Sequence record: SRR22947727_2715
Direction: 5' to 3' (one strand)
Length of the DNA stretch: 40,556 nucleotides
Shown: positions 1 to 40,556 of the stretch, piece by piece
Position numbering within the stretch: position 1 is the stretch's first letter
How the letters are laid out: every line of letters begins with the position of its first letter
Program-made: the position numbers and the translations under genes
The notes under the pieces: generated by a model
What the model saw: the letters and a program-made list of their open reading frames with translations, nothing else
Databases searched by the model: none
What the model was told of the DNA's origin: nothing

Positions 1-380
1 CGGACGCCATTCTCATTGGAAATAAATGCGTAGAGAACAAGCTCGTTGCTATTGGAATCCCCGGAAAAAGCCACGCGATTTTGATTCGCAACGAATTGAT
101 TCGGGCAGAAGGCATGCCTCCGATTGTTGCCGTTCTTGAAGGCTCTTCGTCGACCTTAATCGAGAATAAAATCACAGGAGGCGGCATTAGCGGTGTCATG
201 ATTTTCGGCAGCGCAACTTTGATTGAGAACACCATTGAAGGAAAGCCAGCCGGCAAAAGTAGCGGCATCTTTATTCAAAAAACGGGCAGGGCGACGACCT
301 TTGGAAATGTGTTTGAAGACATAGGGAACATCGTTCGCAACGCCGGAGAGTGGAATGATTTGGATTCAAAAAAGAAGTAG
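1..380 (+). CDS. C-terminal part of a right-handed parallel beta-helix repeat protein (5'-truncated by window edge)
   Basis: Frame is open from position 3 to TAG at 378-380; repeating 'LIENxIxGxxxxGIxI' units are typical of beta-helix (pectin-lyase-like/NosD-like) repeats. Confidence 0.65.
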   Translation, partial: DAILIGNKCVENKLVAIGIPGKSHAILIRNELIRAEGMPPIVAVLEGSSSTLIENKITGGGISGVMIFGSATLIENTIEGKPAGKSSGIFIQKTGRATTFGNVFEDIGNIVRNAGEWNDLDSKKK

Positions 381-382
381 CG

Positions 383-536
383 TCGGAGCGTCGGGACTCG
401 AATTTGCTGCTTCGCAGCTCTGCGATTTCGCTTCGCATTTTCCCAACCGCTTGCGCGGCGAGGCAGTCGCAACCGGCGACTTATCTGGCACTTACCGAAT
501 ATAAATCGGCTGCTCTACCAATTGAGCTGCGCTCCG
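383..536 (-). ncRNA. Elongated tRNA-like RNA (154 nt) with UAU (Ile) anticodon and expanded variable/T region
   Basis: Minus strand: acceptor CGGAGCG/CGCTCCG (7 perfect bp), D arm GCTC-AATTGGTA-GAGC, anticodon arm GCCGA-TTTATAT-TCGGT, T-loop TTCGAGT then CCCGA; about 80 extra nt forming four hairpins; C at position 8; no encoded CCA. Confidence 0.75.
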
Positions 537-548
537 CGTTGAAATTGA

Positions 549-622
549 TACCCACGGCAGGACTTGCACCTGCAACCTCCGCGCTCTGGACTCGACGCCT
601 CTACTGATTGGGCTACATGGGC
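549..622 (-). tRNA. Non-canonical/pseudo tRNA (74 nt), identity undetermined
   Basis: Minus strand: GCCCATG/CGTGGGT acceptor, TA, GCC...GGC D arm, imperfect anticodon stem TCGAG/CGCGG with loop TCCAGAG, T arm GCAGG-TGCAAGT-CCTGC; T-loop has TGC instead of TTC; no CCA. Confidence 0.7.
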
Positions 623-630
623 ATTGAATG

Positions 631-701
631 AAAAACATCGGACGTCGCGGTCGGCGTGCCGCCGATTCTCCCGTCGCTGGCGAGCCAGCTTTGATGTTTT
701 T
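631..701. other. Three-way-junction structured element (terminator, leader or small RNA)
   Basis: Closing helix AAAAACATC (631-639)/GATGTTTTT (693-701) encloses hairpins TCGGCG-TGC-CGCCGA and GCTGG-CGAG-CCAGC; ends in a U-tract on either strand. Confidence 0.55.
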
Positions 702-723
702 TGAAATGTAGATATGTATTAGT

Positions 724-1608
724 TTACCGATTTGTGTTAACCGCCGATTTCACTAGGGCCGGATCATTTTTCACAGCGTCAAAAAAAGATGGGAAATTTG
801 GAGTCCATCCAAGTGATTTCAGCTTCTTGATGGAAATTTTCTTGTTCGTCCAAGCGCGTTTCCGACTCATGTTCGGTTCTGCTTCGTCTGGTATGGGCTT
901 TTCAAATATTGCGGCCAAGCCTTCGTAACACTCGCGTTGAGTCATGGGTGTATCGTCAGCAATGTTATAAATGTGCCCTCTGGTTTGCGTCCGCGCATCA
1001 AGCGAGATGAGATGTTTGATCGCAGAAATAATATCGTCTAGATGAATCTGGTTCAAATAACGACTGATCTCTCCCGTTTCGATGGAGGCGGTTCCTTCCA
1101 GAAATTTCTTCAGATGGACGGAGCGAGCAGGTCCGTAAATGCCGGCTAGGCGCAGGACGGTTCCCTGATAGCGGATTAGATTTTCCTCGGCTTCACGCAA
1201 GAGATGCCCGGTCTCGCGGTCAGGTTGGGCGGGAGATTCCTCATCGACTTCTGATCCATCGGTTTGTCCGTAAACGCTCGTGCTGCTGGTCAGAAAAATA
1301 TGGGAGTCTGGAAAAGCGTTGTGGAGATTGTCGATCCCGTCACGAAAGACACTTCGATACGCTTCGGCGCCGCCGCGATTCGAGCTGGCGCAATGAATGA
1401 CAATTTCGGGTTCAAAGTCGATTGTTTGAACTGCGGCGGTGTTTCCGAGATCACATGAAATTAGCGGATATCCATTTGGATTTGCATTTGCATCACCGAC
1501 ACTTTTCGTGATCGCAAAAACGGTGTGCCCGTCAGCGACGAGCTCTTGGGCAAGGGGCTCACCTAAGTAGCCGTGGCCGGCGATGAGGATTTTGGAACAA
1601 TGTTTCAC
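724..1608 (-). CDS. NAD-dependent epimerase/dehydratase (atypical SDR, YeeZ-like)
   Basis: N-terminal ILIAGHGYLG Rossmann motif, SSTSVYG, LRLAGIYGP, IHLDDI. Confidence 0.85.
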   Translation of the reverse strand: MKHCSKILIAGHGYLGEPLAQELVADGHTVFAITKSVGDANANPNGYPLISCDLGNTAAVQTIDFEPEIVIHCASSNRGGAEAYRSVFRDGIDNLHNAFPDSHIFLTSSTSVYGQTDGSEVDEESPAQPDRETGHLLREAEENLIRYQGTVLRLAGIYGPARSVHLKKFLEGTASIETGEISRYLNQIHLDDIISAIKHLISLDARTQTRGHIYNIADDTPMTQRECYEGLAAIFEKPIPDEAEPNMSRKRAWTNKKISIKKLKSLGWTPNFPSFFDAVKNDPALVKSAVNTNR

Positions 1609-1627
1609 ACCGCTATTCTAGCACGCT

Positions 1628-2461
1628 CTAAAATCCGTGCCGCCACAGAAAATCGAGGCCGTAGCTCGGGTAGTAGGAGTGGACGATCGCGGCCACAAGG
1701 AAAAAATCGACGATGAGATGTACGATGAGAACCCAGAGTAAGCTCTCAGATTTTTCAAACATGCTGCCCTGCGTCCACGCAAAAAAGAGAATGATGATTG
1801 GCCCAATACCGATGAAGGCCATGTCGTAGAGGACTGCCGTGTAAACGATTGCTTGAACGGCATTCGCGACTCGATAACTGAAAAGGCTTCGGAGGACAGC
1901 GTAGACGGTGTTTACAAAAAAGAGCTCGTCCCAGATCCCCACCATATTGATTCCGATGAAGAGTCTTTTAATTTGGCTGTCATCGGGCGTCTCGGGCAAA
2001 GTCCATTGCATGTATTGCTCAGGGGTGGCCCACCAGTAAAATTTCAATACCAGCCAAGCGAGTGGGATTGAGAGAATGGTGTAGATGATGTCATGCTTGC
2101 GCCAAACCTTCGGCCAAAATCGATAAGTGATCACTCCCTGGTCGGTCTTTCTGAGAATTAAAAACGGAACGAGAATGACAATGGTGAAGGGGATTCCGAC
2201 TCGAAGAAAATTTGCAGTTTCTGTCGAGCTGTTGATGTCGGCGATTCCGAGGACTGCGATACAGCCCATCAGGACTGACATGCGGCGGCGTAGTTTTTTT
2301 TCCGGATCCTGCCAAATTAAGAGAAGGCATGCGATCCATGCAACGGTACCTGCGAAGTGCCAGTGCAGTGGAATGAGAGTGATCGTCGCCACCGCAAACA
2401 AGAAAAGCATTGAGATGCGCGCGGGGTTCAGCGGCAAGCAGTTGCGATTGGATTCTGTCAT
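1628..2461 (-). CDS. CPBP/Abi (CAAX protease-like) intramembrane protein
   Basis: Multiple TM segments; WDELFF and C-terminal HLIVDF motifs resemble CPBP motifs 1 and 4; start may be a downstream Met. Confidence 0.65.
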   Translation of the reverse strand: MTESNRNCLPLNPARISMLFLFAVATITLIPLHWHFAGTVAWIACLLLIWQDPEKKLRRRMSVLMGCIAVLGIADINSSTETANFLRVGIPFTIVILVPFLILRKTDQGVITYRFWPKVWRKHDIIYTILSIPLAWLVLKFYWWATPEQYMQWTLPETPDDSQIKRLFIGINMVGIWDELFFVNTVYAVLRSLFSYRVANAVQAIVYTAVLYDMAFIGIGPIIILFFAWTQGSMFEKSESLLWVLIVHLIVDFFLVAAIVHSYYPSYGLDFLWRHGF

Positions 2462-2483
2462 CAGCGGGATTTTTGAAGCGGCA

Positions 2484-3116
2484 TCACAAGCCAGGCTCTA
2501 TGCCGCCGCCTAAAAACGGTGCTAGAAGTTCCATTGACAAGACTGCGATGATTGCGCCGATGTAGAGGATGAGTAGGACCAGCAGCACGATTCCATTGAT
2601 CTTGAAAAACCGCCCGATTTGGTAAAGGCATTGTTCGAGCGATTCGTTTGTTCCAGTCTTTAAAGCAATCTCAGCCTGGCTCGCGGCTTTCATGAGGATC
2701 ACTCCAAGCCAAATAAACAGTGCTCCGTAGAGGAATATTAGCTGGGCGATTCCGCTGATGATCAAGATGATTCCGAAGAAACGGATCCATTTAGCATTGG
2801 CGCTGAGATAGGAAGCGAGGTCTTTGACCAATTCACGGAGATCGTGATTGAGCATTTTCGATTCCTCCATTCGCACGGGCATCTTGGCCTTTCCCTGTTG
2901 GCTCATTCCCGCAGGAGGAGAAATCTGCTGTTGCGGTATTGCTTGCTGCTGGCCAAAAGATTGCGGAAAAGAAGCAGCTGCCGATTGCCATTCGGGAAGT
3001 CGCTCGTTCCAAGTGAGCGTCTGCGCATTGATGGTTCCATCGTGAGCCAACGCCTGAACGTAATTTTCATCGAACGGGACCTGCTGCTTGTTTGTGTCTA
3101 AGTAATACCACTGCAT
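2484..3116 (-). CDS. GYF_2 (DUF4339) domain plus DUF5362-like membrane protein
   Basis: N-terminal WYY...QVPF...I...TLTW...LPEW pattern (GYF_2); C-terminal KWIRFFGI...FFKINGI TM region. Confidence 0.7.
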   Translation of the reverse strand: MQWYYLDTNKQQVPFDENYVQALAHDGTINAQTLTWNERLPEWQSAAASFPQSFGQQQAIPQQQISPPAGMSQQGKAKMPVRMEESKMLNHDLRELVKDLASYLSANAKWIRFFGIILIISGIAQLIFLYGALFIWLGVILMKAASQAEIALKTGTNESLEQCLYQIGRFFKINGIVLLVLLILYIGAIIAVLSMELLAPFLGGGIEPGL

Positions 3117-3147
3117 TTCAATTCCTGAGGGGGTCGTGCATTGTTGT

Positions 3148-3894
3148 TCAATTTCCGAATTCAGGCAAATTCCACGGGCCCTTGAGCTTTTCGTATTCGG
3201 CTCGGGGCAGCAGAACGTAATGCGGTTTCATCTCCGGATTCAGCCATTTGATAATTTCCTCTAATTGCTCTTTCCGCATCGTTGTGCAGCCAGAGGTGTA
3301 TCGGCTGGGGCCGCGACGGACGTGAAAAAAGATGGCGCTTCCGGCACCCGGTTTTGGCGTATTGGCATTGTGATCAATCTGGATCAGCCACTCGTAAGCG
3401 AAATCACCATGCCGCATTTTTTGAGAATTGAACCAAGACGGGACGTTGCCCGGGTCGGCGACGTAATGCTTGTTGTAATAGGGGTTTTTGGGATCATCAA
3501 TCCAAGCATCCCATTTAGTAACTGAGCGGTAAGGGATTCCCTTTGAACCTCCGGGGAGTTTGCCGGCATATCCCAGGACTTTCGGCACTGCAAAAAAGCC
3601 TGCTGGAGCTTTGCCGTCGCCCTCTTTTTTTACGCTGCCGCCTGAAGGAGCCGGCATGACGCCGCGCCCCCAGGCCAAACCGTTGCGGCCATATAAGACG
3701 TCGATCGATGACTTGAAAGATTGCTTCCATTCTTTGCCGTCCCAATGAAATGCTTTCAGTTTTCCTGTTTTGCTATTCCAGCTATTGGGAACGCTGAGGA
3801 GAATTTGCCCTGTCGTTGGCGGGGCGTCGGCACTGGACGCAGCGGAGCTGAGCAGGCTCAGGGATAAAAAGAGAAAGAGAATTTTTCGGCCCAT
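3148..3894 (-). CDS. Secreted L,D-transpeptidase family (YkuD-like) protein
   Basis: Signal peptide; KKEGDGKAPAG, GAGSAIFFH and TSGC motifs (His...Cys catalytic pair). Confidence 0.8.
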   Translation of the reverse strand: MGRKILFLFLSLSLLSSAASSADAPPTTGQILLSVPNSWNSKTGKLKAFHWDGKEWKQSFKSSIDVLYGRNGLAWGRGVMPAPSGGSVKKEGDGKAPAGFFAVPKVLGYAGKLPGGSKGIPYRSVTKWDAWIDDPKNPYYNKHYVADPGNVPSWFNSQKMRHGDFAYEWLIQIDHNANTPKPGAGSAIFFHVRRGPSRYTSGCTTMRKEQLEEIIKWLNPEMKPHYVLLPRAEYEKLKGPWNLPEFGN

Positions 3895-3951
3895 GACGGA
3901 GTGAATAAACTACCCGATTCCTTCAGTGACGCAAATCACGCCAACGATGGA

Positions 3952-4719
3952 TTAGAGACCGCTTGGGTGGTCAACGAATGTCCAGTGAAGCCCTTCAAAT
4001 TTTTGACACAGCCATTTGGACAGTGCTTTTACGCCAAAGGTTTCGGTCGCGTAGTGCCCGCCGTAAATCAGATTCAAACCTAATTCTTCAGCGGCGGTGT
4101 AACTCCAGTGCGGGCCTTCGCCGGTGATGAATGTGTCGATTCCTGTCTCGGCGATTGAAAAAATTTCAGCTCCCGCGCCGCCGGTAATGACTCCGAGAGA
4201 GCTGACTGTTTCAGGCCCGCCAGCGCACATCATCGCTTCGGCTCCGGTTGCGGATTTCACTTTCGATAAAAGGTCGGCGCGGCTAATTTCTAATCCATCG
4301 ATTCGAAGGCCGAGTTTGATGCCCTTCCAGTCGAAGAACGGTTGGGGTTCGACGCCCAAATCGAGTCCCGAAATCAATTGTGCGTTATTTCCAAGGCGAG
4401 GGTGTACGTCCAGAGGAATGTGAACGCTGTAAATTGCGAGATTATTTTCCATCGCAAGTTGGAGTTTTTTAAACTGCGCATCGACGATTCGCTGGGCTCC
4501 ATTCCAGAACATTCCATGGTGAACAATTAGCAAATCAGCTTCTTGTTCAACGGCTTCCCGGATCACGGGAAGGCAAGCGTCAACTGCAGCGACAATCTTT
4601 GTGGCACGGCCACTCTTATTGGTGAGTTGCAGCCCGTTCAGCGCGGGCGGATAATCCGGAATCTCAGAAATTTTCAATTCTGCATTCGCAGTATCGATGA
4701 GCGTGTTGATTTCAGCCAT
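3952..4719 (-). CDS. Nif3-like dinuclear metal-centre hexameric protein (YbgI family)
   Basis: NGLQ, LIVHHG, HIPLDVHP..GNN, TGE, GHYATETFG motifs; start set to ATG at 4719 because the longer ORF runs into the palindromic repeat. Confidence 0.9.
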   Translation of the reverse strand: MAEINTLIDTANAELKISEIPDYPPALNGLQLTNKSGRATKIVAAVDACLPVIREAVEQEADLLIVHHGMFWNGAQRIVDAQFKKLQLAMENNLAIYSVHIPLDVHPRLGNNAQLISGLDLGVEPQPFFDWKGIKLGLRIDGLEISRADLLSKVKSATGAEAMMCAGGPETVSSLGVITGGAGAEIFSIAETGIDTFITGEGPHWSYTAAEELGLNLIYGGHYATETFGVKALSKWLCQKFEGLHWTFVDHPSGL

Positions 4720-4722
4720 GCT

Positions 4723-4767
4723 ACGAATCAACAGGGTATGTTCAATGAATCAACCCTATTGATTCGT
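4723..4767. repeat. 45-bp palindromic repeat, copy 1
   Basis: ACGAATCAACAGGGT-ATGTTCAATGAATCA-ACCCTATTGATTCGT; fills the dnaJ-nif3 gap. Confidence 0.9.
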
Positions 4768-4774
4768 GAAACAC

Positions 4775-5941
4775 TTACTTGAAGAAGCGCTTCGCTTTCT
4801 CGAAGAAGGATTCGCGGAGTGGCGAATTTTTCTCGCTTAAAGATTCCGTGAATGTCTTCAACTTTTCTTCCTGATCTTTGCTGAGCTTGACCGGGATCTC
4901 AACTTGAACATTAACGAGAAGGTCGCCTTTCTTGTCCGAATTGAGATAGGGAATCCCTTTTCCGCGGAGTCGGAATGATGTGTCGGTCTGAGTTCCACCA
5001 GGAACTTTGATAGATGTCTTACCGTCCAATGTCGGAACCACTAGGTCGCCACCGAGTGCCGCCAGAGAAAACGGGACAGGCATTTCACAGTAAAGATCGG
5101 CTTCGTCCCGTTCGAAAATTTCGTGTTTTTTGATGTGAACAACGACATACAAATCTCCGGCCGGGCCGCCACGCTTGCCGGCGTCGCCGTTTCCGGTTGA
5201 GCGAAGTCGCGCGCCTTCCGTCATGCCTTTCGGGATGGAAAGCTTGATGCGACTGGTGTTTTGAACCCGACCTTCTCCGCTACAAGAACGGCAAGGATTT
5301 GAAATTGATTCACCCGCACCGGAACATGCCGGGCAGGTTTGTTGAACTTGAAAGAAACCCCTCGTTGCGATGACCTGACCTGCGCCGCCGCAAGTAGGGC
5401 ATGATCGGACGTCAGCTGAACCGCCTCGGGCACCTGTGCTTTTGCAGGATCCACATGGATTGTGTTTCTCGAGTTCGAGCTCTTTTTCAATGCCTGTGGC
5501 TGCTTCCTCAAGGGTGATCTGAAGATCGTAACGAAGATCAGAACCTTGTTTTTTCGCACCGCGGCGGGCACGACCTCCGCGCCCACCAGCTGCTCCAAAA
5601 ATCTCTTCAAAGATGGAGCCGCCTCCGCCACCACCACCTCCGCCGCCACCAAAGACGTCGCGAAAAATATCGAACGGATCTGCACCGGCACCGCTTGCAG
5701 AAGGGCCTGTTCCCTGGCTGAACGCGCCATGTCCGTAGCGGTCATAGGCAGCCCGCTTCTGATCGTCCATCAAAATTTCGTAGGCTTCACCGAGTTCTTT
5801 GAATTTGTCTTCTGCGGATGGATCATCGGGATTTTTGTCCGGATGAAATTTGATCGCCAGTTTGCGATAGGATTTCTTGATGTCAGAGGAACTGGCTTCC
5901 CGGGTGACGGAGATGACTTCGTAATAGCAACGTTTTTCCAT
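4775..5941 (-). CDS. dnaJ: Molecular chaperone DnaJ
   Basis: J domain with HPD, G/F-rich region, four CxxCxGxG zinc-finger repeats, C-terminal domain. Confidence 0.97.
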
Positions 5942-5977
5942 GCGGAATAGGGCAAGAATTCAGGGTGCGTAATGCGC

Positions 5978-6610
5978 TTACTCGGCAGCGTCTTCGGCGG
6001 GTTTTTCTCCCGTATCAGGTCCGGTAGATACCACGACATTTGCTGCGCGGAGCAGGCGGTCGCGCAGTTTGTAACCACGGCGGAGTTCGTAAATGATGTT
6101 TCCTTCAGGAACATCATCACTCGGCTCTTGTTTCACGGCTTCGTGAATATTGGGATCAAACGCCTGGCCTTCGCCGCTAAAAATTTCGACGTTATTTTCT
6201 TCGAGAAAATCGTTCATCTGCTTCTGAACCATGACCATTCCCATGTAAACCATGGAGCCTTCGCCTTCACTGGCGGCAGCTTTGAGGCCAATTTCGAAAT
6301 TGTCGATCACGGGCAGGAGGCTTTGAAGTAAATTGCCGTTTGCGTATTGAATCGCATCGCTTTTTTCGCGAGCCATACGTTTACGGAAATTCTCTAAATC
6401 GGCCTGATTTCTCGCTGCAGTATCCCGCCATTTGTCAGCTTCGGCTGCGAGTTTTTCAATCGGATTCAGTTCGATCTCCGGCCCCTTATCCTCAATGATT
6501 TCGGGATTTCCATCAGTTGGAATATCCGCGCTTTCGCCAACGAGAATATCATCCAGATCGAGATCGGATTCTTCGTTCACTAGTTCTGATTCGGGTGGAG
6601 TTTCGCTCAT
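5978..6610 (-). CDS. grpE: Nucleotide exchange factor GrpE
   Basis: ADLENFRKR, LLPVIDNFE, FDPNIHEAV, GYKLRDRLLRAANVVV; adjacent to dnaJ. Confidence 0.96.
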   Translation of the reverse strand: MSETPPESELVNEESDLDLDDILVGESADIPTDGNPEIIEDKGPEIELNPIEKLAAEADKWRDTAARNQADLENFRKRMAREKSDAIQYANGNLLQSLLPVIDNFEIGLKAAASEGEGSMVYMGMVMVQKQMNDFLEENNVEIFSGEGQAFDPNIHEAVKQEPSDDVPEGNIIYELRRGYKLRDRLLRAANVVVSTGPDTGEKPAEDAAE

Positions 6611-6735
6611 GAGTTGGGTCTGAAAAATGAGATACCTGAAAGGCGGGTTTGTTCAAAAAAGTTCGCGATTTATGTCGCGATTTAACATGCGCTTGGTAAA
6701 TGTTGAAGCGCTGATAATTGAACGGGGCGGACTAT

Positions 6736-8211
6736 TCACCGTTTCTCGATTGCAATCAAGGTGATGTCGTCGCTTTGGGTCGCTCCGGTTGTGAAGGTGT
6801 TCAGCGTCGAGGTGATTCTGTCCAGCACTTCGGTCGCGTTTTCAGTGCCAGTTGCGAGAATAGTTTCTTCGAGCCGTTCGATTCCAAACTCTTCACCACC
6901 AACGGCTTCCAGCTCATTCACGCCGTCTGTATACAGGATGAGAATATCTCCTTTTTCCATGGTGAAACGAAAATCTTTCACGGTCCGTTTAAAAACGTTC
7001 CCCGAGTCAATTCCGGCTGCCATTCCGCCGGCTTCGAGGGTTTCAATGCGGTTTTCCTGCCTCCGATAAAGTAAGGGGAGTTCATGGCCGGCCCGTGCCA
7101 TCGTGACTTCGTTCGAATCCCGTTCTAAAACGAGATATAAGAAACTGACGAACATGTCTTCGCGAATATCCGGAAAAATTGCCCGGTTCACTGCGTGCAA
7201 AACGGATGCGGGAGACAAGTTATCCGGCGCATAGGAACGCAAAATCGAACGTGACATCGCCATGATCAGCGAGGCCGCGATTCCTTTGCCACAGACGTCG
7301 CCAATGGCGATACCAAATCGATCATCATCAATGCGAACGTAATCGTAATAATCGCCGCTGACCATTCGTGCCGGTTTATAAAATGCAGCGAGGTCGAAAT
7401 CTGCCAAATCAGGGGAATTTCGGGGAAGGAGGATGCGCTGAATTTCGCTGGCTCGAGTCAACTCCTCATCGATACGTCGTTTTTCACCTGCCTCGGCATG
7501 AATGATGGCGCTTCCAAGTGTGCAGGCGCTTTGTTCAGCGACACTGTCAAAGACATCGCAGTCGTTTTCCGTAAATTTTCGATCGCCTTTGAGCGTCACG
7601 GCCAGGACTCCGACCGTTTTTTGAGCATAGATCAAGGGGGCAACCAAAACGCTCATTCCTTCCTGAATCGAATTTGGTTTTCCTGTGAAGGTGGGGTGTT
7701 TGAGTAATTCCTGAGTGTGAATCGCCTTTCCTTCGCGAAGGGCTTCGCCCAAAATTCCTGTATTAGAATCCACTGCTGTTAGTTTCAAAAAACTGCGAAG
7801 CCGGCTTTTTCGGTCCGCTGGATCTTTGAAACCCTCCAATTCCGAGGGAAGATCGGTTACAGAAGCTTCCTCATCGGTCATGTGAACGGGGACGAGGCGT
7901 GATCTAGCCTCGTCGATCAGATATAAAATCCCTGCGTCTGCTTTCACCACCTCAGCAACGCCACCGACTACGTATTTGTGCATGTTCGGCGGGGATGAAT
8001 CCTCTTGCAATGATTTGCCGAGACCATGCAGGAAATCGATCATTCGATGCTCTTCCTGATCAATCTCATTCAGCATCGATGACACCTTGTTTCGCTTTTG
8101 GCGCTCCAATCTCCACAATGCCAAGAACAGGCAAATGATGACGGTTATGAGGGTGCCATATACAAAGTGTTCCATCACTGGGTTGAAGAAAAATAGCTCG
8201 TCGGGGTTCAA
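6736..8211 (-). CDS. GAF-domain SpoIIE/PP2C phosphatase (RsbU-like), membrane anchored
   Basis: N-terminal TM, GAF region, VSGDYYD, IGDVCGKG, AGH, LYTDG, DDIT motifs. Confidence 0.9.
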   Translation of the reverse strand: MNPDELFFFNPVMEHFVYGTLITVIICLFLALWRLERQKRNKVSSMLNEIDQEEHRMIDFLHGLGKSLQEDSSPPNMHKYVVGGVAEVVKADAGILYLIDEARSRLVPVHMTDEEASVTDLPSELEGFKDPADRKSRLRSFLKLTAVDSNTGILGEALREGKAIHTQELLKHPTFTGKPNSIQEGMSVLVAPLIYAQKTVGVLAVTLKGDRKFTENDCDVFDSVAEQSACTLGSAIIHAEAGEKRRIDEELTRASEIQRILLPRNSPDLADFDLAAFYKPARMVSGDYYDYVRIDDDRFGIAIGDVCGKGIAASLIMAMSRSILRSYAPDNLSPASVLHAVNRAIFPDIREDMFVSFLYLVLERDSNEVTMARAGHELPLLYRRQENRIETLEAGGMAAGIDSGNVFKRTVKDFRFTMEKGDILILYTDGVNELEAVGGEEFGIERLEETILATGTENATEVLDRITSTLNTFTTGATQSDDITLIAIEKR

Positions 8212-8726
8212 CCCATCGCATCCACATCCTTCTTCAAATATTCAAGTACATCACGAAACTGACTGTAATTTTTTTCGTTGGCTTCGACGAGCGTTTCATG
8301 AGCTTTCAGCATCATTTCGGCCCGTTCCCGTTTTGAGAGTTCTTTTTTTGGCAACGGTCTGTTCACGTTGTCTGCGACAAGCGCCCGCTCTTCAGTCCAC
8401 GAAGTTCCGTCTCTGTCGATCGTAATCAATTCATCAAGCCCCAGCTTTTTCACTGATTTAAAATTTCGATCATTTGCATTTACGACTTCGATTTTGCCGT
8501 CCATCTCCGCCATTCTCATCGTCAGCCCAGTCAAGATGCCAATGAATGTTGAATCCATTCCCGGGCAATTTTCAAGATCGACCACGATTTGACGGCCGCC
8601 GCGACTCACGTAGTCATCCGCGAAATCCCGAACCAAATGACTATTTAGATGAGAGGCGTTCCCATTTAAGCGAACCCACGCAACATCTCCAAAACATCCA
8701 ACCAATATGGAATCTTCGTCTTTCAC
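8208..8726 (-). CDS. STAS-domain anti-sigma-factor antagonist (RsbV/SpoIIAA-like)
   Basis: IVVDLENCPGMDSTFIGIL with phospho-acceptor DS motif; 4-bp overlap with the phosphatase gene. Confidence 0.88.
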   Translation of the reverse strand: MKDEDSILVGCFGDVAWVRLNGNASHLNSHLVRDFADDYVSRGGRQIVVDLENCPGMDSTFIGILTGLTMRMAEMDGKIEVVNANDRNFKSVKKLGLDELITIDRDGTSWTEERALVADNVNRPLPKKELSKRERAEMMLKAHETLVEANEKNYSQFRDVLEYLKKDVDAMG

Positions 8727-8900
8727 AATCTGAAAGGTTTAAAATCCGGGTGAAGTTTGAGTGCGTCCCCATGAATTCGGGGCGCGGTTGGTAATTCCCA
8801 AGACTTCACCTTCAATTCAGAGGATTGGTCTGAAATTTCAGCTCTCTGATTTGGATCGCTGGTAAACACGGTGGGGGAGGGGGCAGGAATGTTGAAAGAG

Positions 8901-9407
8901 TTACTTCCAGAGGAACGATTTGTTTTCTGCAATCACGGTGTCGCCCTGGAGAACAAGGGCTCGCCATGAGGTAACCGGGCCGCCTTTCGTGTAGTAATTT
9001 CCGTTTACGCGAAACTTAGTCGTGTTTTTGCGCTTCGCAGTCACGTTCGCGCTGATTTGGTGAACTTCGGATCCCGTATTTGCCTGACAATACTCCAAGC
9101 GAACTGTCACCTGGGAGCCAGGTGATTCAGATTTCCAAAAAATTGTGTAATAATTTCCGAATTTGTCCTGAAACTGTTCCGAAGTCACGGCGCCGTGGAG
9201 GTGATGACGCTGCTCGAATTTAATCATCGATTCGTCTGTCTTCACATACATCCCCGGCTTCAAGTGATAAGGGTTCACTTTCGTGATTGCAACCGGTCCG
9301 GAAGGTGTCGGAGCGGTCGAGCATCCCGTAAAAATAGTCAACGAGACTGTCGTCAGGACAGTTAAGAGAGAAAATCGACACAAAGAGAGATTCATATTTT
9401 CCAACAA
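8901..9407 (-). CDS. Hypothetical lipoprotein
   Basis: Hydrophobic signal peptide with lipobox FTGC; start may be ATG at 9395; perfect TATAAT on minus strand at 9418-9423. Confidence 0.7.
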   Translation of the reverse strand: MLENMNLSLCRFSLLTVLTTVSLTIFTGCSTAPTPSGPVAITKVNPYHLKPGMYVKTDESMIKFEQRHHLHGAVTSEQFQDKFGNYYTIFWKSESPGSQVTVRLEYCQANTGSEVHQISANVTAKRKNTTKFRVNGNYYTKGGPVTSWRALVLQGDTVIAENKSFLWK

Positions 9408-9523
9408 AGCGTATGTAATTATAACCGTTTCCAGATGTCGTTTTTCTTCGAAACGAAGTCTAGCCGTTGAAGAATATAGCCCCTTTTCTAAAAAAATTGA
9501 AAAAAAGTGACTGATTTCTCAGT

Positions 9524-12325
9524 GTGAGCAAAAACAATCCAGTAATTGAAGTGATTTGGCGCAAAGCTCCGTTTTTGCCTGAGGCAAAATTGTGGCTTGA
9601 TCCCCATGGGCCGTGCGATTTTGCCTTTGTTTCTCACGCGCACGCAGACCACTTTGCCCCTCATGGAAAAATTCTCTGCAGCGAGCCCACCGCTCGAATT
9701 ATCGAGAAACGATTCGGGAATCGGAAAAGCGACTATCTAATTTTGCCATTCGGAGAGGTGCATCAGCTCGACGACCGGCACGAGATTCAACTCCTCCCTG
9801 CTGGACATACTGCTGGTTCCGCTCAAATTTTTGTCCGAAATACCGAAACTGGTGCCAGCCTTCTTTACACCGGCGATTTCAAAATGAGGCCATCAGCTGC
9901 GGCCGAACCCATCGAGTTCCGCCATGCTGACACGCTGATTATGGAGACCACCTTTGGGATTCCTAAATTCACCCTTCCACCCACTGCTGATGTCATTGCG
10001 CAAATGGTGAAGTTCGCCCGTGAGACGCTTGAGGACGGTGACATTCCATTTCTGATGGGGTATTCGCTCGGAAAAGCGCAGGAAATTATTCTGGCGGTTC
10101 ATGCCGCTGCGCCGGAATTAAAATTTCAGGTTCACAAAACGGTCGAAAAAATGAACGCCGTTGTCGGATCTCTCGGTTGGAAATTCCCCGAATGTCAGCC
10201 GTTCGAGCCCAAAAAACGTGATCCAGTCGGCCATGTCATTGTCATTCCTCCAAACAGCCTGAAGTCTCAGGAAATTCGCCGAATCAAAAACAAACGGGCC
10301 GCTATGATGACGGGGTGGGGGATTGATTCAAACGCGCGCTATCGCTACCAGTGTGACGAAGTATTCCCGTTGACCGACCACGCGGATTATCCAGACCTCC
10401 ATACCTATGTCGAGGACGTAAATCCACACCTTGTCTACACACTTCATGGCTATGCAAGCCAGTTTGCCACAGAGCTACGCGCCAAGGGGCGAGAAGCGTG
10501 GTCCCTCATTTCTGCAAATCAAACCGAGCTGAAATTTGATGGCGATGTTCGAACCACGATTCCAAAGGTCGAAAATACCAGCCACGAAGTTCCACGGCCT
10601 GAATCCGGTTTCGGGCGCTTCGTTGAAACGTGCGAAGCCGTCCGTGACGCCACGGGTAAGTTGAAAAAACAGGCTGTCCTTGCTGAATACCTCCGCTCAC
10701 TCACGACGTCGGAAGAACTTCAGACGGCATGCTTGTTCTTGACCGGGAGCCCACTTTCAAAAACCGCTGCGACGCGCACCGTCAACACAGGCTGGGCGAT
10801 TGTTCGTCGCGTCATTCGCGAAATTTCGGGGCTTTCTGAAACTCAATATCGTCAGATTTCCACCAGTCAGGCTGATTCAGCTCGCACTTCATATATCATT
10901 CTTCAGGGGCACACCAATCCGGAACCTCATAAGCTTTCGGATATTGCTCGGCTTTTTGAAAACCTCGCCGCCGCCAGGGGATCGGCAAAAATTTCAGTTC
11001 TTAAAGAAACGCTTTCCAAGCTGCACCATGCCGAAGCGGCCATGGTCGTCGGAATTCTCGGGGGCGATCTTCGAATCGGACTGAAGGAAGGTCTCCTTGA
11101 AGAATCTATTGCGGCCGCTTTTGATCGAGAAGTAAGCCTTGTTCGCGAGGCTCATATGCTCACAGGAGATCCCGGGAAAACAGCGCTGCTCGCACGCGAT
11201 AATTTGCTTTCAGAATCCGGAGTTACTCCCTTTCATCCGTTAAAAATTATGCTCGCCAGCCCCGAGCCGGATGCTGAGGGTATTTGGAAGAGGCTCTCCG
11301 AAACCGAAGGTGGCGTTTGGCTCGAGGACAAATACGACGGCATTCGAGCGCAACTTCACAAAGTTGGTGATCGTGTCGAAATTTATTCCCGCGACCAAAG
11401 GGCGCTGGGGAAAGAGTTTGCGGAACTCATCCCCGAAGCTCAGAAGATTACAGACGACTTCATTTTCGATGGCGAAATCATTGCCTACGCCGCCGGCAAA
11501 AAACTGACGTTCTTCGATCTGCAAAAACGTCTCGGCCGACTTAATGAAGGCGATTTGTTTTTCGGAGAATCCATCCCTGTGACTTTTCTTGCCTTCGACG
11601 TTCTCTGGCACAACGGCGAAAGCCTGATCAAAAAGCCGCTGATCGACCGTGTTTCCCATTTCGATCAGATAGGGTTCGATCGACAAACAGACCCTGTTGG
11701 ATCGAATGAAGGAGATCGCGTAGCTTCGGCCGATAGCCCAGCAAGCCGATCGCCGCACGATCAGATAGAGTACGTTTATCGAATCAACCCTGTTGCTTCG
11801 TATCGTGCCCAATCGACTGCAGAAATTGATGACCATTTTTACGCGGCTAGAAAACGTGACAATGAAGGGCTCATCGCAAAAGACCCCAATTCCGCATACT
11901 CGCCTGGGCGCCGGGGGAAATCCTGGCTCAAGCTTAAAAAGGCTGCGGCTACGTTGGACTGTGTTGTTGTGAAAGCGCAACTGGGGCACGGCAAACGAAC
12001 TCATGTGTTGAGTGATTACACGTTCGCAATCCGAGATGAGCAAACCGATCAGCTTCGAGTCTTGGGAAAAGCGTATTCAGGCCTGACCGATCTGGAAATC
12101 GAAGAACTTACCGAACATTTCAAAGCAAACACGCTCGAGGTGAACCGCCGGGTTCACACGGTTGAACCGAATGTTGTCCTGGAAATTGCATTCGATTCGA
12201 TTCAGCCAAGCAAGCGTCACGATTCCGGATTGTCACTCCGGTTTCCCCGAATCAAGGCGATTCGTCGTGACAAAACCATTGCCGATATCGATACGATGAA
12301 GTCGGCATTGAAGCTGATTCGGTGA
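9524..12325 (+). CDS. MBL-fold/beta-CASP exonuclease fused to ATP-dependent DNA ligase
   Basis: SHAHADH, PAGH, YTGD, ETTFG, DHAD nuclease motifs; ligase motifs EDKYDG, FDGE, FDVL, EGLIAK, WLKLK and LRFPR. Confidence 0.93.
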   Translation: MSKNNPVIEVIWRKAPFLPEAKLWLDPHGPCDFAFVSHAHADHFAPHGKILCSEPTARIIEKRFGNRKSDYLILPFGEVHQLDDRHEIQLLPAGHTAGSAQIFVRNTETGASLLYTGDFKMRPSAAAEPIEFRHADTLIMETTFGIPKFTLPPTADVIAQMVKFARETLEDGDIPFLMGYSLGKAQEIILAVHAAAPELKFQVHKTVEKMNAVVGSLGWKFPECQPFEPKKRDPVGHVIVIPPNSLKSQEIRRIKNKRAAMMTGWGIDSNARYRYQCDEVFPLTDHADYPDLHTYVEDVNPHLVYTLHGYASQFATELRAKGREAWSLISANQTELKFDGDVRTTIPKVENTSHEVPRPESGFGRFVETCEAVRDATGKLKKQAVLAEYLRSLTTSEELQTACLFLTGSPLSKTAATRTVNTGWAIVRRVIREISGLSETQYRQISTSQADSARTSYIILQGHTNPEPHKLSDIARLFENLAAARGSAKISVLKETLSKLHHAEAAMVVGILGGDLRIGLKEGLLEESIAAAFDREVSLVREAHMLTGDPGKTALLARDNLLSESGVTPFHPLKIMLASPEPDAEGIWKRLSETEGGVWLEDKYDGIRAQLHKVGDRVEIYSRDQRALGKEFAELIPEAQKITDDFIFDGEIIAYAAGKKLTFFDLQKRLGRLNEGDLFFGESIPVTFLAFDVLWHNGESLIKKPLIDRVSHFDQIGFDRQTDPVGSNEGDRVASADSPASRSPHDQIEYVYRINPVASYRAQSTAEIDDHFYAARKRDNEGLIAKDPNSAYSPGRRGKSWLKLKKAAATLDCVVVKAQLGHGKRTHVLSDYTFAIRDEQTDQLRVLGKAYSGLTDLEIEELTEHFKANTLEVNRRVHTVEPNVVLEIAFDSIQPSKRHDSGLSLRFPRIKAIRRDKTIADIDTMKSALKLIR
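11661..11705. repeat. 45-bp palindromic repeat, copy 2 (intragenic, reverse orientation)
   Basis: TCGATCAGATAGGGT-TCGATCGACAAACAG-ACCCTGTTGGATCGA inside the ligase ORF. Confidence 0.85.
11757..11801. repeat. 45-bp palindromic repeat, copy 3 (intragenic)
   Basis: ACGATCAGATAGAGT-ACGTTTATCGAATCA-ACCCTGTTGCTTCGT inside the ligase ORF, 51 bp after copy 2. Confidence 0.8.
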
Positions 12326-15300
12326 TCAGACTCGCCGCAGTTGTCGCGATAAGTTGAGCTTCAGTAAAAACAAGGCGATCACCACAAACATCGTCATCGC
12401 AAACACATTGATCCAAAGCGTTTTGACTTGGATGATGTCGTTTTTTGGTGGGTCGCCCGCTTTATCAGGAGGCGCTGCAAATGGGTTTCCCGGAATAGCG
12501 AAAGGCATTTTATACTGCCGCATACTTCCGAAAAAAACGTTTGGTGGACGCTCTTCTTTTCGGTAGTCACGCCGTTCCACTTCTGCCCGGTTAAAGAGGC
12601 GCCACACTTTTTCGTTCACGAAAATTTGTTCAGCAGTAAAGGTTTTGCCTTCGGGCGAGGCTTCAAAAATTGGTTCAGGATCAAAGTCGCGGTTAATCAA
12701 TCCTTCGCGAATCGTCGCAATTTTTGTTGCGATATCGTCGGCACTTTTACCTTCAAGTCCGTGAATAATCGCAAGGGCATCTTTTGCATTTCGCAGGCGA
12801 ATTGATTCCACCGCAGATAATTTCTGACTGATTGGAATTGCACTGATTTCGGCCAATTCGTTTTCAATCAAATTGGTCAGCGAGCTGGTCGGGTTCAATT
12901 CAGCATGAGAAATAATCGTTCCTTCGTAACTCCACCGGAGTGGCATCAAATGACAAATGCTTGGCACCTGAAGTTTGCTTTCATTCTCCGCTTCTTCCTC
13001 GGTTTGAGCGGGGCCGAACCAATGCCGCACGGATGAAATGACATCGAGCGCGCTGCGGTTCATTTCATCATATTTAATCAAAGCGCCCCCCAAAATGATA
13101 TTTGGGATCATGATGAGCGGGATGATGTTTGCCGCAGTTTTCGGGCTGGAAACGGTGCTGGAGATAAACAATCCGGCTGCTGCCCCGACCAAAGCGGTCC
13201 CGAACATCCAGAACAAATTGTAGAAAAACATCGCACGAATTCCCAAGATCCAATCGGCAAGCAATAGATAAATGACGCATTGGATGAGTGAGAAAAATGC
13301 CAGCGAAAGCATCTTGCTCGTTAGGTAAGCGGACACGCGAATCCCGTGATGCCGTTCTCGTTCCAGTAAACTTCGATCGCGAATGATCTCTTCAGCGGAG
13401 TTGGTTAATCCGAGAAAAAGTGCGATGACCAATGACAGGAAAAGATAAGTTGGGATGTGAAAGGCCGAGGCAAAGTTGTAGGCTCCATCCTCGCTGTAAC
13501 GCAAAACGACAGCGACCAAAACAGCTAATGCAGGAGCTTCTAACAGAGTGGTGGCAAGGTTTGAGCGGTTCCGCAGTTTACTCCAAAAGGCGCGTTTCAG
13601 CTGATTGAGGAATCGCACCCAGTCGTCACGCAGTCTCCGTTTCGGTCGTTGCGGAGTTTTTTGAAGTTGAACGGTCGCCGAGCTGTCCGGTTCGATTTCC
13701 CGCAAGTTCACTTCCTGCAACATGCGGTAAGTCTGGAAGCGATCGGCCCAAAACGCAGGGCTGAAACGACGTGCTGGAATCAAATGTCCGCGATCGTTTT
13801 GCTCGTAAATGACATCACCACTCAGATCAAGCAAGGGAGTTTCAAGAACGTCGAATACGAAATCGGGAGTCAGTTGATTCGCCGCCAGAGGAGAGGTAAT
13901 AGGGACCTCCGATCGATCAGGATCAGTCGAAACAGCTCCGGCTCCGAATGTGCCGAATGCAGTGCGATTGACGCCTTCTTGATCGCGGGCTTCTGCAAAA
14001 TATTCGAGCATTTGCGAGGGCGTTCCGAAAAAGGCAAGCTTGCCACCCTGGTCAAGAAGGATTGCTTTGTCGAACATCTGAAACAAGCGGCTGCTTGGTT
14101 GGTGAATCGACACCAGGGTGATTTTGTTGTGGGTTAGCCCACGGATGATTTCGAGAACATGTTCTGAATCCTTCGATGAAAGGCCGGAAGTAGGCTCGTC
14201 AAAAAGGTAAACATCGGCAATGCCGATCATGTCCATTCCCGCGTTCAGACGCCTTCGCTGGCCACCACTGAGGTTTTTCGTTTGTCCGTCACCTGCGAGG
14301 CGATGGCGAATTTCGTTGAGTCCCAGTTCGACCAATTTTGCATCGACGCGCCGTCTGCGTTCAGGGCCTCGAAAATGGGGGGCGCGAATTGCAGCTGCAG
14401 TGTCGAGGTTTTCTTCAACGGAGAGGAGTGAATCGAATGTCTCCTCCTGAGGAGTCAGCGCTATGTACGACGACAGGTTTTCGTGCTCGGAATAGAGATC
14501 GACTCCGTTCAAATCGATTCGCCCGCCTTGCGGTTTCATTTGCCCCGCGATGCCTTTCAACAACGTGCTTTTTCCGCAACCACTCGGCCCCATCACGCAG
14601 ATCATTTCACCGCGTTGCACGGCAAAGCTGATGTTGTCTAGCGCCTGCACTTTACTCCCCGAGAATCGATGAACCACGTCCCGGAGCTTCAGTGTGTTGA
14701 TGACGTTGCGCTCTTCTTCGATCACGCCGTCACCGAAATGGCAGCGAACATACTGGCCTTCGCCAACAGTGATTGCATCTTCGTCTTTGAGCGGATAGGT
14801 GCCGCCAACACGAACGATCTGTCCCTCCACAGCCATCGGCCGATCCGCGTCCAGCACTTCCAACGTTCCCGTTTTGGCCTCGTAATCACAACGGATTCGC
14901 AGCAGGAGTTCACTGGTCAGACCGGGAGTGAGCAAGATGTCACCGGGCTGAAGTCGATCGGGATTGTTCGAAATTAAATACTCCGAGCGACTGGGAAGCA
15001 TGTTGAACCGGCCGCCCATTTCACGAGCACGTCGGCGGAGTTCTCCAAAAGCGATCTCGGTGTGGTTATCGAAAACCAGTTTCTCGCGAGAGCCGACTTT
15101 TTGGTGATCGCCTTTTTTGAGATCCAGTTCTCCAATCCGCGCTTTTATGTTTCGCAGGACCTTGATCTCGATATCAAGACCGAAATGAATCTCAATATAG
15201 CTCTGCTTGGAACGTTGCTTCTCGATGAACTGGGTGCCGTTGTTGTCCTGAGCCAGATACAGTTGGACTGAGGAAACGTCTTTCTTCGCATTGAAATAAA

Positions 15301-16126
15301 AGACCAGATCCTGATAGTCGAGAACCTCAGCGCCGATTAAAATCCGCTGGCCTTCGTATACCCGGCAGAACTCGCCTTCATTCACGCGGCGTCCCCGTGC
15401 GATGATTGTTTCGGTCCCGATATTTTTGATCAATACCAGATTTTGAAAACGGAATGCGGCGACTTGATGGCCCTCCGAAAGCGATTTGAAACAGACATCA
15501 GCAGCATTTTCAGGACTGAAAATCAGCGTTTCCAGCGGCTGGACTTCAGATGATTCAGCAGTTGGTTCCTCTTCGACCAACTCGCTGGTGTTGAGTTGAT
15601 AAACAATGTTGATTGCCTCAGACGCCACGCTCAACGTGGTCATGAACTGATAAAAGGTAATCAGGTTTTCCTTCGGCAATCCCGCCCGACTGATCAAAAC
15701 GTAAAGTTGGACACCGAGCAAAATTTTGTCTTCCAGCGGCAAAAGAGCTGCGAGATCTTCAGAAATTGCATCTAGGTCCTGTGACTCCCGGAGTGCTTCC
15801 ATGAAAAGCTCCCGCAATTCGGAATACACAGTTTCCGGGTAATCGTAACGGAGAAATCCAAGAATCGAATCAATCTCGCCTTCAGCAACCCGGCCATCGA
15901 GTTTTGTAAACCCCGCAAATACCTGAATTAAAACGGGGAGCATCGATTGCTCTGTCCGCGGAGCTGTATTTCTACGATCTAGGATACTGGTAAATCGCTT
16001 CCAGGCAGAGGCGCGTTTGGCTCCTTTTGAAAGCTGGCCGGAGTTCAAACTTTTCAGTTTGGAGGAACCGCGGGTCGAAGCGGTCGTCGACGGCTTTTCA
16101 GGGGGTTGTTTCGGGGCAGTAGGCAT
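12326..16126 (-). CDS. Large fused ABC transporter (TerB-like N-terminus, FHA-like beta domains, ATPase, ABC-2 permease)
   Basis: Walker A GPSGCGKS, LSGGQ, YLFDEPTSGL, H-loop SIHQP (ABCG-like); C-terminal TM region; N-terminal KLDGRVAEGEI resembles TerB/DjlA N-domain. Confidence 0.85.
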   Translation of the reverse strand: MPTAPKQPPEKPSTTASTRGSSKLKSLNSGQLSKGAKRASAWKRFTSILDRRNTAPRTEQSMLPVLIQVFAGFTKLDGRVAEGEIDSILGFLRYDYPETVYSELRELFMEALRESQDLDAISEDLAALLPLEDKILLGVQLYVLISRAGLPKENLITFYQFMTTLSVASEAINIVYQLNTSELVEEEPTAESSEVQPLETLIFSPENAADVCFKSLSEGHQVAAFRFQNLVLIKNIGTETIIARGRRVNEGEFCRVYEGQRILIGAEVLDYQDLVFYFNAKKDVSSVQLYLAQDNNGTQFIEKQRSKQSYIEIHFGLDIEIKVLRNIKARIGELDLKKGDHQKVGSREKLVFDNHTEIAFGELRRRAREMGGRFNMLPSRSEYLISNNPDRLQPGDILLTPGLTSELLLRIRCDYEAKTGTLEVLDADRPMAVEGQIVRVGGTYPLKDEDAITVGEGQYVRCHFGDGVIEEERNVINTLKLRDVVHRFSGSKVQALDNISFAVQRGEMICVMGPSGCGKSTLLKGIAGQMKPQGGRIDLNGVDLYSEHENLSSYIALTPQEETFDSLLSVEENLDTAAAIRAPHFRGPERRRRVDAKLVELGLNEIRHRLAGDGQTKNLSGGQRRRLNAGMDMIGIADVYLFDEPTSGLSSKDSEHVLEIIRGLTHNKITLVSIHQPSSRLFQMFDKAILLDQGGKLAFFGTPSQMLEYFAEARDQEGVNRTAFGTFGAGAVSTDPDRSEVPITSPLAANQLTPDFVFDVLETPLLDLSGDVIYEQNDRGHLIPARRFSPAFWADRFQTYRMLQEVNLREIEPDSSATVQLQKTPQRPKRRLRDDWVRFLNQLKRAFWSKLRNRSNLATTLLEAPALAVLVAVVLRYSEDGAYNFASAFHIPTYLFLSLVIALFLGLTNSAEEIIRDRSLLERERHHGIRVSAYLTSKMLSLAFFSLIQCVIYLLLADWILGIRAMFFYNLFWMFGTALVGAAAGLFISSTVSSPKTAANIIPLIMIPNIILGGALIKYDEMNRSALDVISSVRHWFGPAQTEEEAENESKLQVPSICHLMPLRWSYEGTIISHAELNPTSSLTNLIENELAEISAIPISQKLSAVESIRLRNAKDALAIIHGLEGKSADDIATKIATIREGLINRDFDPEPIFEASPEGKTFTAEQIFVNEKVWRLFNRAEVERRDYRKEERPPNVFFGSMRQYKMPFAIPGNPFAAPPDKAGDPPKNDIIQVKTLWINVFAMTMFVVIALFLLKLNLSRQLRRV

Positions 16127-16174
16127 GCGACGTGGCCGACCTTACCTTGAAAAACTCCGTTTTGCGAGAGCTTG

Positions 16175-17359
16175 TCACGCCTCAATTACTGCTTTGACCT
16201 TCCCGAATTTTTCTGCAGCCAGTTGCAGTTCTTCTTTAGAATGAGCGGCTGAAATCTGCGTCCGAATTCGCGCTTTTCCCTGAGGAACAACGGGGAATGA
16301 AAATCCAATGACGTAAATTCCTTCTTCCAAAAGAGCGTCCGCCATTTTTGAGGCCAGTTTGGCATCACCTATCATCACGGGGACAATCGGATGTTCACCG
16401 GGCAAAACTTTGAGTCCTGTCTTCTCAATTTCACTGCGGAAAAAGGCGGTGTTTTCCCGAAGCCGATCCAACAAGCTTGAATCCCGCTGAACCAATTTGA
16501 GCGCTTTCAATGAAGCTGCGCAAATAACAGGGGCCAGTGAATTCGAAAACAAATACGGGCGCGAACGTTGCCTTAGTAATTCGACGATTTCCTTTTTACC
16601 GCTGGTGTAGCCACCGCTCGCGCCGCCGAGGGCTTTTCCGAGTGTGCCGGTAATGATATCCACTCGGCCCATCACGCCGCAATGTTCGTGGGTACCGTGC
16701 CCGTTTTCGCCAATAACTCCAACGGCATGAGAATCGTCGACCAGCACTAAGGCGTCGTATTTGTCGGCCAAATCACAGATTCCTTCGAGGTCGGCAATGC
16801 TTCCATCCATCGAGAAAACGCCATCCGTCGCAATCAATTTGTGACGCGCGGATGAGGCTACTTTCAACTTTGCCTCCAAATCTTCGAGGTCGTTGTTGGC
16901 GTAGCGAAAACGCTGGGCTTTGCACAATCGAACGCCATCAATGATTGACGCGTGATTCAGCGAGTCGGAAATAATCGCGTCTTCCGGTCCGAGCAACGTC
17001 TCAAAAAGGCCGCCATTGGCGTCGAAACAGGACGAATACAAAATGGTGTCTTCGGTTCCCAAAAAATCACTGAGAGCTGATTCCAGTTCGCGATGAATCG
17101 TTTGCGTTCCGCAGATGAAGCGGACCGAAGAAAGCCCGTATCCCCACTTGTCGAGCGCGTCGTGAGCGGCCTCGATAATTTCGGGGTGGCTGGCCAGTCC
17201 CAGATAATTGTTCGCACACAAATTCAGAACCGAATCTCCGGAGGCAACTTCGATTTGTGAATTCTGCCGCGTTGTGATTTCGCGTTCAGACTTATAAAGT
17301 CCTGCTTCCCGAATCGAGTCGAGAGTTTCTATGAGTTGTTTGGTGAGTGAGTCGTTCAT
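16175..17359 (-). CDS. kbl: Glycine C-acetyltransferase (2-amino-3-ketobutyrate CoA ligase)
   Basis: [47 protein letters not shown] (PLP Lys), [11 protein letters not shown]. Confidence 0.95.
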
Positions 17360-17367
17360 CGCGTTTT

Positions 17368-17412
17368 GCGATCTAATAGGGTCTGTTCGACGAATGAACC
17401 CTATCCATTCGT
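17368..17412. repeat. 45-bp palindromic repeat, copy 4
   Basis: GCGATCTAATAGGGT-CTGTTCGACGAATGA-ACCCTATCCATTCGT; fills the gap upstream of kbl. Confidence 0.85.
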
Positions 17413-17416
17413 GAAT

Positions 17417-18724
17417 TCACTTTTTTCTCACGTCATAACAAATCACTTTCGATCCCATTTCGTTTTGGACGAGATACAGTCGGCCGTTCGAAAGGACAGG
17501 CGGCGCCCAGGTTTCGGGAGCGTAAAACGGCACCGCTTTCGAAAGTACAACAGGTTTTTGCCGAAGAGCAATTGCAAGCCGAAGCAACGTTCCGTTTTCA
17601 CCGAGAACGACGTAATCACCATCCGCCCAGATCAGGCTGCCGCGTCCCATATTGACGGCAAGCTCGCGATCGTTGTAGGGAATGGTTAATTTGATGAACG
17701 TTTCGTCCATGTGAAGGCGTTCAAATTGGGTGTCGTAACTGACCATCAAGCCACCGGTTCCTCCAAATCCGGTCAGCATTCCGTCGTGAAAAATGGGTGT
17801 CTGAAACTGGCACCCGAGATGTTCCGTGGTCCAGGCAAGTCGTTGCTTGAAATTTGAATCAAACTGAATCATGACGCCGCTTTTTCCGTAGTCCTCGGAG
17901 ATGAAAACCTGATTATTATCGCAAACCACCGGGCTTGAAGCAACGACGCTGGTGGGATTCGACGTTCGCCATGGAAATGAACTGTCTATTTTTCCGTCTT
18001 TCGGATTCAGGCAAACCAGGCCGCCCGCGGGTGGCTTAGTTTTGCCGCCCGCGTAGATCAAAATGCGGTCCTCTCCGTTGATTTTCCCGGGAATCGGCGA
18101 TGCGTAACTGCCGTGCCATTCGTGTTGATTTTTCCAGACCACTTCGCCATTGGTTTTATTCAACGCGACCGCAAAGGTATCGTCCGATCCTACATGGATG
18201 ATCAGCAGGTCGCCGAGCAACAACGGGCATGAACCGATCCCGAAAAAGGTCGGCGCGTCTCCGAATTTTTCGCCCACTTTGAGCTGCCAGAGAACTTTCC
18301 CTGATTCGAGTTCAAGCGCCAGTAAATCACCATCGTTGCCGAGCGTGTAAACCGTTTTTGTGTCCGGATCGATGACTGGACTTGAGCGCGGCGCATCGAC
18401 GATTCCAAAATTCTGTCCGACCTCGACGCCGTAGCTGTGCTTCCAAATTTTGCTGCCGTTCTCAGCTTTCAGGCAAACGATCTCTTCATTTTTATCCTTT
18501 TGGTGAATGAAAACGACATGGTCATCAACCACCACTGGGCCTGCGTGTCCTTTACCTTTTCCGTAAGTCCAGACGGGTTTGAAATCTTCCCTTTCAAAAT
18601 CCCAGTCCAGCCCTGTTTCAGCGGAATGCCCATTGTGATTGGGTCCGAGGAAATGGGGCCAATCATCGGCTTGAATAGCCGATGAAATGCAGGAAAAAAA
18701 CAGAAGCAGGAATACGCGCGTCAT
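17417..18724 (-). CDS. Secreted PQQ-like beta-propeller repeat protein
   Basis: Signal peptide, DWPHFLGP start, repeated L..E.G.V.W units, YASP, TWAPPVLSNGRLY. Confidence 0.88.
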   Translation of the reverse strand: MTRVFLLLFFSCISSAIQADDWPHFLGPNHNGHSAETGLDWDFEREDFKPVWTYGKGKGHAGPVVVDDHVVFIHQKDKNEEIVCLKAENGSKIWKHSYGVEVGQNFGIVDAPRSSPVIDPDTKTVYTLGNDGDLLALELESGKVLWQLKVGEKFGDAPTFFGIGSCPLLLGDLLIIHVGSDDTFAVALNKTNGEVVWKNQHEWHGSYASPIPGKINGEDRILIYAGGKTKPPAGGLVCLNPKDGKIDSSFPWRTSNPTSVVASSPVVCDNNQVFISEDYGKSGVMIQFDSNFKQRLAWTTEHLGCQFQTPIFHDGMLTGFGGTGGLMVSYDTQFERLHMDETFIKLTIPYNDRELAVNMGRGSLIWADGDYVVLGENGTLLRLAIALRQKPVVLSKAVPFYAPETWAPPVLSNGRLYLVQNEMGSKVICYDVRKK

Positions 18725-18790
18725 ATGACTAAAGCGTAGCCGATCTTCTGGATTTTTCGCGTGGCGTTATTTCGCTACAATTTTTTGGCG

Positions 18791-20074
18791 TCAAACAAAA
18801 AGCTCCGCCACTGGCTTCGCTTCTTTGCGAACCAATGTCATCGGACGACCTTGTGGCGTCGTAATTTCATGCGCGGGATTGATGCCCATGGCATGAAGTA
18901 CCGTTGCGTGAAGATCGCTGACTTCAACGGGACGTTCGTCCGGCATAGCGCCGTCTGTGTCGGACGAACCAATTACGGTGCCGCCTTTGATGCCGCCACC
19001 AGCCATGAAACAGCTGAAGACTTTTGCCCAGTGATCGCGACCGGCGTTGTCGTTCACGCGAGGAGTGCGGCCAAATTCTGAAAGCACCACAACAAGCGTT
19101 TTATCGATCATTCCGGTGACGCTGAGATCTTCGATCAGTGATGCAAGCGCTGGGTCCATCGTCGCGCCATGATTGGTCATCGCGTCAGCAATGTTCATGT
19201 GGTTGTCGAATCCACCGCGATTCACCTGGACAAAACGAACACCGGTTTCGACGAGCTTTTTCGAAAGTAGAGCAGCCCGACCAAACTCAGTTTCGCCATA
19301 GCGAGCGAGGGTTTTCGGATCTTCTTTTTCCAATTCGAATGCCGCCAGCGCGGGACTTTTCATCAGATCAACTGCATCATTGAGAGCAACTTCAGCAGCT
19401 TTCATCTCATGTGAGCTGAGCTGCTTTGTCTTCTTCAAATTCATCTTCGCGAGGATATCGAGCCGCTTGTTTCCCTGAACCTGAGAAATGCCGTCAGGAA
19501 AAGTGAGATACGGATCACGCTCACCGGGACGACCCACATAGTAGGCTTCGCAAGCCTGACCGAGATATCCCGCCTTCGGAGCACGGCCGCCGATCGATAC
19601 AAAAGCCGGCAAATCTCCGAGTGAATCACGTTGGCTGGTGACGATTGAACCGAGGCCCGGGTGAACCGTGCTGTTACCCGTCATCTGATAACTCGTCTGC
19701 AATTCATACGTCGCCCGACCGTGATCGCCATTTGTGCCGGCGATGGAACGGATCAGCGAGGCGTGATGCATTTGTTTGGCAAGCTTCGGAAAAATTTCAC
19801 TGATCTCGACACCTGAAGCGCTCGTTTTGATCGGGGAAAACGGACCTGCAGTGGGACGGCCTGGTTTTGGGTCCCACGTGTCGATGTGGCTCATTCCGCC
19901 ACCGTTCCAAAAGAGAATCACGTGTTCGGCGGTCGCTGCTTTCGGAGCTGCGGCAATGAGTTCGCGCACGGGCATTCCGAGAAATGTCGCGAGCGATGCT
20001 GCGCCGGCAGTTTTCAGCAACGAGCGGCGATTGATGGTGTCGTGGTAGTCTTGGCAGCCAAATTGGTTGTTCAT
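18791..20074 (-). CDS. DUF1501 domain protein (Tat-exported)
   Basis: NRRSLLK twin-arginine signal, GGMSHIDTWDPKP, SEFGRTP, GRDHW; start set to ATG at 20074. Confidence 0.92.
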   Translation of the reverse strand: MNNQFGCQDYHDTINRRSLLKTAGAASLATFLGMPVRELIAAAPKAATAEHVILFWNGGGMSHIDTWDPKPGRPTAGPFSPIKTSASGVEISEIFPKLAKQMHHASLIRSIAGTNGDHGRATYELQTSYQMTGNSTVHPGLGSIVTSQRDSLGDLPAFVSIGGRAPKAGYLGQACEAYYVGRPGERDPYLTFPDGISQVQGNKRLDILAKMNLKKTKQLSSHEMKAAEVALNDAVDLMKSPALAAFELEKEDPKTLARYGETEFGRAALLSKKLVETGVRFVQVNRGGFDNHMNIADAMTNHGATMDPALASLIEDLSVTGMIDKTLVVVLSEFGRTPRVNDNAGRDHWAKVFSCFMAGGGIKGGTVIGSSDTDGAMPDERPVEVSDLHATVLHAMGINPAHEITTPQGRPMTLVRKEAKPVAELFV

Positions 20075-20112
20075 GATTTGGGTGGGTTTGGGGTGTCCTT
20101 CTAAAAAATGGG

Positions 20113-22569
20113 TTATGGCAAAAAACGAAATTCGTGGCAGTTCAAAAGCGCCCAACGCAAATCGGACATGCCGGCGAGTGCGGTTTCACTCTCTTTCAAA
20201 ACGGTGATGCCGTCGATCAATTCTTCCGCATCGGGTTCGCGGGTGAGTGTTTCCAAATAAACGCGGCGAACGGCATCTTCCGTTTTCGGGCTGTCTCCTG
20301 CAAGCATGGCATAGAGTGGTTCGAGCGAACCGACGCGTGCTGCTTCGTGAGTTGCTTTGCCATTCAACATCATCAATTGCTGGCGCAGCGAGGCTGAGTG
20401 ATCGCGAAATTCTCCAAGCCCTTCACGACTTGGCTGGCCGAACACACGGAGGAAATGATCTGCCGGAGCAGGTGAAGCCATCCGCATCGAGCTGTTGAAG
20501 CTCGGATTATCATCGAGCTTTTCCTCAACGGTTTTCAGTTGATAACGCTGTGGTCCCTGACGACGACGAGCTTCTTCTTCCGCTTCGCGGCGTCGTTTTT
20601 CTGCTTCAAGTTTTGCGTCTTCTTTCGCCCGCATTGAAGCCAGCTCATCTTCCTGAGCGGCGTTGTCCGCGAGGACTTTTTTGAAATCGATCTCAATGCT
20701 GTTTTCCAAACTATAATCGGAACCGGCGCTCATCATGGCGTCCCCGTTTGCATTGGTCATCATCGCCATTTCGGTTTTTCCTTCGTCGGTTTCGGTGGTT
20801 TCCATCCTGCCAAGAGGAATCCGGATTTGTTTTGAAACGACACGGACGTTCTCACCTGCAAGCCATTTTTTTGATTCGAGATGTCCGGCAATAACGACGG
20901 AATCAAACAGTGCTTCGGAAAGCATCCGCCGAATGGGGCTGGCGGAAAATGCGATCTCGGCCGCTTCCAATTCGTTTGCCGTCGCGTCGTTCTGCAAATG
21001 CCCGCGGCGGTAGGTGTCCGTCAGCATGATCGAGCGAACCAATTCGCGCATATTATAGCCGCCGGCGATAAACTCACGAGACAAATACTCGAGGGTCTGG
21101 GGATGCGAATTCGCCTGATATTCGGTGAAATTATCGAGTGGCATGACAAAACCACGTCCGTTCAATTCCGCCCAGACCCGGTTTGCAAAAGCCCGCGCAA
21201 AATACGGATTGCGCGGATCGGTCACTTTTTCAGCCAGCACAGCGCGATCGACGCTGGGCTTGTAGAGGTCCTCGTGAACCTTCAGGTCGGCGCTCGATTT
21301 CTTCGCATCGGCCATCACATCGAAATCGAGGCTGCTCTTTTTCTCAGGGCCGGCATCGATATCGAGGAGCGATTCCAAATCATCACCGGCTTCCTTGGCT
21401 GCAATTTTTTGAACGTCAGCCGCCCGTAGTTTTTCAAATCGCTCAATGTAATGCGGCGCTTTCTCGAAGCTCACAAGCTCGAACGGGAACTTCGGTTTCA
21501 CAGGTTCCCGGCTTGGCGGATTATCATTCTCAGGCGGCCACATGACTTTGTTCGTCTTTTCTTCCGTGGTGTAAGTTGTCCGGGCGAACTGATTTTCGCG
21601 CTGCACAGTTTTTCCGAAAAAGCTCGCGAGTTCATAGAAATCCGTCTGATTCCAGTCATCAAATGGATGGTTGTGGCACTGGGCGCAGGACATCCGCACG
21701 CCGAGAAAAATCTGGCTGACTGCAGCGGCCATCGACATCGGGTCGGTGTTGTCGTTTAGCAAAAAGCCAACGGCAGGATTTTGGGAAGTTCGTCCATTTG
21801 CTGAAATCATTTCGCGAGTCATTTCATCCCAGCCAGTGTTTTTTTCTACCTCGGTGTGAAGCCACGCCTGCATTTCGCGACCGCCGGTGACGTTGGAGCG
21901 AACCCGTAAAGTGTCTGCCAGAAAGACCGTCCATCGATCCGTAAAACGGGGATTGGCGAGCAGCTTGTCGACGACTTTTTCGCGTCGTTCAGTCGGAGAC
22001 CATTTTTGAAACGCTTCGATTTCTTCAACTCGCGGAATCCGGCCAATCAAATCCAGTGTAGCCCGGCGGAGAAATGCCGAATCATCGATGGGGGCTGCCT
22101 TTTTCGTGTCCCGATTCTGATTTTCATGAGCGAGCAGTTTGTCGATCGTTTTGGAAACTTCCGCTTTCGATTTCGGAGCTTCCTTCGGAATGGCATCCGT
22201 AATCAGTTCCTTCTTGGCCGTCTTCAAGCGAACGCTGTCGGGCCATTCGGCACCGGCTTCGACCCACGCTTTCAGAATTGCAATTTGCTCGGGAGTGAGC
22301 GGTTCCGCTTCCTGCGGCATGATTTCGTCATCTTCCGGCGGGAGGGTGATTCGATCGATCAGTGAAAATTTGATATCGTCTCCGCTTTCGCCGCCTTTGA
22401 AGAACAGTTCCTTGTCATGCATTCGGAGGTCGCCTTTCTCTTTTCCCGAGCCGTGGCAACGAAGACATTGAGATTCAAAAATAGGAGCGACGTCGCGTTC
22501 AAAATCCGGTGCGGCGAGCAGTGGGAGGCTGCAGAAAAAGATCGTGGAGGCGAGAAGGCGGGAAAGCAT
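20113..22569 (-). CDS. Planctomycete cytochrome c / DUF1549 / DUF1553 protein
   Basis: CLRCH and CAQCHNHPFD heme-type motifs, FLRRATLDLIGRIP, NPYFARAFANRVW, WALLNCHEF; start set to ATG at 22569. Confidence 0.9.
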   Translation of the reverse strand: MLSRLLASTIFFCSLPLLAAPDFERDVAPIFESQCLRCHGSGKEKGDLRMHDKELFFKGGESGDDIKFSLIDRITLPPEDDEIMPQEAEPLTPEQIAILKAWVEAGAEWPDSVRLKTAKKELITDAIPKEAPKSKAEVSKTIDKLLAHENQNRDTKKAAPIDDSAFLRRATLDLIGRIPRVEEIEAFQKWSPTERREKVVDKLLANPRFTDRWTVFLADTLRVRSNVTGGREMQAWLHTEVEKNTGWDEMTREMISANGRTSQNPAVGFLLNDNTDPMSMAAAVSQIFLGVRMSCAQCHNHPFDDWNQTDFYELASFFGKTVQRENQFARTTYTTEEKTNKVMWPPENDNPPSREPVKPKFPFELVSFEKAPHYIERFEKLRAADVQKIAAKEAGDDLESLLDIDAGPEKKSSLDFDVMADAKKSSADLKVHEDLYKPSVDRAVLAEKVTDPRNPYFARAFANRVWAELNGRGFVMPLDNFTEYQANSHPQTLEYLSREFIAGGYNMRELVRSIMLTDTYRRGHLQNDATANELEAAEIAFSASPIRRMLSEALFDSVVIAGHLESKKWLAGENVRVVSKQIRIPLGRMETTETDEGKTEMAMMTNANGDAMMSAGSDYSLENSIEIDFKKVLADNAAQEDELASMRAKEDAKLEAEKRRREAEEEARRRQGPQRYQLKTVEEKLDDNPSFNSSMRMASPAPADHFLRVFGQPSREGLGEFRDHSASLRQQLMMLNGKATHEAARVGSLEPLYAMLAGDSPKTEDAVRRVYLETLTREPDAEELIDGITVLKESETALAGMSDLRWALLNCHEFRFLP

Positions 22570-22666
22570 GTCGATCAGCGGGTTAAGACTTCGTAGATCA
22601 TAGCCGTTCGCTAAAATCGGGTCCAGCACCGAATTCGATTTTACGGTGGCTCTTTAGAGCCAGCCT

Positions 22667-22711
22667 GCGAACCAACAGTGTATGTTCGATGAATCAACCC
22701 TGTTGGTTCGA
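22667..22711. repeat. 45-bp palindromic repeat, copy 5
   Basis: GCGAACCAACAGTGT-ATGTTCGATGAATCA-ACCCTGTTGGTTCGA in the divergent region upstream of trkA. Confidence 0.9.
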
Positions 22712-22782
22712 AAAATGGTAAAATTCTTCCCGAAAATCGCCGATTGCGGCGATTTCGGTAGGGTCTATCTTCGGCGCGAATC

Positions 22783-24129
22783 ATGAACATCATCATTGTT
22801 GGTGCCGGTGAAATCGGTCGTCACATGGCACAAAGTCTTTCTCACGAAAGTCATGCCATCTGCGTAATTGAATCAGATGAAAGCGTCGGGAGCGAACTCG
22901 ATCAAGCGGTCGATGCTCGCATCCTCGTGGGTGACGGTGCGTCTGTTAACGTATTGCTCGATGCCGGTGTATCCGAGTGTGATTTGTTTTTTGCGCTAAC
23001 GAGCGAGAACAACATCAATCTCGTCTCTTGCTCGATGGCTAAAGCGCTTGGCGCGAAACAAACGATCTGTCGCGTTCATCCAGATTTGCAGCGTGAGGAA
23101 TTTCTTTTCGATTTCCGAAGTCACTTTGGAATCGACAGTTTGTTCAGCTCCGAGCGGCTTGCGGCGGTTGAGCTTTCCAAATACGTGCGCAATCCCGATG
23201 CGCCGATTGTGGAGGAAATTGCTCACGGTCACATTGAACTGCAGCAAATCAAAGTTCCTGAAAATTCATCGTTGATCAATAAGCCGATTAAAGATCTTGG
23301 ATTTCCCCCACGCGTTCGGATTGGTTCGATTCGCCGCGGGGAGGAATCAATTATCCCGTCCGCCAATGATGAATTGAAAGCCGGTGATTTGGTAACCTTG
23401 TTTGGCGATCCGGCTCGACTCCACGAAGTCGCCGTTAAACTCAGTAAACACGGCAAGGAAACCGAAACGAATGTGGTGATTTTCGGTGGCGGTGAATACG
23501 GATTTTCGCTCGCGCAAAATTTGGAGAGTTGGAAATGCCGGGTGCGAATTTTTGAAAAAGACCCCGACCGTTGCGCGTTTCTTGCCGACTCGCTCGTGAA
23601 AGCCACGGTTTTAAATGCGGACGCGACTTCCCTGGCGGAGTTAAAAGAAGAGCAAATTGGCAATGCGGATTTCTTTATCGCAACGACATCGGTTGACGAA
23701 GACAATGTAATGACTTGCCTTCAGGCTCACAGTTTAGGTGCAAAAAATTGTCTTACCCTGATTCACCGGGCTGATTATGCGGAAGCAATCACCGGGTTTA
23801 GTGATCAAATGGGAATTCGCTCTGCGGTGAGTCCTCGCGATGCAACGCGGCGTGATTTGATGCGTTTCGTCACTTCGGATCGCTGGCATTTGCTGCAAAA
23901 GCTCGATGCCGGTGAGTTAATCGAATCAGCCGTGACCGAAGGTTCCGTGATCGACGGAAAGCGCGTGTCCGAAGTCGACTGGCCGGTGGATTGCATTTTG
24001 GTAGCATTGCTTCACGGCGTGAGGGCCATGGTTCCAGCGGCCGATGATCCGATCAAGGCGGGCGATCATCTCTACGCAGTGGTGTCGCCAAAAGCTAAAA
24101 AACGTTTTTTGAAATTGGTGACAGGCTGA
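22783..24129 (+). CDS. trkA: Trk system potassium uptake protein TrkA
   Basis: Two RCK_N (GAGEIG, GGGEYG) and two RCK_C domains, 448 aa. Confidence 0.93.
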   Translation: MNIIIVGAGEIGRHMAQSLSHESHAICVIESDESVGSELDQAVDARILVGDGASVNVLLDAGVSECDLFFALTSENNINLVSCSMAKALGAKQTICRVHPDLQREEFLFDFRSHFGIDSLFSSERLAAVELSKYVRNPDAPIVEEIAHGHIELQQIKVPENSSLINKPIKDLGFPPRVRIGSIRRGEESIIPSANDELKAGDLVTLFGDPARLHEVAVKLSKHGKETETNVVIFGGGEYGFSLAQNLESWKCRVRIFEKDPDRCAFLADSLVKATVLNADATSLAELKEEQIGNADFFIATTSVDEDNVMTCLQAHSLGAKNCLTLIHRADYAEAITGFSDQMGIRSAVSPRDATRRDLMRFVTSDRWHLLQKLDAGELIESAVTEGSVIDGKRVSEVDWPVDCILVALLHGVRAMVPAADDPIKAGDHLYAVVSPKAKKRFLKLVTG

Positions 24130-24142
24130 TTTGTTTCTTCGC

Positions 24143-25633
24143 ATGAATTTTCGGATCATCGCAAAAGTCCTTGGTATTCTGATCATCTTGATCGGCGTCG
24201 CCATGTCAGCGTGTGCCATTTTTTCTGAAATTGAAGTGCGGCATAGTGTGGAAGAATCCGGGCCGGCTGCCAAGTCAGCGGTGACGGCGCTGTGGGCGGG
24301 CACTGGAATATCGGTATTTTTCGGTCTCGCTTTGTTTCTGTTTGGATTCCGCTGCAAAAATGACATTCTCCGTCGTGAAGCGATCGTCATTGTTGGGTTG
24401 AGCTGGATACTGGCGGCAGGATTCGGGGCCATTCCTTTCTACTTATGTGATCCGGGGCTCGGAATGGTAGAATCGTATTTTGAATCGATGTCTGGAATCA
24501 CCACCACGGGTTCAACCGTGATGGAAGATATTGAAGCCTATCCCCGTGGAGTTTTGTTGTGGCGCTCGACGTTGCAGTGGCTCGGCGGAATTGGAATTGT
24601 TGTCCTGTTTGCGGCTGTATTGTCTTTTCTTGGGGTCGGAAGCCGCTCACTGATGCAGCAGGAATCCAGTCTGAATATTTCCGATTCCAACGCATCTCGC
24701 GTGAGCGACATCGCGCTGATGTTGCTGAAAATTTATCTTATCTTCTCCGTCGTCTGCACTGTCGGTCTTATTGTTTTGGGAATGTCCACCTTCGACGCGG
24801 TCCTGCATGCAATGACGACGGTTTCCACCGGCGGGTTCAGTCCCAAAAACGCCAGCGTTGGCCATTTCGACAGCATTCCGATCGAAATTTGGATTTCCAT
24901 TTTTATGATTCTAGGAAGCCTTAGTTTCATGCTTTATGTCTTCATTGTGCAACGAAAGTGGAAACGGGTAGCTTCCGAGGAAGAGGGGAAATTCTACCTT
25001 ATTTTGCTAGTCATCGTTTGTGCCGCTATCGCTCTGGATTTATTTTTGGCTACTGATGACCACACCTTTGGTCAGGCCTTTCACGAATCTTTCTTCAATG
25101 TCATATCTATCAGCTCCACAACAGGATTTGCAGTGAGCGATTACGATCAATGGCCGCTTTTTTCGCGGATGCTTCTGATTTTCCTAATGGTGGTTGGAGG
25201 GTGCGCTGGTTCTACTGCGGGCGGTGTGAAAATGAACCGTGTGATCCTTTTCAAACGGATTGCACGAATGGAGCTGACGCGAACCTTTCGTCCCCATCAG
25301 GTTTTTAAAATCACGCTCAACGGTGTTGCACCTGACCGAAAAGTTCTCGTGACAGCCACACTCTTTCTCGCGCTCGCATTGATTATCATTTTGATTTCCA
25401 GCCTACTTATTGCCCTTTTGGAGCCTGATTTGAACCTGATTTCTGTATTTGGATGTTCTTTTGCGACTCTATTTAATACCGGCCCCGGCTTTGAAAGCGT
25501 CGGGCCCACAGATAACTTTGCGTTCCTCAATGACGGCACGCTCGCGCTGCTCAGTCTATTGATGGTGATCGGCCGACTCGAGTTCTTCGCGATCCTGGTT
25601 TTGTTTATGCCGTCGCTGTGGAAGAAATACTGA
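24143..25633 (+). CDS. trkH: Trk system potassium uptake membrane protein TrkH
   Basis: FESMSGITTTG, QWLGGIGI, STGGFS, GGCAGSTAGGVK, GRLE motifs; follows trkA. Confidence 0.95.
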   Translation: MNFRIIAKVLGILIILIGVAMSACAIFSEIEVRHSVEESGPAAKSAVTALWAGTGISVFFGLALFLFGFRCKNDILRREAIVIVGLSWILAAGFGAIPFYLCDPGLGMVESYFESMSGITTTGSTVMEDIEAYPRGVLLWRSTLQWLGGIGIVVLFAAVLSFLGVGSRSLMQQESSLNISDSNASRVSDIALMLLKIYLIFSVVCTVGLIVLGMSTFDAVLHAMTTVSTGGFSPKNASVGHFDSIPIEIWISIFMILGSLSFMLYVFIVQRKWKRVASEEEGKFYLILLVIVCAAIALDLFLATDDHTFGQAFHESFFNVISISSTTGFAVSDYDQWPLFSRMLLIFLMVVGGCAGSTAGGVKMNRVILFKRIARMELTRTFRPHQVFKITLNGVAPDRKVLVTATLFLALALIIILISSLLIALLEPDLNLISVFGCSFATLFNTGPGFESVGPTDNFAFLNDGTLALLSLLMVIGRLEFFAILVLFMPSLWKKY

Positions 25634-25637
25634 TTTT

Positions 25638-25684
25638 TCGAGTCAACAAGTGCGGTTCATTGAACAGAGTTACTGTTGGATCGT
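25638..25684. repeat. Degenerate palindromic repeat, copy 6 (reverse orientation)
   Basis: TCGAGTCAACAAGTG...GTTCATTGAACAG...ACTGTTGGATCGT between the convergent trkH and valS stops; 47 bp. Confidence 0.7.
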
Positions 25685-25695
25685 AAGCAAATTTC

Positions 25696-28404
25696 TCAGC
25701 CGAGATTGGCGATCATCTGTTTGAGTTCTTCAACCTTGGCTTTCCACTCAGCCTGGCGGTCTTTGTTTTCCTGAACGATTTCAGGCTTCGCGCGGGATAC
25801 AAAATTCTCGTTTGAGAGTTTCCCATTCACCTTTTTCAGCTCAATTTCAGCTTTCTCTTTCTGTTTTGAGAGTCGAGTCCGTTCCGCGTCTTTGTCGATT
25901 AAACCATCGAGTGGCATGTAGATCTTCCCGATCGGGGTCAATGCCACGGGCACGCCTGATTCAGCTTCGAACCCAGCCTCGGTCTTGATTCCGCCGGCAC
26001 CGGCGAGTTTTGCAAAGACGGCCGCTTCGGTGAAGTCGCCTTCGGGATCGAGAATGAATTTCACGTTCCGATTTGCAGCCAGGTTGTATTCGGCTTTGAG
26101 ATTTCGAGTGCGACCAACGGCTTCGTAAACGTCGGAAACGGTTTTTACGGCCGCTTCGACTTGAGCTTCATCAATTCCATCAAGCATTGAGTCAGACGGA
26201 AGCTGCGTGAGCATCAAGAAGTCGGGACCACCGTCCTCGCGAAGCCCGCATTTTTCCCACAGCTCTTCGGTGAGGTGAGGCATAAACGGGTGGAGCAAGA
26301 TCACAAAACGACGCAGCACGCGATCCATCGTCTGGAGCGTGGCTGCTTTTGCAGCAGGATCAGCATCTTTTCCGAAATCCTGTTTTGCACCTTCGAGGAA
26401 CCAATCGCAGTATTGATTCCACCAGAATTCGTAGAGCAAAGAGGCGATCTCGTTGAAGCGATAATCTTCGTAGGCGCTCGCCACGTTGGTCTCGAGAGTG
26501 TCGAGTTTTTTCAGAATATCGATCGCGTAAATCGAAAGCTCGCCCGGCTCAGTGTCGGCTTCGCCCTGCATTTGGCGAAAACGAACCGCGTTCCAAATTT
26601 TCGTCGCGAAGTTCCGGCCTTCTTCAACCTGTGGATAGGTTTCCTCACCATCTTTGTCCTTTTCAACGATGAACCGAACGTCGTTTCCGAGGGGCGCGGC
26701 TTTGAGCACGGAGAAACGCATCGCGTCGGCTCCAAACTTATCCATCACGTTGAGCGGATTGGGAGAATTCCCGAGTTGCTTCGACAATTTCCGTCCCTGT
26801 TTGTCGCGGATGATGGAATTGAAGAATACGTTTTTAAACGGCACTTCGCCTTTCCAGCGGAAACCGGCCATGATCATCCGGGCAACCCAGAAGAATAGAA
26901 TATCAGCACCGGTCGCGAGATCGGACGTCGGATAGAATTTCGTGAGCGTCTTAGATTCTTCGCCTTCGGAATTGGACATGGTCGCAAACGGCCACAACCA
27001 GCTGGAAAACCACGTGTCGAGCACGTCAGGATCGCGAACCCAGTTCTCGCCATCTTGCGGAGGCTCAACACCAACATACAAATCGCTTCCCGCCGAATCC
27101 GTATCAAGCGATTCACGGTTCTGGAGCTCCTCAGATTTCTCTTTCCGGTACCAGACCGGAATTTGATGCCCCCACCACAACTGGCGGCTCACGCACCAGT
27201 CCTGAATGTTATCCATCCAGTGAGCGAATGTTTTCTTCCACCGATCGGGACGGAACTTGATATCACCATTGGCAACGGCCGCTGCAGCTTCTTCTTTGCA
27301 CGGATACTTTAAAAACCACTGCATCGAAATGCGTGGCTCAATCGGCACGTTGGCGCGTTCGGAAAAGCCCACGTTGTTTTCATAGTCTTCCTCGCTGACG
27401 AGAAGCCCCATTTCTTTGAGCTTCTCCGCTGCTTTTATGCGCGCCTCAAAACGGTCCATTCCTTCGAACTCAGGACCGCCGTGCTCGTTGATTTTTCCAT
27501 CGGGCGTGAAGACATCGATGATCTCGAGTCCGTTCTTCATGCCGATTTCGAAGTCAGCCTTGTCATGCGCCGGTGTCACTTTTAGAACACCGGTTCCGAA
27601 TTCCATATCGATGTGATCACTCGCCACGATGGGGATTTCTGCCTCGGGGAAAGGACGCAAGACAAATTTCCCAACGAGATCTTTATAGCGCTTGTCTTCG
27701 GGATGAACTGCAACGCCCGTGTCGCCCATGAGCGTTTCAGGTCGCGTTGTCGCGATTTCGAGGAACTTGTCCTTCTCGCCCACGATCGGGTATCGCATCG
27801 TGTAGAGCTTCGATTTCTGAGGCTTCATGATGACTTCCTCATCACTCAATGCGGTGAGCGACTTCGGACACCAGTTCACCATCCGCTTGCCGCGATAGAG
27901 CAAGCCTTCGTTGAAAAGATCGACAAAAATCTTCGAGATCCATTTCGAATACTCGGGGTCCATTGTGAAACGCTCGCGTTCCCAATCGCAGGAGCAACCG
28001 AGGCGTTTCAGCTGATTGTTGATGATGCCGCCATGCTCATCTTTCCATTCCCACACTTTCTCGAGAAATTTATCGCGACCGAGGTCGTGACGCGTCACTT
28101 TTTCTTTGCGCAGCTTTTGCTCCACCTTCGACTGGGTAGCGATGCCCGCGTGATCCGTTCCCGGCAGCCAAAGCACTTCCTTGCCTTCCATCCGCGCGCG
28201 ACGGCAGAGGATATCCTGAATCGTATTGTTCAAGACATGGCCGAGGTGAAGAATTCCCGTGACGTTGGGCGGTGGAATGACGATTGAGTAAGGCTCGCGA
28301 TCGCTATTTTCGTCCGCATGGAAACAACCGGCTTCGAGCCAACGGGAATACCACGCTGCTTCGACTTCGTTCGGTTGATAGTTGCTTGAAAGTTCTTCTG
28401 CCAT
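25696..28404 (-). CDS. valS: Valine--tRNA ligase
   Basis: PPPNVTGILHLGH, GTDHAGIATQ, DWCVSRQLWWGH, DVLDTWFSS, KLSKQ (KMSKS), C-terminal coiled coil; start set to ATG at 28404. Confidence 0.97.
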   Translation of the reverse strand: MAEELSSNYQPNEVEAAWYSRWLEAGCFHADENSDREPYSIVIPPPNVTGILHLGHVLNNTIQDILCRRARMEGKEVLWLPGTDHAGIATQSKVEQKLRKEKVTRHDLGRDKFLEKVWEWKDEHGGIINNQLKRLGCSCDWERERFTMDPEYSKWISKIFVDLFNEGLLYRGKRMVNWCPKSLTALSDEEVIMKPQKSKLYTMRYPIVGEKDKFLEIATTRPETLMGDTGVAVHPEDKRYKDLVGKFVLRPFPEAEIPIVASDHIDMEFGTGVLKVTPAHDKADFEIGMKNGLEIIDVFTPDGKINEHGGPEFEGMDRFEARIKAAEKLKEMGLLVSEEDYENNVGFSERANVPIEPRISMQWFLKYPCKEEAAAAVANGDIKFRPDRWKKTFAHWMDNIQDWCVSRQLWWGHQIPVWYRKEKSEELQNRESLDTDSAGSDLYVGVEPPQDGENWVRDPDVLDTWFSSWLWPFATMSNSEGEESKTLTKFYPTSDLATGADILFFWVARMIMAGFRWKGEVPFKNVFFNSIIRDKQGRKLSKQLGNSPNPLNVMDKFGADAMRFSVLKAAPLGNDVRFIVEKDKDGEETYPQVEEGRNFATKIWNAVRFRQMQGEADTEPGELSIYAIDILKKLDTLETNVASAYEDYRFNEIASLLYEFWWNQYCDWFLEGAKQDFGKDADPAAKAATLQTMDRVLRRFVILLHPFMPHLTEELWEKCGLREDGGPDFLMLTQLPSDSMLDGIDEAQVEAAVKTVSDVYEAVGRTRNLKAEYNLAANRNVKFILDPEGDFTEAAVFAKLAGAGGIKTEAGFEAESGVPVALTPIGKIYMPLDGLIDKDAERTRLSKQKEKAEIELKKVNGKLSNENFVSRAKPEIVQENKDRQAEWKAKVEELKQMIANLG

Positions 28405-28545
28405 TTTTTTACTGGAAATTTTAGGAGCGAAACTATTTGGTTGGACCGCTTCTTTGTAAAATTGAAATGCCCACTCTTTCAAAATTGCGCTAAGCTAAAA
28501 AATAGCGATATTTATTTAGAATTTCTGTAATAATTTCATTTTCCC

Positions 28546-29559
28546 ATGTCGGTTCTTCTTCGACAATTTCCCACCATTTTAAACCCTCATTTTATGGCCG
28601 CCTTCGTAGCTGTTGTGATGAGTCTTGTGTCGTCCATCTCAGCTGTGGCGGGGCCTTGGAGTGTAGTGAAGGTGAATGGTCGGGAGTATGTCACTGATGA
28701 AAATGTGAATTCATTTTACAAATTTGAGCGCTTTGCGAAGGAGGAAAGTGACCGCGTTTTTCGTCATCCCAGCCTGATCATGAGCTGGAAAACGGGTTCT
28801 CAGGCGATTTATATTAACAATATAAAATTCAATCTGAGCTTCCCGATCGTCGAACAGGGTGGAAAGGCGATGATTTCGATCGTGGATTTGGCAAAACTTG
28901 TCGATCCTGTTTTGCGGCCGAGTTACATCAAAAAGCCGATTTCTTTCGATGCGGTCGTGATTGACGCCGGTCATGGAGCGCACGATTCCGGCGCAAAAGG
29001 GGTCAAAGGCTATGAGAAAAATTACACGCTCGATCTTTCTCGAAAATTGGAGGCAGAGCTAAAGGCCCGTGGTTTCAAAACGGTGATGACTCGCAGCACG
29101 GACGTGTTTCTCACGTTGGGCCAACGCGTTGCCATCGCCAACAAGACGAAGAACGCGATTTTCGTGAGCATTCACTTTAATTCATCCGGTACGAAAACGG
29201 CCAACGGAATTGAAACCTATTCGCTGGCGCCGCAGGGAACTTCATCCACGAATGGCGGTTCGCCCTGGAGTTCATTTTTGAACGGAAACATCCGCGATAA
29301 GGAAAATATCGCTCTCGCGACATCGGTTCATGCGCATGTTGTTCACGAGTTCAAATCGATCGATCGCGGAATTAAACGAGCCCGTTTCAACGTGCTGCGA
29401 GGCATCAACAAGCCGGCAATTTTGTTCGAGGGCGGATTCATCACAAATCCAACCGAAGGCGCTAAAATCGATGACGATGCTCACCGTCTTCGTCTGGCGG
29501 CGTCGATTGCGACCGCGATTCAGAAGTTCAAAGGCGCGGTTGGGAAGAAGAAGCGGTAA
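28546..29559 (+). CDS. N-acetylmuramoyl-L-alanine amidase (Amidase_3)
   Basis: VVIDAGHG, EK, FVSIHFN, LFEGGFITN zinc-amidase motifs; signal peptide. Confidence 0.92.
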   Translation: MSVLLRQFPTILNPHFMAAFVAVVMSLVSSISAVAGPWSVVKVNGREYVTDENVNSFYKFERFAKEESDRVFRHPSLIMSWKTGSQAIYINNIKFNLSFPIVEQGGKAMISIVDLAKLVDPVLRPSYIKKPISFDAVVIDAGHGAHDSGAKGVKGYEKNYTLDLSRKLEAELKARGFKTVMTRSTDVFLTLGQRVAIANKTKNAIFVSIHFNSSGTKTANGIETYSLAPQGTSSTNGGSPWSSFLNGNIRDKENIALATSVHAHVVHEFKSIDRGIKRARFNVLRGINKPAILFEGGFITNPTEGAKIDDDAHRLRLAASIATAIQKFKGAVGKKKR

Positions 29560-29584
29560 TTTTTGACCGCGTTCACTCAAAAAA

Positions 29585-30220
29585 ATGGCCGCCGAAGATA
29601 AGTTGGCTAATGCTTCCGAAACGAAGACTCCTAACGATGCGGAGTTTCTCGCTTTCGTTTACCGAGAGGACACGCCCATTGAAAAGCAGTTGGCTGATGA
29701 TGCAGAAGCGGAGATTCTCCGCGCTGTCTCGACTTGTGAAGCGGCGGATTATTCCCAAGAGAGTTGCGACGCTCTTTGGGGTGCATTTGATCGATGGCTG
29801 AATGATGCCAGGCTACTCACGGATGCGTCTTCGTTGCGAGTCCGTGTGCTAACCGAACTCACTGCGAGGCTTTGGGAGGAACATCTTGGGGGAGAGGCGT
29901 GGGAAATCTTCCGAAAGCTGGCACGAAAATATTCAAACAACGATCCAGAGGGCATGGGGATTTCGCTGACAATTTCGACTTTCGAGCTATTTGCTGAGCC
30001 GCCTGAGGTTCCTGAGGTTCCTGAGACGTTGCGGCTGCTCTTCTCCTTGGCCGGTGATCCCGAAACTCGGTGGGCGGTTTTTGCTGCGTATAAGAACACT
30101 CCATCTCGATTGAGATCTCATGCGGCGATGTATTCTGGTGGAAGTGTCACCGATGCTGATTGCGACGAATGGTTTCGAAAACAGTGGATACGTGAATTTG
30201 AAGATCTGAATCCGCACTGA
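29585..30220 (+). CDS. Hypothetical protein
   Basis: 211-codon ORF filling the amidase-lysC gap; no recognisable motif; short 9-bp tandem (PEVPEVPE) near 30002-30025. Confidence 0.6.
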   Translation: MAAEDKLANASETKTPNDAEFLAFVYREDTPIEKQLADDAEAEILRAVSTCEAADYSQESCDALWGAFDRWLNDARLLTDASSLRVRVLTELTARLWEEHLGGEAWEIFRKLARKYSNNDPEGMGISLTISTFELFAEPPEVPEVPETLRLLFSLAGDPETRWAVFAAYKNTPSRLRSHAAMYSGGSVTDADCDEWFRKQWIREFEDLNPH

Positions 30221-30234
30221 GGCGTTTGAACAAA

Positions 30235-31464
30235 TTACGCTGTCCCCAAACCAAACTTGTCGTGCACCGCCTGAGCAGCCGCATCGATCTCGTTTTCGGC
30301 GACGGTCACAGTGACTTTGATCTCGGAGGTCGAGATCATCTGAATGTTCACGCCGGCGTCTGAAAGCGCGGCAAACATTTCTGCGGCGACTCCGGAGTGC
30401 GAGCGCATTCCGATTCCGACAACGCTGAGCTTGGCGATTCTGCTTTCAGATTCGAGCTCGATATCGTCACCTAACTTCGTCCGAACATTTTCAAGAGCGG
30501 ACTCAGCTTTCTCCAAATCACTTTTATGAAGTGTGAACGAAATATCGGTGATCCCGGTTTTGGAGACGTTCTGAACGATCATATCGATGATCAGATCGGC
30601 CTGGGCAAGAGCTCCGAAAATCATGCTGGCACTGCCGGGGTGGTCTTTAACGCCGGTGATGGTGACTTTTGCTTGGTCGCGCTCAAGGCTGACTCCACGG
30701 ATGACAACGGATTCCATACTCATGGTTTCTTCTTTTACGAGGGTTCCAGAATTTTGATTCAAACTACTGCGGACTTCAAAGGGAACTCCAAATTTTTTGG
30801 CAAATTCAACCGAACGGGACTGCATCACTTTCGTGCCGGAACTGGCCATCTCGAGCAACTCGTCGTAGCTGATTTCGCCAAGCTTCCTTGCGTCTTTCAC
30901 AACGCGAGGGTCACAAGTGTAGACTCCATCTACGTCGGTAAAAATCTGGCACAGCTCAGCATCAACGGCTGCGGCCATCGCAATCGCGGTCAAATCGGAG
31001 CCACCACGACCAAGCGTTGTGATTTTTCCATCGGAAGTTTTTCCCTGAAATCCTGCTAAAATCACGATGTTACCTTCATCGAGAAGTCTATGAACTTCGT
31101 TCGGAGTGATATTCGAGATCCGGGCCTTGGTGTGAACGCCATCGGTTTCGATTCCCGCTTGAGCACCGGTTAGCGAGACTGCATTTCCACCCATCGCGTT
31201 GATCGCCATGGCGGTGAGAGCGATCGTCGTCTGCTCGCCCGTCGCGAGGAGCACATCAATTTCGCGCTCCGTCGGGTAATGATCTTTGCCAGTCACTTCA
31301 TCAGCGAGTGCGACGAGACGATTGGTTTCGCCGGACATGGCTGAAACTACCGCGACTACCTTTTTTCCTGATCGGTGCGTTTCCAAAATGCGGCTGGCGA
31401 CATTTCGAATTCGTTCCGGGGTGCCGACGGAGGTTCCGCCATATTTCTGGACAATCAGGCTCAA
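30235..31464 (-). CDS. lysC: Aspartate kinase
   Basis: VQKYGGTSV, VVSAM, TTLGRGGSD, TDVDGVYTCDPR, two ACT domains; start set to TTG at 31464. Confidence 0.95.
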   Translation of the reverse strand: MSLIVQKYGGTSVGTPERIRNVASRILETHRSGKKVVAVVSAMSGETNRLVALADEVTGKDHYPTEREIDVLLATGEQTTIALTAMAINAMGGNAVSLTGAQAGIETDGVHTKARISNITPNEVHRLLDEGNIVILAGFQGKTSDGKITTLGRGGSDLTAIAMAAAVDAELCQIFTDVDGVYTCDPRVVKDARKLGEISYDELLEMASSGTKVMQSRSVEFAKKFGVPFEVRSSLNQNSGTLVKEETMSMESVVIRGVSLERDQAKVTITGVKDHPGSASMIFGALAQADLIIDMIVQNVSKTGITDISFTLHKSDLEKAESALENVRTKLGDDIELESESRIAKLSVVGIGMRSHSGVAAEMFAALSDAGVNIQMISTSEIKVTVTVAENEIDAAAQAVHDKFGLGTA

Positions 31465-31554
31465 AGTTTCAGTGGATTTCGTTTCGTTTGTGGAGCGGAA
31501 TCTATGGCTCAAGAATGGAAAAAGTCCACCCGAGAGACGTGGCGGGCGGGAAAT

Positions 31555-31821
31555 TTACTCGACGGAAATTGGAGCTGATAATTCCTCCAATTTTTCCCTC
31601 AAGAGCGCATTTTCTTTGTCACGTTGTTCAAGCTGGTTTTGAAGACTGAAAAACTGCTTTTCATCATCGCTGAATTTCGCTCCGGAAGCGATTTGGTAAT
31701 AATGCCCCCCCCAAATCCAACCTGATGCGGCAACGGCAATACCGCCCAGAATGATTAATAGCTGAATAGACTTATGTTGAGCTGCCACGGCGTAAATGGA
31801 AATGCTGACGGCAACCAACAA
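31555..31821 (-). CDS. Small hypothetical membrane protein with C-terminal coiled coil
   Basis: 88 codons directly abutting the upstream stop; two hydrophobic segments; start uncertain. Confidence 0.5.
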   Translation of the reverse strand: MLVAVSISIYAVAAQHKSIQLLIILGGIAVAASGWIWGGHYYQIASGAKFSDDEKQFFSLQNQLEQRDKENALLREKLEELSAPISVE

Positions 31822-32697
31822 TCAGTTGCCTTTGTTTCGGCCGCCAAAGAAAAGTTTGCCCAAGCCTTTGCGTTCTTTCGGCTCTGAAGCAGGGCCGGTC
31901 GTCACATCCTTTTTCTTTTTGTTAAACCCGGGGATAAGTCGGTCACCCGCTTCTTGATCCTTACTCTTGCCGAATAGTTTCCAGCGCTTGCCTTTTTCGC
32001 GGGGGTTTGGGTTTTCGCCCTCTGTAATAACAAGCTGCAAATCCTGAGGAAGATTTTTTACATAATCGTAAATCTCGACGGGCATGGGATGGCCTCCAGT
32101 GTCATATTTCTGAACGTTGCGTCGGAGTGGTTTACCGTTCGCGTCAAAAATCTGCTCTTCCTTGAGGCGACGCGTCAACGGGTCATAAACTAAAACTCCG
32201 CGATATCGAAAATTATCCTGCGCGTCGCGAATGATGACCTCCTTGGGGTCGCCAAATTCATTGTGTGTGATGTGACGTTTCGAAATAAGCACCTTGTTCG
32301 AAGCGTAGGTGTATTGCTCCACCGGCTGGTTTGCCTCCGTCGTTTTCATGGTCTTGTTGTCCCGTTTTGTCTCGGTGTAAGATCCATCGGGATGGTTCAC
32401 AACCTGTGACCAGTAAAAGGCTTCCTCCTGCTCCATTTGCCCGAGCCGAATGCTGCCGCCGCGATTGGCCGCCCACTCAGGGAGATACATCGCTGAGTTT
32501 TGAAGAGCGGTTTGATCACCGTATTTTCCGGCAACTCCGCGAGCGATCTTCGCTTTTTGTTGCGCAACCATGTTGGCCTGAGCCTGCTGGCTGATCGTTA
32601 CCTGACCGGTTTCCCGAGCCTTGTTGTGAAATTGAGCCTGCGCGCTTCCCGCCAACACACTTCCCGCCACTGCCGCATAAATTACTACCTGTTTCAT
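31822..32697 (-). CDS. Secreted hypothetical protein with YD/RHS-like beta repeats
   Basis: Signal peptide ending AQA; repeated YD..G/R units (HNEFGD, YDPLTRR, FDANGK, YDTGGH). Confidence 0.65.
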   Translation of the reverse strand: MKQVVIYAAVAGSVLAGSAQAQFHNKARETGQVTISQQAQANMVAQQKAKIARGVAGKYGDQTALQNSAMYLPEWAANRGGSIRLGQMEQEEAFYWSQVVNHPDGSYTETKRDNKTMKTTEANQPVEQYTYASNKVLISKRHITHNEFGDPKEVIIRDAQDNFRYRGVLVYDPLTRRLKEEQIFDANGKPLRRNVQKYDTGGHPMPVEIYDYVKNLPQDLQLVITEGENPNPREKGKRWKLFGKSKDQEAGDRLIPGFNKKKKDVTTGPASEPKERKGLGKLFFGGRNKGN

Positions 32698-32786
32698 AAT
32701 CGTGTTTCGTTCGATTGATTGATCTGGAATTTCTCGCTTTCCGTACGCAAGTTTACCGCGATGACGGTATCAGAGCAAGAGCCGAA

Positions 32787-33716
32787 TCACTCCCGCTCAG
32801 CGAGGTAACGTTCCGCATCCAGTGCGGCCTGACAACCGTTTCCTGCAGCGGTAATTGCCTGACGGTAAACGTGGTCCGCAACGTCTCCTGCTGCGAAAAG
32901 ACCTTCGATATTGGTGAATCCTGTTCCCGGTTTCTGGATGATGTAACCGTTGTCGTCGAGATTGAGGCCGCTTCCCTCAAGAAATTGCGTATTTGGAATG
33001 TGCCCGATGGCAACAAAAACGCATTTTAGATCAAGCTCGGATTTCTCACCGGTTTTCAAATTTTCGAGTTCAACGGCGCGAACTTTGCCGTCGTCATCGG
33101 TCAAATAAGCAGTGACGCCTGAATCCCAGACGGGCTCGATTTTTTTATTCGCCAATGCGCGCTCGGCCATGATTTGCGAGGCCCGCAATTCATCGCGGCG
33201 GTGAACGAGATACACTTTGCTCGCGAAACGAGTCAGGAACGTTGCTTCTTCACAGGCAGAATCACCGCCACCGATCACGGCGACAGGGACGTCTGGATAA
33301 AAAGCGCCATCGCAAGTCGCGCAGGAAGTAAGTCCGTGGCCGATCAGTTCTTTTTCATTCGGCAATCCGAGGTGACGTGGGCTTGCGCCAGTCGCGATGA
33401 TGACCGTTTCAGCCGCTTTTTCGCCGCTTGAAGTTTGCAGCAAAAACGTTCCGTCTTCTTGTTTCTCAACTTTCTCGACCATCGAGTAGTCGACCCGCGT
33501 TCCAAATTTCTCAGCCTGCTTCTGCATGTTCATCATGAGATCAGGGCCGTCGATTCCTTCAGGAAAGCCGGGGTAGTTCTCAACTTCAGTCGTCGTCGTT
33601 AGCTGCCCCCCTGGCTGCTCGCCGGAAATGACAAGTGGCTCAAGGTTTGCCCGTGCCGTGTAGATCGCTGCTGCCCAGCCTGCACAGCCGGTTCCGATGA
33701 TGATAACTTTTTCCAT
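32787..33716 (-). CDS. trxB: Thioredoxin-disulfide reductase
   Basis: GGQL, VENYPGF, CATCDG redox motif, [31 protein letters not shown]. Confidence 0.96.
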
Positions 33717-33782
33717 GGGTGGTGAATGTGTGTTGCTCTCTCCGACGAATCAAGGAATTGTTGCTTACGCAAATCACTTTTC

Positions 33783-34361
33783 ATGACCAACCCGACTTCC
33801 CCTCTTATTCTCGCTTCCGGATCTCCTCGTCGAAAGGACCTTTTGGGGGAGGCTGGCTACGAATTTGTTGTCATTCCACCGCAGGAAGAAGAGGTCGATG
33901 ATCCATCGATTCCAATCGGTGAGTTGACCCAAATGAACGCGATGCTCAAAGCAGATTGCGTCGCGGTTGATTATGCCGAAGCGATTGTGATCGCGGCAGA
34001 TACCCTTGTGTTGCGGGACGGAGAAGCTTTAGGAAAACCAGCAAACATGGATGAGGCGCGAACAATGATTCGTTCGCTGAACGGACGTGCTCATCAGGTT
34101 TTTACAGCGGTTTGTATTCTTCAAAACTCGACCGAATTCGTCGAAGAATTCACCGTCATCACCGACGTTCAGTTCAAACAGCTGACCGATGCCGAGCTCG
34201 ACAATTATCACAAGCTCATTGAGCCGCTCGACAAAGCCGGAGCATACGCGGCGCAGGATCATGGCGAGTTGATCATCGAATCGATCAAAGGGTCGCAGAC
34301 GAACGTCGTCGGTTTGCCGATGGACGAAGTGAATGCCGTTTTAATGCGTTTCACGAAATAA
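33783..34361 (+). CDS. maf: Maf family nucleotide pyrophosphatase
   Basis: ILASGSPRR, AADT, GKP, DKAGAY, NVVGLP; start set to ATG at 33783. Confidence 0.93.
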   Translation: MTNPTSPLILASGSPRRKDLLGEAGYEFVVIPPQEEEVDDPSIPIGELTQMNAMLKADCVAVDYAEAIVIAADTLVLRDGEALGKPANMDEARTMIRSLNGRAHQVFTAVCILQNSTEFVEEFTVITDVQFKQLTDAELDNYHKLIEPLDKAGAYAAQDHGELIIESIKGSQTNVVGLPMDEVNAVLMRFTK

Positions 34362-34438
34362 TTTAGAAAATTTCGCAGCAGCGAAATCATAGCCTTACCT
34401 GACAAAACCCCTCTCTGCCTTCGACAGTTCAATCTTTC

Positions 34439-34483
34439 GTTACTCAGGAGGGTTGGTTCGACGAACAGACACTGTTCGATCGA
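34439..34483. repeat. Palindromic repeat, copy 7 (reverse orientation, one arm degenerate)
   Basis: ...AGGGT-TGGTTCGACGAACAG-ACACTGTTCGATCGA between convergent maf and rpsT. Confidence 0.75.
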
Positions 34484-34522
34484 AAATCGGCTTAGCAGGC
34501 GGATTTCGATATTTCAGTAGAC

Positions 34523-34558
34523 AAAAAGAATCGATTCCACTGGAGCGAAATCGATTCT
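34523..34558 (-). terminator. Probable intrinsic terminator of rpsT
   Basis: 10-bp stem AGAATCGATT/AATCGATTCT followed by TTTT on the minus strand, about 55 nt after the rpsT stop. Confidence 0.6.
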
Positions 34559-34612
34559 GTAAAATCCGAGCAGGCGTCACAATTGCCTGCAGAAAATTCG
34601 GTGAATAGCGAA

Positions 34613-34876
34613 TTACGCCATTGCTTTCACCCGAGCAGCAGCCTTGGCCTTGATGTTGCCAGCTGTGTTGCGGTGAATGATGTTTTTCTTGGCAGCGCGA
34701 TCTGCGGTTGAAGAAACTGCGACAAGAGCTTTCGCCGCTTCGTCTTTGTTTCCGCCCTCAACAGCAACAAGAAGTGCTTTGCGCGCTTCTTTAACGTTGT
34801 TTTTGACAACTCGGTTACGAGAAGTGCGAACGACGATCTGACGAACGCGTTTGAGAGCTGATGCTGAGTTAGCCAT
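34613..34876 (-). CDS. rpsT: 30S ribosomal protein S20
   Basis: MANSASALKRVRQ...RNR...DRAAKKNIIHRNTA; 87 aa. Confidence 0.96.
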   Translation of the reverse strand: MANSASALKRVRQIVVRTSRNRVVKNNVKEARKALLVAVEGGNKDEAAKALVAVSSTADRAAKKNIIHRNTAGNIKAKAAARVKAMA

Positions 34877-34977
34877 GGCAAAAATTTGGTATCAAAGATG
34901 TGTTTCGATCTTCCTATGGTAGGGAAGGGCGCGGAAGTTACTCATCCGTGGTTCGAAGTCAAGTTCAGATTCGGTGG

Positions 34978-35805
34978 CTATTCTGGAACCCTGTTCCCTG
35001 CGACAAGGGGCTGGAATCTGTGTTTTCTGCGAATGGCACCGGTGTTCTCGTCATTCAGCGGCACGACAGGGTTCAGTTTTTTAGGATCAACGACCACATT
35101 GGATTGGTTTTCGGGTGTTGCCGCCACTTGCATCATTGGCATGACGCCAGCCATCGCCATCGGCATGCTTGCTCCGGCAGAGAGTATCGGTGCGATTTGC
35201 GGCGCAGGATTCGGTCGCCACAATGGCTTGTTTACCACATAAACGTCTGCACCCCAGCCCACTGCGTCGTATAAATCAATCACATCTCTCGATTTCATCC
35301 GGATGCAGCCGTAACTCGCTGGTGTTCCAATGGTTCTCTCTTCCGGTGTGCCGTGGATGTAAATGTAACGGGCAAAGGCGTTTTTGTTGATATCATCTTT
35401 CCCCTTCAGCCAAAAAATTCGCGAAACGATCGGATCGCGACCCGGGCTGTTTGGTTTGACGACTTCGCCGGTGGGTTTCCGGCTCTTGAAGACAGTTCCA
35501 GAACGCTTTCCGTCTCCGATTTTTTCGGCAACTTCGAACCGTCCGATCGGAGTTCTATTGCTTCCCGGTTCGTCACCGAGGCCAAATTTCGAGGTTGAAA
35601 TCGGGAAATATTTTACGGGCCTGCCATCTCGGTAGAGAGCCATCTTTTGCTCCGGGACTGAGATTTCAACGACATGCGACCGATCTTTTTCCTTTTGAAC
35701 AGTTGAACAACTGCTGAAGAAAAAAGCCGTTAAAAGCGCGCAAGATGACGCTGTAGCGAGGCGTCTGAACTGGTTAAAAGACTTGGAATTGTAGATCGTT
35801 TTCAT
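34978..35805 (-). CDS. L,D-transpeptidase (YkuD family) lipoprotein
   Basis: Lipobox FSSC; ISTSKFG, TPIGRF, IYIHGT...ASYGCIRM. Confidence 0.88.
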   Translation of the reverse strand: MKTIYNSKSFNQFRRLATASSCALLTAFFFSSCSTVQKEKDRSHVVEISVPEQKMALYRDGRPVKYFPISTSKFGLGDEPGSNRTPIGRFEVAEKIGDGKRSGTVFKSRKPTGEVVKPNSPGRDPIVSRIFWLKGKDDINKNAFARYIYIHGTPEERTIGTPASYGCIRMKSRDVIDLYDAVGWGADVYVVNKPLWRPNPAPQIAPILSAGASMPMAMAGVMPMMQVAATPENQSNVVVDPKKLNPVVPLNDENTGAIRRKHRFQPLVAGNRVPE

Positions 35806-35957
35806 GAGACGTTGGTCAGAACGCCCCGAGGATATTAGCTTGGTTGGTTTTTTCGTTGTTCGTTGATGCGGTCAGGCAATAGTTACGAATATACGCCAGT
35901 TCTATGAATAAATCTAGCTTTCCCTTGTTACTCGCCTAAATTCTGACCATTCTCAAA

Positions 35958-36806
35958 ATGAATATTGGAGGTCATATCCGTCGTTTTACGATTGCAGTCG
36001 CTTCGATCGCGATGCTCAGCTCGTCGATTGGGAGAGGTCAGGAAATTCCTGATGACCTGCTTGAAGATGAGCATGTCCGCGAGGAATTTGGAGTGAATCA
36101 ATTCACGGCACCTTCGATTCGAAAAATCTTCGAAGACCTCAATTCGCTTCGCCCTCTGCCATATGATGCTCTAAAGCGTGAAGTGCCCGAGAAAATGCCG
36201 AAGGATCGGTCGAAATTGGCCCTCAGTCTTGGTGGTTTATTAGCTGACGGTTTTCTTGCAGTCGAGGCAGAAAAGCTCCTCGATCTCGAGCCCGTTGGTC
36301 GCTCGCTTTTAAAACACGCAAAAATTCTAGGAGCCGGAACTCGCCTTTCTGAGCATACCAATTCGATCCTCGAACACGGCGCACTGGGTGATTGGGGCGG
36401 TTTGAAGTTGGAGTTGGCGAAGACGCAAAAAGACGTCGAAAAAGAAATGGTGATGATTCGCGATGTGGATGCCGCCCATCTCATCAGTCTTGGCGGTTGG
36501 CTTCGTGCGCTTGAAATTGGATGCGCCGCGTCGCTGGAACCATTTGATGCGAAAAAAGCAGCGGTATTAGCCCGAGCCGATTTGGCTGAGTATTTTGTCG
36601 AATCCGTCCAGATGCTTGAAGACCGAGTGAAGGATCAGGATCACATGAAGGAAATGCTGGCTGGCCTGCGCATTATCCATGACATGCTGGACGTTCCTGA
36701 ATCTAAGTCTTTTACCGCAGAGGAAATTACGGCGCTTCAAGAGAAGGTTCAGTCGATGAACAAACTCGCTCTGGCGCCTCAAAAAGCGGTGGCAAAAGCC
36801 GATTGA
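35958..36806 (+). CDS. Secreted hypothetical protein (mostly alpha-helical)
   Basis: 282-codon ORF with signal peptide; no function recognised. Confidence 0.7.
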   Translation: MNIGGHIRRFTIAVASIAMLSSSIGRGQEIPDDLLEDEHVREEFGVNQFTAPSIRKIFEDLNSLRPLPYDALKREVPEKMPKDRSKLALSLGGLLADGFLAVEAEKLLDLEPVGRSLLKHAKILGAGTRLSEHTNSILEHGALGDWGGLKLELAKTQKDVEKEMVMIRDVDAAHLISLGGWLRALEIGCAASLEPFDAKKAAVLARADLAEYFVESVQMLEDRVKDQDHMKEMLAGLRIIHDMLDVPESKSFTAEEITALQEKVQSMNKLALAPQKAVAKAD

Positions 36807-36816
36807 GATTGTTTCC

Positions 36817-37875
36817 GTGAAAGTTGATTATCTCATCGTAGGTCAGGGCCTTGCTGGCTCGCTGCTTGCCTGGCAACTTCTCGAACGCGGCCAGCGAGTG
36901 CTCGTGATTGATCGTGACGAGCCTGATACATGCTCAAAAGTCGCGGCGGGAATTGTCAGCCCCATCACAGGTAGCCGAATTGCTCCGAGCTGGCGCATCA
37001 ATGAGTTTTTGCCTTTTGCGCATCAGTTTTATTGGAAAATTGAAGAACAACTCGGCGAGAAATTTTTTCATCACACGCGGATTGCCCGGCTTTTTCGCGA
37101 GGAAAAACAACAGGTTCGCTGGGAAAAACTGAAAGTGGAACAGGCGGAGAATATCACGCCGTATGTTTCAGATGATCCGTTCCAGGTCGATAACGCGGTG
37201 TTTCACAATGACCTTGGCGGATTTGAAATGAGCCAGGCCGGATGGCTCGATGTTCCGGCGTTTTTGCGCGCCACTCAGTTGCACCTATTGGAGCGTTTGG
37301 GATTCGCGATTGGTAAGCTCAATGCGGAAGATGTGAACGTGGATCACGAAGGCTTGAAATGGAAAAACATCGAAGCTAAATCGATTATCTTCGCACAAGG
37401 ATGGGAAGGAAATCGGAATCGGTTTTTTGATTTCATGCCGATGAACGGAACTAAGGGCGAAATTCTGGAAATCGAATGCAATGACGTGGCCGCCGCAGCT
37501 GAAACCAGAATTGTGAATCGCGAAGGCTGGGTTTTGCCGCTGGGGAATGGAAAGTTTCGTGTCGGATCCAATTACGATCGTGAATTCGAAAATGCGGGTC
37601 CAACCGAAGCTGGAAAACAAGCCGTTACAGAAAGGGTCAGCCAATTTTTCAAACCGGAATTTTCGGTAACCGATCATCGTGCTGCGATTCGCCCGGTCAT
37701 TCGCCAAAGTCGTGCCGTGATTGGTCGACACCCGGAATTTGTTCGTGTGGCGTTTTTCAACGGCCTCGGATCGAAGGGTGTGATGAACGGTCCATTCATC
37801 GCCAACCAACTCGCAGAGCATTTGGTTTATGGCGAGCCGATTGATGATGATTTGGATCTCCGTAAAAATTATTGA
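36817..37875 (+). CDS. FAD-dependent oxidoreductase (DAO/glycine-oxidase/MnmC-C family)
   Basis: IVGQGLAG, SKVAAG, KGEIL, AAIRP, NGLGSKG motifs. Confidence 0.88.
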   Translation: MKVDYLIVGQGLAGSLLAWQLLERGQRVLVIDRDEPDTCSKVAAGIVSPITGSRIAPSWRINEFLPFAHQFYWKIEEQLGEKFFHHTRIARLFREEKQQVRWEKLKVEQAENITPYVSDDPFQVDNAVFHNDLGGFEMSQAGWLDVPAFLRATQLHLLERLGFAIGKLNAEDVNVDHEGLKWKNIEAKSIIFAQGWEGNRNRFFDFMPMNGTKGEILEIECNDVAAAAETRIVNREGWVLPLGNGKFRVGSNYDREFENAGPTEAGKQAVTERVSQFFKPEFSVTDHRAAIRPVIRQSRAVIGRHPEFVRVAFFNGLGSKGVMNGPFIANQLAEHLVYGEPIDDDLDLRKNY

Positions 37876-37882
37876 ACGATTT

Positions 37883-37927
37883 TCGATCCAATAGGGTCTC
37901 TTCATCGAACGCACCCTGTTCGTTCGT
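37883..37927. repeat. 45-bp palindromic repeat, copy 8
   Basis: TCGATCCAATAGGGT-CTCTTCATCGAACGC-ACCCTGTTCGTTCGT. Confidence 0.88.
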
Positions 37928-37950
37928 AAATTCACAACCAGGAGGACGTT

Positions 37951-38013
37951 ATGAAAAATTACACTCCACAGATCCAGATCACACTTCTTGCACCCCGCGC
38001 GACGCGGTGGTGA
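37951..38013 (+). CDS. Putative leader peptide MKNYTPQIQITLLAPRATRW (20 aa)
   Basis: Perfect AGGAGG Shine-Dalgarno at 37940-37945, ATG 37951, TGA 38011-38013; below the ORF-track length cutoff. Confidence 0.7.
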   Translation: MKNYTPQIQITLLAPRATRW

Positions 38014-38069
38014 TCGGTGGGATTTGTTTTTTCACATCGGTAAAAATCGCCGCCCGTCGCGGCTGATTT
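37999..38069 (+). promoter_or_regulatory. Putative attenuator with mutually exclusive helices
   Basis: 37999-38014 pairs with 38046-38060 (15 bp, one bulge, two G-U); alternatively 38044-38053 pairs with 38059-38069. Confidence 0.6.
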
Positions 38070-38127
38070 CCAAAAACTTTTCGGGCAGAGCTCTGTCTGG
38101 ATTCTTGCAATTTTACCTTTATGAAAA

Positions 38128-38571
38128 ATGAAAACTTCACCCAACCACCCCAACGAAAACGAAATGCTGGAACACTGCGACGAATTGTTCGTGGATGACG
38201 GAATTTCTCCTCAGGAACTTGAAAAACGGAAGCAATCCGCTATCGGAAAACAGAGTCGCGGAAAGCCGAACCATCACTCGCGCCAGCTCTGCAATCAGAT
38301 TTACCATGCCATCGATGAAGCGATCACGTGCGATTGTGGCGATCCGGTTTTGGATGATCTCCGCGCCGTGTGGGTCCGCCCCGTTTGCAAAAGCTCAACG
38401 CTGGAAGTCATGCTCACGACGCCGGAAACGGATGTGAACCAGATTGATAAAATGCATGAAGCGCTGAAAAACGTGAGCGAAATTCTCCGTTCTACTGTGG
38501 CGGGTTCGATCACAAGAAAACGCGTTCCGCAGCTGACGTTCCGAATAGTGCCTGAAAAGCAGCGTGATTGA
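38128..38571 (+). CDS. RbfA-like (ribosome-binding factor A family) protein
   Basis: QLCNQI...DPVL...C-terminal ILRSTVAGSITRKRVPQLTF matches the RbfA 'LR..P.L.F' signature; not in an infB-rbfA-truB context. Confidence 0.75.
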   Translation: MKTSPNHPNENEMLEHCDELFVDDGISPQELEKRKQSAIGKQSRGKPNHHSRQLCNQIYHAIDEAITCDCGDPVLDDLRAVWVRPVCKSSTLEVMLTTPETDVNQIDKMHEALKNVSEILRSTVAGSITRKRVPQLTFRIVPEKQRD

Positions 38572-38955
38572 TCACCGAAATAAAAATTGAGGTAGCCATA
38601 AAAATTGAGGTAGCCGTCTTCTATTGTGAGGGCGGCTGCCGCTTCTCGCATTTTGATGCGCTCGACATTTCGTGTTCAATCGTCCAGGGCTGATCCCAAT
38701 GTCTTTCCGGTCAATTAATGCCCAGCCGTTTTTGAGCGTAAAAAGCCCGCAAATCGCAAAGCCAGTCCACAAACCCGCTGCTAGTTTGTAATAGCCACGA
38801 CCGGTGAATTCGACTCTTGGATTGTATTCAAAGTATGCCAGTAAGCCGCCGCAAACGAGGGTTCCAATCAATCCCGCAATGAATTTGATCAAACTTCGCT
38901 TCCGGATCATTGCCGCCCGTTCGTTGAAAGCCTGATCGATAAATTGATCAGCCAA
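38572..38955 (-). CDS. Hypothetical two-TM membrane protein, C-terminus possibly a run-on
   Basis: Two hydrophobic helices in the first 80 residues; atypical tail containing an exact 18-bp duplication. Confidence 0.5.
   Translation of the reverse strand: MADQFIDQAFNERAAMIRKRSLIKFIAGLIGTLVCGGLLAYFEYNPRVEFTGRGYYKLAAGLWTGFAICGLFTLKNGWALIDRKDIGISPGRLNTKCRAHQNARSGSRPHNRRRLPQFLWLPQFLFR
38580..38615. repeat. Exact 18-bp tandem duplication
   Basis: ATAAAAATTGAGGTAGCC x2. Confidence 0.9.
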
Positions 38956-38994
38956 CTCAGTGGCACTCCTTTTTTCTGACTCTTCTTTTTCTTC

Positions 38995-40443
38995 TTACCG
39001 CCCACCTTTGGTTTTTCCGATGGCGGCTTCAATGGCCTTTTTCTCTGCGTCGGCTTCGAACTGAGGATTTTTCTCGCTCGGAACGGGAGCATTTGTGCTC
39101 TCGCGCCATGATTTCATAATATCGAGAAGCTCCTTGGTTTTCTCAGGATTTTCAGCGGCGAGGTTGTTGGCTTCGCCGATGTCGACTTTCAAATTGTAGA
39201 GTTCAAGATCGCCGGATTCGAAAAATTCCAGCAACTTCCAATCGCCGTTTCGAACCGCTCCCACGGGACGTGAACGGAAAAGTGGATCGCGTTGCTCGAA
39301 GGGACCCGCGCCCCCGTAGCTCTGTAAATACGCGGGGAAATGCCAGAAAATGGAGCGTTCCGGCAACGCATCGCCTTTGAACGACGAAACCAAGCTGACT
39401 CCATCTTGTGGCTGATTTTCGTCCGCTGTGGCACCCGTCATTTCGAGAAAGGTGGGATACAAATCGACACCAATAATCGGCGTCTCGTTTTTCGTTCCCG
39501 CTTCGACTTTGCCCGGCCACTTCACAAAAAACGGCTCGCGAATGCCTCCTTCATAGTAGGTTCCTTTGTAGCCTTTCAGCGGATCCATGTCGGTTCCGGG
39601 GCCATAACCGCCGTTATCGGAAAAGAAAACGATCGCTGTTTTCTTGGTCAGTCCGAGCTCATCCAGCTTTGCCACGATCAGTCCAACGCCGTCGTCGACC
39701 GCTTGGATCATTGTCGCCATCTTCACATTGTCATGAAGCTCGCCCGGAGTTTTTGCTTCGTATTTCGCAACGAGATCTTTCTTCGCCTGAATCGGCGTGT
39801 GAACGGCGAACATCGTGAGATATAAAAACCAAGGATTCTCTTTGTTCTCGGTAATGAATGAAGCAGCTCGTTTTGAGAGCGTGGTTGTTACAAATTCATC
39901 TTTCGGCACATCTTGAAGATTCGGAGCTTTTCCATGAGGGGGATAATAGCCGTTCGGAGGTCCGCCGGAGTGAGTTCCGCCCACATTTACATCGAATCCA
40001 TAAGGCTTAGGATCATCTGAAAGGTGCCATTTACCCATCGTTGCGGTTTTGTAGCCCGCCTTTTGAATCCGGTGCGCCCACGTTTGAATATCCGGTCGAA
40101 GCGTATCCGTTCCGGGAATGTGATTCAGCCTGCGATGGGCCGCTTTGCCGCGTGGCCCCGTTCCCACATTATAAACCTCGTGACGCGGCGTGTATTGGCC
40201 GCTGAGTAAACTGGCGCGAGCCGGAGCACAGTTTGCCGACGCAGAATAAGCATCGGTGAAAATCATTCCTTCGCTGGCGAGCTTGTCGAGATTCGGCGTT
40301 TCGTAGAAATCCGAACCCATGTAACTCGTATCTTTCCAGCCAAAATCGTCGAGAAAGATAAAGAGAACGTTGGGGCGTTCCGCCGTTTGTGCATTCAGCA
40401 TGCAGGTCAGAAAAAGCAAAGTAATGGTGAGAAACGTGCGCAT
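38995..40443 (-). CDS. Formylglycine-dependent sulfatase
   Basis: PNVLFIFLDD, CAPAR (CxPxR) signature, GKWHL, SDNGG, YEGGIREP; signal peptide; start ATG 40443 or 40458. Confidence 0.93.
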   Translation of the reverse strand: MRTFLTITLLFLTCMLNAQTAERPNVLFIFLDDFGWKDTSYMGSDFYETPNLDKLASEGMIFTDAYSASANCAPARASLLSGQYTPRHEVYNVGTGPRGKAAHRRLNHIPGTDTLRPDIQTWAHRIQKAGYKTATMGKWHLSDDPKPYGFDVNVGGTHSGGPPNGYYPPHGKAPNLQDVPKDEFVTTTLSKRAASFITENKENPWFLYLTMFAVHTPIQAKKDLVAKYEAKTPGELHDNVKMATMIQAVDDGVGLIVAKLDELGLTKKTAIVFFSDNGGYGPGTDMDPLKGYKGTYYEGGIREPFFVKWPGKVEAGTKNETPIIGVDLYPTFLEMTGATADENQPQDGVSLVSSFKGDALPERSIFWHFPAYLQSYGGAGPFEQRDPLFRSRPVGAVRNGDWKLLEFFESGDLELYNLKVDIGEANNLAAENPEKTKELLDIMKSWRESTNAPVPSEKNPQFEADAEKKAIEAAIGKTKGGR

Positions 40444-40532
40444 TCGGGATGATTCCATTTCAGAAGAGCGATGGCAATGTCTCGTTTGTGTCAGCGGAAT
40501 CGTAGCTTACCTTTGTGACTCAATTGGTTTTC

Positions 40533-40556
40533 ACGAACCAACAGGGTTGGTTCATC
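40533..40556. repeat. Palindromic repeat, copy 9 (truncated by window edge)
   Basis: ACGAACCAACAGGGTTGGTTCATC is nearly the exact reverse complement of the right half of copy 5. Confidence 0.85.

Follow-up and report, generated by a model that had tools for sequence, protein, structure and literature searches.

The stretch of DNA analyzed here, hereafter the window, comprises 40,556 nt of sequence record SRR22947727_2715. On its minus strand it carries a 154-nt element derived from a tRNA(UAU) gene, which is accompanied by a second tRNA gene of array type, by a hairpin-rich leader, and by an epimerase gene upstream; a convergent beta-helix gene on the plus strand ends at position 380. The features of the two tRNA genes and their leader are as follows:

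383..536, minus strand: whole tRNA(UAU)-derived gene in its long form, 154 nt, as read, folded, and aligned to the 91-nt ortholog L001:1535-1625
530..536, minus strand: 5' strand of the acceptor stem, CGGAGCG, in perfect pairing with 384-390
512..527, minus strand: D arm, GCTC-AATTGGTA-GAGC, preceded by C8 (529)
494..510, minus strand: anticodon arm, GCCGA-TTTATAT-TCGGT, with TAT at 503-501; the same in genomes G002 and G082
476..491, minus strand: conserved variable arm, GTGCC-AGATA-AGT(C)GC, the consensus hairpin of six short forms
471..475, minus strand: linker CGGTT from the variable arm to the T stem, aligned with GGGTT or AGGTT of the short forms
466..470, minus strand: GCGAC, which by alignment takes the place of the former T-stem 5' strand and is now the 3' side of hairpin 481-465
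403..465, minus strand: inserted segment, by alignment a net gain of 63 nt relative to the same-genus gene of G002
463-442, minus strand: extended hairpin inside the insert with a GCAA loop, containing CCGC-GCAA-GCGG (458-447)
437-421, minus strand: hairpin inside the insert, specific to the window
418-406, minus strand: hairpin GCTGC-GAA-GCAGC inside the insert, adjoining the T loop
396..402, minus strand: T-loop heptamer TTCGAGT, the same as in G002
391..395, minus strand: 3' strand of the T stem, CCCGA (CCCGC in G002)
383..390, minus strand: 3' strand of the acceptor stem, CGCTCCG (390-384), and discriminator A383; no CCA is encoded
549..622, minus strand: neighboring array tRNA with a class-I body and the Leu-type anticodon CAG (Rfam, 38.9 bits; no ARAGORN call)
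627..706, minus strand: hairpin-rich leader upstream of both tRNA genes, an array-type repeat

A preliminary description of this DNA had drawn the element with an acceptor stem, a D arm, an anticodon arm reading UAU, a T loop, and four hairpins (481-465, 458-447, 437-421, and 418-406). All of these were located on the minus strand where they had been placed, and the four hairpins contain no mismatches. The anticodon arm and the T loop lie 91 nt apart. Folding of the 154-nt strand yielded -62.9 kcal/mol as compared to -50.35 +/- 3.52 kcal/mol for 200 shuffled sequences (z = -3.57), only one of which equaled it. When compared to the canonical tRNA (Rfam RF00005), the element has the 7-bp acceptor stem and discriminator base, a D arm with G18 and G19, a 5-bp anticodon stem, a 7-nt anticodon loop, and U33. 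The 5-bp T stem that should close a 7-nt loop is missing, since the heptamer is present and its 5' strand (GCGAC, 466-470) makes only two of five pairs with CCCGA, and position 8 is a C (529) rather than a U.

ARAGORN and Rfam, which the preliminary description had named as tools for identifying the element, did not recognize it as a tRNA gene. ARAGORN called no tRNA in the whole window, and the Rfam tRNA model matched the element only in part (467-531) at 25.9 bits, under the 29-bit threshold and with no end-to-end alignment; the single Rfam tRNA above threshold in the window was the neighbor at 549-622. Weak matches to other Rfam models were rejected, namely YrlA (RF02553; 22.4 bits against a threshold of 69 bits, with the match covering the T arm of the neighbor and the D arm of the element), twister-sister (20.5 bits), and group II fragments (10.6-12.8 bits, E 4.9-5.3), the latter two far under threshold. 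We attribute these weak matches to ordinary tRNA features, which produce them.

A search of 61 related genomes revealed that this region of the window matches dense tRNA gene arrays. The corresponding loci of relatives contain 5-15 ARAGORN tRNAs per ~3 kb, and 133 Rfam tRNA matches were found over 14 such loci. One of these arrays, in the same-genus genome G002, encodes a 91-nt tRNA-Ile(tat) (L001:1535-1625) that was called by both ARAGORN and Rfam (63.3 bits) and that is 93% identical to the window over 468-540, with a single difference in the last 20 nt. The two sequences align base for base up to GGTTGCG and the alignment resumes at TTCGAGT, with 63 additional nt in the window between these points. 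An epimerase homolog lies upstream of the G002 gene, as the epimerase gene lies upstream of the window element. Judging from these alignments, the window element is the local copy of an 89-91-nt tRNA(UAU) with a conserved variable arm. The short ortholog in G002 thus proves one option offered in the preliminary description, that of a tRNA gene with a small intervening segment, over a random tRNA look-alike; chance resemblance is excluded because the G002 ortholog is a bona fide tRNA gene.

The same alignment revises the anatomy of the element. It had been proposed that a single insertion spans 403-472 with GCCGG (477-473) as the old strand of the T stem. The single insertion is nearly right, with a net insert of 63 nt at 403-465; the old strand is GCGAC, and GCCGG proves to be the last two bases of the variable arm together with the linker. 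Nor is the whole of the 91-nt spacer extra sequence, since ~18 nt of it correspond to the variable arm and linker that are conserved in an already existing tRNA(UAU) family. An alternative T stem between TTGGG (446-442) and CCCGA, also proposed earlier, costs ~2-3 kcal/mol. TTGGG otherwise belongs to the extended hairpin, which the forced stem disrupts, and this stem has no counterpart in G082. Restoration of the T stem by this pairing was rejected, as it is less stable than the hairpin fold and absent in G082.

The 5' part of this tRNA(UAU) was detected in seven of 134 genomes of the family. A search of the order with a degenerate pattern identified the parent tRNA(UAU) in five of 401 genomes, all within family f1 (5 of 119), and returned no further long form. 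The parent tRNA is encoded in long accessory arrays of Verrucomicrobiales relatives and also on a single phage contig (L057, IMGVR_UViG_3300017917_002560), a 138-kb viral contig that carries 38 ARAGORN tRNAs within an 11.6-kb stretch. The phage copy (3665-3756, minus strand) is a short variable-arm tRNA(UAU) and provides a link between the bacterial arrays and the tRNA sets of phages; it nearly matches the array copies in its variable region, even though all of its stems differ. The six short forms adopt a normal 7/5 cloverleaf with a small variable-arm hairpin that has an AGATA or GGATA loop. Among them, compensatory changes were observed in 14 of 26 pairs, including four of the five T-stem pairs, which clearly points to selection on the T stem of the short forms. 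The window element has the UAU anticodon and the variable arm that characterize the family (G-Y-G-C-Y / R-G-A-U-A / A-G-Y-bulge-G-C) and departs from its complete ~90-nt cloverleaf in being 154 nt long and without the T stem. In the 5' body, the window, G002, and G082 are 93-94% identical to each other. By eye, neighboring Leu-type tRNA genes appear more divergent between these arrays than does the tRNA(UAU) 5' body. The literature searched contained no description of a variable-arm tRNA-Ile(UAU) of phages or arrays; the tables of array tRNAs that accompany PMC8421152 and PMC4758250 may include comparable genes.

Other unusual genes accompany tRNA(UAU) in these arrays. A conserved, odd tRNA-like gene (GGGGGCTTAGTTTAAAAG...) lies just downstream of tRNA(UAU) in three genomes (L001:1658-1728, and also in L046 and L047), of which the copy at L001:1658-1728 received 41.6 bits from the Rfam tRNA model and no ARAGORN call. 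The arrays also encode a tRNA-Thr(UGU) of 69-72 nt with a shortened 5' part and CAGATAAG at the place of the D arm; its L050 copy lies ~100 nt downstream of tRNA(UAU), and ARAGORN calls a tRNA-Thr (tgt) with the anticodon at position 30 in L006, L009, L010, and L042. CAGATAAG is the same motif as the loop of the tRNA(UAU) variable arm, which hints at a common recognition element.

Nine distinct tRNA(UAU) sequences were identified, of which three are long: that of the window (identical in L041 and L043), that of G082 (L046, 156 nt, with the same sequence in L042), and that of G140 (L049). The end of the L049 contig cuts the G140 insert after 27 nt, and the complete long forms are thus those of the window and G082. 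In each of the three, the additional nucleotides begin exactly at the position of the T-stem 5' strand. Homologs that retain an insert at the same site, for which the preliminary description had called, are therefore present in two other genera (G082 and G140). Two insert-pattern scans of viral contigs for further long forms returned five loci, all of which were rejected as unrelated and lacking an adjacent tRNA(UAU), and a scan of metagenomes yielded nothing beyond a contig with the sequence of the window.

The insert occurs once in the window. Elsewhere in genomes G001-G003 it has no match better than E 0.047, and in G140, G082, G142, G068, and G148 none better than E 0.22; comparison with the spacers of all arrays considered revealed no similarity. 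These results argue against a genome-wide repeat that recently disrupted an ordinary tRNA gene, an outcome that the preliminary description had named as fatal to its proposal, and a miniature repeat or genome-wide insertion element was rejected on the absence of multiple copies per genome. The inserts of the three genera are related to one another. The window and G140 inserts share 21 of 25 aligned bases, with a local score of 28 as compared to 12.4 +/- 2.6 for shuffled sequences (0 of 2000 reached it). For the window and G082, the local score is 27 against 14.7 +/- 3.0 (7 of 2000 shuffles) and the global score 38 against 16.2 +/- 6.2 (0 of 2000). A hairpin at the T loop recurs as GCTGC-GAA-GCAGC in the window and GATGC-GAA-GCATC in G082, and a hairpin with a GNRA-type loop recurs as CCGC-GCAA-GCGG in the window and CCGC-GATA-GCGG in G140, with CCTGTT/AACAGG at the same place in G082. 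Hairpins 481-465 and 437-421 are found only in the window. Novel among these results is the insert itself: homologous, structured, and single-copy, it occupies the T-stem position of a tRNA gene in three genera.

Compensatory changes among homologs, also anticipated by the preliminary description, were recovered in part. Both sides changed in four of the 25 pairs of the three long forms, namely acceptor pair 6:67 (C-G in the window, U-A in the G082 long form), two pairs of the anticodon stem (30:40 and 31:39), and pair two of hairpin 418-406 with its GAA loop; for the GNRA hairpin, column-wise covariation is not claimed. Across the three long forms 96.8% of cells are paired, with two cells counted as unpaired because the MAFFT register places the G082 GNRA hairpin one base off. 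Nine of 500 shuffles matched this count of paired cells and both-side changes. Relative to G002, hairpin 481-465 has changed a C-G pair to U-A and a G-G mismatch to G-C, and these paired changes, which create the hairpin, look like selection for structure. Among the inserts, that of G140 most resembles the window insert, and yet the G140 body nearly coincides with the G142 short form and is distinct from that of the window at the anticodon stem, loop, and linker. The histories of insert and body thus disagree, and therefore either the insert moved between alleles or the alleles recombined. The long form of G082 received 45.2 bits as a full tRNA, with 77 nt placed in the T loop, and has a perfect alternative T stem (GCAGG/CCTGC) that is formed in the minimum-energy fold. 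Directly upstream of this gene in L046 are two tandem 14-nt units, each an acceptor 5' strand with a short complement that forms a mini-hairpin; they look like leftovers of deleted tRNA genes.

One way to read these data is that the long form works as a gene and that its insert is a type of intervening sequence not described in bacteria, either excised with rejoining of the ends or cut such that the acceptor stem keeps the halves together, with a usable tRNA(UAU) as the product. We regard this as distinctly improbable. The one insertion site shared by homologous inserts in three genera, the both-side changes, the extent of pairing, and the alternative T stem of G082 all favor an intervening sequence; however, excision that restored a T stem would have to cut the window and G082 RNAs at different points, and neither complete long form has a bulge-helix-bulge at its insert borders or shares a splice-site structure with the other. 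Likewise, a full-length RtcB RNA ligase is encoded in G002 and G082, but in G001 RtcB is represented only by a 34-bit fragment, and the splicing-endonuclease family PF01974 was detected in none of four genomes by a search that, as a control, matched four archaea. No Rfam ribozyme or intron family matched the long forms at threshold when hits up to E 10 were inspected. Finally, the bodies of the G082 and G140 genes are free of private substitutions and so in keeping with working genes, but the window copy carries C8.

That substitution is one of several signs of damage in the window copy. Position 8 is T in all seven other array copies compared. A second private change, C58U (C to T), converts a G-C pair of the variable arm to G-U. 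At sites of the 61-nt 5' body that are invariant in the seven other copies, there are thus two private substitutions in the window (U8C and C58U), one in G148, and none in G082, G140, G002, G068, or G142. The array itself has shrunk to two genes, both of which are degenerate. When compared to its G002 ortholog, the neighboring tRNA (549-622) has an A30-G40 mismatch in the anticodon stem, and its encoded CCA has become TCA; its anticodon is CAG in the window and GAG in L043. This neighbor also has a short variable loop, C33, and a UGCAAGU T loop. A long variable arm is normal for bacterial tRNA-Leu, and the arrays of relatives contain several tRNAs of 73-77 nt with Leu anticodons (gag, cag, taa, tag, and caa). 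Similarity to the leader at 627-706 was found at three positions of the G002:C9 array (76-84% identity) and at one of G001:C131 (77%), the latter ~1.2 kb to the left of the window; the leader may act as a promoter of the array or in its processing.

The genome of the window itself is outside the comparison set, and in the nearest genome compared, G001, 38 tRNA matches are dispersed and form no array. G001 lacks window positions 31-1472, as one of its contigs stops at window base 30 and the next begins at 1473; because this contig break spans 31-1472, the tRNA remnant and the epimerase gene fall in an assembly gap of G001. TilS was detected in all four genomes tested, including G001, and decoding of AUA, a rare isoleucine codon, is therefore independent of the window tRNA(UAU) gene. 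Matching DNA shows the organism to be common in seawater metagenomes. The 154-nt sequence is unchanged in a second record (L043) and in a DNA contig that comes from a seawater metagenome of another study; the 10 differences in 3174 nt between the window and L043 (99.685% identity), none of them in the element, are too few for this identity to be informative.

Loss of the original T stem is common to both complete long forms, which retain two (window) or, on an alignment reading, three (G082) of its five pairs and keep the other helices, including all seven acceptor pairs. This pattern raises the alternative that the long form is a functional, non-decoding tRNA-like RNA in which the insert replaces the T arm as a structural module. 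The important part would then be its conserved 5' two-thirds, made up of the acceptor 5' strand, the D arm, the UAU anticodon arm, and the variable arm, which could serve as ligand or decoy of an enzyme that recognizes this tRNA, for instance an anticodon nuclease or modification enzyme. Arrays have been discussed as counter-defense or as stress back-ups in the portions of PMC12803027 and PMC8421152 that we draw on, and the conservation of the 5' body among the window, G002, and G082 and of the variable arm in a phage tRNA with otherwise different stems is in line with such a role. Even so, we consider this alternative unlikely. The two private changes of the window copy fall at otherwise invariant positions of the very body that would be under constraint, of the hairpins just 418-406 and the one with the GNRA-type loop are shared among inserts, no partner protein or conserved neighboring gene emerged, and no RNA contig from the three RNA runs considered here (X17-X19) covers the insert.

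The RNA data come closer to the plus-strand gene. Metatranscriptome contigs from runs X17 and X18, both of one study, cover 200-393 and 200-384 at a depth of 2.5-3.3; as neither these contigs nor those of X19 reach across the insert, they neither support nor exclude the 154-nt form. In X19, an oligo-dT RNA library from sediment, a 228-nt contig contains the short form of a relative, which corresponds to window 468-536 with four differences in 69 nt and may derive from DNA carry-over. The ends of the X17 and X18 contigs at 384-393, at the edge of the element, could suggest that its hairpins instead serve a neighbor, as terminator or 3'-end stabilizer of the convergent beta-helix gene that these contigs traverse, or that the likeness to a tRNA is fortuitous. 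One terminator-like site was indeed flagged on the plus strand at 412-425. However, scans for promoters and terminators returned nothing above chance, with two terminator-like sites found as compared to 1.0 +/- 1.1 in shuffled sequences, and the contigs end before the hairpins and are shallow. Same-site inserts also occur in genomes where the downstream neighbor is another tRNA-like gene, and a fortuitous likeness is incompatible with the orthology to the G002 gene. We consider it very improbable that the hairpins have such a role or that the likeness is accidental.

With orthology to a variable-arm tRNA, the position and single-copy status of the insert, the homology of the inserts, and the local damage all observed, our preferred explanation, to which we give an even chance, is that the window copy is a non-decoding relic of an insert-bearing tRNA lineage in a collapsed array. 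The source would be the variable-arm tRNA-Ile(UAU) that belongs to the long accessory arrays of tRNA genes known as L-arrays, which are mobile. The 5' strand of the T stem would have been replaced in an ancestor by a structured segment of 68-70 nt, for a net gain of ~63 nt, and two other genera carry diverged versions of this segment at that site. In the genome represented by the window, the array would then have collapsed to two genes, and the copy that was left, without a T stem, would have lost U8 and acquired a weakened variable arm. Such a relic may still be transcribed, and its maturation and use as a tRNA would no longer be possible. RNase P, the CCA-adding enzyme, and EF-Tu all need the acceptor/T-arm helix to recognize a tRNA, and the tRNA core requires U8; because of these requirements, loss of function of the window copy is the most likely outcome. 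There is precedent for such decay, in that three of the 26 genes of one studied L-array behave as pseudogenes, and insertions, duplications, and deletions are described as frequent in arrays, in the portion of PMC8421152 that we draw on. The preliminary description had favored selection over decay, a view that the window copy does not bear out given its C8, weakened variable arm, missing T stem, collapsed array, and degenerate neighbor.

Other features count against reading the window copy as a relic. Its acceptor stem, D arm, anticodon arm, and T-loop heptamer are intact, and its hairpins are free of mismatches. As far as comparison of sequences can indicate, homologous inserts at the same site in G082 and G140, in bodies with no private changes, would be hard to reconcile with genes that are long dead. 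The tRNA score and alternative T stem of the G082 form, the undamaged bodies of the G082 and G140 genes, and the paired changes in hairpin 481-465 likewise fit poorly with an old dead gene. A broader proposal, which we put forward tentatively and hold to be possible rather than probable, is that the three long forms together represent a new bacterial tRNA intervening sequence. This would be a segment of 68-70 nt, built of hairpins, that sits at the junction of the T stem and T loop of an accessory tRNA(UAU), is passed between alleles whose tRNA bodies differ, and is either removed by some cut-and-join route or converts its host into a stable, non-decoding tRNA-like RNA.

To our knowledge, descriptions of introns in bacterial tRNA genes are limited to group I introns that splice themselves out of the anticodon loop, and a short, structured insert found at a single T-arm site in three genera would add something new to these. 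If correct, it would represent either a novel class of intervening sequence or a novel means of converting a tRNA into a tRNA-like RNA, and it bears on the purpose and decay of long accessory tRNA arrays in marine Verrucomicrobiales. If instead the window copy is a relic, it would provide a well-documented case of the breakdown of an array tRNA gene, as well as a warning that tidy hairpins are by themselves no proof of function.

Several known systems resemble the element in part. Archaeal tRNA introns, which the EndA endonuclease cuts at flanking bulge-helix-bulge motifs, occur at non-canonical positions that include the T loop, and they share with the window insert a short intervening sequence in the T arm of a tRNA gene. 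An archaeal-type intron was rejected, since no bulge-helix-bulge is common to the insert borders of the window and L046 and PF01974 was found in none of four genomes. Group I introns are typically at least 200 nt long and, in tRNA genes, are located in the anticodon loop. As in the window, they form an intervening sequence within a bacterial tRNA gene; the window insert differs in its length of ~63-70 nt, in its position in the T arm, and in matching no intron model. A group I intron with a P1-P9 core in the anticodon loop was rejected on the T-arm site, the ~63-nt length, and the lack of any Rfam intron family at threshold. Group I introns in bacterial tRNA genes are reported to self-splice (PMC3984707).

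The allo-tRNA(UAU) group, as outlined in the section of PMC7609411 that summarizes Mukai et al. (2017), resembles the element in its UAU anticodon, destabilized stems, possible junctions with extra stems, and association with mobile DNA, and its members were inactive in translation in E. coli. Allo-tRNAs, as that part of PMC7609411 describes them, have an 8/4 or 9/3 acceptor/T domain (12 bp) and are of serine type, in contrast to the 7-bp acceptor stem, A73, and isoleucine-type body of the window element. Membership in this group was rejected on the 7-bp acceptor stem, A73, and the 7/5 fold of the short relatives. The nematode nev-tRNA-Ile(UAU) also combines a UAU anticodon with an extra arm in the variable region; it is eukaryotic, is charged with leucine in vitro, and has no T-arm insert, as far as the excerpts of PMC3333845 and PMC4300185 describe it, and the resemblance does not imply homology to the window element.

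The setting of the element is closest to that of L-arrays, which are reported for Verrucomicrobia among other phyla and likewise consist of accessory tRNA genes, some of them pseudogenes, that are subject to frequent insertion, duplication, and deletion (PMC8421152, in the portion drawn on here). The locus differs from them in being a two-gene remnant, and a structured insert in three genera is not mentioned in that portion of PMC8421152. Among individual tRNAs, the closest is the variable-arm tRNA-Ile(UAU) of phages and arrays, an 89-91-nt tRNA with a 7/5 cloverleaf. The window element differs from it in its length of 154 nt, its net gain of 63 nt, its C8, and its missing T stem, and shares with it the UAU anticodon, a conserved variable-region hairpin that contains GAU (AGATA), and a place in an array.
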